In this document: positions 1 through 64,000 of the stretch, in pieces | Layout: each line of letters begins with the position of its first letter | How positions within the stretch are numbered: the stretch's first letter is position 1 | Assembly: GCA_963707635.1 (NCBI GenBank) | Contig: OY970173.1 | Span: forward strand, 288,001 to 352,000 | Reading direction: 5' to 3' | Source: Candidatus Latescibacterota bacterium | Lineage (GTDB): Bacteria; Krumholzibacteriota; Krumholzibacteriia; WVZY01; JAKEHA01 | Length of the DNA: 64,000 nt | The notes under the pieces: model-generated | The model's database searches: none | What the model saw: only the letters and a program-made list of their open reading frames with translations | What the model was told of the DNA's origin: nothing | Position numbers and translations under genes: made by a program

Positions 1-48
1 GGTGTCAGCCGTCGTCTCTTCGTGCATGTCCCGGTCTTCGCCCGCCAT
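1..48 (-). CDS. Possible N-terminus of NusG (partial, runs off the window edge)
   Basis: ATG at 48 opens MAGEDRDMHEETTADT just after secE; secE-nusG is a conserved order, but no NusG motif lies inside the window. Confidence 0.4.
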   Translation of the reverse strand, partial: MAGEDRDMHEETTADT

Positions 49-80
49 GTCGAGTTGCTTTCCGTTTCGCACCAGGCGTC

Positions 81-266
81 CTAACCGAATACCAGCTTGA
101 TGATCCGGCTCAGGATCTGATCCACGACGCCGACGAACACGGTCACGATCAGCGTCGACACGATCACGACCTGCGTGGATTCCCTCAACTCCTGGCGCGA
201 CGGCCAGGTCACTTTCTTGAGCTCGCTACGCGTGTCGGTCAGGTATGCCTTGATTCGTTCGATCAT
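81..266 (-). CDS. secE: Preprotein translocase subunit SecE
   Basis: ELKKVTWPS motif plus one TM helix; follows tRNA-Trp; start reassigned to ATG 266 (61 aa). Confidence 0.95.
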   Translation of the reverse strand: MIERIKAYLTDTRSELKKVTWPSRQELRESTQVVIVSTLIVTVFVGVVDQILSRIIKLVFG

Positions 267-281
267 AATGTTGGTTTGAGA

Positions 282-357
282 TGGCAGGCCCGGCAGGAAT
301 CGAACCCGCAACCCCCGCTTTTGGAGAGCGGTGCTCTACCAATTGAGCTACGGACCT
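282..357 (-). tRNA. tRNA-Trp(CCA)
   Basis: AGGTCCGTAGCTCAATTGGTAGAGC...anticodon loop CTCCAAA...GGTTCGATTCC...GCCA; 76 nt, encoded CCA end. Confidence 0.97.
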
Positions 358-366
358 GCCCGATCC

Positions 367-516
367 CTAGCGTGTTTCCTTATGCTCCGTGTGCCCGTTG
401 CACCATTTGCAAAACTTCTTATGCGTAATGCGGTCCTGGTGCTTCTTCTTGTTCTTCGTCGTCGAATAATTGCGGCGTTTGCACTTCGCGCACGCCAGCG
501 TCACGATGTCACGCAT
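367..516 (-). CDS. rpmG: 50S ribosomal protein L33 (zinc-binding form)
   Basis: Hand-translated, below the ORF-track cutoff: [49 protein letters not shown]; two CxxC motifs; lies between tuf and tRNA-Trp. Confidence 0.96.
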
Positions 517-531
517 GATCGATCACCGCGC

Positions 532-1719
<1,188 letters not shown>

Positions 1720-1769
1720 CGATCCGTTCCTTTCCTCTAGATTCCGATTCGCGGTGGTCTGTTATGAGC

Positions 1770-1845
1770 TGGAGCCCTCAACCGGATTTGAACCGGTGAC
1801 CTTTTGCTTACCATGCAAATGCTCTACCGCCTGAGCTACGAGGGC
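1770..1845 (-). tRNA. tRNA-Thr(GGT)
   Basis: GCCCTCGTAGCTCAG...TTTGC-ATGGTAA-GCAAA...GGTTCAAATCC...TCCA. Confidence 0.96.
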
Positions 1846-1882
1846 GCGACCGTCTGGTTTTGCGAGCGACTCCGCTCGATTC

Positions 1883-1959
1883 TGGAGCGGGAAACGGGAT
1901 TCGAACCCGCGACCCTCAGCTTGGAAGGCTGATGCTCTAGCCAACTGAGCTATTCCCGC
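1883..1959 (-). tRNA. tRNA-Gly(TCC)
   Basis: GCGGGAATAGCTCAG...TCAGC-CTTCCAA-GCTGA...GGTTCGAATCC...TCCA. Confidence 0.97.
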
Positions 1960-1981
1960 CCAACTCGTCCAACACACCATG

Positions 1982-2067
1982 TGGTGGGGAGGGGAGGATT
2001 CGAACCTCCGAAGGCGTACGCCGACAGATTTACAGTCTGTTCCCTTTAGCCACTCGGGAACCTCCCC
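1982..2067 (-). tRNA. tRNA-Tyr(GTA)
   Basis: GGGGAGGTTCCCGAGTGG...ACAGA-CTGTAAA-TCTGT, long variable arm, GGTTCGAATCC...ACCA. Confidence 0.97.
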
Positions 2068-2258
2068 CGAACTCGTTTGCCAAGGTTCTGCGGTGGGGGA
2101 CACGCGCCCCGCGTAGATGATGATTCACCAGCCGGCGCGAGAGGTCCTCGTGGAACCCACGACGATGCGTCTCGCTGCTCCTCGTCACTGGCGTTAAGTA
2201 CGCACTTAAAGCTGTGTGGAGACTCGACGATTTCGCGCGGTCGCGACGCACGCAATCC

Positions 2259-2333
2259 TGGAGCTGGCGAAGGGAATTGAACCCCCAACCACCTCATTAC
2301 AAATGAGGTGCTCTACCGTTGAGCTACGCCAGC
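2259..2333 (-). tRNA. tRNA-Thr(TGT)
   Basis: GCTGGCGTAGCTCAACGGTAGAGC-ACCTCA-TTTGTAA-TGAGG...GGTTCAATTCC...TCCA. Confidence 0.97.
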
Positions 2334-2378
2334 TCGAACCCAGTAACCCCAAACAAAATTTACAGGTAGAGACCGGTG

Positions 2379-2441
2379 ACGATACGAAACCAGCGCCGGC
2401 AGTGTCAAGGCATAAAATACCACACCGCTCGCCGGTGTCAA
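2379..2441 (-). promoter_or_regulatory. Tandem sigma70-type promoters of the tRNA-tuf operon
   Basis: P1: TTGACA(2441-2436)-16 nt-TATTTT with an extended TG. P2: TTGACA(2408-2403)-18 nt-TATCGT. Confidence 0.65.
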
Positions 2442-2493
2442 TCCGTCAAGCGTTTTTGTGGAGAACTTCGGGCGGGCCGGGCGACCCGCCGTT

Positions 2494-3927
2494 TCACTTC
2501 TTTCGAACCCGCGCGCCCCCGGCGGTATCCTCGATCAAGTAGCCGGCGGCCAGGATTTGCTTCCGAAGGTCGTCGGCGCGCTGGAAGTCCTTTGTTTTCT
2601 TGGCGCTTATCCTTTCTTCCACCATCGCAAGCACGTCGGCTGGCACCTCCTCGCCCGCCCGCGGCAGCCCATCTCGAAAGAGCCCGAGCACCCGGTCGAA
2701 CAGCTCGAGCGCCGACCAGGCCGCATCCAGCCCGTCCCGGGACCGGGAAACGGCTTCGGCGTGCTCGTCCAGTAGAACGTTGTAAGTCTTTATTAATTCA
2801 AACAGATAGCCAATCGCGCCGGCGCTGTTGAAGTCGTCGTCCATGGCCGCGAGGAAGTTGGCGCTGGCCGATTCGGCGGCTTCTTTCAGCTGTCGGCCCG
2901 CCGGGCTGGTCACCGACGGCCCCTCGCCCAGCCGGGAGCGCAGGTCGTCGATCGACCGGCAGGCGTTCGCCAGGCGTTCGAAGGCCTTCCGCGCGTTCTC
3001 GAGACGCTCCCGCGAGTACTCCATCTGCGAGCGGAAGTGCGTGGAGAGGAGGTAGAACCGGACCACCTGGCCGTCGAACTCGCGCAGCACGTCCTCCATT
3101 GCGAAGAAATGCCCGGTGGACTTCGACATCTTCTGCCCGCGCAAGTTCAAGAGCCCGTTGTGCATCCAGTGGCGGACGAACTCGTGGCCGGTCGCGCACT
3201 CGCTCTGCGCGAGCTCGTTTTCGTGGTGGGGAAAGATGAGATCCTCCCCGCCTCCGTGGAAGTCGAGAGTATCGCCGAGATACTTGGTGGCCATGGCGGA
3301 GCACTCGATGTGCCAGCCCGGCCGTCCCGGTCCCCAGGGGCTGTCCCACGCCGGTTCGCCGGGCTTCGACGCCTTCCAGAGGGCGAAGTCGAGCGGGTCC
3401 TCCTTGGCCTCGCCGATCTCCACGCGCGCGCCCGAGATCAGGTCGTCGATGTCGCGCTTGGAGAGCTTTCCGTAGTCCTTCTTGGTGCGCACCCGGAAAT
3501 AGACGTCCCCGCCGGCGACGTAGGCGTGCCCCTTCGCAATCAACGCCTGCACCATCGCCAGGATCTCGGCAATGTGGTGGGTGGCATAGGGGTAGAGCGT
3601 CGCGGGCTTGATGTTTACCGCTTTCGCGATGCGGTGGTAGGCCTCGATGTTTCGCTCGACGACCGTCCGGTAGTCGACGCCCTCCTGGTTCGCCCGGTCG
3701 ATGATCTTGTCATCGATGTCGGTGAAGTTCTGAACGTAGTTGACGTCGTATCCCCGGTACTCGAGGTAGCGCCGAATCATGTCGCCGGAAACGAACGCCA
3801 GCATGTGCCCCATGTGCGGCTTGTCCTGGACGGTCATACCGCAGACGTACATCCCGACTTTGCCGGGATGGACGGGCACAAAGTCGGACTTCTCCTGCCG
3901 GAGCGTATCGTAAACACGCAGCGCCAT
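2494..3927 (-). CDS. cysS: Cysteine--tRNA ligase
   Basis: YVCG, HMGH (HIGH), NFTDIDDKII, GRPGWHIECSAM, DLIFPHHENE, KMSKS. Confidence 0.98.
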   Translation of the reverse strand: MALRVYDTLRQEKSDFVPVHPGKVGMYVCGMTVQDKPHMGHMLAFVSGDMIRRYLEYRGYDVNYVQNFTDIDDKIIDRANQEGVDYRTVVERNIEAYHRIAKAVNIKPATLYPYATHHIAEILAMVQALIAKGHAYVAGGDVYFRVRTKKDYGKLSKRDIDDLISGARVEIGEAKEDPLDFALWKASKPGEPAWDSPWGPGRPGWHIECSAMATKYLGDTLDFHGGGEDLIFPHHENELAQSECATGHEFVRHWMHNGLLNLRGQKMSKSTGHFFAMEDVLREFDGQVVRFYLLSTHFRSQMEYSRERLENARKAFERLANACRSIDDLRSRLGEGPSVTSPAGRQLKEAAESASANFLAAMDDDFNSAGAIGYLFELIKTYNVLLDEHAEAVSRSRDGLDAAWSALELFDRVLGLFRDGLPRAGEEVPADVLAMVEERISAKKTKDFQRADDLRKQILAAGYLIEDTAGGARVRKK

Positions 3928-4123
3928 GGCGGGACACTATAGCAGGCGCGCTCGCTCGAAGTAAGGGTCCCGTCTTGCGAGCCGCGGGTGGCGGCCAACG
4001 GGCGCCGGACGGGACTGGCAGAAATATGCCGCGGGTGGCATCGGGTGGCATCGAGACGGGGTCCCCGCGTGGCGAAGCCCGCGGGGTGGCGAGATGACAG
4101 GACCCGCGGCGGAACCGTGGAGG

Positions 4124-5168
4124 TCAGCTGAAGCGAGCGAGGGAGCGGCGCACGATGCGGTCGCACAGCTCGGTGTAGGAGATCCCCACCGCGGCCGCGG
4201 ATTTCGGCACCAGACTCAACGACGTCATGCCCGGCAGCGTATTCGCCTCGAGCATGAAGTGGGCGCCCGCCGGGTCGAGCCGGTAGTCCATGCGCGCATA
4301 GATCGAGAGCCCGAGTGCTGCGAACGCGCGCTGCGACGATTCCACGACCTGGCGCGTCGACTTTCGCGTCCACGGGCGCGGGAACGAGATACTCGGTGTT
4401 GCCCGACTGGTACTTGTGGAAGTAGTCGTACAGTCCCGATTTCGGTCGAATCTCCAGCACGGGGAGCTCGGGCCCGCCTTCGAGGACCGCGTGCGTCAAC
4501 TCCCGGCCTTCGATAAAGCGCTCGATCAGGACCGATCGGTCCGCCTCAAACGCGCGCCGGGCCGCCTCATCGATCTCGCCGAACGATCGGACGACCGTGA
4601 GCCCGACGCTGGATCCCTGCGCGTTCGGTTTCACCACCGCCGGGAGTCCGACGTGCTCCCGGACCTGCTGCTCGAGCGTGCCGGCGGCGAGCGCGGAGCG
4701 CTCGAGGTGGAGCCCGGGAGGGACGGGCACGCCGGCGGCCGCGCAGAGGATCTTCGCGCGCTGCTTGTCCATGGCGAATGCACTCGCCGCCGGGCCGCTT
4801 CCCGTGTACGGAACCCCCAGATACTCGAGCACCGCCTGCACGGTGCCGTCTTCGCCCGCGCCGCCGTGGAGGCCGTTGAAGACCACGTCGATCTTGAACG
4901 CTTCGCGCTGCGCCAGGATTTTCACGAACGCGGCGCGGGCGGTGTGGACGTCGCCGCCGAGCGCCGGCGGCTCCGCCGGGATCGCGCCGCTGCCGAAGAT
5001 CGCCTCGTCGTATTCGGTCGGGGCCACCTCCGGCCGCGCGGGATCCGCGATCAGCACGCGATGGCCCGCGTCGCGCAGCGCCGCCGCGATGCCGCGCGCG
5101 CTCGACAACGACACGTCCCGCTCCGCGGAATCACCGCCGGCGAGAACCAGCACGGTATAGCCTGCCAT
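4124..5168 (-). CDS. ddl: D-alanine--D-alanine ligase, +1 frameshift near 4358 (sequencing error or pseudogene)
   Basis: First frame has GGDSAERDVSL, LHGGAGEDG, GSSVG, YDYFHKY; the C-terminal ARMDY...LEANTLPGMT...SLVPKSA is in the adjacent frame (4124..4357). Removing one base gives 347 aa. Confidence 0.9.
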
Positions 5169-5184
5169 GTCGCTCCTGAAACAG

Positions 5185-5228
5185 CGGGCCCGCCGTCACG
5201 CGAATTTCGCTCGGTGTCGGCGGGCCCG
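5185..5228 (-). terminator. GC-rich hairpin between the lipoprotein gene and ddl (possible terminator/attenuator)
   Basis: 11-bp arms CGGGCCCGCCG/CGGCGGGCCCG around an inner GCGAA/TTCGC stem; only a weak U-tract (CTGTTTC). Confidence 0.4.
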
Positions 5229-5252
5229 GTAGGCGTCAACTCGCCGTTTCGA

Positions 5253-5744
5253 CTAGTGGGTATGCCCCGCTTCGCCGGCGTGCTCCTTCACCATGGTCAC
5301 GTTCGCCCCGAAGCCGGCCGCGGCGGCGTTGGTCATCGAAAGCGTGTCGCCCATGGCCGCGAAGTTCAACGTCACGGTCATGGTCGTGTCCCCCACCGCC
5401 TTCTGGAACGACACGTCGACCAGGTTCGCTCCCGCGCCCGTGGCCCAGGTCCCGTTCTCCACCATCGCGGGCTGGTCCGCGCCCATGTCCATGCTCATCA
5501 TGGCGGTGTTGTCGGCATTCAAAGTCAACGTGACCTTGTGCGTCGCCGCGTCGGCCGCCATCAAATCGGCCGAATACGTGCCGGCCATCGGAGACACGGA
5601 CTCCGCCGCGGGGACTTCCTCCGTGGTCGTCTCGGCCTGCTCTGCCTTCTTGCCGCAACCGCCGAGTAGAGTGAGCATCGCCAGCACCGTCAGCGAGCAC
5701 ACTGCCACCGTCCGCCACCGCAGCGTCATCGAATTCATCGACAT
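5253..5744 (-). CDS. Met-rich lipoprotein with NlpE N-terminal-like domain
   Basis: SD AAGGAG before ATG 5744; lipobox LGGC; GTYSADLMAADA...VTLTLNADNT...ENGTW pattern; HTH tail. Confidence 0.7.
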   Translation of the reverse strand: MSMNSMTLRWRTVAVCSLTVLAMLTLLGGCGKKAEQAETTTEEVPAAESVSPMAGTYSADLMAADAATHKVTLTLNADNTAMMSMDMGADQPAMVENGTWATGAGANLVDVSFQKAVGDTTMTVTLNFAAMGDTLSMTNAAAAGFGANVTMVKEHAGEAGHTH

Positions 5745-5969
5745 TTCGTCTCCTTCGCACACGGCCGTTCACGACCGCGCGGTTACTCTCCAATCAACGT
5801 CGCCGCGCGCCCTCATCGAGCCCCCATCTTCGCGCAAACGACGGACGATCCTTCGTCACACCCGATCCTCGACGCCGGTTCGCATTTCTCGGGTTGAGCG
5901 CGCATCCAGGGCTCCGGCGGGCGGGTGCCAATTGACGGCGCCTATCATGCGCAAGCCGGCCCGGGGCGT

Positions 5970-6602
5970 CTACTGTTTTGTTGGGTGCACGAGCACCGCC
6001 AGGATGCCCAGGCCCACGTATACCGACCCGGTGACAATACGGCGCAACCTCGGGAAGCCCCGATCGTTGCGCAGGCGCCCGGCGACCGCGCCGGCCACGG
6101 TCGCGTACACGCTGTCGGTCACGACCCCCATCAGGCTGAACGTCAGCCCGAACAGCGCGATCTGGAGGCGGACCCTGCCCGCCGGGTTCACGAACTGCGG
6201 CAGAAACGCGAAGAAGAAAAGCGCGGTCTTGGGGTTGAGCAGGTTGACCACGATCCCCTCCGCGAACACGCGGCGCAGGCGAACGGCTTCCGGGGCCGCG
6301 TCGTCGAAACGACGGTCCTTCGCTGCCAGGGTGCGGATGCCCAGCAGCGCGAGATAGGCGCCGCCTCCGTAGCGCAGCACGTCGAACGCCCGCGGCGACG
6401 TGGCGAGAATCGCCGACACCCCGAATGTCGCCGCGATCACGAGCACGACGCTCCCCACCGCGAGCCCGAGTGCGGAGACGATCCCCGCCCACCGGCCCTG
6501 ATCGATGCTGCGGGCGACGATGTAGACGACCGCCGGCCCCGGGACGACCAGGAGCGCGAGCGACGCCAGCACGAACAGCATGAACCCGGACGCTTCCGAC
6601 AC
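5970..6602 (-). CDS. LysE/RhtB family amino acid exporter
   Basis: VPGPAV, GGAYL, VNLLNPKTALFFFAFLPQF motifs; about 6 TM helices. Confidence 0.93.
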   Translation of the reverse strand: MSEASGFMLFVLASLALLVVPGPAVVYIVARSIDQGRWAGIVSALGLAVGSVVLVIAATFGVSAILATSPRAFDVLRYGGGAYLALLGIRTLAAKDRRFDDAAPEAVRLRRVFAEGIVVNLLNPKTALFFFAFLPQFVNPAGRVRLQIALFGLTFSLMGVVTDSVYATVAGAVAGRLRNDRGFPRLRRIVTGSVYVGLGILAVLVHPTKQ

Positions 6603-6608
6603 GGGCGA

Positions 6609-7820
6609 TTACTCCTCGGGGGGTTTCACGGACCTGAATCCGCGGTAGACCAGCAGGTCGTAGATGATCTTCAGCCCGCCCGCGATGAAGAAGGGCACAC
6701 CCGCCAGCGCCGGATTCCCCATCAGGACGCCGCTCATCGCGGGAGAAATCGAAGCGCCGACCGACCGGGCAATCCCGGTGATTCCGGCCGCCGCCGACCG
6801 CTCATCCGGGTCGACGATCGCCATCGTGTACGACTGGCGCGTCGGCACGTCCATCTGCGAAATGCAGAATCGAGCGAGCAGCACCCCGACGGCGAGCCCG
6901 GCCGACGGCATGAGCGGGACCACGCACAGGAGGACGTTCGACGGCAGATGGGTCACGACCATGGTGTTCACCAGCCCGATGCGCGCGGCGATACGCGCGG
7001 CGAACAGCGCGGAGACTCCCGCCACCAGATTCGCCGCGAAGAACAACGCGCCGAGCGAGGCCAGGTCGAACCCGAAGCGCTGGTGGAACCACAGCGCCAT
7101 CAGACTCTGGATGACGAAACCGCCGCCGAAGGAGTCGAGGGCGAACAGCGTGGAGAGCCGCAGCACCGCGCCACGGGAGCGGTGCAACCCGAAGCGCGCC
7201 CCGGCGCGGGCCGGCGAGCGCGTCTCGATGTCGCGCGAGAGCCGCACGAACATCCCCAGCAACACGACTCCGAACGCCGCGTACGCCCACAGCAGCACGC
7301 GGTACGACCCCAGCGCGTCCATGCCATGCCGCTGCAACGCGTCCGCCGCGACGCCCCCCGCCAGCGCCCCGCCCGCGGTGGCAAACGCGCCCACCAGCAC
7401 ATAACGCGCGAAGACGTGCGTGCGCCGGTCCGGCCGCACCAGCTGCGACAACGACGCCTGCTCGATCGACAGGAACGGCCCTACCTCGTGGCCGCTCGGG
7501 CTGAAGACCCCGATGGTCGCGATCACCGCGATCCACAGCACGTTCTCCGTGGACGCGAACGCGATGCCGCCCACGGCCATCAGCGCCGCGCCCGCCATCA
7601 GCATGCGCCGGCGACCGAGCCGATCCGCCGAGGTGGTGATCAGGAGGGAGACGGCCGCGTCACCCGCGAGGGCGAGCGTGAGCACGAGGCCGATCATCCC
7701 GGCGCTCAGTCCGGCCGCCTCCAGATAGAGCGCGAGGATGACGGAGAGGAACCCGTAGGCGAAGAGCCGCGCCCCGCGCGCGGCGAAGAGCAGGACGACA
7801 TCGGAGGCCGGGCGGGTCAC
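6609..7820 (-). CDS. MFS transporter
   Basis: 403 aa, about 12 TM helices, motif A ADRLGRRR. Confidence 0.92.
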   Translation of the reverse strand: MTRPASDVVLLFAARGARLFAYGFLSVILALYLEAAGLSAGMIGLVLTLALAGDAAVSLLITTSADRLGRRRMLMAGAALMAVGGIAFASTENVLWIAVIATIGVFSPSGHEVGPFLSIEQASLSQLVRPDRRTHVFARYVLVGAFATAGGALAGGVAADALQRHGMDALGSYRVLLWAYAAFGVVLLGMFVRLSRDIETRSPARAGARFGLHRSRGAVLRLSTLFALDSFGGGFVIQSLMALWFHQRFGFDLASLGALFFAANLVAGVSALFAARIAARIGLVNTMVVTHLPSNVLLCVVPLMPSAGLAVGVLLARFCISQMDVPTRQSYTMAIVDPDERSAAAGITGIARSVGASISPAMSGVLMGNPALAGVPFFIAGGLKIIYDLLVYRGFRSVKPPEE

Positions 7821-7835
7821 CGGTCGCCCCGGTCG

Positions 7836-8372
7836 CTACGACGTACGCTTGAGTTGCAGCTCGAGAAACTGCGTCCAGGTCTTCCCGTCGGCCGAGAATT
7901 CGCCGATCTCGTGCCAGTCACCCTTGGCGTCCGCAATGGTGTAACGGATGCTCCGGCCCGGCATGTCGAACCCCCACTGGAAGGCCCCGTCGTCGAGAAA
8001 TTTCGCCGTCGCCACGATCGACTGCCCGTCCTGCCGGTACGCAACCACGCGATACTGCTTGGCAGCGGCGTCGTAGGAGATCATCGCCACCGCGTGGTGC
8101 ACGACCGCCTGGGATGGGCGCTTGCTCGTGCCGATCCCTTCGACCACGAGCAGGAGTCCGTCGAGACGCGACTCCACCACTTCGGTCTGCGCCACTTCCT
8201 CCGTCGCACCGGGCCCCATGGTCATGACCGCGTCGCCCTTCCACGAGCCCACCAGAAACTTCAATCTTGCCATTGCGGCGACCGCTTCGGCGGAAGGCGC
8301 GGGCGCCTGCGCCATCGCGGCGCCCGCCGCGAACAGAACCACCCCGGCGGCCATCACCCATGCGCGTCTCAT
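7836..8372 (-). CDS. Secreted DUF1579-like beta-barrel protein
   Basis: SD GGAGG and ATGA overlap at 8372; signal peptide ending AMA; LKFLVGSWKG and GEFSADGKTWTQFLE patterns. Confidence 0.7.
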   Translation of the reverse strand: MRRAWVMAAGVVLFAAGAAMAQAPAPSAEAVAAMARLKFLVGSWKGDAVMTMGPGATEEVAQTEVVESRLDGLLLVVEGIGTSKRPSQAVVHHAVAMISYDAAAKQYRVVAYRQDGQSIVATAKFLDDGAFQWGFDMPGRSIRYTIADAKGDWHEIGEFSADGKTWTQFLELQLKRTS

Positions 8373-9166
8373 CGCTTGCCTCCTGCGTAGAATGTCATCG
8401 TGCTCATGTCGCTGTCCCAGGTCCCATCCGAGTTGCGGCGCAGTTCCGTGCCGCGAATGAGCCACCACCCGGTGCGGCGAATGACGATCTGAACATAGCC
8501 GGCCTTGTTGGTTCGCAGTTGCGTCGTCGAGCCATCCGCCCCGCACACTACACCGAGCGCAAGACCTTCCAGTTCGTTTCCCTTCTTCATGACCTTGACG
8601 TTCAGCGTGTCGCCCGCCGCCAGCGACGTCGGGTCGCGGTCGGGCAGGAACTCGACACTCGGTCCCACCGCCTCGAGACACGCACGATCGGCGGGTCCGT
8701 CGCCGACGCGGACAAACGTCTTCGCGTGCTTGGTGTAGGTCTCGTGGAACTTCGCATCCGGGCCCGCGCCCTCCCACGCCTGCCGCAGCGACTCCGACGC
8801 CCCGATCTCGTCGAAGTAGTGCTCCACTTCCTTCGCGTCGAGCTCGACCTCCTTCGGGCGAAAGTCGAGCCACGCGACCGCGACCCCCTCGGTCAGCGGA
8901 CGACCGCGCGCGACGATCGTCGATTCCGCTTTCTCGAAGGATGCGATCTCGCCGCGCTGGCTGCCGAGGCGCCACGCCGCACGCGCCACCGCGGCGGGGT
9001 CCGGCGCGGTCCCGAACGTGGGGAAGTTCGAGCCGGTGGTGGCGTGAAGCTCCAACGGCTGACCGGAGCGCAGAACGTGAGCGTTGGCGACGACCCAGGT
9101 GTCGTACGCCAGCGCGTTACCCGCCCCCAACGAAGCAACCAGGCCGGCCAACATCCATCGTTTCAT
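8369..9166 (-). CDS. DUF4198-like exported protein
   Basis: ATGA overlap with the gltX stop; signal peptide; YTKHAKTFV, DPTSL, RTNKAG, GWWLI...WDSDMSTMTF patterns. Confidence 0.75.
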   Translation of the reverse strand: MKRWMLAGLVASLGAGNALAYDTWVVANAHVLRSGQPLELHATTGSNFPTFGTAPDPAAVARAAWRLGSQRGEIASFEKAESTIVARGRPLTEGVAVAWLDFRPKEVELDAKEVEHYFDEIGASESLRQAWEGAGPDAKFHETYTKHAKTFVRVGDGPADRACLEAVGPSVEFLPDRDPTSLAAGDTLNVKVMKKGNELEGLALGVVCGADGSTTQLRTNKAGYVQIVIRRTGWWLIRGTELRRNSDGTWDSDMSTMTFYAGGKR

Positions 9167-10602
9167 CGACTCGCCACCTCCAACAGACGCGTCACCGCGT
9201 CCTTTCCTTTGACCGCCGCGACCCGCGTCAGATCCGGCCCGTGGACCGAACCCGTCATCGCGCCGCGAATTGGGAAGTAAAGGTCTTTGCCCTTGAGACC
9301 GGTTTCCTGACCGGTCGCAAGAATCATCTCCTTGAACACCTCCGGCGTGAGCGGCCCGCTGAATTCCTTGAGCCGGCGCGTCATGCCGTTGAGCACACGC
9401 CTGGCCGCGTCGCTCGACAGGAGTGCGCGCGCCTCGTCGTCGGACTCGATGGTGGCATCGAAGATGCGCGCGCGGTGCGGGAAGTCGCTCAACGTATCGA
9501 TGCTGTCCTGCAGAATCGCCACGATCTCGCGCCGCGTCGGGTCGCTGTAGTGCACGCGCAGACCCTCGGGCATGTACGGTTCCACCAGCGCGCACAACGC
9601 GTCGAGTTCGAGCTTGCGGATGTACTGGCCGTTCATCCACAGGAGCTTTTTCTTGTCGTAGACCGCGGCCGCCTTGCCGATGCGCTCGATGCCGAAACTC
9701 TTGATCATCTCCTCGCGCGGCATCACTTCCAGGCTCTGGGGGTGCGACCAGCCGAGCAGGAGCAGATAGTTGAACGCCGCGTCGGGGAGATAGCCCGACG
9801 AGCGCAGGTCCTCCACCGAGCTCGCCCCGTGCCGCTTCGAGAGCTTCGAACGGTCCTCGGCGAGAATGAGCGGCACGTGCGCGAACACCGGGTGGGTGGC
9901 GCCCAGGGCGTCGTAGATCATGATCTGGCGCAGCGTGTTCGACAAGTGTTCCTCGCCGCGGATGACGTGCGAGATCTGCATGCGCGCGTCGTCCACCGCC
10001 GCGGCGAAGTTGTAGGTGGGGAGCCCGTTCGAGCGCAGGATGACCCAGTCGCCCACCATCTCGTGCGGGAGCTCCATGGCGCCGCGCACGGCGTCTTCGA
10101 AACGCACCACGCCGTCGCCGACGCGGAAACGAACCGCCTCCGGGATGCCTTTCGCCCGGCGCGCCGCCACGTCCGCGGCGGACAGGCGGCTGCAGGTGCC
10201 GTCGTAGTGGGACGGCCGGCTCGCCGCGATCGCCTCCTCGCGCTTGAGCTCGAGTTCGTTCTCCGTGCAGAAACACGGGTACGCGAGCTTCGAGCCGACG
10301 AGACGGTCGGTCACCTCCCGGTAGAGCGCGAGTCGCTCCGACTGGCGATAGGGTCCGTGCGGCCCGCCGGCGTCCGGTCCCTCGTCCCAGTGGAGGCCGA
10401 GCCAGCGCAGGTCCTCCAGCAGAGACCGCTCGCTCGCGAGCGTGCTGCGCTCCGCGTCGGTGTCCTCGATGCGCAGGACGAAGGTTCCCCCGTTATGGCG
10501 CGCGAACAGATAGTTGAAAATGGCCGTGCGTGCGCCGCCGACGTGGAGATATCCGGTCGGACTGGGCGCGAAGCGAACTCTCACATTCTTGAGTGTGGTC
10601 AT
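9163..10602 (-). CDS. gltX: Glutamate--tRNA ligase
   Basis: RFAPSPTGYLHVGG, LRIEDTD, PTYNF, HVIRGEEH, KLSKR; start set at MTTLKN. Confidence 0.97.
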   Translation of the reverse strand: MTTLKNVRVRFAPSPTGYLHVGGARTAIFNYLFARHNGGTFVLRIEDTDAERSTLASERSLLEDLRWLGLHWDEGPDAGGPHGPYRQSERLALYREVTDRLVGSKLAYPCFCTENELELKREEAIAASRPSHYDGTCSRLSAADVAARRAKGIPEAVRFRVGDGVVRFEDAVRGAMELPHEMVGDWVILRSNGLPTYNFAAAVDDARMQISHVIRGEEHLSNTLRQIMIYDALGATHPVFAHVPLILAEDRSKLSKRHGASSVEDLRSSGYLPDAAFNYLLLLGWSHPQSLEVMPREEMIKSFGIERIGKAAAVYDKKKLLWMNGQYIRKLELDALCALVEPYMPEGLRVHYSDPTRREIVAILQDSIDTLSDFPHRARIFDATIESDDEARALLSSDAARRVLNGMTRRLKEFSGPLTPEVFKEMILATGQETGLKGKDLYFPIRGAMTGSVHGPDLTRVAAVKGKDAVTRLLEVASR

Positions 10603-10610
10603 CGCAACGA

Positions 10611-11126
10611 CTACAGCGCGCTCTCGCGCCACTCGCCCATGCGGACCGACGACGATTCGAGAGTTGCGATCGCTTCGCACGCGATCGCTTCGCCGCGGCC
10701 GATCGCCCCCTTGCCTTCGAAGGTTGTGGCCTTGACGTTCACCTGTCCCGTCTCGATGCCCAGGTGTTCGGCGATCGCGGCTCTCATGTCACGCTTTCGT
10801 CCGCCGAGATGAACAACGTCGCACAGCACCGTACAGTCGACGTTCACAACCGCGTACCCGTTCTGGCGGACCATCGCGACAACTTGCGAAAGAAATTCGC
10901 TGCCGGGCGCGTTTTTCCACTGCTCGTCGGAGTCGGGAAAATGTTCGCCGATGTCGCCCAACGCCGCCGCCCCCAGGATCGCATCGCATATCGCGTGGCT
11001 CACGACGTCGGCGTCCGAATGCCCGGCGAGCCCCGCCGGCGCGTCGTCGATGAGGACGCAGCCGAGCATCAGCGGGCGATTGGCCGCCACCGCATGCACG
11101 TCGTATCCGATTCCGGTTCGAATCAT
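10611..11126 (-). CDS. ispF: 2-C-methyl-D-erythritol 2,4-cyclodiphosphate synthase
   Basis: GIGYDVH, GHSDADV..HAICDA.LGA..LGDIG.HFP, VNVKATT. Confidence 0.96.
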   Translation of the reverse strand: MIRTGIGYDVHAVAANRPLMLGCVLIDDAPAGLAGHSDADVVSHAICDAILGAAALGDIGEHFPDSDEQWKNAPGSEFLSQVVAMVRQNGYAVVNVDCTVLCDVVHLGGRKRDMRAAIAEHLGIETGQVNVKATTFEGKGAIGRGEAIACEAIATLESSSVRMGEWRESAL

Positions 11127-11812
11127 GCTGCCACTCCGTTCCGGAGGATCACCTCCGCCAGTCGCAAGTCTTCCGCGAACGTCACCTTGATGTTCGTGCG
11201 CTCACCCGCCACCGTGAACACCGGTTCCTTGAGCGCCAGCACCAGCGAACCGTCGTCGCTCGACTTGAAACCGCGCGCCGCGGCCTCACGGTGCGCGCGC
11301 AGGATCATATCCGCTCGAAACGCCTGCGGCGTCTGCACCCCGGAAACGTACACGCGATCGAGCACGGCGTCCACGCGGCCGTCTTCTTCCCGAATCAACG
11401 TGTCCGTGGACGGCACGGCGGGCACCACCGCGTCGTGGGTGGCGAGCGCGTCGAGCACGCGGTCGCGAAGCGACGCCGATAGACAGGGCCGCGCGGCGTC
11501 GTGGATCAGCACGTGCGTGGTCTCGCGCGGCAGAGCCTTCAGGCCGTTGAACGCGGATTCCTGCCGCGTCTCGCCGCCCGCGACCACGGCGCGCACCTTT
11601 CCGGCTGCCTCCGTGGGGAGCGACGCGCGCATTTCCTTTTCCGTCCCCGCCGCCGTCACCACGATCAGCGCGTCGACGCGCGGCGACTCCGCAAGCACGC
11701 GCGCCGACCACGCGATCATCGCGCGCCCGTTGATGGGTGCAAGCTGCTTGGGCACGCCGCCCTTGAATCGCTCGCCGGTGCCGCCGGCCATGATGAGAGC
11801 GGTGACAACCAT
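11123..11812 (-). CDS. ispD: 2-C-methyl-D-erythritol 4-phosphate cytidylyltransferase
   Basis: AGGTGERF..PKQ, GGETRQES, IHDAARP, QTPQAF, NIKVT; start could be 11812, 11824 or 11827. Confidence 0.95.
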   Translation of the reverse strand: MVVTALIMAGGTGERFKGGVPKQLAPINGRAMIAWSARVLAESPRVDALIVVTAAGTEKEMRASLPTEAAGKVRAVVAGGETRQESAFNGLKALPRETTHVLIHDAARPCLSASLRDRVLDALATHDAVVPAVPSTDTLIREEDGRVDAVLDRVYVSGVQTPQAFRADMILRAHREAAARGFKSSDDGSLVLALKEPVFTVAGERTNIKVTFAEDLRLAEVILRNGVAA

Positions 11813-11833
11813 CGCGGGAGCCATCATAGCACG

Positions 11834-12730
11834 CTAGAACAGGCTGAACTTCACGTAGCGGCCGGGATTCTTCTGGAGGTCCTGGATCAACGAGTCGAGG
11901 TCCGCGAGCGTCTTCTCCATGCGCAGCACGAAGGTCTCGTCGTTGAGGAGCCGGCCGGCGGACCCTTCGCCCGCGCGGAGCTTGGCGGTGATTTCCCGCA
12001 AATCGCCCGACACCACGGCGATGTTGTCGACCGCGATCTCGACGCGGCCGCCGGTGCGGCCCAGCGCAGCGAACGAGGAGTCGAGACCCGCGTAGTGAGT
12101 GGTGAGCAGGCTGTCCAGCATCGTTGAGGAGCGTTCGAAACGCACGATCGCGCGGTCGAGGCGGCCGCGGTTGCCCTCGGTCATCTCGCGCAGGTTCCGG
12201 CTCGTCGCCGCGAAATCGTCGACCCCCTCGCGCAATTTTCCTTCCGCTCCGAGCGTTTCGGCGATGTCGCGCAGCTGGCTCGTCGTCGCCTTGACATCGT
12301 CCAGCACGCCGCCGGCGGAGCCCATGACCTCCGACAACCCCATCATGAATTCGCCCACGATCGTGTCGCCGGGGGCGATGGCCTGCGGTGACACTCCCTG
12401 GCGGACCGCGACCACCCGTTCCCCCATGATGCCCAGGCTGTTCAGCGCCACGCGCGAGTCGTTCGGGATCGGCACCCCCACGCGAACCCCCATGTCGACG
12501 ACCACCTGGTCGGGTTCGAGGCTAATGGCCTCCACCCGCCCGCGCTCGACGCCGTTGATGTAGACGGGGTCGCCGACGACGAGACCGCCGACTTCGTTGA
12601 AGCGAACGAAGAAGTGATAGCGCTTCTCGGCCACCTGGAATTTCTGGAACCACATCGTGCCGATCACGGCGATCAGCGCCGCCAGCACGACCACGGCGCC
12701 CACACGAATCTCGATGCCGCGGCTGCTCAT
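11834..12730 (-). CDS. mlaD: MlaD/MCE family lipid transport protein
   Basis: N-terminal TM, GGLVVGDPVYINGVERGRV MCE motif, helical tail with GSAGRLLND. Confidence 0.9.
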   Translation of the reverse strand: MSSRGIEIRVGAVVVLAALIAVIGTMWFQKFQVAEKRYHFFVRFNEVGGLVVGDPVYINGVERGRVEAISLEPDQVVVDMGVRVGVPIPNDSRVALNSLGIMGERVVAVRQGVSPQAIAPGDTIVGEFMMGLSEVMGSAGGVLDDVKATTSQLRDIAETLGAEGKLREGVDDFAATSRNLREMTEGNRGRLDRAIVRFERSSTMLDSLLTTHYAGLDSSFAALGRTGGRVEIAVDNIAVVSGDLREITAKLRAGEGSAGRLLNDETFVLRMEKTLADLDSLIQDLQKNPGRYVKFSLF

Positions 12731-13488
12731 TCGGAGCTCCCGACGGCGATCGGCCCCTCCGCGCGCCCTTCGACGAACTGGCGGACCAGGGCGTGGGTGG
12801 TGCGCTTCACCTCGTCGGGCGTGCCTTCGAAAACGATGACGCCGTCGTGCAGCATGGCCATCCGGTCCGCGACCTTGTAGGCGCTCGCCAGATCGTGGGT
12901 CACGACCACGCTGGTGATCTTGAGTTCGCGGGCCAGTTTGATGATGAGGTTGTTGATCACGTCGGACATGATGGGGTCGAGGCCGGTGGTCGGTTCGTCG
13001 TAGAGCACGCAGTGTGGATTCATCGCGATCGCGCGGGCGAAGCCCACGCGCTTCTTCATGCCGCCCGAGAGCTCCGCGGGGAACTTGTCACCGACCGCGT
13101 CGAGGCCGACCATGTGGAGTTTCTCTCTGCAGATCCGCCGGATCTCTTCGTCTTCGTACTGGGTGTGCTCGCGCATGGCGAGCCCGACGTTCTCTTCGAC
13201 CGACAGCGAGTCGAACAACGCGGCGCCCTGGAACACCATACCAAAGCGCATCCGCAGCTCGAACAGTTTTCCGCGGCTCAATCGGGCCACGTCCACGCCG
13301 TCGACCAGCACGCGGCCGCGGTCCGGCGCCAGCAGGCCGACGATATGCTTGAGGAGCACGCTCTTTCCCGAGCCGCTCTGCCCCATGATGACGATGGTCT
13401 CGCCCGGGCGAATGGTGAGGTTCACTCCGCGCAACACGACCTTGCGCGAGAAGCTTTTCCAGACATCCTGGCATTCGATGGTGATCAT
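12727..13488 (-). CDS. mlaF: MlaF-type ABC transporter ATP-binding protein
   Basis: GQSGSGKS, FQGAALFDSL, LSGGMKKRV, YDEPTTGLDP. Confidence 0.93.
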   Translation of the reverse strand: MITIECQDVWKSFSRKVVLRGVNLTIRPGETIVIMGQSGSGKSVLLKHIVGLLAPDRGRVLVDGVDVARLSRGKLFELRMRFGMVFQGAALFDSLSVEENVGLAMREHTQYEDEEIRRICREKLHMVGLDAVGDKFPAELSGGMKKRVGFARAIAMNPHCVLYDEPTTGLDPIMSDVINNLIIKLARELKITSVVVTHDLASAYKVADRMAMLHDGVIVFEGTPDEVKRTTHALVRQFVEGRAEGPIAVGSSE

Positions 13489-13530
13489 GCCGGCCGCATT
13501 CTAGCACGCATTGTCCGCCGCAGACAGCAG

Positions 13531-13561
13531 AGGCCCGGGCGGCTGGTTTCCGCCCGGGCCT
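13531..13561 (-). terminator. Hairpin downstream of the secreted repeat-protein gene
   Basis: Perfect 12-bp inverted repeat AGGCCCGGGCGG/CCGCCCGGGCCT, 30 nt after the stop; weak U-tract. Confidence 0.55.
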
Positions 13562-13591
13562 CACTCAAACGTCGTGACCGTGCTCGTGTCG

Positions 13592-16027
13592 TCAGCGACG
13601 AATCACCATCTTGCGCGTCTGCGTCTCTCCCGCGGCGGTGACGCGATAGAAGTAGACGCCGCTGGGGAGCGCACGGCCGATCGCGTCGCGCCCGTCGAAT
13701 GGAATCGACTGCCAGCCCGCGCCCGCTCCCTTGATCCTTCCGCCGGCGACGCGCCGACCGGCCACGTCGTAGACGTCGAGGACGATGTCGCTCTGGCGCG
13801 GCAGCCCGACGCGCAGCGTGGTAGCGGCGCTGAACGGGTTGGGGTAGTTCGAGTCCAGCGCGAGACCGGCCAGTTTCGGCGTGCCGTCACCCACGCCGGT
13901 CGGAATCGTCACGCTGGCCTCGTTCGAGGGCGGGCTCTGGTTCGCATGCACGTCGACAGCCGTCACGATGTAGTAGAGGAATCCCGGCGGCGGGCTGATG
14001 TCGACGAGCACCGTGTCCGGCGTCCCGGTGACGAACGAGCCGGGCACCGGCTGCACGCCGGACATTGACGCGCGGTACACGGCGTACTGCTGGAAGTCGG
14101 GCTCGCCCGAGCCCGACGAATTCCAGGTGAGCAGGATGTCCGAGCCGACCCGCTGCGCCATTAGTGTCAGCGACGCCGCCGGCGCGAGGTTGTCGAGAGA
14201 ACGGCCGCTCGCCGGCGCAGAGACCCAGTATTCTTGCGGTGTGAAACCGTGCGCGATGACCTGGAAATAGTGGGGGTCGGGCGTGGTCGCGGTCGAGTCG
14301 AACTGCGTGGGCACCGTCTGCGCGTATCCGTTCAGATAGTACGCATCGACCGTCGACATGAGCTGCCAGTAGTAGGTCTCGCTCGCCGCGCTCTCGACAC
14401 GGATCGCCGCCGTCATGTCCGGGTCGATGGGATCGCCGGGGTGCACCAGCGTCGTGCCGGAGGAAAGAAACACCGCGGCCAGCGACGGGTTGATGGCGCG
14501 CCACACCGTGTAACGATCGATCGTCTGGTACGGCCACGGGTCAAAGCGACTCGCATCCCACGAGAGGTTCACTTCGCCGCCTTGATCGCCGGGAACGTCG
14601 GATGCGCTCACGATGTCCGGAGACGCGTAGCCCCAGTTGTTGAAGCGGTCGAGGCGCTGGGCGTAGACGTGTTGCGTGCCCATGCGGTTGTCCCACCACG
14701 CCACGATCGCGCCGCCGACTCCGTCGCTCGCAATGCGTGGGTCCATTTGGGCGCTGGGGAGCAGGCCCAGCGGCACGCCGTTCGCTGTCCCCTGGGGGGC
14801 GCCCGACGCGTCGATCCGGCGGGCGTACACGTCGCGGGTCGCGCTAAACCGCTGGTCCGACCACGAGACGATGGCGCCGCCCAGTTCGTCGCCCACAATG
14901 TGTGGATCATCCTGTTCGGCGGGCGCCGTGCAGAGCGCGACTCCGGCCGCTGCCCAGAGCAGACCACCCGAGTAGTTGACCCGCTGCGCATAGATGTCGC
15001 CATTGCCACTACGCGTGTCATGCCACGTGATGATGGCTCCGTTCGAGCCGTCACTTACAATCTGTGGAGCGTACTCGCCTCCGTTGCCCGACGTGAGGCT
15101 CACGCCGTTGACCGCCCACTGTGGAGTGCCAGAGTTGGCCAGCCGCTGGGCGAAGGTGTCGGTGAGGCCCGTGCGATTGTCCTCCCAGGTCGCGATCGCG
15201 CCACCGGCGCCGTCGCTTACGATCTCGACGGCAACCTGATTCTGACCCGCACCGCACAGCTGGATTCCGTCGAGGTTCCAGTAGAAATTGCCGTTCGAAT
15301 CGATCCGCTGGGCATAGATGTCGTACTGGGCACCGTTGCGGAAGTCCTCCCACACCACGAACGCCCCACCCGATGCGTCGTCGATCAGTTTGGGCCGGAA
15401 CTGGTTGGACACATTTGTGCACACGGGCTTCCCGTCGCCGAGCCACAGCACGTTACCCGCCGGGTCGACGCGTTGCGCGTAGATGTCCCAATTGCTGAGC
15501 GTCCTTACGTCGTGCCACGTGATGATCACCCCACCCGCACCGTCACTCGTAGCTTGGGGGGCCTGCTGGTTGAGCGTGGCGGTGCATACCGCCACTCCAT
15601 TCAGAGCCCAGATGGCGCTTCCGTTTGCGCCCAACCGTTGCGCGTAAATATCGAAATCGCTGGAACTCCGGAGGTCCTCCCACACCACGACGGCGCCGCC
15701 GGCACCGTCGCTGATCACCCGCGGGTACATTTGGTCTCCGGACAACATACAGACGGGGACGCCGTTCGCCTGCCACACCGGCTGACCCCAGGCGTTGATG
15801 CGCTGGGCCCAGATGTCGTAATCCTGGCCGCTGCGCGTGTCCATCCACACGGCGATCACGCCGCCCTGGCCGTCACTGACGACCTCGGGGTACTGCTGGT
15901 TGTTTTGCGCCATACACACGGGCGCTCCGTTCAAGAGCCACTGCGATGCTTGTGCCGCTGCAAATGCGGCGGCACTCAGCACAAGAACGATGGTGAGGGT
16001 GATCACACTGCGGTGGGTGCGGTCCAT
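13592..16027 (-). CDS. Secreted repeat protein (8 x ~55 aa, probable beta-propeller) with FN3-like and FlgD/T9SS-like C-terminal domains
   Basis: Signal peptide; eight repeats of W..NG..VC....Q..P....DG.GG....W.D.R.....DIYAQR; C-terminal NYPNPF...YDVAGRRV...SGVYFYRV. Confidence 0.85.
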   Translation of the reverse strand: MDRTHRSVITLTIVLVLSAAAFAAAQASQWLLNGAPVCMAQNNQQYPEVVSDGQGGVIAVWMDTRSGQDYDIWAQRINAWGQPVWQANGVPVCMLSGDQMYPRVISDGAGGAVVVWEDLRSSSDFDIYAQRLGANGSAIWALNGVAVCTATLNQQAPQATSDGAGGVIITWHDVRTLSNWDIYAQRVDPAGNVLWLGDGKPVCTNVSNQFRPKLIDDASGGAFVVWEDFRNGAQYDIYAQRIDSNGNFYWNLDGIQLCGAGQNQVAVEIVSDGAGGAIATWEDNRTGLTDTFAQRLANSGTPQWAVNGVSLTSGNGGEYAPQIVSDGSNGAIITWHDTRSGNGDIYAQRVNYSGGLLWAAAGVALCTAPAEQDDPHIVGDELGGAIVSWSDQRFSATRDVYARRIDASGAPQGTANGVPLGLLPSAQMDPRIASDGVGGAIVAWWDNRMGTQHVYAQRLDRFNNWGYASPDIVSASDVPGDQGGEVNLSWDASRFDPWPYQTIDRYTVWRAINPSLAAVFLSSGTTLVHPGDPIDPDMTAAIRVESAASETYYWQLMSTVDAYYLNGYAQTVPTQFDSTATTPDPHYFQVIAHGFTPQEYWVSAPASGRSLDNLAPAASLTLMAQRVGSDILLTWNSSGSGEPDFQQYAVYRASMSGVQPVPGSFVTGTPDTVLVDISPPPGFLYYIVTAVDVHANQSPPSNEASVTIPTGVGDGTPKLAGLALDSNYPNPFSAATTLRVGLPRQSDIVLDVYDVAGRRVAGGRIKGAGAGWQSIPFDGRDAIGRALPSGVYFYRVTAAGETQTRKMVIRR

Positions 16028-16084
16028 AATCCACCTCTCTGGCGAAGCCGGGTGGCTCCGGTGGGCGTTCACTGCGAGGTGGTC

Positions 16085-16113
16085 ATTATGCCCCGGCGCG
16101 GCGCGGGCGTCAA
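16085..16113 (-). promoter_or_regulatory. sigma70-type promoter of the secreted repeat-protein gene
   Basis: TTGACG-17 nt-CATAAT overlapping the mlaE stop codon. Confidence 0.65.
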
Positions 16114-16913
16114 TCGCCCTTGTAGAAGATGACGCGGAAGAGGACCGAGGCGAGGAAGTAGTTGGTGATCAGAATGCAAATGCAGCTGCTGACGACGGCG
16201 TGCATGGTCGCCTTCCCGACCCCTTGCGCGCCGCCGTAGGTTCGAAAGCCGTTGTAGCACCCCATCAGGCCGATGATGCCACCGAATGTGGCCGCCTTCA
16301 GGATGCCGCTGATGACGTCGTCTACGTAGAAGAACATCCGTAGTCCCTCGACGAACGTGGCCGTGCTCACGCCGATCGACGCCTGCGCGACCAACATGCC
16401 GCCGAGGATCGCGAGGAGGTCGGAGAAGATCGTGAGCACCGGCAGCATCACCACGCACGCCACCACCCGCGGCATCACCAGGTAACGCATCGGGTCGATG
16501 GCGAGGAGCTCCATCGCGTCGATCTGCTCCGTCACCTTCATGGTGCCGAGCTCCGCCGCGATGGACGCGCTGACGCGTCCGCCCACTACCAGCGCCGTGA
16601 GCACGGGACCGAGCTCGAGGATTACCGACTTCCCGACCACGGTGCCCAGGAAGACCATCGGCACGTAGTCCTGGAACTGATACGCGGCCTGGACGGCGGC
16701 AACCGCGCCCACGAAGATCGAGGTGACGATGACGAGCGGGATGGAACCGATGCCGACGAGCTCCATCTGGATCAGAGTTTGGCGGGCGGTTCGCGGGAGT
16801 TCCTTGAGCCGGGCGAAGATCCCGGCGAGCATGATCGACGATCCGCCCACGTCGCGGAGAAAACTAAGGACCGAGATTCCGACAGCCCGAAACGCGTTTC
16901 GCAGGGTCGACAT
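16110..16913 (-). CDS. mlaE: MlaE family ABC permease
   Basis: ELGPVLTALVVGGRVSASIAAELGTMKVTEQIDA...PR..A, GAQGVGKAT. Confidence 0.95.
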   Translation of the reverse strand: MSTLRNAFRAVGISVLSFLRDVGGSSIMLAGIFARLKELPRTARQTLIQMELVGIGSIPLVIVTSIFVGAVAAVQAAYQFQDYVPMVFLGTVVGKSVILELGPVLTALVVGGRVSASIAAELGTMKVTEQIDAMELLAIDPMRYLVMPRVVACVVMLPVLTIFSDLLAILGGMLVAQASIGVSTATFVEGLRMFFYVDDVISGILKAATFGGIIGLMGCYNGFRTYGGAQGVGKATMHAVVSSCICILITNYFLASVLFRVIFYKGD

Positions 16914-16930
16914 GCGCGTGTCGTTCTCTA

Positions 16931-18298
16931 CTATTCTCCGAATGCCGCCGCCTCGAAGCGCGTGCAGGAATCGATGAAGGTGAGGTTCACCGTACCGGTC
17001 GGGCCGTTGCGCTGCTTGCCGATGATCAGCTCCGCCTTGCCGCGGTTCTCGCTTTCGGGTCCTTCATAAACCTCGGGGCGATAGAGGAACAACACGAGAT
17101 CGCTATCCTGCTCGATCGAGCCCGATTCACGCAGGTCCGACAGCAGCGGCCGCTTGTCGCCGCCGCGCGATTCCACCGCGCGCGAAAGCTGCGAGAGCGC
17201 GATCACCGGGATGTTCAATTCCTTGGCGAGCGCCTTCATGCCGCGCGAGATGAGCGAGATCTGCTGCTGGCGGTTCTCGGTGCGCTCATTGACACTGACC
17301 AGCTGGAGGTAATCGACCATTAGCATGCCGATGTTCGCCTCGGCTTTCAACCGGCGCGCCTTGGCGCGCAGCTCCAGCGTCGAGAGGCCCGGCGAGTCGT
17401 CGATGTAGATCGGCGCCTCGGCCAGGTAGCCCGCCACGATCGCAAGCTCCGCGTACTCGTTCGCCTTCAGATAGCCGCGGCGCAGCTTATTGGAATCGAT
17501 GCGCGCCTCGCTGCACAACAGTCGCGTCACCAGCTGCTCCGCCGACATTTCCAGGCTGAAGATACCCACCGGCGTCTTCTGCCGGATCGCCAGGTGCTGG
17601 CAGAGATTCAGCGCGAACGAGGTCTTCCCCATGCCGGGGCGACCCGCGACGATGATGAGGTCCGATTTCTGGAAGCCCGAGGTCAGCGAGTCGAGATCCT
17701 CGAACGGCGAGGGCATGCCCGAGATGTGGCTCCCGCTCTGGTAGAGTTCCTCGATGTTCTTGAAGTGCTCGCGGAGAATCTTGCCGATCGGCTCGAAGCC
17801 CTTGAACATCCCCTGCTGCGCGATCTCGAAGATATGCTTCTCCGCCTCGTCGAGAATCACGGCGGCCTCGCGCTCGCCCTGGAAGCACTGCGTGCTCACG
17901 TCACTGCAGATCGTGATGAGGCGGCGCATCACGAACTTCTCGAGCACGATGTTGGCGTAGTGCTCCACGTTCGCGGCCGTGTGCACGCTGTCCATGATCT
18001 GGGTCAGATAGGCGGCGCCGCCCGTGGACTGATACGTCCCGCGCTGCTTCATCTCTTCGGAGAGTGTCACGACGTCGATCGCCTCGCCGCGCCCCGCGAG
18101 CCCTTCCATCGCGGCGAAGATGTCCGCGTGCGGCTTTCGATAGAACGCGCCCGACGAGATGCTCTCGGTCGCGATCGAGAAGGAGTTGTTATCGAGCAGC
18201 ACCGCTCCGAGCACGGCCATCTCCGCTTCGACGGACTGCGGCGGCACGCGCCCGGGTGCGGGCGGTTGACTGGATATGGCGCGAACGGCGTCGGTCAC
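16931..18298 (-). CDS. dnaB: Replicative DNA helicase
   Basis: PPQSVEAE, GRPGMGKT, FSLEM, DYLQL, LSQLSR, LSDLRESGSIEQD, KQRNGPTG. Confidence 0.98.
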   Translation of the reverse strand: MTDAVRAISSQPPAPGRVPPQSVEAEMAVLGAVLLDNNSFSIATESISSGAFYRKPHADIFAAMEGLAGRGEAIDVVTLSEEMKQRGTYQSTGGAAYLTQIMDSVHTAANVEHYANIVLEKFVMRRLITICSDVSTQCFQGEREAAVILDEAEKHIFEIAQQGMFKGFEPIGKILREHFKNIEELYQSGSHISGMPSPFEDLDSLTSGFQKSDLIIVAGRPGMGKTSFALNLCQHLAIRQKTPVGIFSLEMSAEQLVTRLLCSEARIDSNKLRRGYLKANEYAELAIVAGYLAEAPIYIDDSPGLSTLELRAKARRLKAEANIGMLMVDYLQLVSVNERTENRQQQISLISRGMKALAKELNIPVIALSQLSRAVESRGGDKRPLLSDLRESGSIEQDSDLVLFLYRPEVYEGPESENRGKAELIIGKQRNGPTGTVNLTFIDSCTRFEAAAFGE

Positions 18299-18365
18299 GA
18301 GTTGCCTCCGGCCCGGAGTCTAGCTCACGCGCGCCGGTGAAAGGAAGGGCGAGGGGAACAATTCC

Positions 18366-18396
18366 GGTGGATACGGTGTGGACAGCGTGTGGACAG
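18366..18396 (-). promoter_or_regulatory. Three DnaA-box-like 9-mers at 11-bp spacing upstream of dnaB
   Basis: + strand GGTGGATAC (18366), TGTGGACAG (18377), TGTGGACAG (18388), compared with TGTGGATAA/TGTGGACAA. Confidence 0.55.
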
Positions 18397-18471
18397 GCGT
18401 CCGCCGGGGCGTTACCGCGACGCTGTTTGGCTCGGTGTAACCGTCCCCCGGTCGACGTCGAGGGGCGGCCC

Positions 18472-18933
18472 CTATTTCCGCACGTACGTCCCGTCGAAGA
18501 GCGTCTTCCACTCCTTGCCGTCTTGCGACATCTCCATGCGCGAGATTATGCGTTTCTCCTTCGAGAAATCGTGCGTCATGCGCGCGTGCATCCCGGGGCC
18601 GCCGTGACCGAGCGTCAGAACGTCTCCGTCGAAGGTGCCCTTGAACACTTCGGGTGGGGAGCCCATGCTGTCGAACCAGTGCAGCACGTAGCACGCTTCC
18701 TTCGCGTCATAGGTGTACACCGCGTGTCCCGCGTACGTGATCGCGCCAGCGCGCTCCTGCTCGTAGTCGTAGATCACCGCGAAGCCATCCAGCGCCTGGC
18801 GGGTGTTCATGCGTCCGGTCGCTTTTCCGCCCTTCGGGTCCCATTCCGACGGATGCATTATCTCGTCACCCTGCCACTGGCCGACGAGCTTCTTGAGTTT
18901 GAGGTGTTGATCGGTGGGTTTCGGCATGTCCAT
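18472..18933 (-). CDS. DUF1579 family protein (cytoplasmic)
   Basis: SD AAGGAGG; PKPTDQHLKLKKLVGQW, WFDSMG, SQDGKEW patterns. Confidence 0.8.
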   Translation of the reverse strand: MDMPKPTDQHLKLKKLVGQWQGDEIMHPSEWDPKGGKATGRMNTRQALDGFAVIYDYEQERAGAITYAGHAVYTYDAKEACYVLHWFDSMGSPPEVFKGTFDGDVLTLGHGGPGMHARMTHDFSKEKRIISRMEMSQDGKEWKTLFDGTYVRK

Positions 18934-19005
18934 GAGGTTCCTCCTTGCGGTCGCATTTTGACACATCTCACGGGGACTTCAGCAGTCATCGACTGCTCCA
19001 TTTCT

Positions 19006-19563
19006 TTATGGGCTCAAGGTAATGAGCGACCCGTGGCAGTCCAAGTACGTGTAATACGGTCGTCCATAGAACCGGATCAATACTAGCGGCTCCTTCGGAA
19101 TACAATCCAGTGTCTTAGTGATGTCGCGGGCCTTTCGCGCCAGCTTGCTCGTGCCCGGCTCGACGCGATCGAGCCTAAAATCCGTTTTGGTCGAGTCCAT
19201 CCGGACACACGTCGAATCCCGATTGGTTGCAAACACAAGCGTGTACGCGACCGAGTCTGTGTCACTCAGGGTAATGTGATACTGCCGCCAGCAACCCAAC
19301 TCACGATAGTCCGTCTTGCCGCCGACATGAACGTCATCTCCGTAAGCTGGTCGCAGTTTGATTTCGACTGCAACCGGCGGCCAGGCGAGGTGCGTGCCCG
19401 GCGCGCATTCCCCGGTTGCCTTAAGACTCTCAGCCGTCTGCTCAACGATCCGCTTCTTCTCATTGGAGAGTGGCCACCAATCCTTGTACGGCCCTCCACT
19501 GTAGTGCTTTGGCGGGAGCGTGAGGACTAAGACAAGCAGGAGTTGAACGACGACCGGCATCAT
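19006..19563 (-). CDS. Hypothetical exported protein, atypical codon usage
   Basis: Fills the udg-DUF1579 gap; hydrophobic N-terminus; many A/T-ending codons; no recognised family. Confidence 0.55.
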   Translation of the reverse strand: MMPVVVQLLLVLVLTLPPKHYSGGPYKDWWPLSNEKKRIVEQTAESLKATGECAPGTHLAWPPVAVEIKLRPAYGDDVHVGGKTDYRELGCWRQYHITLSDTDSVAYTLVFATNRDSTCVRMDSTKTDFRLDRVEPGTSKLARKARDITKTLDCIPKEPLVLIRFYGRPYYTYLDCHGSLITLSP

Positions 19564-19573
19564 GCCGCCTTAT

Positions 19574-20287
19574 TTACGCGTCTTTCAACAGCGCCATCAA
19601 CTTCTTCATGTCCTCCCAGCACGGTGCTTTGAAGGCGGGGTTTCGCAGCAGCGCGGCCGGGTGATAGGTGACGATCACAGGAATTCCTTCGTAGCGATAC
19701 TGGCCGCTGCGCATCGCGCCCAGCGGCGCGTCGGTCTTCAAGAGCCAGTGCGCGGCGATGCGGCCGAGCGCGCAGATGTACTTGGGCTGGATCAGCGCGA
19801 TCTGCGCGCGCAGGTACTCCTCGCAGCACTCCACTTCCGCCGGCAGCGGGTCGCGATTCTGGGGCGGGCGGCACTTGAGCACGTTGGCGATGTAGACGTC
19901 TTCCCGCTTCATCCCCATCGCCGCGATGATCTTGTTCAGCAACTGTCCGGCCCGCCCGACGAACGGCTCACCCTTCGCATCTTCGTCGGCACCGGGAGCC
20001 TCGCCGATGAACAGGAGTTTCGCGTGGGGATTACCGACGCCAAAGACGGTCTGGGTCCGACTCTGGTGAAGCGCGCAGCGGGTACACACCGACACGGTCT
20101 TCGCGAGCGCGGCGAGGTCGGCGGACGCTCCCGGCGGGGTGGCGGGCACGCGGGGCGAAGGCACGGTGATCGACAGGTCCGATTGAGGCAGCGCCGCCCC
20201 CTCCAGGTACACGGAACGAATCCCCTTCGCCTGAAGACGCTTGAGCGCGGACAGGGCTTCCCGGCGGGTCTCGGTGCGGTCGGTCAT
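19574..20287 (-). CDS. Uracil-DNA glycosylase, family 4 (4Fe-4S)
   Basis: [44 protein letters not shown]. Confidence 0.95.
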
Positions 20288-20358
20288 GCAGGCAGACTAG
20301 CGGTTCCGGTGCCGGCCGGCAAGCCGGCTCGGAAACATGCGAGTCGGTCGCGCGGGAA

Positions 20359-21567
20359 TCAGGCGCGGCGGAGGGTACGCCCTTTGGCGACGAGTTCCAG
20401 GATTCGCCGCGCCAGCTCACGCTTGCTCTCGGCGGCCGGGCTCGTGTAGACGACACCGCTCGCGTCGTAGACGGTCACGACGTTGGTGTCGCTGCCGAAG
20501 GCCGCGTCGGGCCGGTTCAGGATCATCAGGTCGCACTGCTTCCTGGCCAGCTTGGCGCGCGCGTTCTGCTCCTCGTCGCCGGTCTCGAGCGCGAAGCCAA
20601 CGATCACGCGCTTGCCTTTTTCGGCGCCGAGCGCGGCCAGGATGTCCTCGGTCTTCACCAGCTCGAGCGTCCAGGTGTCGCTCGACTTCTTCTTCTGCGC
20701 GAGCGGGGCCGCCGGACGAAAGTCGCTGACCGCGGCCACCATCACCAGTACGTCGGTTTTCGCGAACGATTCCTTCAGCGCGCGCGACATCTCCTCGCTG
20801 GTGCGCACGCGGGTGATGCGGACCCCGTGCGGGGCCGCCACCGACGTGCGCGCGGCCACTACGGTGACGTCGGCGCCGAGGTCGCGCGCCGCTTCCGCCA
20901 GCGCGAAGCCCATCTTGCCGCTGGATCGATTCGAGACCACGCGGGCGGGGTCGATGTCCTCTTCGGTGCCCCCCACGCTCACCAGCACCCGCACGCCGCG
21001 CCACGGTGAGTCCAGGAGCGTCTGCACTGCCGCGAAAATGGTCTCCGGCTCCGCCATTCTGCCGGTCGCTTCGTAGCCGCACGCGAGGTCGCCCTTCTCC
21101 GGCGGCGCCACGAGGAAACCCCGGTCGGAGAGAAGGCGCATGTTGTCCTGCGTCCCCGCGTTTTCCCACATGGCGTCATTCATCGCGGGCGCCAGCATCA
21201 CCGGCCCGCGATAGGCACTCACGATGGTGGCGAGGAGGTCGTCCGCCTTGCCGTGGGCGAGGTTGGCCAGCGTGTTGGCGGTGCACGGCGCGATCACGAC
21301 CAGGTCGGGCCACCTGGCGAGGTCGATGTGTTCGATCGGGGACACGGCGCCGGCGGACTTGCCCTCGCCTTCGAACATGCGCAGGTGGACGGGATGCTCG
21401 GAGAGGGACTCGAAGGTGAGCGGCGTGACGAACTCGGTGGCAGCCGCGGTCATGACGACCTTGACGTCGGCGCCCGCGCGCTTCAAGAGGCGAAGCAGAT
21501 AGACGGCCTTGTAGGCGGCGATCCCGCCGGTAACTCCGAGGAGAATCTTCTTTCCGGTGAGGCTCAC
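20359..21567 (-). CDS. coaBC: Bifunctional phosphopantothenoylcysteine decarboxylase/synthetase
   Basis: GVTGGIAAYK, HIDLA, APCTAN, PAMNDAM, SNRSSGKMG, AAVSDF, VGFALET. Confidence 0.97.
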   Translation of the reverse strand: MSLTGKKILLGVTGGIAAYKAVYLLRLLKRAGADVKVVMTAAATEFVTPLTFESLSEHPVHLRMFEGEGKSAGAVSPIEHIDLARWPDLVVIAPCTANTLANLAHGKADDLLATIVSAYRGPVMLAPAMNDAMWENAGTQDNMRLLSDRGFLVAPPEKGDLACGYEATGRMAEPETIFAAVQTLLDSPWRGVRVLVSVGGTEEDIDPARVVSNRSSGKMGFALAEAARDLGADVTVVAARTSVAAPHGVRITRVRTSEEMSRALKESFAKTDVLVMVAAVSDFRPAAPLAQKKKSSDTWTLELVKTEDILAALGAEKGKRVIVGFALETGDEEQNARAKLARKQCDLMILNRPDAAFGSDTNVVTVYDASGVVYTSPAAESKRELARRILELVAKGRTLRRA

Positions 21568-21589
21568 AACTGTGGGGCGTGGTGTGAGA

Positions 21590-21683
21590 GAGGCGTGTGA
21601 TGTCTTTGCTTGCTCAGACAGTCCTCACGCGCAGTTTACTGGTAGCGCGCTGCGGAACTCGCCGCAAAGACATCACACGCCTC
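21590..21683. repeat. Dispersed hairpin element, copy 1
   Basis: Perfect 20-bp arms GAGGCGTGTGATGTCTTTGC/GCAAAGACATCACACGCCTC around core GTCCTC-A-CGCGC-N12-GCGCG-CTGCGGA. Confidence 0.85.
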
Positions 21684-21691
21684 CCGTTTGC

Positions 21692-21940
21692 CTACGACTC
21701 CTGGAAGAAGTCGCCGCTGCCGGTCGTCTCCTCGACGAACGAGTAGGTGATCTTGCCGTTGATCAGCCGCTTGACCGCGGTGGAGGTGGGCTTGAAGTCC
21801 GGCTCGGGCTCCGCGCCCCGGACCACGAGCGAGTTCAAACGGCGCGCCTCGCGGGCCATGACGCGCACAGCTTCGTAGCGGTTGAGAATCCTGGCAGTGA
21901 CTTTTTCGATGATGACGAGCTTCTCGATCCGGATCGACAT
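21692..21940 (-). CDS. rpoZ: DNA-directed RNA polymerase subunit omega
   Basis: NRYEAV..MAREARRLN and KPTS.A motifs; lies between gmk and coaBC. Confidence 0.85.
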   Translation of the reverse strand: MSIRIEKLVIIEKVTARILNRYEAVRVMAREARRLNSLVVRGAEPEPDFKPTSTAVKRLINGKITYSFVEETTGSGDFFQES

Positions 21941-21975
21941 GGTTTCTCCTCACTGAAAACTACAGGACGCCGCCT

Positions 21976-22587
21976 TCAGCGGGTCAGCTTCGACATGAAT
22001 TCCGCGGTCTTGCGATCCCGGCGGCAGCGTTCGGCGGTCACGATGGCCTCGAGTTCCCTGCCGGCACGCACCAGATCGTCGTTGACCACCAGGTAGTCGT
22101 ACCGGGAGCTGGCGCCGATCTCCACGCGGGCATTCGTCAGCCGGACCTCGAGTTCGTCGGCCGACACATCCCCACGGCCGCGCAGGCGTTCTCCCAGGCT
22201 GGCGAGCGCTGGCGGCAATATGAAGATCATGACGGCGGCGGGAAAGATCCTTTTTACCCGATCTCCCCCCTGGATGTCAATATTGAGCACCACGTCGCGG
22301 CCCGCGGCGAGCTGATTCTCGACGAAGGCCCGGGGCGTACCGTAAAGCTCCCCATGGACTTCCGCCCACTCGATCAATTCTCGCGCCTTCATGCGCTCGA
22401 ACTCGGCGCTGTCGACGAAGAAGTAGTCGCGCCCGTTGGATTCCCCGCTGCGGGGTGGGCGGGTGGTGGTGGAAATGGACCGCGCGAGCAGGGGGTCGGC
22501 CGTCAGCAGACCCTTCACCAGGGTGGTCTTCCCCACACCCGATGGGCCCGAGACGACGAACAATGAACTCTGGGACGAACGCGGCAC
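21976..22587 (-). CDS. gmk: Guanylate kinase
   Basis: SGPSGVGKT, SISTTTRPPRSGE, YFFV, YGTP, FILPP. Confidence 0.97.
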   Translation of the reverse strand: MPRSSQSSLFVVSGPSGVGKTTLVKGLLTADPLLARSISTTTRPPRSGESNGRDYFFVDSAEFERMKARELIEWAEVHGELYGTPRAFVENQLAAGRDVVLNIDIQGGDRVKRIFPAAVMIFILPPALASLGERLRGRGDVSADELEVRLTNARVEIGASSRYDYLVVNDDLVRAGRELEAIVTAERCRRDRKTAEFMSKLTR

Positions 22588-22591
22588 GCCG

Positions 22592-23467
22592 CTACTCCAG
22601 GTTCTGGACCTGCTCGCGGAGCTTCTCGGTCTCTTCCTTGAGAACGATGACGTGCTGGATGACCTCCGAGTCGGAAGCCTTGGCGCCGATGGTCGACGCT
22701 TCGCGGTGCATTTCCTGCAGGAGGTACGTCAGTTTCTTCGACACTTCGCCGCCGTCCTTGAGCGCCCGGTTGAACTGATCCTGGTGGCTTCGAAGCCGCG
22801 TCAGCTCCTCGGTGAAGTCCGAGCGATCCGCCAGCAGCACGATCTCGGTGACCAGCCGCTCTTCGCTCAGCGCCACGTCGCCCGCGAGCTGCGTCACGCG
22901 CTTGCGCAACGCCTCCGCCTGCTTCTTCGCCATCTCGGGCGCGAGCTTCTCGATCGCGCCGACGGTGCGATCGATGGTGCGCATGCGCTCCACGAGATCT
23001 TTTCCGAGCGTGGCGCCCTCGTCGACGCGCATGCGAGCGCACTGGTCCAGCGCGCTCGACAGGCTCTTCGACACCAGCTTCCACAGTTCGTCTTCGCCCG
23101 GCTCGGTCTCCTTTGCGATCACGGCCTCGGGCAGCTGGACGAGCGCGTCCAGGCTGACGTGCGGGTCGAGCCCGCGCTTCTTCGCGAACTGCTGCAGCTG
23201 GGTCAGGTACTGCTCGAGGGCCACCTCGTTGAGGGTGACCGCGTGGCCGGCCATCGTGGATTCGACCGCGATGGTAAGTGTCACGCGACCGCGCGCGAGT
23301 TTCCCGCGCACGATCTCCTTGATCTCCGACTCGCGGTTCTGGAGCACCCGGGGAAGCTTGAACGAGAGGTCGAGGAAACGATGGTTGACCGAACGGACCT
23401 CGACCGTGACGGTCGACGCCCCGTTGGTGGCCATCGCCTGGCCGAATCCAGTCATGCTGACGAGCAT
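22592..23467 (-). CDS. yicC: YicC/YloC family endoribonuclease
   Basis: SMTGFG, EVRSVNHRF, EELTRLRSH, QEMHREASTIGAK, EKLREQVQNLE. Confidence 0.95.
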   Translation of the reverse strand: MLVSMTGFGQAMATNGASTVTVEVRSVNHRFLDLSFKLPRVLQNRESEIKEIVRGKLARGRVTLTIAVESTMAGHAVTLNEVALEQYLTQLQQFAKKRGLDPHVSLDALVQLPEAVIAKETEPGEDELWKLVSKSLSSALDQCARMRVDEGATLGKDLVERMRTIDRTVGAIEKLAPEMAKKQAEALRKRVTQLAGDVALSEERLVTEIVLLADRSDFTEELTRLRSHQDQFNRALKDGGEVSKKLTYLLQEMHREASTIGAKASDSEVIQHVIVLKEETEKLREQVQNLE

Positions 23468-23510
23468 CGTGCTACTTTCGCGCCGGTTGAAACCCGCGAC
23501 GAGGCTCTAT

Positions 23511-23538
23511 ACTATAGACCGCGCTCGCGCCGTGTCAA
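23511..23538 (-). promoter_or_regulatory. sigma70-type promoter of yicC-gmk-rpoZ-coaBC
   Basis: TTGACA-16 nt-TATAGT. Confidence 0.65.
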
Positions 23539-23590
23539 TCTGCAACGGTGCGATGCGGCCGTCCTACAGCCCGCAACGAACGATCCGAAC

Positions 23591-25069
23591 ATGAACATCA
23601 CGCTGCTGGAGCGTTTGATCCACGAGATTCGCGACGACCTCGTGGGCCGGTCGCTGGGAACTCCGTCGTGGGTTGCGCCCGTGCTGGCGATCCCGGTCGG
23701 CGGGGTCGGCGTCCACCTGGTCGCGATCCTGGAGTCGCCCGGACCCTTCTGCTTTCTCGCGGACGCATCGCCTTTTGGCGCCGCGCGTGCGCCGGCCCGA
23801 TTCGCGAAGCTAAACGGGGCCAAGATCCGCGACATCGTGCTGCACGACCAGGATCGCATCCTGCGCATCGATGCGGTGACACGCGCCGATCGTGAACCCG
23901 TGAGCCTGCAGGTGCGGTTGTTCGGATCCGCAGGCGGCGCCGCGCTCTTCGACGATGATGCCATCGGCGAAACCGTCGGGGCGATGCGCGTCGAGACCGA
24001 GGGGACCGCGCGCGCACGGCCCGAATGGTCCGTGTGGCCGCCCGCGCCGGTGATGCTCGCGAGCCGTGGGCGTCTCGCGCTCGCCGCGCCGGTGGCGGCT
24101 TCGGACGCTGCCCCCGGCGAAGGGATGTTCGGCCCCTTCGCCGATGCGCGAACCGCGTGCCGTCACGTCGGCGGGCTGATTCTCGACGCGGCACACACCG
24201 CGATTCTGCGCCGCATCGCACGGCCGGCGCGGCGCAAGCTCGACGGCATGCACAAGCTGGTCGTCAACCTGGAGCACGACCTCGAGCGTTCCGGCGACCA
24301 CGCCGATGTGCGCCGGGAGGCGGAAACGCTCGCCGCCTTTCAGTCGCAGGTGCCGACCGGCTCGGCGGGCGTGACTCTTCCCGACGTCTACGATCCGACG
24401 CGCGAGGTCTTCATCGAGCTGGATCCCACCGAGTCGGTTCACGTGCAGGTCGAGAAGCGATTTCGCAAGGCGGCAAAGCTGGAAAAAGGCGCCGTGCACG
24501 CACAGCGCCGGCTCGAGCTCGTCCGTCGTGAGATCACGGAACTCGACGCGGCACTGGCCGTGCTGGAAGCGGGAGGAACGTTCGAAGCGTCGCTGCGCAC
24601 GTTCGAGGCCTTGCGGGCCAGGTTTGGCATCGAGCTGGAAGGCCCGCGCGTGACCAGCGGTGCGGCTCCCCGCCGGCAGGCGGCCGGGAAAACCTATCGC
24701 CAGTTCGACCTCGACTCGCGCTGGTTCGCCCTCGTCGGCCGCAGCAATCACGAGAACGACGAGCTCACCTTCAAGGTCGCGGGCCCCGGCGATTACTGGT
24801 TCCACGCGCAAGGCGTCGCGGGCTCGCACGTGGTGCTCAAGTCGCGGGGCGGCGGCGATGGGCCGTCGGCCCGGATCATCCAGCGGACGGCAATGCTCGC
24901 CGCGCATTTCTCCAAGGCGCGGCACAGCAGCCTGGTCCCGGTCATCTACACCCAGAAGAAATACGTGAGGAAGTTCCGCGGCGCCAAACCGGGACAGGTA
25001 GCCTGCGAGCGCGAAGCCATGGTGATGGTTCCCCCGGTCCTGCCGGGCCCCGTGACCGACTCCTCCTAG
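23591..25069 (+). CDS. NFACT family protein (RqcH/FbpA-like, ribosome quality control)
   Basis: Start reassigned to ATG 23591; N-terminal DRIL, coiled coil with IELDP, C-terminal GRSNHENDELT...WFHAQGVAGSHVV...YTQKKYVRK. Confidence 0.85.
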   Translation: MNITLLERLIHEIRDDLVGRSLGTPSWVAPVLAIPVGGVGVHLVAILESPGPFCFLADASPFGAARAPARFAKLNGAKIRDIVLHDQDRILRIDAVTRADREPVSLQVRLFGSAGGAALFDDDAIGETVGAMRVETEGTARARPEWSVWPPAPVMLASRGRLALAAPVAASDAAPGEGMFGPFADARTACRHVGGLILDAAHTAILRRIARPARRKLDGMHKLVVNLEHDLERSGDHADVRREAETLAAFQSQVPTGSAGVTLPDVYDPTREVFIELDPTESVHVQVEKRFRKAAKLEKGAVHAQRRLELVRREITELDAALAVLEAGGTFEASLRTFEALRARFGIELEGPRVTSGAAPRRQAAGKTYRQFDLDSRWFALVGRSNHENDELTFKVAGPGDYWFHAQGVAGSHVVLKSRGGGDGPSARIIQRTAMLAAHFSKARHSSLVPVIYTQKKYVRKFRGAKPGQVACEREAMVMVPPVLPGPVTDSS

Positions 25070-25077
25070 GCGCCTCC

Positions 25078-25114
25078 AAAAAAAAGAGAGGAGCACCGAA
25101 GTGCTCCCCTCTTT
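25078..25114 (-). terminator. Rho-independent terminator (minus strand; possibly bidirectional)
   Basis: AAAGAGGGGAGCAC-TTCG-GTGCTCCTCTC-TTTTTTTT on the minus strand. Confidence 0.9.
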
Positions 25115-25345
25115 CGCGTTCCTAGAGAGCGATACCGCTCGGAATCACGCTAAGGGCAAGGGCTATGATTCACTGGCTTGGCGAGCCACTCAGGGGAAGG
25201 CACTCGACCTCGAAGACCAGAGTCCACAAGGAAAGGAGTACGCAGCCTCCAGGTACCGCCCTCTAGTTGACCGCAACACCGCCTCTTCCTGTATCCCGGT
25301 ACCCCTGCTGGAGCACCCTTCCTTAGATGCGGCACTGCCGTCGGA
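25078..25345 (-). ncRNA. Candidate sigma54-dependent small RNA (~270 nt)
   Basis: Bounded by a sigma54 motif and a strong terminator; only short ORFs with no SD and atypical codon usage. Confidence 0.5.
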
Positions 25346-25356
25346 CATTGCAATAC

Positions 25357-25372
25357 GCAACCGACATGCCAA
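25357..25372 (-). promoter_or_regulatory. sigma54 (-24/-12) promoter
   Basis: TTGGCAT-GTCGG-TTGC matches TGGCAC-N5-TTGC with exact spacing; AT-rich upstream region holds the palindrome TTAGCTAGCTAA (25410-25421). Confidence 0.75.
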
Positions 25373-25509
25373 CCTGCCGAAAGCCAGGCGCACGCAAAAA
25401 CACGGTAACTTAGCTAGCTAAATGCTATTAGGAACCTGTAGACGGGTGTATCGGGCGGGCGGAAAAAGCTACGAGTAAAGCAAATTGACGAGGCGGAAAT
25501 AATTTTAAC

Positions 25510-25761
25510 TTACCGGTCTACGAACCCGCTCTCTCCTTCGAACGGATTGGTATCCTCCGGAATCCAGTAAACGACGATAGCACTGCCGTATGGGCCGGCG
25601 ATGAGAATGAACATCCCGCCGTCTTCACCGTAGCCCAGGATTTCCCCATCGGGAACGGCGCGGTCCCGGGACGAATTCGCCGCAATCGCGAATGACGCCA
25701 CCGGCACGAACGCCAGCAGGAGGCCCAGGCAAAGCACAACTATCCGGACGGGTCGTTTCAT
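25510..25761 (-). CDS. Small exported hypothetical protein
   Basis: 83 aa with a Sec signal (MKRPVR...ASFA); -10-like TATAGT 8 nt before the ATG. Confidence 0.65.
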   Translation of the reverse strand: MKRPVRIVVLCLGLLLAFVPVASFAIAANSSRDRAVPDGEILGYGEDGGMFILIAGPYGSAIVVYWIPEDTNPFEGESGFVDR

Positions 25762-25819
25762 CAGGGGAGACTATATCAAGAAAACGGCCATTCGCAAAGC
25801 CCGAACTTTCAAGGTTTTC

Positions 25820-27736
25820 TTAAATTTTTCGACTCTCCCCGAGGCGTGGTCCGGCCACCCGGACGTTCCCCTGGCGCCGCGTGACCCCCGTTTCGTCGAA
25901 ATACTCGAGCAGCGGGATGGCGTGTTTTCGGGTCAGCCCCAGGGCCGCCTTGAGATCCCCCACCGAAACCTCCGCGCGCGTCTCGATCAGCGTTCGGATA
26001 ACGACCTCGCAGCGGGCGAGCGCCTCCGGGTCGACGAGCCCGTCGCCCAGCTCCACGATCTCGCCGCGGTCCCTCATCAGCTGAACGACGTCCGCGAAAC
26101 GTTCCCCTCCCGCCCACGTGCGCGAGACTTCATCCCGCGAGAGAAACGTCACACCCGCGGCGCGGATCCGTTCCCGCACGGCGCCGACCGCGGCTTCCAG
26201 TGGCGCGGATAGCGCGAGCGCGGGCGTTCCTGCCCGCACGCGGTTCTCGCGGACGAAGAGCGGCTGCATCGTCGCCAGCACGTCGATCACACGGTTGAAG
26301 ACGGCCGTGCCGTGGACGAAACCCAGACGTTGCCGCAGCTCCTCCTTGTCGATACCCCAGTGCAGCGGGTTGCGCGCCGTGTGCGCGAGCGCCAGTTCCG
26401 CGGCCCGCGCCGCGAGCGCCTCCAGCGCCCGCCGGTCGAACAACCGTCCCGACACCGCCACCGCGGACCCGTCCGCGACCAGCGACGCCGCGGCGGCCGC
26501 GTCGACACGCGCTTCCTCCACCCCTTCGGCTCCGGCGCGCTCGACCGTTTTCGCAAGCACGGCGTGCGGATCGCCCTGTTCACGGACGCGCAGCCGATCG
26601 ACCGCGGCGGCGTCGGAGCGCCGGTGCGGTTCGGCGCTCGGATTGACGACGACGCCGCCGCCGATCACCCGGGCCGGTGAGTAGGTGCGAATTACGACGC
26701 GGTCGCCGGCATCAGCGACGATCGGCGACTCCAGGCGCAACTGCGCGAGCCCCGATTCACCGGTGTGGAGCGCGTCGCCCTCGAGGAGGATGACCCGCCC
26801 GAGCACTTCGCGCGCTCCGTGGTGGATGCGAACCCGCTCCCGGTTCTCGAGCTCGACGTCCCCGTGCGCGGCCAGCGCCAGCCGCACGTCGACGGTGGTC
26901 GCCGCGGCAAACCGCCCGGGTGTCGTCAGCATGTCCCCGCGTTCGATCTCTTCGAGTTTTGCTCCGTGCAGGGCCAGGGCGATTCGCTCGCCGGCGGTCC
27001 CTTCCGTGCGCCTGGCGCCGAAACTCTGAATCTCGCGCACCCGCACGCGCCGCCCCAGGGGCAGCAGGTCCAGCTCGTCGCCCACCACCACACGGCCCGA
27101 ATAGCAGCTGCCCGTCACCACCACCCCAATCCCCTTCTGGTGAAAGACCCGATCGACGGCGAGCCGAAACGCTCCCGTCGCCGCGCGTGTCTCGACACCG
27201 CGGGCCAGCGATAACAGCTCGGCACGCAACGCGTCCAGCCCGGCGCCGGTTCGAGCGGACACCGCCACCACCGGCGCACCCTCGAGAAACGTCCCCTGCA
27301 CCAGCACGGCAATGCTTTCATAGAGCGCGGGCAGCGCTTCGTCGGCGACGAGATCCTGCTTTGAAATCGCCACCAGGCCACGACGCACACCGAGCGAGCG
27401 CAACACTTCGAGGTGTTCGACCGTCTGGGGCATGACGCCCTCGTCCGCGGCCACCAGCAGCATCGCCAGGTCGATTCCCCCCGCTCCGGCGACCATCTGC
27501 CGGACGAAGCGCTCGTGTCCGGGGACGTCGATCACGCCGACGAACACGTCGTCCGCGAGCGGCAGCGGGGCGAAGCCGAGCTCGATCGAAATACCGCGCT
27601 CTTTCTCTTCTTTGAGGCGATCCGTGTCGTGGCCGGTGAGCGCGCGGACCAGCTCGGTCTTGCCGTGGTCGACGTGGCCGGCGGTCCCGAGGATGAGGTG
27701 GCGCGGCGCGGGGGAGGTTGCGCGGGTCGGGTTCAC
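25820..27736 (-). CDS. selB: Selenocysteine-specific elongation factor
   Basis: [39 protein letters not shown]-terminal winged helix [17 protein letters not shown] start right after the murA stop. Confidence 0.95.
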
Positions 27737-27737
27737 A

Positions 27738-28991
27738 TCACTGGGCGGCGCGTTCGATGCGCGCCCCGATGGCCCGGAGCTTCTCTTCGATGCGCTGGTA
27801 CCCGCGGTCGATGTGATACACACGCAGGATCTCGGAGCGTCCCGTCGCGGCCATGGCGGCCAGGATCAGCCCCGAACTGGCGCGGATGTCGGTCGCCATC
27901 ACCGGCGCGCCTTCGAGCGACGACACGCCACGAATGACGGCGAGGTTGCCGTCCAGGCGAATGTCGGCTCCGAAGCGGCGCAGCTCCGGCACGTGGGTGA
28001 AGCGGTCGGGATAGATGGTTTCCTTCACGGTGCTGACACCGTTCGCGCGGCAGAGAACCGCGATGATCTGCGCCTGCATGTCGGTCGGAAACCCGGGGTA
28101 TTCCCGCGTCACCACGTCGGTCGCGGTGAGGCGCTGCGGCCCGATCACGCGCACGCGGCGGTCGCCGACCTCGACGCGGCACCCGGCCGATTCGAGCGTG
28201 GCCAGCACGGCGCCCAGGTGGCCGGGGTCGCAGTGCGTAACCGTCACGTCGCCGCCGGTGATGGCGGCCGCGGCGGCGAACGTCTCCGCCTCGATGCGGT
28301 CCGCGATGACGTCGTGGCGCAGCGGCCGCACCGACGTCGCGCCGTGGATCACCAGTCGCGCCGTCCCCGCGCCTTCGATCTCGACCCCGCATTCATGCAG
28401 CGCGTGGACCAGATCGGTGATCTCCGGCTCGAGCGCGGCGTTTTCGATGACGCTGGTGCCTTCGGCGAGCGCGGCCGCCATCACCGTCTGCGCGGTGGCG
28501 CCCACGCTCGAGGTCGGGAACACGACTTCGGCGCCGCGCAAGCGCTTGCAGGTGGCTTCGATATAGCCGTGGTCGAGCTGAATGGTGGCGCCGAGCTTCT
28601 CCATCGCCATCAGGTGAAGGTCGATGGGCCGCGGCCCCCACGCGCACCCTCCCGGCATGCTGACGCGCGCACGCCCGTGCACGGCGAGCGTCGGCGCCAG
28701 CACGTAGATCGACGCGCGCATGGTACGCACGAGATCGTACGGCGCCTCGACGCCGTTCGCGGCCGAGGTATCGATGGTGAGGACGCCGCCCTGCTGGGAC
28801 GTCTTCGCCCCCAGCACCTCGAGCATTTTCGCCATGGTGGCGACGTCGCGCAGCTCGGGCACGTTCTTGATGACGCTGGTCCCGCGCGCGAGCAGCGCCG
28901 CCGCCATGAGCGGCAGCACCGCGTTCTTGGCGCCGTGGACGCTCACTTCCCCGTGCAGCGGGGTCGGTCCGTCGATGATGAACTTGTCCAT
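27738..28991 (-). CDS. murA: UDP-N-acetylglucosamine 1-carboxyvinyltransferase
   Basis: [27 protein letters not shown] (catalytic Cys), [21 protein letters not shown]. Confidence 0.97.
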
Positions 28992-29077
28992 GCTCAATCC
29001 TTGCTAGGAGGCAGACGGCGGCAGAGGGAGTGCACAACCGCCCTCACGGAGTCCGATATGTCGCCTGCCTGGCTTCG

Positions 29078-29959
29078 CTATCGACCCGTACACGCGAAGC
29101 CGATAACCACGCGATCGCGGCCCGCGTAGTCCTTTGCGACCTCGACCGAGGTGAACGCCGCATCGCGGAGCAATTTCGATACCCCCGCGCCCTGCGTGTC
29201 GCCGATCTCGAACATCACGAAGCCGCCCGGCGTGAGCCGTCCGGCCAGTTCCGGTACGGCGCGCCGGTAGAAGTCCAGCCCGTCGCGCCCGCCGTCGAGG
29301 GCCAGCGTCGGTTCGTGGTCGCGCACCTCGCGGGGCAGCGCCGCCAGCTCGCCCGACTCGATATACGGCGGATTGCACACGACCGCGGCAAATCGGCGGC
29401 CCGTGTCCCGGAGGTAAGCGAAGGCGTCCTCGTGCACCACTTCCACACGGTCGGAGACCCCGTTGAGCGCCGCGTTGCGAGCCGTAATCACCGCGGCGGC
29501 GCTGGAAACATCCACCGCCACGACGGCCAGGTTTGGAATGCGCGCCGCCAGCGAGACGCCGATGATCCCGCTCCCGCTGCACAGGTCCAACACGTCGAGC
29601 GCCTCGTGGAGCGGACGCGAGCGCAGCAGTTCTTCCGCCCGTTCGACCAGCACCTCCGTGTCCGGCCGCGGGACAAAGACCCCCGGGTGAACTTCGAAGG
29701 AAAGCGACATGAACTCCGTCGCCCCCAGAATGTACTGGAGTGGCTCGCGCGCCGCGCGCCGCTCGACCATTTCCCGGTATACCGACGCCCGATCCGGATC
29801 CGGCGCGTCGGTCGACTGGACATAGAGGTCGAGCATGCGCAGCCCGAGCGCGTGGCAAAGCATCCATTCCGCATTCCGGCGCGCGTTGGGGACCCCGCTC
29901 GCCACCAGGCGCAGTTCGGCGCGCTGCAGGAGGTCCCGTATGGTCTCCGCGTCGTGCAT
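29078..29959 (-). CDS. prmC: Release factor glutamine methyltransferase
   Basis: [42 protein letters not shown]. Confidence 0.96.
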
Positions 29960-29962
29960 GGC

Positions 29963-31054
29963 TTACTCCCCGGGCACGATCCGCTGTCCGGCGCGCTCCA
30001 TGATGTCGGCCTTGCGCAACGCCTCGATAAGCGGGTCGAGTGCCCCGTCCATCACGTCGTTCAGGGTGTGGGTCGTGAAGTTGATGCGATGGTCGGTCAC
30101 GCGTTGCTGCGGAAAGTTGTAGGTTCGAATCTTGGCACTGCGGTCGCCCGACCCTACCTGGCTCCGGCGCTCCGCGGCATACTTCTCTTCCTGTGCGCGG
30201 CGCGCCTGATCCAGCAGGCGCGCTTGCAGCACCTTCATCGCCTTCGCCTTGTTCTTGAGCTGCGATCGTTCTTCCTGGCAGGTGACCACCAGGCCGGTGG
30301 GAATGTGGGTGATGCGCACAGCGCTGTCGGTGGTATTGACGCTCTGCCCCCCGGGGCCGCTCGACCGATACACGTCGATGCGGAGCTCGTTGGGGTCGAT
30401 CTTGATCTCGACTTCCTGCGCCTCGGGGAGCATTGCCACCGACGCAGCGGAGGTGTGGATGCGCCCGCTCGCCTCGGTGGCGGGGACGCGCTGCACGCGG
30501 TGGACGCCGCTCTCGTACTTGAGCGAGCCGAACGCGTTGACGCCGGTGACGAGCAGGATGACTTCCTTGAAGCCGCCCATGCCGGTCTCGCTGCTGCTCA
30601 AGACCTCGGCTTTCCAGCCTTTGCGCTCAATGAAGCGCGTGTACATGCGCAGGAGGTCGCCCGCGAAGAGCGCGGATTCCTCGCCGCCGGTTCCGGCGCG
30701 AATCTCCATGATGGTGTTCTTGTCGTCGTTGGGATCCTTCGGCACGATCAGCAGCTGGAACGTCTCCTCCAGCTGGGTGCGCTCGGCCTCCAGCGAGTCC
30801 ATCTCGGCGCGGGCGATCTCGACCAGGTCCGCGTCGGTTCCCTGCGCGATGATCTGCTTGTTGTCGGTAAGCGTCTCTTCGAGTTTCTTCAGGCGCTTGG
30901 TGACTTCGACCAGCTCCACCATGTCGGAGCGCTCCTTCGCGAGCTTGCGCCAGCGGGCGTTGTCGCGAATGACCTTTTCGTCCGCGATCAGGGAGGTCAG
31001 CTCGTCGAAGCGCGCGAGTATTTCGTCGTACCGAGGATTCATGGGTTTCGTCAT
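29963..31054 (-). CDS. prfA: Peptide chain release factor 1
   Basis: [20 protein letters not shown] (PxT), GPGGQ, RTYNFPQ; start 31054 or 31042. Confidence 0.97.
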
Positions 31055-31093
31055 CGGGCCGCGCCGCGCGGACACCGCACCGCAGGTGGCGGG

Positions 31094-32002
31094 CTAGTTG
31101 GAAGAAACTTCCAGCGTCGCGCTCTGGTAGTCGAGACACGCGACCAGGGCCGCGATGGCGACTTCCAGCATATCATCGGAGGGTTCGGCTGTCGTGACCT
31201 TTTGGAGCGTGAGCCCCGGCCACACGGCGGGCTTGAGGAAGCGGGCGAATTTCTCTTTCGCGGAGAGACGGATGAACTCGAACGAGATGCCCCCGATCAC
31301 CGGGATGAAGGCGAAGCGCAACAGCCGGTCGCCCCACGTCTCGGGTTTGCCGAGGAGCGCGAACACGAAAATGCTCACCAGCATGACCACCAGCAGAAAG
31401 CTCGTGCCGCAGCGCGGGTGGAGCGTCGTATAGGGGCGCGCGTTCGCCACCGTCAGGTCCTGGCCGTTCTCGAACGTGTAGATGGTCTTGTGCTCGGCGC
31501 CGTGGTACTGGAATATGCGCCGCATTTCCTTCCAGCGCGAGATGAGGAGCAGGTACCCGAGGAAGATGACGAGCCGGAACGCGCCGTCGATCAGATTGAA
31601 CGCGAGGCTGCCCTGGACTCCCGTGAGTTCGGTGAGCCACAGCGGCAGGTAGAAGAACAGGGCGAAGCCGGCGCCCAGCGCGAACACGACCGACCCGAAA
31701 ATGGCCAGGTTGGATGCGGTGCTGGCTTTCGGCTTGGGATCGCTGTTCTCGTCCGCCGCCTGCGACGCGGAGTACGAGAGCGACTGGATCCCGATCCACA
31801 TCATCTCGACCAGGCCGATCGCCCCGCGGACGATGGGAATATTGAGAAACTTGAAACGATGCGTCAGCGACCGGTAGCGGTTCTTCTGGATGACGATGGT
31901 CCCCTGCGGCGTCCGCACGGCGGTCGCGTAGTAGGTGGGCGACCGCATCATCACGCCCTCGATGACCGCCTGGCCACCGACGTAGAAGCGTTTGTCCGCC
32001 AT
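31094..32002 (-). CDS. DUF1385 family membrane protein
   Basis: GGQAVIEGVMM, FQYHGAEHK, HPRCGTSF; usual rpmE-DUF1385-prfA context. Confidence 0.92.
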   Translation of the reverse strand: MADKRFYVGGQAVIEGVMMRSPTYYATAVRTPQGTIVIQKNRYRSLTHRFKFLNIPIVRGAIGLVEMMWIGIQSLSYSASQAADENSDPKPKASTASNLAIFGSVVFALGAGFALFFYLPLWLTELTGVQGSLAFNLIDGAFRLVIFLGYLLLISRWKEMRRIFQYHGAEHKTIYTFENGQDLTVANARPYTTLHPRCGTSFLLVVMLVSIFVFALLGKPETWGDRLLRFAFIPVIGGISFEFIRLSAKEKFARFLKPAVWPGLTLQKVTTAEPSDDMLEVAIAALVACLDYQSATLEVSSN

Positions 32003-32011
32003 CGAAAGTGG

Positions 32012-32275
32012 CTACTCTTCGGTCGTGCCGGTGTCTTTGTATTTGTACTTCGCGCGGAAACGCTCGACGCGGCCCGCCGTGTCGACGAACTTGCGCTTAC
32101 CGGTGTAGAACGGGTGCGACGCCGACGAAATCTCCATGCGGACCACGAAGTGCTTGACCCCGTCGATGTCGCGGGTCTCGTTGCTCTTCATGGTCGAGCG
32201 GGTGACGAACTCGGCGCCGACGCTGGGGTCGACAAAGACCACCGGGTGGTACTGGGGATGGATTTCTTTCTTCAT
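32012..32275 (-). CDS. rpmE: 50S ribosomal protein L31, type B (no zinc ribbon)
   Basis: MKKEIHPQY...EISSASHPFYTG..KFVDTAGRVERF; 87 aa, no Cys. Confidence 0.95.
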   Translation of the reverse strand: MKKEIHPQYHPVVFVDPSVGAEFVTRSTMKSNETRDIDGVKHFVVRMEISSASHPFYTGKRKFVDTAGRVERFRAKYKYKDTGTTEE

Positions 32276-32317
32276 GATCCTTCTGGTCTCCTGCCAATCG
32301 TGTTTTCGGAAACAAGC

Positions 32318-32346
32318 ATTATAGCCGCTGCCGGGCACGGGCACAA
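32318..32346 (-). promoter_or_regulatory. sigma70-type promoter of the rpmE-prfA operon
   Basis: TTGTGC-17 nt-TATAAT. Confidence 0.6.
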
Positions 32347-32357
32347 GGCCCGCGCGG

Positions 32358-33419
32358 CTAGCGCAGCTGCTGGTAGCGCGCCAGCGCCTCGGTCGCCTTG
32401 TCCTTGTCGCCCAGCTCGCTGTAGCAGCGCGCCAGGTACTGCCAGCCCTTGGGGTCGCTCGGGCTGATGCTCGCGTACTTCTCCCCCCACACCGACGCGT
32501 TCCCCCAGTCTTCTTTGGCCATGTTCGCCACCATGAGGTTGAAGACCGTCGAAGGCTCGTCCGGCTGCACACCCAGCGCCTTCTCGTAGTAGCCGATGGC
32601 CTCGTCGATCTTCGCCGGGTCTTCCTTGCGCAGGTTGAAATCGGCAACGCCGAGGTTGTAGTACAGATTGAAATCCTCGGACCCGACTTTCGCGCGCGCA
32701 TCCGCCGCCATCTTCAGGAACACTTCGGCGCCTTTCCAGTTCTGCTCATTGACCAGGTCGGTCCCGATCTCCTCGATCACCTGGAATTTTGACGGGTCCT
32801 CCTGGATCAGGCGGGTGAACCGGGCCACCGCTTCGTCCTCGCGGCCGAGCTCGACGAGCTGGCGCCCGGCGAGCTGTAGCGCCTTGGTGTAGTTCGGATC
32901 GGCCGGGGTGGAAAGCGCGAGCACCTTGTCGGCCTCGGCGAGCGACTTCTCGTGGTAGGTCGAATCCGAATCGGCGAGGCGCGAATAGGTGACCGCCAGA
33001 TTGTAGTGGGCGGTGGCCTGGGTCGGGTCCGCCTGGGTCGCCAGACCGAATTCCGTGGCCGCGCTGGCGAAGTCGTCGCGGGCGAACGCATTCTGCGCCA
33101 CCTTATAGTGGCGCGCGTAGTTGCTCGCAACGTTGTCGGCGACGTCGTTCGCTTTCTTCGGGTCGAGCTCCTTCGCCGTCATGAAGTGCTGGTAGGCGAG
33201 GGCCACGCTGTCGAGCTTGCTGTAGGCAAACGCGATCTGGAAGTGCGCCTTGGAGTCCTTCGGGTCCTTCGCCAGCGCCTTCTTGAGAATCACAACCGCT
33301 TCCGGGTACTGGCCGTTCTGATTGTAGATGGTTCCGCTGGTCGTCTCCGTCCCCGCGACCGCCACCGCGGCCCAGATCATCGCCACACCCAAAATCAAAA
33401 ATGTTTTCATAGTGCCCAT
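32358..33419 (-). CDS. Exported TPR protein (paralog A, cleavable signal peptide)
   Basis: SD GGAGG before ATG 33419; signal without Cys (AAVAVA); repeated TPR motifs (AHYNLA, YYNLG). Confidence 0.85.
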   Translation of the reverse strand: MGTMKTFLILGVAMIWAAVAVAGTETTSGTIYNQNGQYPEAVVILKKALAKDPKDSKAHFQIAFAYSKLDSVALAYQHFMTAKELDPKKANDVADNVASNYARHYKVAQNAFARDDFASAATEFGLATQADPTQATAHYNLAVTYSRLADSDSTYHEKSLAEADKVLALSTPADPNYTKALQLAGRQLVELGREDEAVARFTRLIQEDPSKFQVIEEIGTDLVNEQNWKGAEVFLKMAADARAKVGSEDFNLYYNLGVADFNLRKEDPAKIDEAIGYYEKALGVQPDEPSTVFNLMVANMAKEDWGNASVWGEKYASISPSDPKGWQYLARCYSELGDKDKATEALARYQQLR

Positions 33420-33446
33420 AATATAACCCTCCGGTGCCTGTCTGGC

Positions 33447-33480
33447 AAAGAGGCCCCACCTGGGGTGGGCGGGGCCCCTT
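33447..33480 (-). terminator. Hairpin terminator after rho
   Basis: AAGGGGCCCCGCC...GGTGGGGCCTCTTT on the minus strand. Confidence 0.55.
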
Positions 33481-33510
33481 CCCTGCACTACGGCGCGTTG
33501 CCGTAGCCCC

Positions 33511-34758
<1,248 letters not shown>

Positions 34759-35051
34759 TCGCTTTGCTCCTAGTGACACGATAGGTGGGTCGGGCTTATG
34801 AACCGCCCGATAGGGTGAGGGTTAACGGCTGCTAACGGTGGTTACAACCCCGTCCTGGATTGAATGCCTTGTCGCCACTTCCGGCGCGGATTGATAGTTG
34901 TCGGGAGTTCGTGCAATCGATTCGATAGCAAGGGTCTGCGCGCTCGCGGTGCTGCCGGCGCGCCCCTGGCCGCGCCGCCCGGAGGCGGACGCAGCAAGTC
35001 GCGTTCCACAACCCTGGCCGCGCGTTCTGTTCACTGGTTCCTATTTGCCGG

Positions 35052-36113
35052 TCAGCGCAACTGTTCGTAGCGCGCCAGGGCCTCTCGCGCTTTTTCCTTG
35101 TCGCCCAGCTCGCTGTAGCAGCGCGCCAGGTACTGCCACCCCTTGGCGTCGGCGGAGCTGACACTGACGTACTTCTCTCCCCAGCTCGCCGCGTTACCCC
35201 AGTCTTCCTTCGCCATGTACGCGACTTGAATATTGAACACGGTGGATGCGTCGTCGGGCGTGATCGCGAGCGCTTTCTCGTAACTGGCGATGGCTTCGTC
35301 GATCATCGCCGGGTTTTGCGCCCGCAGCCGGTACTGCGCGACACCAAGGTTGTAGTACGTGTTGAAGTCCTCGACGCCCGCCTTCTTGCGCGCATCCGCC
35401 GCCAGCTTGAGAAAAACCGCCGCGCCCTTCCAATTCTCCGCGTTCAACAACTCCGTCCCGATTTCCTCGATCACCGCGAAACTGGTCGGGTCCTCCTCGA
35501 CCAGACGGCTGAAGCGGTTGACAGCTTCGCTCTCGCGGCCCAGCTCGACGAGCTGGCGGCCGGCGAGCTGCAGCGCCTTGGTATAATTGCCCTCGCTCGG
35601 GTTCGAAAGCTCCAGCACTTTGTCGGCCTCGACGAGCGCCTTCTCGTGATACGTCGAGTCCGTCTCCGCCAGTCTCGCATACGCGACCGCCAGGTTGTAG
35701 TGCGCCGTCGCTTGCGTGGGATCGGCTTGGGTCGCCAGACCGAACTCGGTGGCCGCCGCCGCGAAGTCCTCGCGGGTGAACGAACTCTGCCCGAGCTTGT
35801 AGTGCTTCGCGTAGTTGTGCTGGATGTTGTCTGCTACGTTGGTCGCCTTCTTGGGATCCAGTTCCTTCGCCTTCATGAAGTGCTCGTAGGCGAGGGCCAC
35901 GCTGTCGAGCTGCGAATACGCGTATCCCATCTGAAAATGCGCCTCGGCGTCGTTCGGGTTGGCAGCCAGCGCCTTGCGCCCCAGAGCCAACGCCATGTCG
36001 TAGTTGCCCTCCTGGTTGCGCAGCACCATGCTGGTGGTGTCGACCGACTTGCAGCCGGCCAAGGCTGCCACGGCGAGCGCGCCGAACACCAGGAAAGACC
36101 GCATACGCTTCAT
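35052..36113 (-). CDS. TPR lipoprotein (paralog B)
   Basis: Lipobox LAGC; colinear with 32358..33419; TPR motifs. Confidence 0.85.
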   Translation of the reverse strand: MKRMRSFLVFGALAVAALAGCKSVDTTSMVLRNQEGNYDMALALGRKALAANPNDAEAHFQMGYAYSQLDSVALAYEHFMKAKELDPKKATNVADNIQHNYAKHYKLGQSSFTREDFAAAATEFGLATQADPTQATAHYNLAVAYARLAETDSTYHEKALVEADKVLELSNPSEGNYTKALQLAGRQLVELGRESEAVNRFSRLVEEDPTSFAVIEEIGTELLNAENWKGAAVFLKLAADARKKAGVEDFNTYYNLGVAQYRLRAQNPAMIDEAIASYEKALAITPDDASTVFNIQVAYMAKEDWGNAASWGEKYVSVSSADAKGWQYLARCYSELGDKEKAREALARYEQLR

Positions 36114-36327
36114 CGACCTGCCCTCCACGGCGCAGGCAAACCAGGGCCGCGTCGGACCCGGCCAGAACCATCACTCAACGGTTGTTTTCAGAGCAACCCA
36201 TTCCCGCGGGTTGAAGAGGCGCTAGTAATCTCTTGATGATTATCCCGGGCCGCCCGATCTATTTGGGCGCCGCCGAGGTGGGTCGTAGTGGATCCATGCA
36301 CCGGGGATGGACCTGTCGTACGCCCTC

Positions 36328-36356
36328 ATTAAACGAGACGCGGCAGCCACTGTCAA
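36328..36356 (-). promoter_or_regulatory. sigma70-type promoter, ~210 nt upstream of the TPR lipoprotein gene
   Basis: TTGACA-17 nt-TTTAAT. Confidence 0.65.
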
Positions 36357-36426
36357 GGCGTATTTTCCCTGCCCCGAGTGCCTCAACCGCGAATGGCAAC
36401 AGATGTTAGGCGTGTGGCGCAGATCC

Positions 36427-36522
36427 GGGGCGGGACGCAGCTTCCTGCTTCGCTCAGGTCCTCGCGCGCGACAGTTGGAAGCGCGCCTGCGGATTCGCTC
36501 CGCAGGAACTGCGTCCCGCCCC
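36427..36522. repeat. Dispersed hairpin element, copy 2
   Basis: 21-bp arms with one bulge, GGGGCGGGACGCAG(C)TTCCTGC/GCAGGAACTGCGTCCCGCCCC; core GTCCTC-G-CGCGC-N11-GCGCG-C-CTGCGGA. Confidence 0.85.
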
Positions 36523-36526
36523 CCCT

Positions 36527-38782
36527 TTAGAGGAAGGATTCAGGGTCCACGTCCCAGCGAAGCTCGATCGTCCGGGTGCCCTTGCGCTTTTCGATCAGGC
36601 GCCGATACGCGCCCAGGACCGCGTCCTTGTCCGCCTGCGCGATCGGTCCCTTCAGGAGCATCTGCTCCCGGTACCGGTTCTTGACGCGCGGGATCAACGG
36701 CGCGGTCGGCCCGAGGACGACGACGCGCCGCTCGGCCAGCAGCTGCCGGCTCGCCGCCGCCCATTCTTCCATGAAGGCGTTGAGCAGCTCCGCGCTGACG
36801 GCGCTGCACGACGCCATCACGATGCGCGCGAAGGGTGGATAGTTCAGCGTGCGTCGCACCTCCAGCTCTTCGGTCATGAACGCGTCATAGTCGTGCGACT
36901 GCAGGTAGCGAAAAACCGGGTGATCGGGGCAATACGACTGGATGATGACGCCGCCCAGCGGCCCGCCTCGCCCGGAACGGCCCGCCACCTGGGTCAGCTG
37001 CTGGAAGGTGCGTTCGGCGGAACGAAAGTCGGGAAAATTGAGCCCTTCCTCCGCGCTCACCACCCCCACCAGCTCGACGCCCGGAAAATGGTGGCCCTTC
37101 GTGACCATCTGCGTCCCGAGCAGAATCGGATACTGCCCGGTGCTGAAGTCCTCCAGAATGCGGCGGTGGCCGTCCTTGCCCGCGGTGGTGTCGGCGTCCA
37201 TGCGCAGCACGGCGACGCCGGGCAGCAACGCCTTCAATTCCAGCTCGACGCGCTGGGTGCCGGTACCTGCGTAGCGGAGCTGGCGGCTTGCGCAGGTGTC
37301 GCACTGCGCGGGCGAGGCGCGCTCGTAGCCGCACAGGTGGCACTTCAGACGGTCGCCCACGCGGTGGAAGGTGAGCGAGACGTCGCAATTCTTGCACATC
37401 GCCAGCCATCCGCACGCGCTGCACTGCACGTAGCGCGCGTGCCCCCGCTTGTTGAGAAAGACGATGCTCTGCTTGCCGCTGCGAATGGTCCGCTCGAGCC
37501 GTTCGACCAGGCGCGGGGAGAGGACCGTGCCGCGCGCGTCCGGCTCGCGCATGTCGACCAGTTCGATCTCCGGCAGCGCTCCTCCGCCCACGCGCTCCGG
37601 CATGCGCGCGAGCTGGTATTTTTTCTCGAGCGCGTGGCGCAGCGATTCCGCGGACGGGGTTGCCGAACCGAGCAGCACGGTCAGCTTTTCGTTGCGTCCG
37701 CGGACCAGCGCGACGCTGCGTGCGTGATACCTCGGCTTGTCGTCCTGCTTGTACGACTCGTCCTGCTCTTCGTCCACGATGATGAGACGGAGGTCGCGCA
37801 CCGGGCTGAACACCGCCGAGCGCGGCCCCACCACCACCCGGTTCTCTCCGCGCACGATGCGCTCCCAGATCTCGAAACGTTCCGGACCGGTGAGCCGGCT
37901 GTGGATGATGGCGACGAGGTCCCCGAACACCCGCCGGTAGCGGGCGGTGGCCTGCGGCAACAGCCCGATTTCGGGCACCAGCACGATGCACCCGCCGCCC
38001 TCGTCGAGCGCGTGGCGCGCCGCGCGCAGATACACTTCCGTCTTGCCGCTCCCGGTGACGCCGTGGATCAGGGTGGGGCGAAATTCGCGCGCGCGCAGCG
38101 CGTCGACCACGGTAGCCAGCGTTCGCGTCTGCGCGCCGGTCAACTGCTCGACGCGGGTCTCCAGGCTATCGAGCGGCGACGACGACGCAACCGCGTCGAT
38201 GCGCAGCATCCCGCGCGCAACCATCCCGTCGAGAATCTCGCGCGCGTAGCCCCACTCGCCGAGCACCACCGGAACCGGCGCTTCTCCGCCGGCGCTGAGC
38301 AGCTCGGTGAGGAGGGCGAGCTGGCGCCGGGCGCGCGCCAGTGTGCGCTGCGCGGCGGCATACGCCTCGCTTCCCTCTCCGCCCGAGCGTAGCTCCAGGT
38401 TCGACACGCTCACGATCCCGGTCGGCTTCGCCGTCACCTTCGTGCGGCGGAGGCTCGGCGGGAGCACCGCCTGCACCGCCTCGCCGATGGAGCACCCGTA
38501 GTACGAAGCGATCCAGCGCGCCAGCTCGAGCAGCGTCGCCGGGAGGTAGGTCTCCTGCAGTTCTCGAATGGGACGAATGCGGGGGACATCGGCCGCTTCG
38601 GTCAGGGCGACGACCACGCCGCTCATCGCGCGCTTGCCGAAGGGAACGTCGACGCGGCAACCGACGAACACGCGCCCCGCGAGGGCGTCGGGGATCTCGT
38701 AGGTGAACGGCTGGTCGACGGGAATCGGGAGGACGACGCGCGCATAACGCGGCGTCGACGTCACCAGGAGATCAAGCGTCAT
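36527..38782 (-). CDS. priA: Primosomal protein N'
   Basis: GVTGSGKTEVY, LVPEI, DEEQD, four CxxC pairs, GTQMVTKGHHFP, QVAGRSGR, WDVDP. Confidence 0.97.
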   Translation of the reverse strand: MTLDLLVTSTPRYARVVLPIPVDQPFTYEIPDALAGRVFVGCRVDVPFGKRAMSGVVVALTEAADVPRIRPIRELQETYLPATLLELARWIASYYGCSIGEAVQAVLPPSLRRTKVTAKPTGIVSVSNLELRSGGEGSEAYAAAQRTLARARRQLALLTELLSAGGEAPVPVVLGEWGYAREILDGMVARGMLRIDAVASSSPLDSLETRVEQLTGAQTRTLATVVDALRAREFRPTLIHGVTGSGKTEVYLRAARHALDEGGGCIVLVPEIGLLPQATARYRRVFGDLVAIIHSRLTGPERFEIWERIVRGENRVVVGPRSAVFSPVRDLRLIIVDEEQDESYKQDDKPRYHARSVALVRGRNEKLTVLLGSATPSAESLRHALEKKYQLARMPERVGGGALPEIELVDMREPDARGTVLSPRLVERLERTIRSGKQSIVFLNKRGHARYVQCSACGWLAMCKNCDVSLTFHRVGDRLKCHLCGYERASPAQCDTCASRQLRYAGTGTQRVELELKALLPGVAVLRMDADTTAGKDGHRRILEDFSTGQYPILLGTQMVTKGHHFPGVELVGVVSAEEGLNFPDFRSAERTFQQLTQVAGRSGRGGPLGGVIIQSYCPDHPVFRYLQSHDYDAFMTEELEVRRTLNYPPFARIVMASCSAVSAELLNAFMEEWAAASRQLLAERRVVVLGPTAPLIPRVKNRYREQMLLKGPIAQADKDAVLGAYRRLIEKRKGTRTIELRWDVDPESFL

Positions 38783-38812
38783 GCGGTGGAGTATACACCG
38801 TGTGGGGAGGCA

Positions 38813-38905
38813 AGGTGGGATGCACTCCCTCTGCCGCCGTCCTCCCGCGCAGGTTGTTGAAATGCGCGACTGCGGATTGGCGGTGCGAGGGAGTGCATCC
38901 CACCT
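38813..38905. repeat. Dispersed hairpin element, copy 3
   Basis: Perfect 19-bp arms AGGTGGGATGCACTCCCTC/GAGGGAGTGCATCCCACCT; core GTCCTC-C-CGCGC-N13-GCGCG-A-CTGCGGA. Confidence 0.85.
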
Positions 38906-39032
38906 CGGGCAGGCGATATATCGGGCGAGCGCGATTTCGCGAGTCGCGCATACCAGCGTGTACGCGCGAGCGCATGAGCGCGGAGTCCGATATGTCGCCT
39001 GCCGCGCACGCGCGCGAACATGGGGAAGCGAA

Positions 39033-39410
39033 CTACTTGCGAACGCCGAGGATCTCCTGGATGCGATCGATCAGGCGGCTCGGGCTGAACGGCTTCACGA
39101 TGTAATCCACCGCGCCGACCTCGTACCCCAGGCGCTTGTCGAGGTCCCGTCCCTTGGCCGTGAGCAACACCACCGGGATGTTCTTCGTGTCGGGGTCGCG
39201 TTTCAGGCGGCGGCACGTCTCGTAGCCGTCGAGGACCGGCATCATGACGTCCAGCACGACCAGGTTCGGCCGTTCTTGCTTCGCCTTTTCGATGGCGAGC
39301 TCGCCGTTGTTGGCCGTGATCACCTCGAAGCCTTCCGCGCCCAGGCTGAAATCCAGGATGTGCAGAATGTACACCTCGTCGTCGACTACCAAAATCTTCC
39401 CGAGCGCCAT
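39033..39410 (-). CDS. Stand-alone response regulator receiver domain
   Basis: VVDDE, LDVMMP (phospho-Asp), LTA, KPF; SD GGAGG. Confidence 0.93.
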   Translation of the reverse strand: MALGKILVVDDEVYILHILDFSLGAEGFEVITANNGELAIEKAKQERPNLVVLDVMMPVLDGYETCRRLKRDPDTKNIPVVLLTAKGRDLDKRLGYEVGAVDYIVKPFSPSRLIDRIQEILGVRK

Positions 39411-39440
39411 GCCAGTCCTCCTTGCAAACGTCTCTCGCCC

Positions 39441-42400
39441 TTAGCGAACCAATGGATCGAGTTCCGCCGGTCCTTCGACCTGCGGGTACTCGCTCTGGAA
39501 TTTCTCCGCGTGCCGTTGCACCGCTGCCACGAACGCTTCGACCACCTTCGGGTCGAAGAGCGTGCCCGCGCGGTGTCGAAGCACCTCGACAGCCTCGTTC
39601 ACGCTGTATTGCTTCTGGTACGGCCGGTGCGAAATCAGCGCCCGGAACGTATCCGCCACCCGGATGATGCGCGCGTCCATCGGGATCTCGTCGCCCGACA
39701 ACTTGCCCGGGTATCCGCTGCCGTCGTAATTCTCGTGGTGGTAGAGCACGGCGTCGCGCACGCGCGGAATGAACTCGATCGGCCGGAGCATGTCCGTGCC
39801 GACGATCGTGTGCTGCTCGACGCTGAAGCGATCCTCGTGTGTCAACTCGCGCGGCTGGTTGATGATGTTCTGGCCCACCTTTGCCAGCCCGAGGTCGTAC
39901 ACGTTGAACACGTAGCGCAGGGTCGCGTTCTCCTCGGCGCTCATCCCGAGCGTCTCGGCTACGTCGCGCAGCGCGAGCGAAAGCGCGTCGGCGTTGCGAG
40001 CGTTGACGTACCGCTTGGCGTCCAGAATCGACTTGAAGGTCGAGCGGACGTCTTCGAACTCGCGCGAGCGCTCCTTGAAACGTGACAACGCGTCGAGGGC
40101 CAGCACCACGCGATCCGCGAAGAGTTCCAGCAGCGCGTGGTCCGCGTCGTCCAGGGTGTCGCGGCCGACCGGGTCGGTCACGTTGATCACGCCGACCACC
40201 CGACCGTCCTTGCGCACCGGCACCGAGAGGAACGACTTCGATTCGTAGCGGCGCACGCCGGCCACGTCGCGCAGTCGACGGTCGTGCCCGACGTCGCGCA
40301 CGAGGCAGGCGTTGTTTTCCTGCGCCACCAGCCCGGCGACGGACTCGCCCAGCTTGACTCGCGCGTGCTGCACGACGTCTTCGTCGAGGCCGATGGCGGT
40401 GTCGATGCGCAGCTCGTGGCCGTCGCCGTCGACCATCATGAGCGACGCGCGCTTGACGTTGAGCAGCTCCGCGATCAGTTCGACCACGAGTTCCATGTAC
40501 CGCTCCACCTCGAAGCGACGCGTGGGCACGTAGTCGCTCAAGAGCTCGCTGCGCACGACCGCCTGCTTCTTCGGGACCACCACCACGAAGCGCGCGCCCT
40601 TGCCGGACACGTTTTCCACCCAGATGCGGCCGTCGTGCCATTCCACGATGTTCTTGCAGATTGCCAGCCCGATGCCGGTGCCGCCGTGCCGCCGCGTCGT
40701 GCCGCCGTCCGCCTGGTGGAAATGATCGAATATCTTCTCGATCTGGTCTTCCGGAATCCCGATGCCGTTGTCCTCCACGATGATCCGCGCGCTCACGACC
40801 TCGTCTTCGAGGCGCACCCAGACCTTGCCGCCCTCGGGCGTGAACTTGGAGGCGTTGTGCAGCAAATTGATGACGAGCTGCTTCATCAGGTCGCGCTCCG
40901 CACGCACCTTGACTTCGGTCGGCGGGAGCTGCGCGTGGAGCGTGATGTGTTTGCTCTCGAAGTTCTTTTCCAGCTCGTTGGCCGCGATCGACACGATCTC
41001 GTTGAGGCTGCACGACGTGCGCTCGAAGCGCACCGCCCCGGACTCCATCTGCGAGAAGTCGAGAATGTCCTCGATCAGTGACATGAGCCGGTTGCTTTCC
41101 TCTTCGATGACGATGAGAAACTCCTTCATGATCGGCCGGTCAATCGACTCCGCGTTCCGAAGCAGGGTCTCGCAGTAGGCCTTGATGGACGTGAGCGGCG
41201 TGCGGAATTCGTGCGAGATGGTCGCCACGAAGTTCGACTTCATCTTGTTGAGCCCCGAGAGCTTTTCTGCGTATTGCTTCAGCTTCTCGTTCTTTTCCCC
41301 CACCTCGCGGTACCGGTTCAGATTGCGAATGGCGATGGTCGCCAGGGTGGAGATGGTTTCGAGCGTGTCGATGACTTCCACCACCGAGCGTTCGGGGTCT
41401 TCCGGCTCCTCGACCGAAATGTATCCAATGGTCGCCTCACCGGCGTCGTCGTCGACGAGCGGCACGATCAGGCGCTCGACATCGACCCAGTGGTCCTGCA
41501 CCAGTTCGGGCGCCCGCTCGTCTCCCGCCGCTCCCGACGCCGGGGGTGCGGCGGGCAGGAAGTAGCTCCGGCTCACGCGGAAGCGCGGCTCGATCATCAT
41601 TTCGTACTCGGCCAGCGAGATGCGGTGATTCATGACCGCGTCCTGCGCCTCGAGATTCAAGCCGACGTACGCCTTGGGCTCGAAACTCTGGGTGCGCTCG
41701 TTCAGCACGCGAATGATCACCGAATCGAATCCGAGACTTTCCCGCACCAGTTCCGCCACCATCTGCAGGAGTTCCTTCACGTTCTTGTGCTGCTGGATAC
41801 GGATGCCGATTTCTAGCATGCGCTCCAGATCTTCCACCTGCCGTCGCAGCGCGCGCGAATGGTCGTGCTGCCGGCGAATCATCGAGCTGGAGTCCTCGTA
41901 CATATCCGAAGCCACCCGGTTCAGAAGCGTCAGCTCCGCGCGCGCCTGTTCGGCCTCGCGGCCGGTGTCCTGCACCTCGTGACGCAGTCGCGAACCCAGG
42001 ACGATGTAATTCGTCTGCAGCGACAGGAGGCCCGCCACCAGCGCGAGAATGTCGGTTATCTGCGCGGCCTTGATCAGGGTGGCCGCCGAAGGGCCGCCCG
42101 CCGCGCCGGCCGCCACCACGAACAGCCACGACGCGGTGAGCGCGCTGGTCAGCACGAACAGCGCCGAGCGCACTTCCTTGCCCGCTGACCGCGCGACCAG
42201 AAAGAGCGCGCCGCTCACCCTCACCGTCGCGCCCAGCGTGATCGCGGCGAGGAATCCGAGCCAGGTGAACTTCACGCCGCTGGCCTGCGGAACCACCGCG
42301 TATGCCAGCCCGCCGATCAGGCCGAATACGACCGCCTGGTAGCGCGCGGAGCGCCATTCGTCGTAGTGCGTGCGCGGCGCCGGCGTCCCTTCTTCTTCCC

Positions 42401-42746
42401 CCGGGTGGTCCGTCTCGCGCGGCGCGCGATTCCGAGCGCGCTCAGCGTCGATACCGCGGGGAAGGCATTCGGCCGCGAGGTAGAGGCAGACCAGATTCAT
42501 CAGCACGAAGAGAAACGGCGCACCCGTGTGCTCGTTGACCATGGAGCCGGTGAACACCACCACCGCGATGCGGCTGGTGATGAATGCGAGCGTCGCGAGC
42601 GTGCGCTCGAAGAACCCGGCCGAGCTGGTGGTGATGGACTCCCGCCACAGCGTCAGCAGCACGACGGTGACGAGCACGCTGAAGAGCGCGATATAGGTGG
42701 TCGGCGAGCCGCCACCCTGGATCTGCGCAAAGAACGCCTGCGTCAT
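39441..42746 (-). CDS. Membrane sensor: TM region-GAF-HisKA-HATPase-GAF-degenerate HD-GYP
   Basis: HEFRTPLTSI, NLLHNASKF, DNGIGIP, GGTGIGL; C-terminal YDLG...HHENYDGSGYP...ARII...DTF...RPY. Confidence 0.9.
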   Translation of the reverse strand: MTQAFFAQIQGGGSPTTYIALFSVLVTVVLLTLWRESITTSSAGFFERTLATLAFITSRIAVVVFTGSMVNEHTGAPFLFVLMNLVCLYLAAECLPRGIDAERARNRAPRETDHPGEEEGTPAPRTHYDEWRSARYQAVVFGLIGGLAYAVVPQASGVKFTWLGFLAAITLGATVRVSGALFLVARSAGKEVRSALFVLTSALTASWLFVVAAGAAGGPSAATLIKAAQITDILALVAGLLSLQTNYIVLGSRLRHEVQDTGREAEQARAELTLLNRVASDMYEDSSSMIRRQHDHSRALRRQVEDLERMLEIGIRIQQHKNVKELLQMVAELVRESLGFDSVIIRVLNERTQSFEPKAYVGLNLEAQDAVMNHRISLAEYEMMIEPRFRVSRSYFLPAAPPASGAAGDERAPELVQDHWVDVERLIVPLVDDDAGEATIGYISVEEPEDPERSVVEVIDTLETISTLATIAIRNLNRYREVGEKNEKLKQYAEKLSGLNKMKSNFVATISHEFRTPLTSIKAYCETLLRNAESIDRPIMKEFLIVIEEESNRLMSLIEDILDFSQMESGAVRFERTSCSLNEIVSIAANELEKNFESKHITLHAQLPPTEVKVRAERDLMKQLVINLLHNASKFTPEGGKVWVRLEDEVVSARIIVEDNGIGIPEDQIEKIFDHFHQADGGTTRRHGGTGIGLAICKNIVEWHDGRIWVENVSGKGARFVVVVPKKQAVVRSELLSDYVPTRRFEVERYMELVVELIAELLNVKRASLMMVDGDGHELRIDTAIGLDEDVVQHARVKLGESVAGLVAQENNACLVRDVGHDRRLRDVAGVRRYESKSFLSVPVRKDGRVVGVINVTDPVGRDTLDDADHALLELFADRVVLALDALSRFKERSREFEDVRSTFKSILDAKRYVNARNADALSLALRDVAETLGMSAEENATLRYVFNVYDLGLAKVGQNIINQPRELTHEDRFSVEQHTIVGTDMLRPIEFIPRVRDAVLYHHENYDGSGYPGKLSGDEIPMDARIIRVADTFRALISHRPYQKQYSVNEAVEVLRHRAGTLFDPKVVEAFVAAVQRHAEKFQSEYPQVEGPAELDPLVR

Positions 42747-42773
42747 GTCGTACCGCCGTGCCCGTCGCTGCGC

Positions 42774-45700
42774 CTACGGCGCGCCCACCGGCGTCGCGTT
42801 CAACCGGCGCCGGTAGTCGCGCTCGTCCCGGGTCGAAAGCTTGCCGTCTTCCTTCAGCACAGCGATGAAGGCCTCGACCACGTCGCGATCGAACTGCGCG
42901 CCGGCGTTATCGACCAGTTCCTGCAGCGCCTGCTCGACCGTGCGGCGCTCCTTATAGGGTCTCCCGACCGTCATCGACTGGAACGCGTCGATCACCGCGA
43001 GAATGCGCGCACCCATCGGGATCTCATCGCCCTTCAAGCCCATCGGGTACCCCTGCCCGTCCCAACGCTCGTGGTGATACAGAATGATATTGCTCACCGC
43101 TTCGACGAATTCGAGCGGCCGGATCAACTCGGCGCCGCGCTCGGGATGGCGCTGGATCGCGCGCCGCTCCTCGGAGGTCAGATTCAGCGCCTTGTTGAGG
43201 ATGTCGTCGCTGATCTCGGTCATGCCGATGTCGTGCACACTGGCCACGTACTGGACCACGCTCACGTCCTTTTCGGACAGGTGGAGCTTGCGCGCGATCT
43301 TGACCGCGCTGTCCACCGCCTGCTCGATGACCTTGGTCTTGGTCTGCGTTTCGAGCATGCGCTTGAATGCTTCGATCGTGTCCTGCAGGAAGGTGTGCGA
43401 GTCTTCCACCACCCGCACGCGCTCCAGCGCGCGCGAGATGCGCTCGCTGAACGAGATCAGCAGGTTGAGGTCGTCGTGGTCGAACGGGTTCCCGTTGGTC
43501 TTGTTGTTCACATTGATGACCCCGACGATCACGTCGTTCACCCGCAGCGGCACGCTCAACAGGGAAACGGTCTCGTACTGCGGGTTGTTGGGCGCGCTGT
43601 AGATGTCGTTCTCCTCGATGTTGGCGATCAGCAGGGGCTCACCGCGCTCGGCCACCTTGCCCGCGATTCCGTACCCCACTTTCACGCGGGTGTTCTCGAC
43701 CACCCACTCGTCCAGGCCGAACGACATCTTGATGAACAGCTCGGACCGTGACTTGTCGAGCAGCATGAGCGACACCCGGCGCGCGTTCAGCAGCTCGGCG
43801 ATCATGCGCACGATCAGTTCGAGCATTTCGTGCAGCTGCTCTCTCGCGTCGACGACCTCCCCGATGTAGCCGATGAGGTCGTTGAAGCAGTGCTCGCGCG
43901 GCAGCGTGAAATAGAAGGTGCTGCCCGCGCCTTCCTTGCTCTCCGCGCGGACGGTGCCGCCGTGCTGCTCCACGATGTTCTTCACGATCGCGAGCCCGAG
44001 GCCGAGCCCTTCCATCGTGGATTGCTTCTGCTGGCGCGCGCGGAAGTACTTGTCGAACACGCTGCCCAGCTCGTCCTCCGGAATGCCCATCCCCTGATCC
44101 GCGATCGCCACCACGATGTTCACCGCTTCCTCGCGCGCGCGCACCGTCACCGTGGTCCCGCGCGGCGAGTACTTGATCGCGTTCGAGATCAGGTTGATGA
44201 ACACCTGTTTGATCAGATCCGGGTCGCCTTCGATGCGCGGCAGGTCGGAAGCGATCTGGACCGACAAGGCCACCCCGTTTTCGCGCAGCGCGGGGTCCAG
44301 CATGGACACGACATCGTCGACCACCGCGTGGAGGTCCATCGGGGCGCGCGTCAGCGGGCGCTGCCCGAACTCGATCTTCGACACGTCGAGGATGTCGTTG
44401 ACGATGCGAATCAGCCGGTTCGTCTCTTTGTTCACGATGTCCAGGAACTCGTGCTTGTGCTCGAAGCCGGGGTCGTTGATGTTGTCGACGAGCGTTTCCA
44501 CGTACGCCTTGATCGAAGTCAGCGGCGTGCGCAACTCGTGCGACACGTGGTTGACGAAGTCGGATTTGAGAATGCTCGTCTTCTGGAGCATGTCGACCTG
44601 CCGGTCCATGTCGCGGATCTTGCGTTCCAGCGAGTCGTAGAGGCGGCTCTTCTCGATCGCCACCGAGAGCTGCTGACTCAGCGTCGTTAGGAGGCGCATG
44701 TGTGCGTCGGTAGCGGCTTTAGGAGCGAAGTCGCCGACGTAGATCACGCCGACCACTTGCTTGCCGGTCGAGAGCGGAAAGGCGACCAGGGAGCGAATGC
44801 CGAAGCGCTGCAGCACGTCGCTGCAGTTGGCGCGGCGATCGCGTTGCGTGTCTTCCACGACGATCGGCGTATTGTGGGTCCAGATCCATTCGTTGAGGCC
44901 GCCGCGGCGCATGCGCTTGTCGAGCTTGATGTCGCGATTCTGGTTGAGCCCGACGAACACCGAATGCACGACCTCCTGCTTCTGGTTGAACAGGACGATG
45001 CTCGCCCACGGGCGCTCGACCAGCAGCGTGGCTTCCTTGGCCACGATCTTGAGCAGGGTCTCGAGCGACATCGCGGCGTTGATGCCCGTGCTGATGTCGT
45101 AGAGGCGGGCCAGTTCGTTGATCCGGTTCTCGGACTCCTCGCGCTTCTTGCGCAGCCGTTCCAGGGAGACATTCATCCGGTCCTGGAACGCGTGGGAGAG
45201 GAAGATGACGAGGCTGACAAACGCGCCCATCACCAGTAGCGAGCCCGCCAGGTAGTGCCCGTTTTGATAGACGCCCGGGGCGCTCCGGTACACGGTGAAG
45301 TGCTGGATGCTCCCGTCCATTTCCAGGAAGCCGAGCAGACCGATCGACGCCAGCGACGCCGAGACGAAGCAGGCGACCGTCACCTTCCACGGGAAGGTAT
45401 TGCACACGAGGAACAGAGGGATCGTGAGCATGAACAGGAACGGGCTCTCGATCGTGCCGGTGCAGTGGATGAGCGCGATCACCGCCGCGAGGTCGACGTA
45501 GCTCGAATACCACAGCAACGCGGAGCTCTTGCGCAGCTTGCTCCAGCCGAACCGCTCGCCGACCGTTTCCCACAACCACTCCCCGCTGTACTGGAGGAAT
45601 GCGGCGACGAGGAACAGGCCCACCAGCAAATCCGTGCGGTACGTGAAATCGCCGAGGTATCGTGCCGCAAACACGATCCCGAAGAAGGCGAACAACTCGA

Positions 45701-45779
45701 CGAATCTCAAATACAGAATGCTCAACGGACTCGACTCCAACGCCCGGGGGCTCGGGTCCCAGGCAAAATCGCGGGTCAT
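42774..45779 (-). CDS. Membrane sensor: TM region-GAF-HisKA-HATPase-GAF-HD-GYP
   Basis: HELRTPLTSI, NLISNAIKY, DQGMGIP, GLGLGL; C-terminal HDIGM...HHERWDGQGYP...RPYK; ATGA overlap at 45779. Confidence 0.9.
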   Translation of the reverse strand: MTRDFAWDPSPRALESSPLSILYLRFVELFAFFGIVFAARYLGDFTYRTDLLVGLFLVAAFLQYSGEWLWETVGERFGWSKLRKSSALLWYSSYVDLAAVIALIHCTGTIESPFLFMLTIPLFLVCNTFPWKVTVACFVSASLASIGLLGFLEMDGSIQHFTVYRSAPGVYQNGHYLAGSLLVMGAFVSLVIFLSHAFQDRMNVSLERLRKKREESENRINELARLYDISTGINAAMSLETLLKIVAKEATLLVERPWASIVLFNQKQEVVHSVFVGLNQNRDIKLDKRMRRGGLNEWIWTHNTPIVVEDTQRDRRANCSDVLQRFGIRSLVAFPLSTGKQVVGVIYVGDFAPKAATDAHMRLLTTLSQQLSVAIEKSRLYDSLERKIRDMDRQVDMLQKTSILKSDFVNHVSHELRTPLTSIKAYVETLVDNINDPGFEHKHEFLDIVNKETNRLIRIVNDILDVSKIEFGQRPLTRAPMDLHAVVDDVVSMLDPALRENGVALSVQIASDLPRIEGDPDLIKQVFINLISNAIKYSPRGTTVTVRAREEAVNIVVAIADQGMGIPEDELGSVFDKYFRARQQKQSTMEGLGLGLAIVKNIVEQHGGTVRAESKEGAGSTFYFTLPREHCFNDLIGYIGEVVDAREQLHEMLELIVRMIAELLNARRVSLMLLDKSRSELFIKMSFGLDEWVVENTRVKVGYGIAGKVAERGEPLLIANIEENDIYSAPNNPQYETVSLLSVPLRVNDVIVGVINVNNKTNGNPFDHDDLNLLISFSERISRALERVRVVEDSHTFLQDTIEAFKRMLETQTKTKVIEQAVDSAVKIARKLHLSEKDVSVVQYVASVHDIGMTEISDDILNKALNLTSEERRAIQRHPERGAELIRPLEFVEAVSNIILYHHERWDGQGYPMGLKGDEIPMGARILAVIDAFQSMTVGRPYKERRTVEQALQELVDNAGAQFDRDVVEAFIAVLKEDGKLSTRDERDYRRRLNATPVGAP

Positions 45780-46606
45780 GGCCGCACTCCCTCCGGCTCC
45801 CCTCCCGGTGAGAGTGGCAACGTAACGAACACCGTCGTCCCCTTGCCCGCCTCGCTGCGCACGGACACTTCGCCGTCGCACATATCGACCAGGCTCCGAA
45901 CCAGGGTCAGCCCCAGTCCCGAGCCGCGGGTTTTTCCTTCTTCCAATCTGACAAACGGCATGAAGATCCGCTTCACGTCTTCCGGCGCGATGCCCTCGCC
46001 CTGGTCGATCACGCGCAGCTTGAGCAGCTCACGGTCGCCCGGCCCGCGCTGGTCGCGCCCCACCTCCGCCTCGATTCGCACCGCGGTCGAGGCGCTGGAG
46101 TAGTTGAGCGCGTTTTCGACCAGGTTCAGCACGATCATCTTGAGCGCGTTTCGATTCACCGGCGCGGGCGGCAGCGCGTTGCCGGAGACGATGCGCACGC
46201 GCGCCCGGCCGCCGAGTGTGCGCGGGAGGTGTTCGATCGCCTCGTCGATCACTTCCACGACGTCGACCTTCTCGGCCGCCGGCGTTCCCGCCGCGCCGTC
46301 CACCTTGAGCAGGTCCAGAAAGAACGTATTGAGCTCGTCGAGGAGCTCGCACTCGCCCCGCGCCTTTTCGATGTACGCCGTCGCGTCGGTGAGCCCCGCT
46401 TTGGCCACGTCGTCCCGCGCGATCTCCAGGTAGCCCGCGATCGCGGTGGTCGGCCGCCGAATCTCGTGGCCCATCACCAGGCGTGTCGACGCCATGATGC
46501 GCCGGTAACGCTCGAGCCGCGCGCGCAGCTGGTTCGCCTCGATGCGCGCGTCGTTCAGGAGCGCTTCGAGGACCGCCGTTTTGTCTTCCGCCGTTCGGAT
46601 GTTCAT
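45776..46606 (-). CDS. Cytoplasmic histidine kinase without a sensor domain
   Basis: Short coiled coil, then HEIRRP H-box, NLVENALNY, DQGEGI, IFMPF, GSGLGL. Confidence 0.88.
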   Translation of the reverse strand: MNIRTAEDKTAVLEALLNDARIEANQLRARLERYRRIMASTRLVMGHEIRRPTTAIAGYLEIARDDVAKAGLTDATAYIEKARGECELLDELNTFFLDLLKVDGAAGTPAAEKVDVVEVIDEAIEHLPRTLGGRARVRIVSGNALPPAPVNRNALKMIVLNLVENALNYSSASTAVRIEAEVGRDQRGPGDRELLKLRVIDQGEGIAPEDVKRIFMPFVRLEEGKTRGSGLGLTLVRSLVDMCDGEVSVRSEAGKGTTVFVTLPLSPGGEPEGVRP

Positions 46607-46633
46607 GTTTTTCGTCCCCGCGCCGCCCCGGCG

Positions 46634-47614
46634 TCAGCCGGCCTCGCGCGTCCGCGACGGGTGCACGCCGTCCTGCCGGCGCTCCTTCACCACCACGCTG
46701 CCTTCGATCCGCTTGCCGTATTCCTTGAGGCTCGTCGCGATGTCGTTCACCTCTGCGAAGTGTTCGATCTGGTTGTCGGTGCTCTTCACCAGCGCGATCG
46801 TGACCGCCATTACCGGGATCTTCTTCAGCTCGCCCTGGCGATCGCGGATCTCGAGGTAGCCGCGCTTGACGTCCTTGGGGTCGAGCTTCATCAGCGAGCC
46901 GCGGTCGAACTCGTCGACCACGTACTGCGCCATGATTTCCGCGCGCGACGGCGTGGCCACCAGCACGAAGTCGTCGCCGCCGATGTGGCCGATGAAGTCG
47001 TCCTTGCCGCCGAGCTTTTCGATCGTGCGCCGCAGGATGTCGGCCAGAAAGCCGATGATCTCGTCACCCTTCTGGTAGCCGTAGTAGTCGTTGAAGCCCT
47101 TGAAGTTGTCGATGTCGATATACAGAAACGCGAACTGCTTCTTCTGCGCGATGCGCGCGATCATCTCGCGCTCGATCGCGGTGTTCCCGGGCAGACCGGT
47201 GAGCGGATTGGCTTCCTTCTGACGGATGTTCCACTCGAGCACATTCTTGACGCGCAGCAGGAGTTCCTCGTTCGAGTAGGGCTTGACCAGGTAGTCGTTC
47301 GCGCCGCCCTCGAGCCCCGCGACGCGATCGCGCTGCTCGCCGCGGGCGGAGAGCATGATCACGGGAATCTGGTTCAACGAGAAATCCTGTCGCATTTTGC
47401 GACACACCTCGTAGCCATCGACCTTCGGCATCATCACATCGAGCAGCACCAGATTGGGCTTCAGCTCGGCCGCCTGTTTCAGCGCATCCTCCCCGTCGGA
47501 CGCCAGATACACCTGGTAGCCCGCACGCTCGAGTGTGAAGCGCAGGATCTGCCGGATGTGCGGCTCGTCGTCGGCAATGAGGATGCGATAGCTCGAGTTC
47601 TCGGGTGCGTGCAT
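46634..47614 (-). CDS. Response regulator with GGDEF-family domain (GGDDF)
   Basis: REC motifs (ADDE, LDVMMP, KPY); NPLTGLPGN, DIDNFKGFNDYYGYQKGD, GHIGGDDF. Confidence 0.92.
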   Translation of the reverse strand: MHAPENSSYRILIADDEPHIRQILRFTLERAGYQVYLASDGEDALKQAAELKPNLVLLDVMMPKVDGYEVCRKMRQDFSLNQIPVIMLSARGEQRDRVAGLEGGANDYLVKPYSNEELLLRVKNVLEWNIRQKEANPLTGLPGNTAIEREMIARIAQKKQFAFLYIDIDNFKGFNDYYGYQKGDEIIGFLADILRRTIEKLGGKDDFIGHIGGDDFVLVATPSRAEIMAQYVVDEFDRGSLMKLDPKDVKRGYLEIRDRQGELKKIPVMAVTIALVKSTDNQIEHFAEVNDIATSLKEYGKRIEGSVVVKERRQDGVHPSRTREAG

Positions 47615-47670
47615 GTCGGCCCGTGCTGTCGAACGTGAACTGCTGAAAACACTTATCCCACTTCGGACGG

Positions 47671-47686
47671 GCAAGGAACATGCCAA
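47671..47686 (-). promoter_or_regulatory. sigma54 (-24/-12) promoter of the signalling operon
   Basis: TTGGCAT-GTTCC-TTGC with exact spacing, ~57 nt upstream of ATG 47614. Confidence 0.75.
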
Positions 47687-47831
47687 GGGTTCCCGCCCCT
47701 CGCGGAGCGTGAGGGTGCGACGACGAACCGCTCGCTTGCACGATCCGCGCCGGGGAATCGCGGTCGGCGCGCCGCGCTACGACGCGGAATGAGCAGGAAT
47801 CATGGAGAGCTAGAGGGAGCGATCGGAAACG

Positions 47832-48842
47832 TCAGTCCACCCACGAGACAATCGCCCCGCGGGTGAAAACGTCGAGAGAGAGGCCGTGGTCACGCCCCGA
47901 CGAGATCAGGATCTCCGCCGTGCGCGCGACCATCGCCCCGTTGTCCGTGCAGTACTCGAGCAACGGCGCGTGATAGGAAATCCCCGCCGCCTCGCACGCG
48001 GCCTGCATGGCCGCGCGCAGCGGGCGGTTCGCCGCCACGCCGCCGGCGAGGTACGCGTGGCGAACACCACGCTCCCTCGCGCACGCGACCGTCCGGTCGA
48101 CCAGCACGTCGACGATCGCCGCCTGCGCCGAGGCCGCCACGTCGGCGACGTCGCGAGAGGTCAGCGCCGGGCGCGCGTCCACGTACTGCCGCACCGCGGT
48201 CTTCAAGCCAGAGAACGAGAAATCGAACCCGTCGCGGCCGAGCATCGCGCGCGGGAAATCGATGGCGCGCGGGTCGCCGGTTTCGGCCACGCGTTGCACC
48301 GCGGGACCGCCCGGAAAGCCCAGGCCAAGGAGTTTCGCGATCTTGTCGAATGCTTCTCCCGCCGCGTCGTCGCGCGTCCCGCCCGCCAGCTGGTAGCGGC
48401 CGACGCGCTCGACGTAATAGAGAGACGTGTGTCCACCCGAAACCACCAGCACCACGCACGGAGTCTGGAGCGCGTCGCCCTGCAGCTCGTTCGAGAGGAC
48501 GTGGGCTTCTATGTGGTGCACGCCCACCACCGGCTTCTCGAGACCGAGTGCCAGCGACTTCGCGAAGCCGACGCCGACCAGGAGCGATCCCACCAGCCCG
48601 GGCCCGTTGCTGACACCAATGCCGGCGAGGTCGCCGCCCTCCAACCCCGCGCGGGCCAGCAGCGCGTCGTAGACCGAGAGCAGCGTGCGCATGTGCTGGC
48701 GCGACGCGATCTCCGGCACGACGCCGCCGTACTCTTCGTGGATCAGCTGGCTCGCGGTGAGATTGGCGAGCACGCCGCGGCCGCGCGCATAGAGCGCGAG
48801 CGACGTGTCGTCGCATGACGTTTCGATGCCGAGCACGATCAT
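47832..48842 (-). CDS. tsaD: tRNA N6-adenosine threonylcarbamoyltransferase
   Basis: LGIETSCDDT, GGVVPEIASRQH, HHIEAH, VSGGHT, DDAAGEAFDK, FSFSGLKT, CTDNGAM. Confidence 0.97.
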   Translation of the reverse strand: MIVLGIETSCDDTSLALYARGRGVLANLTASQLIHEEYGGVVPEIASRQHMRTLLSVYDALLARAGLEGGDLAGIGVSNGPGLVGSLLVGVGFAKSLALGLEKPVVGVHHIEAHVLSNELQGDALQTPCVVLVVSGGHTSLYYVERVGRYQLAGGTRDDAAGEAFDKIAKLLGLGFPGGPAVQRVAETGDPRAIDFPRAMLGRDGFDFSFSGLKTAVRQYVDARPALTSRDVADVAASAQAAIVDVLVDRTVACARERGVRHAYLAGGVAANRPLRAAMQAACEAAGISYHAPLLEYCTDNGAMVARTAEILISSGRDHGLSLDVFTRGAIVSWVD

Positions 48843-48865
48843 GGGATGGGCCGCCTGCGCAGCGG

Positions 48866-49248
<383 letters not shown>

Positions 49249-49279
49249 GTGCTAATGTTGTTTGAACCTGCCCCGAACT

Positions 49280-52200
49280 ATGAGCGACACCCTCCACCAG
49301 AAGCTCCGCGAGATCGTCGAGGACGTCCACGAGGACCTGATGCGCTCGCTCGTGGACGCGCCGCCGCCTGAGCGCAAGGCCGCGCGGTCGCCGTTCGAGA
49401 CGCGCCTCGCCGCGTGCGGCTTCGGCGCTTCAGCGTCCACCGTCACGAGTTTCCGCGGCGCGTGCGTTCGCATGCTCGCCGCCGATCTCGGCGACGAGGC
49501 GGTGGTCGAAATCGTCGAGGCGTGCCGGCGGAGCGCGGCGCCCGACGCCGCCATTCGAAACCTCGAGCGCTATCTCGAGAACACCACCAACCCGTCGATC
49601 TTCCTGCGCACGATGCTGGCCGCCCCGCCGGTGCTCCATCTGGTCACGACCGTGTTCAGCACCAGCCAGCACCTGGCCGACATCCTGGTGCGCCAGCCCG
49701 GTTTCGTGTACTGGCTCATGGAGCAACAAACCTGGGACACGCCCGACACCGTCGAAAGCTACGAGGCCTGGCTCGCGGCCGAGGTGGACCGCTTTCGCAC
49801 GGTGGAAGGCAAGCTCAACGCGGTGCGACGCACGCACCGCCAGGCGCTGCTCAAGATCGGCGTGCTCGACACGGTGAGCGGCGCGCCGGTCGAAGAAGTC
49901 ACGCGGCGCTTGAGCGAGCTGGCCGACGCGTGCGCACGCACCGTGCTCGAGATCGTGGTGGACGAGATCGCGGGCGACGACACCTTCCCGCGCGCGCTGG
50001 CCATAATCGCCCTGGGCAAGCTCGGCGGCCTCGAACTCAATTACAGCAGCGACATCGACTTGATCTTCGTTTCCGAGCACACGGACGACGAGACGATGCA
50101 TCATTACATTCGGGTCGCGCGCCGCTTCACCGACGCCGTGTCCGCGTTGACCGACGAGGGGTATCTCTATCGCGTCGACCTGCGACTGCGCCCCGACGGC
50201 AAGGCGGGCCCGCTGGTCAACTCCGAGGATTCGCTTCGCATCTACTACGAGAACCGCGGTCGCCCGTGGGAGTTTCAGGCGCTCCTGAAGGCGCGCACGA
50301 TCGCGGGCGACCTCGCGCTGGGCGCGCGCGTGCTGGAATCGCTGGCCAAGCTCGTCTACAGCACCACGCTTCCCTACTCGCCGCTCGAAGCGGTCGGCGC
50401 CATGCGCGACCAGATCAAGGACAACGTGCCCGCCAACCAACGGGGCCACAACATCAAGCTCATGAGCGGCGGGATCCGCGACGTCGAATTCGTCGCCCAG
50501 GCGATGCAGCTCATGCACGCGCACACCCACGCCGAACTGCGCACGCCGACCACGCTGGTCGCGCTGTCGAGGCTCCGCCAACTCGGGCTCATGAAGGAGT
50601 GGGACGTCGACAACCTCGCGGCCGCGTATCGATTCTTTCGCCTGGTCGAGCACCGGTTGCAGATGATGCACCAGCTGCAGACCCACACGCTCCCCGACTC
50701 GGACGCCGAGATCGTGCTGCTCGCGCGCCGCGTGTCCAACGGGCCGCTCGGGACGTTCACCGCGGATTCGTTCGTCGAGACGCTCTCGAAGCATCTGAAT
50801 AATGTGCGGACGTTCGCCGATAGTTTCTTCGCGGGCGAAGCCATTCACCCGCACTCGGTCCTGCTCATGCTCCCCGAGGACAGCGAGCGCGCGGTGAGCA
50901 TCCTCTCGCCGTACGGGTTCTCCGACGTGGGGCGCGCCACCCGCACGCTCCACGCGATGGCGTACGGGTCGTTTCCGCGCCTGCTCGACCGGCGTGCGCG
51001 CGCCGCCTTCGAAGCGCTGCTGCCGCATTTGCTCGCCGAGGTCGCGGCCATGGGGGACCCCGACCTGGCGCTCGTCAACATCGCCCAGATCTCCGCCGCC
51101 GAGAAGAGCGAGGCGGCGTTCTATCGGATGCTCGCCGACTCGGCGGCCGCGCGGCGACTGCTGGTCGGTCTCGCGGGGATGTCGTCGCTCTTGACCCGCG
51201 AGCTGTGCGCCCAGATCGGCGCCCTGGACTCGCTGGTAGAGGGAGGCGGCGAGTTGGACGCCGCGGTCGACGCGATGCTGACCGATGTTCCCGAATGGGA
51301 GCGATTCTCCGCACGGGAGGCCGTGGTTCGCGGAGGCACTGCGGCCGCGACCGACCGCCAGGCCCGCCAATGCCAGTGGGTCGAGCGGCTGCGCCTCTAC
51401 GCCTTCGGAGAAGCCCTGCACCGGCGGTTCCATCGCGGCCCGCACGGGTTGACCGGCGAGGTCGCCCGCGCGCACGGCGCGCGTTTACACATGGCCGCCG
51501 CGTTCGACGAGATGGTCCCCGAGAAGGAGCGCGTGGCGGTCTTCGCCCTCGGTTCGTACGGAGTCGGCGAGCCGCGCATCACCAGCGACCTCGACCTCGT
51601 CGTGGTCGCCGACGGCGTCGACCTTCCCGACCTGATGCAGCGCGTGCAGGTCATCAATCAGTGGTTCACCGATGGGCGCATTCTCAAGCTCGATTTTCGC
51701 CTGCGCGCGGAAGGCGCGAGTGCCCCGCTGGTCCAGGATCTCGCGTTCTACGAGGACTACTTTCGCGCGCGCGCGTCGCTCTGGGAGCGGGTGGCGTTTG
51801 CCAAGTGCGCGCCCTGGTGGGGCGGCGAAGAAATCAAGCGCGCGTTCATGCGCAAGCTCCGCGCCTTCGTCGCGCGGCCGTTCTCACCGGACGAGATCGC
51901 GCGGCTGGCGGAGGTGCGCCGGTCGGTTGAACACATTGCTCCGCGGCATTTTTCGGAGTGGGACACCAAGCGCTCCGCCGGCGGCCGTTACGACATCGAG
52001 TACCTGACCGCGCTCGGCATGGCCGCGACCTGCGCGGACCGGCTGGACTATTTCACGATGAGCACGCGCGAGCGCATCGACGCGCTGGTGGGGACGGGAT
52101 TCGTGTTTGCCGACCACGGGGTCGCGCTGCGCGATGCGGTCGACCAGTTCACCCTGGTCGAGCACGTCATGGAGCTGCAGGAGATGACGCACCCCGGGAA

Positions 52201-52348
52201 TGAAGAGAAGGCTGCGTACCTGGCGCACTACATGAATCGGACTTTCGAGTTGATCGGCGCGGGCCCGGAACCGGTGGCCCATCGCCTGCGCGCCGCGAAG
52301 GCGGGCGTGCGCAAAGCATTCTCCGAACGCTTCAAAGCCGCCGGATAA
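49280..52348 (+). CDS. glnE: Glutamine synthetase adenylyltransferase/adenylyl-removing enzyme
   Basis: LGKLGGLELNYSSDIDL, RVDLRLRPDG, PWEFQALLKAR, GGIRDVEF; second nucleotidyltransferase domain GSYG..E...SDLDL, DFRLRAEG, WER.A. Confidence 0.9.
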   Translation: MSDTLHQKLREIVEDVHEDLMRSLVDAPPPERKAARSPFETRLAACGFGASASTVTSFRGACVRMLAADLGDEAVVEIVEACRRSAAPDAAIRNLERYLENTTNPSIFLRTMLAAPPVLHLVTTVFSTSQHLADILVRQPGFVYWLMEQQTWDTPDTVESYEAWLAAEVDRFRTVEGKLNAVRRTHRQALLKIGVLDTVSGAPVEEVTRRLSELADACARTVLEIVVDEIAGDDTFPRALAIIALGKLGGLELNYSSDIDLIFVSEHTDDETMHHYIRVARRFTDAVSALTDEGYLYRVDLRLRPDGKAGPLVNSEDSLRIYYENRGRPWEFQALLKARTIAGDLALGARVLESLAKLVYSTTLPYSPLEAVGAMRDQIKDNVPANQRGHNIKLMSGGIRDVEFVAQAMQLMHAHTHAELRTPTTLVALSRLRQLGLMKEWDVDNLAAAYRFFRLVEHRLQMMHQLQTHTLPDSDAEIVLLARRVSNGPLGTFTADSFVETLSKHLNNVRTFADSFFAGEAIHPHSVLLMLPEDSERAVSILSPYGFSDVGRATRTLHAMAYGSFPRLLDRRARAAFEALLPHLLAEVAAMGDPDLALVNIAQISAAEKSEAAFYRMLADSAAARRLLVGLAGMSSLLTRELCAQIGALDSLVEGGGELDAAVDAMLTDVPEWERFSAREAVVRGGTAAATDRQARQCQWVERLRLYAFGEALHRRFHRGPHGLTGEVARAHGARLHMAAAFDEMVPEKERVAVFALGSYGVGEPRITSDLDLVVVADGVDLPDLMQRVQVINQWFTDGRILKLDFRLRAEGASAPLVQDLAFYEDYFRARASLWERVAFAKCAPWWGGEEIKRAFMRKLRAFVARPFSPDEIARLAEVRRSVEHIAPRHFSEWDTKRSAGGRYDIEYLTALGMAATCADRLDYFTMSTRERIDALVGTGFVFADHGVALRDAVDQFTLVEHVMELQEMTHPGNEEKAAYLAHYMNRTFELIGAGPEPVAHRLRAAKAGVRKAFSERFKAAG

Positions 52349-52375
52349 GCGGCTGCATGAGGCACGCCGCGCGGG

Positions 52376-55052
52376 TCAGCTTCCGATCGCCTGCTCCAGC
52401 GACTCCCGCAGTTCCTTCAGTTGATCCGGCGCCGAGAGCTTCGCGTCGCCGGTGGCCCTCACGTAGAACGAATCGATCGCCCGCGTCGCTTCGGTGGAGA
52501 TGCGCGCCCGCGCGATCGTGAGCCCGTGCGCGGAGAGTGTGCGGGTAATCGTGTACAGGAGTCCCGGCCGGTCCTGCGCGAACACATCGATGATGGTGTA
52601 GTCCTCCGAGAGGTCGTTCTCGAACTTCACCTGCGTGGGCACGGGGATTCGCGCCTTCGCGCGGCGCCGCCAGCGCTGCGCCAGCTTGAGCGAGGCCTCT
52701 TCGAGGTCCAGCTTGCCGGCGAACACCTTCGACAGGTCGGAGCGAATGCGCTCCACGCGAACCAGCGTCTCTTCCGCTGTGAGCGGCTCCTCGCGATCGA
52801 TCGGCGCCACCAGAAACACGTCGACCACCTTGCCGTCGCGGCGAGTGAACGCGAATGCGCTCAAGATGGTGAAGTCGTTGACGGCCAGCACCCCGCACAG
52901 CTCCGAGAGCCGGTATGGCTTGTCGTGGGTGCAAAACGTGATCTCGTGCGCCGCGCCCGCGAAGCGGTGACTCACCAGGAACGGCTCGCCGTCGAGGCGC
53001 CCGATCATCGCCACGTGGTCGCGCACCATCTCGGGGCTCATGGTGAGGAGGTAGCCGCCCGGGAGCAGGTCGAGGTGCTCGAGCGCGCGGTGCCGCTCCT
53101 CGCCTTCGCGCGAACGTCTCCAGCAGGTGCTCCTTGTGCTGGCGGTAGACGTCCTCGGGTTGCTTCTCGCGTTGCGCGAGAAAATCGTACGCGCGCAGAT
53201 ACAACTCCCAGAGGAGCGTGCGCTTCCACTCGTTCCACACCAGCGGCGAGGTCGCCCGGTAGTCGGCGTAGGTGAGCAGGCACAGGTACTTGAGCCGCGT
53301 GCGCGTGCGCACGCGATCGCAAAACGCGGTGATGGTGCCCATGTCGGCCGGGTCGCGGCGCTGGCTGAAGTGCGACATCAGGAGGTGATGCTCGATCAGA
53401 AAGCACACCAGCTCGATCACGTCGGGCGGGAGCCCCATGCGCTCGAGGATCGTGCGCGAAAGGATCGCGCCTTTGACCGCGTGGTCGCGGCCCTCGATCT
53501 TCCCGATGTCGTGCAGGAGCGCCGCCAGGTAGAGAATGCGCTTCTCGGGGAGCTCGATGTAGAGGCGCTCCAGCGAATCATCCGGCGCGGCGTCTGCGCG
53601 GCCGAGCGCTATCAGGTTCTCGAGTACCTTGAAGCTGTGCTCGTCGACGGTATAGTGGTGGTAGAGGTCGTAGCGCTTGAGACAGGTGAGCTGGTCGTAC
53701 TCCGGAATGATGCGCATGAGGAATCGCGTCTCGTGGAGAGAGCGCACGACCAGGGCCACGTTGCGATCGTCTTCCAGCAGCGATGGAAACGCGCGCCGCA
53801 TGCGCTTCGTCACGTCGGCGCCGTTCAGTTCGGTCTCGAGCACGTGCTCGAGCCGGCGGCGCAGCGCCCGGTCGAGCTTCTGCCCGCTCGCCTTCTGCTG
53901 CTCGAACACCGACAGCGGGTGCGCGCGCAGCGAGGGGACGCGCAGCGTCATATTCAAGGTGGCGCCATCGCGCTTCAAGCCCCCCTTGCCCATGATCACG
54001 CCCACGTTGCGGCCATGGTCGAGCGCGGCGAGGCAATCGGCGGTGATTCGGTAGATGGCGCGCGTGTGGCGGTAGTATTCGCGCATGAAGAACTCGACCG
54101 CCAGGTGCTCGCCGCGCGGGGCGAACCCGAGCGCTTTGGCGACGTCCTGCTGCGCCGCCACGGTCAGCGTGTCCTGCTTGGACTTCATGTTCAGGTGGAG
54201 CTCGACGCGGGCGCGCAGCAGGAAGTCGTACGCCGCGTCCAGCTCGGCGCGCTCACCGCGCAGGAGCAGCCCCTTCTGGCGCAGCGCCGCGAGCCCCTTG
54301 GCCGTTCTGCCCACGGACCCCAGCCACACGAGAGTTTGGTAGTCGCGCAGCCCGCCCGGGCTCATCTTCACGCTGGGCTCGATCAGCTGAAAGCTGTTAC
54401 CGGATTTCTCGTGGCGTGCGAGCGCGTCTTCGATCTTGCGGCGGAGGAATTCGTCGCGGTCGCTGCGGCGGATCTTGGCGACTTTCTTCTCCAGCGCGCG
54501 CGCCACCCGGCGCGAACCGCATACCCAGCGGCTCTCGATCAGAGCCGTCTTGGTGTCCATGTCGCGGGTGAGCGCGGTGTCGGCTTCGACCACGGATTCC
54601 ACCGCGTGCCCGAGCTCGAACCCGCAGTCCCACATCAGGCGGAAGAACGAGCCCGCGAGCGCTTCCACCAGCGGCGTCTTCTTTCCGCACGCCATCAGGA
54701 TGTCCACATCGGAGAAGGGGGCCAGCTCGGCGCGGCCGTACCCGCCCAGCGCGATCACCGCGACGTCGGTCGCGTCCGCGCGGACCTCGCTTTCTTCCGC
54801 GGCGTGTTGGAACAGGAGTCCGACCAGGGTGTCGACCATGCGTGTGTAGCCCGCGACGAACTCGCGCCCGCCGGTCTTCGGCGTCCGCATCTCGAGCAGG
54901 GGCCGGGTGAGCAGCCCGAAGTACGAACGCATCTCGGCGATGAACTGCTCGCGGGAGCGCGCCGCGGCCGGCGAAACGGGAGACGGAAGCGCGTTGGCCG
55001 ACCCGGCGCGTCGGCGGGAGCTGGAGCGGGCTTTCGGGGCGCGGGTGGTCAC
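52376..55052 (-). CDS. glnD: P-II uridylyltransferase/uridylyl-removing enzyme, +1 frameshift near 53109
   Basis: ALGGYGRAELAPFSDVD, GGLRD, HHYTVDEH, LLHDIGK in the first frame; two ACT domains (DKPYRLS, DRPGLLY...ARIST...DSFYV) in the next frame; 891 aa if one base is removed. Confidence 0.92.
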
Positions 55053-55093
55053 ACGGTCAGTCTAATGGAGATGGGCGGTTCCGGGAAGCGATG

Positions 55094-56540
55094 TCATGGC
55101 GGCGTGCCGCGGTACAGAGTCAACGTCGCCGTCGCCAACGGGACGATTTCCATCGCCGCCGTGTCCACGCGCGGACACGGACCCGCCTTCACCACCGCGA
55201 ACTCGTGCGCCTCGGTCCCGGCGTCCAGGGCGATGTGATAGTAGCGATAGAAGTAGCCGTGCAACGACCAGTCGCGTTGCATCGACTCGCACACGGTGAC
55301 GGTTTCGTGCGCCGGCACGACGGTCGCGATCAGTTTGACGTCTTGAATCGTGGTCGCATTTCGGCCCACCGTTCCCCACCGCGTGGCCGAGTAGACGACG
55401 ACCACCGCCAGCAGGAGCGCCGATATGATTGCAAAGGCGCGGAAGCGCCGCCCGTGCTCGTCGATTCCTTCCACGAACCGCGACACGATGGGCGCAACGA
55501 TCAGCGCAAAGCCACTGGCAAACAGGGGAAACGACGGCACCAGGTAGAATCCCGACTGGCGCGGACTCAACGCAATCGGCAGCGATCCCGCGGCGCCCAC
55601 TGCCAGACACAACAGCCCCGTCTTGAACGTGACCGCGCCCACGACCGGGACCCGCCCCTTGAGCCGGTTGAGAATGAGCAGCAGCCCACACACGCCCGCG
55701 ATTGGCGCCAGTTCGCTCGCCAGCTTTACAACGACGCCGAACCGGTTCGGCACCGAGCCGCGCGTGCCCGCGAGACTCGGTGCGAGCTGGGCGGAGATGT
55801 AGTGGGCAATATTGTGGAACGCGTTGCGGTCGATCAGCACCACCGCCACCATCGCCGTCACCGTCACCGTCAAGAGCACCGTCGAGCCCACCGCCGTTCG
55901 CAACGACAGGTCACGCCGGATCCACCACGCGAGCAGGAGGAGCGAAATCGGAAACAGCGCGACCAGTCCCTTGCTGAACAGCCCGGCGGCAATCAGAACC
56001 GCCGCGAGCCGCCAGTACCGCAATCGACGCCGGCTGGCAACGCCGCCGACCAGGGCCGCGCACGCCCCGGTCGTGAAGATGGAGAGCGTGTTCTCGAGCA
56101 TGTTGTTCGAGTACGACCACGTGACCAGCGGGATCGCGGCCCAGAACAGCACCGGCAGCCACGCGAAGGGCCGGAGAGGGGGCGCAGCCTCGGTGAGCCG
56201 GCGCCACAACAAAACGATCATCGCGCCCGTCACGATGGCAGTGAACAGCGAGTAGAGGTTCTCGACGAAGAGTTGATCCCCGAAAATCTTGAAGAACAGG
56301 GACTGAATGCCGAACACGAGCGGCGGGTGATCGGAAAAGAAGTCCGGCGTGAGCGTCGGCGTGAGGATTGGCTTCCAGAAGGTGCCGATGCCTTCGGCCA
56401 GGTTTCGCGAGATGACACTATAAAGGAGGCCGTCGAGGAACATGCCCTTCATCGACCAGCCGTGGCAGCGTCGGCGCGAGAAAGAGGGCGACCGCGAGCA
56501 GCCAGAAGGGAAAGTGACGTCCGGGGGAAGGCGTGTTCAC
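55094..56540 (-). CDS. ArnT/GT39-like (GT-C) membrane glycosyltransferase, +1 frameshift near 56453
   Basis: GMFLDGLLY..ISRNLAEG, DHPPL, NNMLEN, SKG motifs and many TMs; the first TM helix (GTG 56540, FPFWLLAVALFLAPTLPRLV) is in the adjacent frame. Confidence 0.8.
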
Positions 56541-56578
56541 GCCGGCATTCTAAGCCAGGGATCCGGTCGTTCGCAAAG

Positions 56579-57427
56579 TTACAGGTGATCAGGCCTTGCC
56601 GCGGTGGGCAACCGCACTCCCTGGGCGTTGTACGCGGTGAGCCAAATACCTCCATCGAGGCTCCCCGCTTCGCGCATCGTGGTGACCTCAATGTCGGTAT
56701 TCGCGCTCAAGCGCCAACGGTGTAGTCGAATAGGAAACTGCTCCGGCAATGAGTTCACACCAGCTCCCCGGCGTGGTCCCGTGTAGTGCTCGAATCCTGA
56801 CGGGCCAACGACAAATTCGAAATGAATGAAACATTCTCTGGATGTCGTTGCATCGGGACGGCAAACGACATTGAATTCGACACCCTCCCGCGCTTCCAAT
56901 ACCGATCGACCACGCCGTGACGCATCTGAGACAGGAACATCGGCTTCCACTCTGGTCTCTCTCATCACCGCACGAAGAACTTTTGGGTCAGCAATGCTGA
57001 GTCCAAACCAAAAGCGGCGGCGCTCCCCAAAGTCATATGTGTGCATCGAACGAATGCGTGCATCTCTCAGGCCACTTGTTGCGTGCCAGCGAGCTCGTCC
57101 GGCTTCCAAAGTGAAGTGATCAATTTCAAGGTTGAGTTGCCTTGTGCTCTTCCCGCCATGGACCCGCATCCACGTCTGCTGATCGTGAAAGCCGGGAAAG
57201 AAGCTCACACTGCCCCGATGAGACTCTGTGAGCACTCCCAACCATCGCATGCCATCCGGGGAAGGACTCTCGAAAAAGCACATTAGCAAGTGCTTCTCCG
57301 GCTTCCCGTCTCTAAGCATGCCCCGAACAGCGCGTGCTAAGGGGTTGGAAGGGTCGTCGTCGACTCCCGGGGCACCATCAGGTGTTCTCCACTGAAATAC
57401 TATCTTGTCCGTATCGTCTCCTGACAA
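56579..57427 (-). CDS. Hypothetical protein, atypical codon usage
   Basis: 282-aa ORF filling the gap after glnA; many A/T-ending codons; TTG start uncertain; no recognised motif. Confidence 0.55.
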   Translation of the reverse strand: MSGDDTDKIVFQWRTPDGAPGVDDDPSNPLARAVRGMLRDGKPEKHLLMCFFESPSPDGMRWLGVLTESHRGSVSFFPGFHDQQTWMRVHGGKSTRQLNLEIDHFTLEAGRARWHATSGLRDARIRSMHTYDFGERRRFWFGLSIADPKVLRAVMRETRVEADVPVSDASRRGRSVLEAREGVEFNVVCRPDATTSRECFIHFEFVVGPSGFEHYTGPRRGAGVNSLPEQFPIRLHRWRLSANTDIEVTTMREAGSLDGGIWLTAYNAQGVRLPTAARPDHL

Positions 57428-57491
57428 AGAGCTTACTCACCGATCCCATCGCGACGCAATGTCGTCGAGTTGTCTGCGAGATCCACAACGC

Positions 57492-57524
57492 AGAACGGGC
57501 CGGCACGAGGCGCCGACCCGTTCT
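57492..57524 (-). terminator. Hairpin downstream of glnA
   Basis: AGAACGGGCCGGC...GCCGACCCGTTCT, 24 nt after the stop; no long U-tract. Confidence 0.5.
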
Positions 57525-57548
57525 CATCGTGCACCACGTCGCTCTTCT

Positions 57549-58970
57549 CTACGCGTCGTAGTACAGGAAGAACTCGTACGGGTGCGGGCGCAGCGACATC
57601 GGCCCCACTTCCTTCTCCCGCTTGTACTCGATCCAGGTCCGGATCACGTCCTCGGTGAAGACGTCGCCCTTGAGCAGAAAGTCGTGGTCCGCTTCGAGCG
57701 CGCGCAGCGCCTCGTCCAGCGACCCCGGCGCCTGCGGGACCTTGGCCAGCTCCTCGGGCGGCAGGTCGTAGATGTTCTTGTCCAGCGGCTGGCCCGGGTC
57801 GATCCGGTTCTGGATGCCGTCGAGGCCCGCCATCACCATCGCGGCGAAACCGATGTACGGGTTGCAGGTCGGATCCGGGCAGCGGAACTCGACGCGCTTC
57901 GCCTTCGGCGACTGCGAGTACATCGGGATGCGGACCGAGGCACTCCGGTTGCGCTGCGAATACGCCAGGTTGACCGGCGCTTCGTAGCCTGGGACGAGGC
58001 GTTTGTAGCTGTTGGTGGTCGGGTTGGTGAACGCGCACAGCGCCGGCGCGTGCTTCAGCAGCCCGCCGATATAATGAAGCGCCATGTCGCTCAGCCCCGC
58101 GTATTTGTTCCCGGCGAACAACGGCGTGCTCCCTTTCCACAGACTCTGGTGGCAGTGCATGCCGGAACCGTTGTCGCCGTAGATGGGCTTGGGCATGAAC
58201 GTGACCGTCTTGCCGTGGCGGCGCGCGACGTTACGGATCACGTACTTGTAGACCAGCAGCCGGTCCGCCATGGCGACCAGGGTGTCGAACTTGAGGTCGA
58301 TCTCGGACTGGCCGGCGGTCGCGACCTCGTGGTGCTGCGCCTCCACCTCGATGCCGAGGCTCATGATCTGGAGCATCATCTCGGTGCGAATATCCTGCAG
58401 CGAGTCCGCGGGCGGAACGGGGAAGTAGCCTTCCTTGAAGCGCGGCTTGTAGCCGAGGTTCGGCTTTTCGTCGCGGCCGGAGTTCCACGAGCCCTCCGAC
58501 GAGTCGATATAGTAGAACGCCTGGTGCGGCTGCGCCTCGAAGCGCACGTCGTCGAAGATGAAGAACTCGGCTTCGGGACCGAAATAGATGTCGGTCGCGA
58601 GCCCGGTGCTCTTGACGTACGCCTCCGCCCGCATCGCGATCGCGCGCGGATCGCGCGCGTAGCGCTCCTTGGTGATGGGATCGAAGATGTTGCACACGAG
58701 CGAGAGGGTCGGTTCCTTCATGAACGGATCGATGAACGCGGTGTTCGGATCCGGGACGACCAGCATGTCGCTCTCGTTGATGCTCTTCCATCCGCGAATG
58801 CTGGAGCCGTCGAAGCCGAAGCCGTCTTCGAACGAGCTGGCTTCGAGTGCACCGATGGGCAGGCTGAAGTGCTGCCAGGTGCCGGGGAAATCGATGAACT
58901 TGAGATCGAGGACGCGTGCGCCTTTGTCTTTGGCAAACTTGAGCACGTCCTGGGGAGTTCGCTTCTCCAT
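57549..58970 (-). CDS. glnA: Glutamine synthetase type I (adenylylatable)
   Basis: [57 protein letters not shown] adenylylation site; SD AAGGAGG. Confidence 0.99.
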
Positions 58971-59048
58971 CACACCACCCTCCTTGGAACCGGGAATGCG
59001 GGAACGAATCGGGCGCCGGGATGCCGTAGCCGGATGACCAAAGCAAGT

Positions 59049-59077
59049 GTTGTAAGGCCCGTTGGCGAAGGTGTCAA
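59049..59077 (-). promoter_or_regulatory. sigma70-type promoter of glnA
   Basis: TTGACA-17 nt-TACAAC. Confidence 0.5.
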
Positions 59078-59122
59078 CGGCGATCCGCGCCGGCGGGAAG
59101 ATTAGCCGTGGATGGAGGAGGG

Positions 59123-60739
59123 TCAGGCGCCGGCGGCGCTTTCCAGCGCGACCAGAGCGGGGCCGAGAGACTCCAGCAGGTCGCCAGCGATGACCCCGCG
59201 AACCGATCGAGTCCGGGCGGCGATTTCCCCGGCCCGGCCCTGGAGAAAACAGCCAACACAAGCGGCGTCCACGGGTTGCGCCCGTTCCCCGGGGCCGCGC
59301 CCGCTCCCCCGGGCCGACGCCTGCGCAAGCAAGCTCCCGACCAGCCCGGTCAGGACGTCGCCGGTGCCGCCCGTCGCCAACGCCGAGGATCCGGAGGCGT
59401 TGATCCAGACCCGACCATCGGACGCCGCGATCAGCGTGGGCGCACCCTTGTGCACCAGCGTGACGCCGAGTCGTTGAGCCACCTCGGCAGTGAAGGTGAC
59501 GCGCGCCGGCCCGGTGGTCGGAACGGTTTCCCCGGTCAGTCGAGCGAGCTCTCCGCTATGCGGTGTGATGACGACGGAACCGCCGGCCTGTTTCAACTCT
59601 GTCGCGCGGCCGGCGAACGCGGCAATGCCGTCTGCGTCCACGACGATCGGCTTCCCGCACGCGCGCACCAATTCGCGCACGAACGCATCCGTCTCGTCGT
59701 GTCGGCCAATGCCGGGCCCGACTGCGATGGCATCCGCCCGTTCGACGTACGATGCCAGCGCGCGCGTCGCCGCCGGCGCGATGGTACCGTCGGCGGTGCG
59801 AGGCAGCGGCACCGTGATCGCCTCCCGCAGCGCCACGCTCATCTCGCGATGGATTCCCTCCGGGACGGCGAGGTAGACCATGCCGCACCCGGCCCGAAGC
59901 GCCGCTTCCGCCGTGAGCAGCGCCGCGCCGCGATAGCGCTCGCTGCCAGCAATCACCAGCAGGACTCCCGCGTCGTACTTGTGGAGGTCGGGCGCGCGCG
60001 CCGGCAACCGCCGCGCCGCTTCCGCCTCGTCGTTGTAGTGCACATCGGCCACGTGCGCGACGATGATCTCCTCCGGAAACCCGATATCGATCACCGAGAG
60101 TTCGCCGGTGTGCGCCCTGCCGGGATGAAACAGAAGCCCGGTCTTGGGCACGCCGATGGTGATGGTCTGCGCCGCGCGAACCGCTTCCCCCGGCGCCTCG
60201 CCGGTGGTCGCGTCCACGCCGGAGGGGATGTCGATGGCGACGATCGGGAGCCGCCGTGCATTCATCAGGGCAATCATCTCCGCCGCGCGTTCGCGCGGCG
60301 CGCCGGTGGACCCGGTGCCGAAGATGGAATCGACCAGGAGGGTGGCGTCCGTTAGATCCTCTTGTGCGCGCACGGGCCAGTCGGGCCGCGTCGAATCGAA
60401 CTCGGTGAGCAAACCGGCGCGCGTCTTGACGGCGTGGAGACGCTGGTAATTCTTCGTGGCGTCGGGAGTGAGCTCGGCGGCGGGCTTGAGAAGGTGAATC
60501 GAGCAACGCCAACCGGCCTCGACGAGCAGGCGTGCGACCACGAGGCCGTCGCCGCCGTTGTTGCCGGGTCCGACGAAGATCGCCGCCTTGTTCCTGCCGC
60601 CGTCCGGACCGCCGTAGCGCGCGAGCACCGCCTTCGCCACGCCGCGCCCGGCGCGCTCCATCAGCTCGAGGCCGGGGCAGACGCGCGCAATGGTCTCGGC
60701 GTCGACATCCTGCATCTGGGAGGCGGTGAGGACTCTCAT
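59123..60739 (-). CDS. nnr: Bifunctional NAD(P)H-hydrate epimerase/dehydratase
   Basis: [61 protein letters not shown]. Confidence 0.95.
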
Positions 60740-61422
60740 TTCCCCGCATTCAACCGGTCCACGATATCCACCAGGTCGAAGACGTCGTCGATCTCGTAGT
60801 TCGCGCCGCTCTCCTGGAGCCCCTTGGTGTCGCCGTAACGCGCGAACACGGTGATCATTCCCAGCTTCCCCGCGCCGGTGATGTCGCGCTCCGGCCAGTC
60901 GCCCACCATGATGGCCTGCGACGGGTCCAGCTTGAAGTAGTCCAGCGCGCGCATGAACGGCTTCGGACTGGGTTTCCGCTCCTGGGTGTCGTCGAAGGTG
61001 GTGACGAAGTCGAACATGTGGTGGAGCTGGAGGTAGCAGAGCCGGAGCCACGCTTCCTGCCGCGGCGCGTCGGAGACCACGCCGAGACGAATGCCGCGCT
61101 TCATCAGCTCGATGAGCGTCACTTTCACGTGCGGGTAGAGGACCAGCGATGCTTCTTTCGCGCGCCGGTAGCCGACGATCCCCGCCGCGTGGATCTTGAA
61201 GTCCATCTGGCCGAGCATCTCCACCAGCGCGTGGTCGAACACCTTCTGGAACTCGATGCCCTCGCGCTCGTAGACTTCGTATATCTTGAGCTTGATCTCG
61301 TCCGGACGGTAGCGGAGGCCGGCGTCGATCATCGCATCGACGGCCGCATCCACCGCGTTCTCCTTCATGCGCATGAAGTCGGTGAGGGTGTTGTCGAGGT
61401 CGAAGATGACGGCTTTGATCAT
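60736..61422 (-). CDS. HAD-IA family hydrolase
   Basis: FDLDNTL, VVSD, KPSP, MVGDWPERDI.GA. Confidence 0.92.
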   Translation of the reverse strand: MIKAVIFDLDNTLTDFMRMKENAVDAAVDAMIDAGLRYRPDEIKLKIYEVYEREGIEFQKVFDHALVEMLGQMDFKIHAAGIVGYRRAKEASLVLYPHVKVTLIELMKRGIRLGVVSDAPRQEAWLRLCYLQLHHMFDFVTTFDDTQERKPSPKPFMRALDYFKLDPSQAIMVGDWPERDITGAGKLGMITVFARYGDTKGLQESGANYEIDDVFDLVDIVDRLNAGK

Positions 61423-61496
61423 GCTATACTCGCGACCGGCCGTCGTTTACGCGCGCGGCCGGCATGGAAACAGGTTGTGAAGAGAGGGTCATCATA

Positions 61497-62333
61497 ATGG
61501 ATGAACGAGAGCAGCGCAACACCGGCACCGCTCCCGACGTGTTCACGGCGGTGAACAACTACTTCCTCTTGTTCTTCTGCGCGAGCTGCGTGCTCTCGAG
61601 CATGTACATCCAGCAGCTCTTCTTCCTGGTCGGCCAGTACCGCCTGGGCATCGGCGTCTCCTCGGTGCTCGGCATCCTGCTCCCGATCTACCTCCTGATG
61701 CGCAAGTTCCCGGCGGGGGTGCGCCAGCAGGTGCGAATCGCCCGGCCGCGGGTGCACCGCATGGTGCTGGTGGTGGTTCTGACTCTCGCCGCGGTGGTCT
61801 TGATCGACCAGATCTACGTGATCAACCAGCGCATCACCCCGGTCCCCGAGGACTACGCGGACACGATTCGCGAGCTCAAACCCACGAACGTGCTCGACTT
61901 CGCGATCACGTTCATGGGGCTGTGCGTGCTGGTTCCGGTGGCGGAGGAAGCGGTGTTTCGCGGGCTGATCCAGCAGGTGTTCACCCGCAACATGGGTCCG
62001 TTGATCGGAGTCACGTTCGCGGGTGCGATCTTCGGCGCCGTGCACCTGAACGCGCATCTCTTGATCAGCATCACGGCCTTCGGCCTGTTTCTGGGCTTTC
62101 TCTTCAACGCCACGGGGAATCTGATCTACACGATTGTGGCGCACGCGATCTTCAACGGCGTCGCGCTGGCCGAGCTCACCATCTTTCCCGACGTGGGCAA
62201 CGGAGATCTCCCCGTCTATCTGAAGGACGTGTGGGTGGTCGTGGTGGCGCTCGTGCTGTTCGTCTTCCTGGTGGCCAAAATAAGAGAGGGAGGCTCCGAA
62301 ACGGAGCCTCCCTACCAGATCCCGGCGGAATGA
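61497..62333 (+). CDS. CPBP (CAAX/Abi) intramembrane metalloprotease
   Basis: PVAEEAVFRG, FGAVH, HAIFN motifs; multiple TMs. Confidence 0.92.
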   Translation: MDEREQRNTGTAPDVFTAVNNYFLLFFCASCVLSSMYIQQLFFLVGQYRLGIGVSSVLGILLPIYLLMRKFPAGVRQQVRIARPRVHRMVLVVVLTLAAVVLIDQIYVINQRITPVPEDYADTIRELKPTNVLDFAITFMGLCVLVPVAEEAVFRGLIQQVFTRNMGPLIGVTFAGAIFGAVHLNAHLLISITAFGLFLGFLFNATGNLIYTIVAHAIFNGVALAELTIFPDVGNGDLPVYLKDVWVVVVALVLFVFLVAKIREGGSETEPPYQIPAE

Positions 62334-62343
62334 CGCCGGAAGT

Positions 62344-62535
62344 CTACTTGATGGACGTGCTGATGTCGCGTCCCAGGCTGATCTCCCCGTTATCGATGCG
62401 GATATTGAACCCGCAGTCCGGATTGTTGCACACCCACGCCTTGTACGTGATGGGCGCGCCATCGCGGCCATAGTCCGACAGGGGAAGCAGCGTTCCCTTG
62501 TTGCACTTCAGACACCCGGTAAGATTCTTCTCCAT
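62344..62535 (-). CDS. Small zinc-ribbon-like protein
   Basis: 63 aa; CLKC...PLSDYG...YKAWVCNNPDC; SD GGGGAG; host-like codon usage. Confidence 0.8.
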   Translation of the reverse strand: MEKNLTGCLKCNKGTLLPLSDYGRDGAPITYKAWVCNNPDCGFNIRIDNGEISLGRDISTSIK

Positions 62536-62635
62536 GTGCACTCCCCGCGCGAACCCTCGCGCCGGGAATCGTCACCTCCCTATTCCAACACCACATCCCG
62601 GTGACGTTTGCGTCTCCTCCGGAACGATGGCAACG

Positions 62636-62665
62636 ATTATCCGCGCCGTGCCGCGGAGGTGTCAA
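62636..62665 (-). promoter_or_regulatory. sigma70-type promoter of the zinc-ribbon gene
   Basis: TTGACA-18 nt-GATAAT. Confidence 0.6.
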
Positions 62666-62683
62666 GGGATTCCATGGCCGCGA

Positions 62684-63674
62684 CTACGGCCCCGGCCCGG
62701 TCACCGTCAGCCGATCAAGGATGAAGTTCGCAGCAACGCGATGGCCTTTCGCGTTCAAGTGCCACGGATCGAAATAGGCATCGTTGTGAATCTTCAACTC
62801 GGCCGGCGCGTAGCGGCCGAAACGCGTCCAGCACGTCGATGGTTTCGATTCCCTCGTGACGGGCCGCGGCCGCGAGGCGAGCATGCACATCCGTGAGCGC
62901 GTAGTCGTCGAACGAGGGCTTGTCCTCGAAGATCGGGATCACGACCAGCATCACCGGCACGTGGTGCTCCCCCGCATCCACCGCGATGCGGTGGAGATTC
63001 GCCTCCACGTCCTTCCAGAACGCACAGTGGAGAAACGCGTGAAACTCCTTCGGGCAGTGTCGCCCGGCGAGGGACTGTTTCGCGCGAAACCAGCCGAACC
63101 GGAACACGTCGAGCACGTACGAGCGCGGCCGGTAGTAGTACTGCCCGAGCGCCCCGTTGGCGTTGTGGTACACGGGCTGCGCCGGGTCGTTGAGACAATA
63201 GCTCCATAGAATGAGGTCGGGGTGGTAGCGAAACGCCTCGGCTTCGAGCAGCACCAGCTCCTGTGAGGTGGAATAGCCGATCCGGGCGAGCAGGATGACT
63301 TCGTAGCGATAGCCGCCGGGCTGCGCGTTGAGCGAACGCTCCAGCACGCGGCCGAACGCGGAGTCGGGGTCGACGTCGCGCCCTTCGGCGACGGAATCGC
63401 CGATCAGCACGATGCGATAGGTGCTGTCGGGCTTCTCCGGCGTGTGTTCCCGGTCCCGGAAGCCGCGCGAGTTCGCGCCGCACTCGCCCGCCTGGTAGGT
63501 ATAGATGAGGCGCCGGTCGCTGGAAGGCGCCGTGCACAGCTCGCGCTCGTCGAAGGTGGCGCGGATCGCATCGCGCGCGACGGCGGCGCGGTGACGAAGC
63601 AGCCCCTCGGCAATGCCCAGCACGGCCGCGAGCGGGACGAGAACGAGGAGGAGGTGTACGAACGGGCGCCGCAT
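62684..63674 (-). CDS. SGNH/GDSL hydrolase family protein, +1 frameshift near 62814
   Basis: N-terminal TM, NSRGFRD, LIGDSV, CLND; the catalytic DxxH block (DPWHLNAKGH) is in the adjacent frame; 329 aa if joined. Confidence 0.85.
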
Positions 63675-63678
63675 ACGA

Positions 63679-64000
63679 TCACAGAAAGCGCGCCAGCACG
63701 AAGATGCCGATCATGGTGAACAGGAGCGCGAGCTTGCCGAGCGTTCCCACCACGAAGCCGATCCACGACGCCACGCCCACGCGCCCGGCCTGCTTCACCG
63801 AACGCCCCGCTCCCAGCTCGCCGGCCACCGCCCCGACAAACGGCCCCAGCAGTACGCCCGCCACACCGAAGAACGCTCCCACCAGGGCGCCGAGCACCGC
63901 GCCCCAGATCGCGTACTTGCTGGCGCCGACCCGTTTCGCGCCCAGCGCGCTCGTGATCAGGTCGATCACGTACGTCAGCGCGGTGAGCACGGCTAGCACC
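63679..64000 (-). CDS. DUF456 family membrane protein (5' end outside the window)
   Basis: GAKRVGASK..IWGA.LG...G...GPFVGA..GEL glycine-rich TM pattern. Confidence 0.8.
   Translation of the reverse strand, partial: VLAVLTALTYVIDLITSALGAKRVGASKYAIWGAVLGALVGAFFGVAGVLLGPFVGAVAGELGAGRSVKQAGRVGVASWIGFVVGTLGKLALLFTMIGIFVLARFL

Follow-up and report, generated by a model that had tools for sequence, protein, structure and literature searches.

A candidate sigma-54-driven regulatory RNA with an invariant hairpin loop, conserved between selB and an rqcH-like gene in one order of Krumholzibacteriia

The window analysed here is a stretch of 64,000 nts (positions 288,001 to 352,000 of contig OY970173.1), and the host genome is a 3.2-Mb single contig that is 96% complete. 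Between selB and a convergent rqcH-like gene, the first-pass annotation had proposed a minus-strand transcription unit of about 270 nts. The unit measures 268 nts, starting at the predicted +1 (25345) and including the whole U tract, which ends at 25078. It is surrounded by the following genes and features:

23591 to 25069, plus strand: rqcH-like (NFACT) gene, convergent with the RNA; Pfam domains NFACT_N and NFACT-R, called start uncertain
25078 to 25345, minus strand: non-coding RNA, 268 nts from the predicted +1 to the end of the U tract
25510 to 25761, minus strand: small secreted-protein gene of no known family, delimited by alignment, 83 aa in the window
25770 to 25797, minus strand: sigma-70-like promoter motif before the small secreted-protein gene, a consensus match only (9 of 12)
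25820 to 27823, minus strand: selB, the upstream neighbour; Pfam SelB domains, start codon uncertain

The RNA adjoins the rqcH-like gene in 28 of 30 loci and selB in 27, the remaining three stopping at a contig end. Both neighbours are present in 25 loci, and the other five hit a contig end on one side. The 6S RNA, RNase P RNA and tmRNA are all located elsewhere in the host genome, hence the RNA is not a stand-in for any of the three.

BLAST recovered the RNA from all 35 other genomes of the uncultured order (22/22 and 13/13 in its two families). It is single-copy in each of the 36 genomes searched, no second copy being found in the host genome, and the 21-mer ATCATAGCCCTTGCCCTTAGC occurs exactly and once in every one of them. 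Among 172 other genomes of the phylum, matches to the 21-mer were limited to seven genomes, at three mismatches and about as often as for a reversed control. An all-species search with a 19-mer returned 39 exact stretches, of which 33 are the RNA and six are unrelated DNA. As an independent test of invariance, 9 of 64 parts of a metagenome collection were scanned with the loop left free, which gave 137 matches. Eight of these carry the promoter, CAGGAAG and the junction; the loop is identical in seven and has a single added A in the eighth. A 21-nt word fixed across two families offers a handle for pull-down experiments and a marker of the order in RNA data.

Outside the order, BLAST found the long RNA in none of 25 genomes, and a covariance-model search of 78 genomes, with strict filters and 34 candidates scored per genome, gave one weak match (E 0.029, 20 bits). 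An exact 26-nt pattern had no occurrence in viral contigs. The long form is thus order-specific, while the locus itself is likely to be older. A full but divergent copy with promoter and enhancer site was also seen at a locus (L113) whose record is titled Chitinivibrionia, a title or binning that may be off. At gathering thresholds, Rfam reported only five tRNAs in the window and nothing on the RNA; a scan by E-value gave terminator-driven matches far below threshold, and the loci of seven relatives gave none. Searches of the open text of PubMed Central and bioRxiv found no description of the RNA; the supplements of large motif surveys, which lie outside that text, could hold one. These results agree with the earlier proposal of an undescribed RNA.

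The upstream region was compared in 33 homologues, a set made of loci with enough upstream DNA after truncated, duplicate and unrelated loci had been left out. Its elements in the window are:

25357 to 25372, minus strand: sigma-54 -24/-12 promoter motif TTGGCAT-N5-TTGC, kept in 33/33 homologues; rpoN is present in the genome
25410 to 25421, no strand assigned: palindrome TTAGCTAGCTAA, within the AT-rich spacer that in relatives contains an IHF-like word
25475 to 25489, no strand assigned: predicted enhancer site 2, one mismatch, the second of a tandem pair
25499 to 25513, no strand assigned: predicted enhancer site 1, GTAA-N7-TTAC with one mismatch; the site and the stop codon of the small gene overlap

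The sigma-54-type motif that had been read from the window at 25372-25357 is conserved beyond chance, and in all 33 homologues it lies 158-199 nts ahead of the invariant loop described below. A spaced-word search upstream of it found GTAA-N7-TTAC de novo. The word is exact in 24 of the 33 homologues and present with at most one mismatch in all of them; in 22, it forms a tandem pair with 19-24 bp between sites, 105-153 bp before the -24 element. Among 99 sigma-54-like motifs in the host genome, only the promoter of the RNA has two such sites. Genome-wide the word is no commoner than its reversed control, so that no regulon emerged. The palindrome, which had been noted from the window alone, is there, but it is found in only one of the 33 homologues. 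In the same spacer, the IHF-like word YAA-N4-TTR occurs in 24 of 33 homologues and is absent from the window's own copy; a control stretch gave 0/33, in a test that is lenient because the control is coding and GC-richer. The working upstream element is therefore likely to be the GTAA-N7-TTAC pair rather than the palindrome. A search for rpoN, suggested when the unit was first proposed, found the gene together with 14 full-length enhancer-binding proteins. It is likely that the RNA is switched on by a single dedicated enhancer-binding protein acting with sigma-54 polymerase.

The sole exact GTAA-N7-TTAC of the host genome (G000:C1:1436568-1436582) is located in the gap between divergent genes and ahead of a small heat-shock-like ORF, and no sigma-54 motif is paired with it. 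Downstream of rpoN lie hpf, an HPr-kinase-like gene and PTS genes, but no rapZ (G000:C1:1278062-1283429, plus strand; names by resemblance).

Parts of the stretch are contained in 18 RNA runs from 18 studies of soil, sediment and rhizosphere. Six of these runs were aligned to the window, with contigs that show neither strand nor level. Those of four runs, each from a different study, are:

25114 to 25343, strandless: RNA contig X17, three differences
25120 to 25333, strandless: metatranscriptome contig X2
25158 to 25333, strandless: metatranscriptome contig X8
up to 25334, strandless: metatranscriptome contig X4, followed by adapter letters

These contigs end 2-12 nts inside the predicted +1, at 25333-25343, in agreement with the 5′ end previously predicted near 25345, whereas in the other two runs (X1 and X3) the contig of a close relative extends upstream to 25651 and about 90 letters further. 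Transcription reading through from the sigma-70-like motif at 25797-25770 could explain the extension, as could DNA in the library. In X3, the upstream-extending contig has a depth of 950, against 3.7-7.9 for six other long contigs on the window, which is no more than a hint of abundance since contig depth cannot rank genes. Low or absent contig cover on selB and rqcH in these runs was not counted as evidence.

Two of the contigs connect the RNA with the gene upstream and a 52-aa ORF does exist, hence the unit could be imagined as the mRNA of a small protein or as the mere 3′ trailer of its neighbour. The ORF opens at an ATG (25348) 3 nts before the predicted +1, close to where it had first been placed. 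It is not conserved: only 3 of 33 homologues have an ATG at this position that begins a frame of at least 30 aa, the reading frames across the loop differ among homologues, and single-base indels occur in the core of the RNA. As the promoter and enhancer of the RNA are themselves conserved, this reading is already largely refuted and we regard it as scarcely tenable.

The minus-strand reading is supported by folding, with a z-score of -4.34 (none of 200 shuffles is as stable) against -0.79 for the plus strand. Covariation, proposed at the outset as a check, was scored over the whole structure in the 33 homologues and reached 0.278, against 0.165 for shuffles (none of 500 reaches the score) and at most 0.115 for slid controls; the structure scored derives from folding the window copy, so that the comparison with the slid controls is tilted in its favour. 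The elements of the RNA, in transcript order, are:

25269 to 25342, minus strand: 5′ domain with outer helix P1 and an inner hairpin (25318-25298), from the fold
25283 to 25292, minus strand: conserved, largely unpaired word ACAGGAAGAG, with C-x-GGAAG invariant in 33/33
25122 to 25266, minus strand: 3′ domain closed by helix P2 (25266-25254 with 25134-25122), from covariation
25200 to 25241, minus strand: variable hairpin P3, of varying length and sequence, with base pairs partly kept
25191 to 25200, minus strand: C-rich junction CCUUCCCCUG, present in most homologues and altered in four (L093, L107, L108 and L113)
25175 to 25187, minus strand: small hairpin P4, 97.7% of cells paired
25142 to 25171, minus strand: hairpin P5 with the invariant word AUCAUAGCCCUUGCCCUUAGC (25169-25149), exact in 36/36 genomes
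25078 to 25114, minus strand: intrinsic terminator, a hairpin flanked by a U tract and, on the opposite side, an A tract; from sequence and covariation

Changes on both sides of a pair are found in 11 of the 13 pairs of P2 across the 33 homologues, in 3 of 6 in P3 and in 1 of 4 in P4. Within the genus, the same holds for 5 of the 7 consensus pairs of P1 and for 7 of the 16 of the terminator. The fold of the 5′ domain differs in family f2. The C(UUCG)G hairpin followed by eight T that had been recognized by inspection is present and, as these pairs indicate, maintained among relatives. A terminator scanner found nothing at this hairpin, a miss that is likely explained by the A tract pairing into the U tail. 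A pseudoknot between CAGGAAG and CUUCCCCUG is not supported, as two-sided changes are absent from all seven of its pairs and the most distant homologues disrupt it.

The main feature of the RNA is the invariant hairpin loop at 25171-25142. About 45 nts of the RNA are nearly invariant across the two families, and AUCAUAGCCCUUGCCCUUAGC contains a tandem of GCCCUU, which occurs twice. In the predicted P5 stem, five of eight pairs are constant and two-sided changes are seen in none of the eight, which indicates that the sequence of P5 is itself under selection.

Order-wide conservation, synteny, covariation, rpoN with 14 activators and the RNA contigs strongly support the original proposal of an undescribed sigma-54-type non-coding RNA, and the locus almost certainly holds a genuine non-coding RNA gene. 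The RNA family is new, its kind, the sigma-54, enhancer-driven regulatory RNA, is known, and its regulatory function is presumed. Hardly any regulatory RNAs are known from uncultured phyla, and here the promoter, a new enhancer word and the terminator can be read from the sequence.

The other half of the first interpretation, that the RNA is a sponge for CsrA/RsmA, did not hold. The most deeply conserved word, ACAGGAAG, resembles a CsrB repeat, and it recurs in short RNAs of another family (f5, see below). The GGA words listed in the first-pass annotation are present as well, but their number is at chance: seven against a shuffle mean of 4.7, with 183 of 1000 shuffles reaching seven, and a single ANGGA. 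Look-ups for csrA and hfq, both proposed at the time, found neither in the 96% complete single-contig host genome, and no CsrA-like N-terminus was found there or in 56% of the genome of relative G027. A CsrA sponge is hence very improbable. CrcZ is also sigma-54 driven, and the RNA shares with CrcZ and with the CsrB/RsmZ sponges its length, the lack of an ORF and its own promoter and terminator. It differs from them in its strongly covarying fold, in having no array of a repeated word and in a host where neither Hfq nor CsrA was found.

Searches of the host genome for proQ, rapZ and a Ro60 (TROVE) gene were equally negative. An identity as a Y RNA was discarded because no Ro60 gene was found, and one as an Hfq-bound RNA of the CrcZ or Qrr type because no hfq was. 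Candidate partners which are present comprise four single-RRM proteins and two KhpA/KhpB proteins, any of which may bind the RNA. Two near-identical single-RRM genes stand in tandem, with near-identical leaders of 170 nts (G000:C1:953303-954250, plus strand).

A role in binding RNA polymerase, like that of Ms1 or CoRP and possibly aimed at the core enzyme or the sigma-54 holoenzyme, was also weighed. The RNA resembles 6S, Ms1 and CoRP in size, in possible abundance and in its lineage-specific sequence, and the authors of PMC11077062 expect further classes of such RNAs. The same paper found a single type of abundant RNA bound to the polymerase in each species, while the host has a separate, canonical 6S. 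Moreover, the RNA has no match to these RNAs, the fold is different, not a long bubble-bearing rod, and no correctly spaced mimic of a -24/-12 element was visible by eye. We consider this role quite improbable.

Alternatively, the RNA could be the structural component of a new stable ribonucleoprotein, for example one tied to ribosome rescue or translation through RqcH and SelB. The near-invariant 45 nts, the fixed place beside rqcH and selB and, as a hint only, the depth in X3 would fit such a particle. Against it, rqcH is present in 25/25 genomes of other orders without the long RNA, an enhancer-dependent promoter suits a regulated rather than a housekeeping RNA, and duplexes with the rRNA operon are no stronger than expected by chance (-20.4, with -20.9 for shuffles). 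This makes a structural role improbable, if somewhat less so than polymerase binding.

The invariant, unpaired C-rich words suggest a base-pairing sRNA independent of Hfq, in which the loop and junction would provide the short seeds for pairing with many G-rich ribosome-binding sites in the manner of RsaE/RoxS or Pxr, an RRM protein possibly acting as chaperone. The 21-mer reads as an anti-AUG followed by CCCUU, and a seed with many targets would be kept from changing. Pairing RNAs that act without Hfq do use C-rich loops. RsaE/RoxS of Firmicutes likewise have conserved C-rich unpaired stretches in hosts without a working Hfq, a likeness that extends to the host here, where no hfq was found; the RNA differs from them in its larger size, its sigma-54 enhancer control and the lack of a sequence match or of any target found. 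An RRM protein of Bacteroides has been found to bind sRNAs that act by pairing (PMC11697453).

The target scans did not bear this out. Antisense sites to the 21-mer at up to three mismatches were absent from the 36 genomes, apart from the RNA gene itself. Over 2622 roughly called starts of the host, the best duplexes of the 21-mer, the loop and the junction were within or weaker than shuffled controls, in scans of a type that misses seeds of 6-8 nts. A joint ranking of 646 orthologue pairs from two genomes, using 2.4 of the 4.3 Mb (56%) of G027, also remained within shuffles, as did a seed scan with ACAGGAAG. Shared 8-mers gave nothing beyond shuffles.

Three individual candidates failed too. 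The leader of a response regulator pairs well in just one of 30 orthologues. The junction between yeaH and spoVR is loop-compatible in 3 of 23 cases, and the motif also occurs in orders that lack the RNA. For an MglA-like GTPase gene, the start is at background in 28 of 30 orthologues. In the other two, it pairs strongly (-23.5 and -26.8 kcal/mol), and the -26.8 kcal/mol duplex, which beats every one of the host's 2622 starts, is the main result against a protein decoy, the reading set out below. In addition, GGGAAGG, which matches the junction, precedes 16 called starts where 2.5 are expected, being also an ordinary ribosome-binding word. Short seeds acting on many targets are possible. Given these scans and the lack of compensatory change in the P5 stem, base pairing remains a somewhat doubtful explanation, which nevertheless comes close to the decoy reading.

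The host has two MglA-like small GTPase genes (G000:C1:2323881-2325341 and 2425446-2426036, both minus strand), one with a long C-terminal extension. Such genes are found in 35 of the 36 genomes of the order, the naming being by resemblance since Pfam gave only Arf. A prkA-yeaH-spoVR-like operon lies at G000:C1:2170296-2174971 (minus strand). The C-terminus of YeaH has a conserved FLGKG[RK], whose codons overlap the ribosome-binding site of the next gene, and G-rich glycine codons are preferred there.

The reading to which we give most weight, with a little less than even confidence, is that the RNA is a signal-induced decoy, comparable to GlmY or CrcZ, which would bind an RNA-binding protein through the invariant P4-P5. 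A signal would activate one enhancer-binding protein, sigma-54 polymerase would then transcribe the RNA, and the fixed P4-P5 surface would bind and titrate the protein, in the way that GlmY titrates RapZ. Stem and loop of P5 are equally fixed, consistent with a partner that reads the sequence of the stem itself, and hence with protein binding rather than pairing. The lack of antisense sites to the 21-mer, target scans at the level of shuffles and a host in which neither Hfq nor ProQ was found also speak for a decoy, a reading that rests largely on the failed target scans. Against it, the partners of known decoys (CsrA, RapZ and Ro60) were not found in the host, no mRNA leader was found to carry a mimic of the loop above shuffles, and GCCCUU occurs just twice. 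Known sponges usually repeat their binding site many times. As the usual RNA partners were not found, either mechanism would name something new, be it a partner protein or a seed that works without a chaperone.

GlmY, a decoy driven by sigma-54, GlrR and IHF that does not need Hfq (PMC4152352), is a close parallel. Both are stand-alone structured RNAs with a sigma-54-type promoter and upstream activator sites, and the IHF site of GlmY has a counterpart in the IHF-like word of 24 of 33 homologues here. Both also adjoin a gene for an exported protein, which for GlmY is yfhG in the glrK-yfhG-glrR locus, as described in the same paper. Unlike GlmY, the RNA has no Rfam match to GlmY/GlmZ, no RapZ found in its host, no paralogue and no adjoining kinase or activator gene; its enhancer word is another one, and it is about 270 nts long with a multi-branch domain. 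Pxr of Myxococcus and relatives is an RNA of about 110 nts located downstream of the activator gene nla19 (PMC5568312). According to that paper, it is lineage-restricted and usually single-copy, has a sigma-54 promoter and several stem-loops, and its targets are hard to find, all of which the RNA shares. The RNA is 2.5 times longer than Pxr, contains the invariant 21-nt word and has no Rfam match.

The small secreted protein beside the RNA is 83 aa long in the window and 118-130 aa in relatives; the window copy has lost about 45 residues and kept the C-terminus, which carries the conserved motif E-[GS]-G-[FYW]-x-[DE]-[RK]. The protein is found in all 36 genomes of the order and in 28 of 43 genomes of family f5, which belongs to another order, while four of 129 other genomes have matches, at E above 1e-4 only. 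Its family comprises 83 representatives among 1.84 billion proteins, and Pfam gave no family over the cut-off. The homologue modelled was:

L009:1935-2315: secreted-protein homologue in a relative, a beta-rich orphan family of about 125 aa

The model of this homologue is beta-rich (pLDDT 84.7). Searched with it, the PDB gave no match at E≤0.001, and the best entry for the protein in the ESM Atlas, at 0.79, was not a usable match.

The 25 rqcH loci of other orders include four of family f5, and all four have a short RNA of 73-132 nts in the same place. One of them is:

L043:1309-1381, plus strand: short f5 RNA, with matching places in L044, L045 and L047; no Rfam match

In all four, the end of the secreted-protein gene is followed by AT-rich enhancer-like sites (scored with two mismatches allowed), a sigma-54-like motif, the short RNA and a terminator facing rqcH. 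The word ACAGGAAG lies near the 5′ end in three of the four, all of one genus, and the fourth has TAGAAAG. None of P2-P5 was found in the four short RNAs. As the covariance model scores them weakly (E 0.002-0.18 in three), the case for homology is made by their place in the genome, the arrangement of the promoter region and the shared 8-mer. How a small RNA acquires a domain may be illustrated by the short form at this locus.

The position of yfhG next to glmY invites the speculation that the secreted protein is linked to the signal. A more specific version, which we consider unlikely, is an envelope-sensing circuit made of the secreted beta-protein, a dedicated activator and sigma-54. Its output would be a two-module RNA, with an old, short ACAGGAAG module common to both orders and an invariant-hairpin domain added in this one, bound by a protein for which no decoy RNA is yet known, such as a single-RRM or KhpA/B protein, and working without Hfq, ProQ, CsrA or RapZ. 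If true, such an RNA would represent a new class of bacterial ribonucleoprotein regulator.

Two further observations concern the window and the host genome. A stand-alone receiver-domain protein encoded at 39033-39410 (minus strand) of the window is unusually conserved, with 77-98% identity across all 36 genomes of the order. ARAGORN reported an 88-nt tRNA-Ala(agc) at G000:C1:1564292-1564379, whose anticodon and length are unusual for a bacterium.
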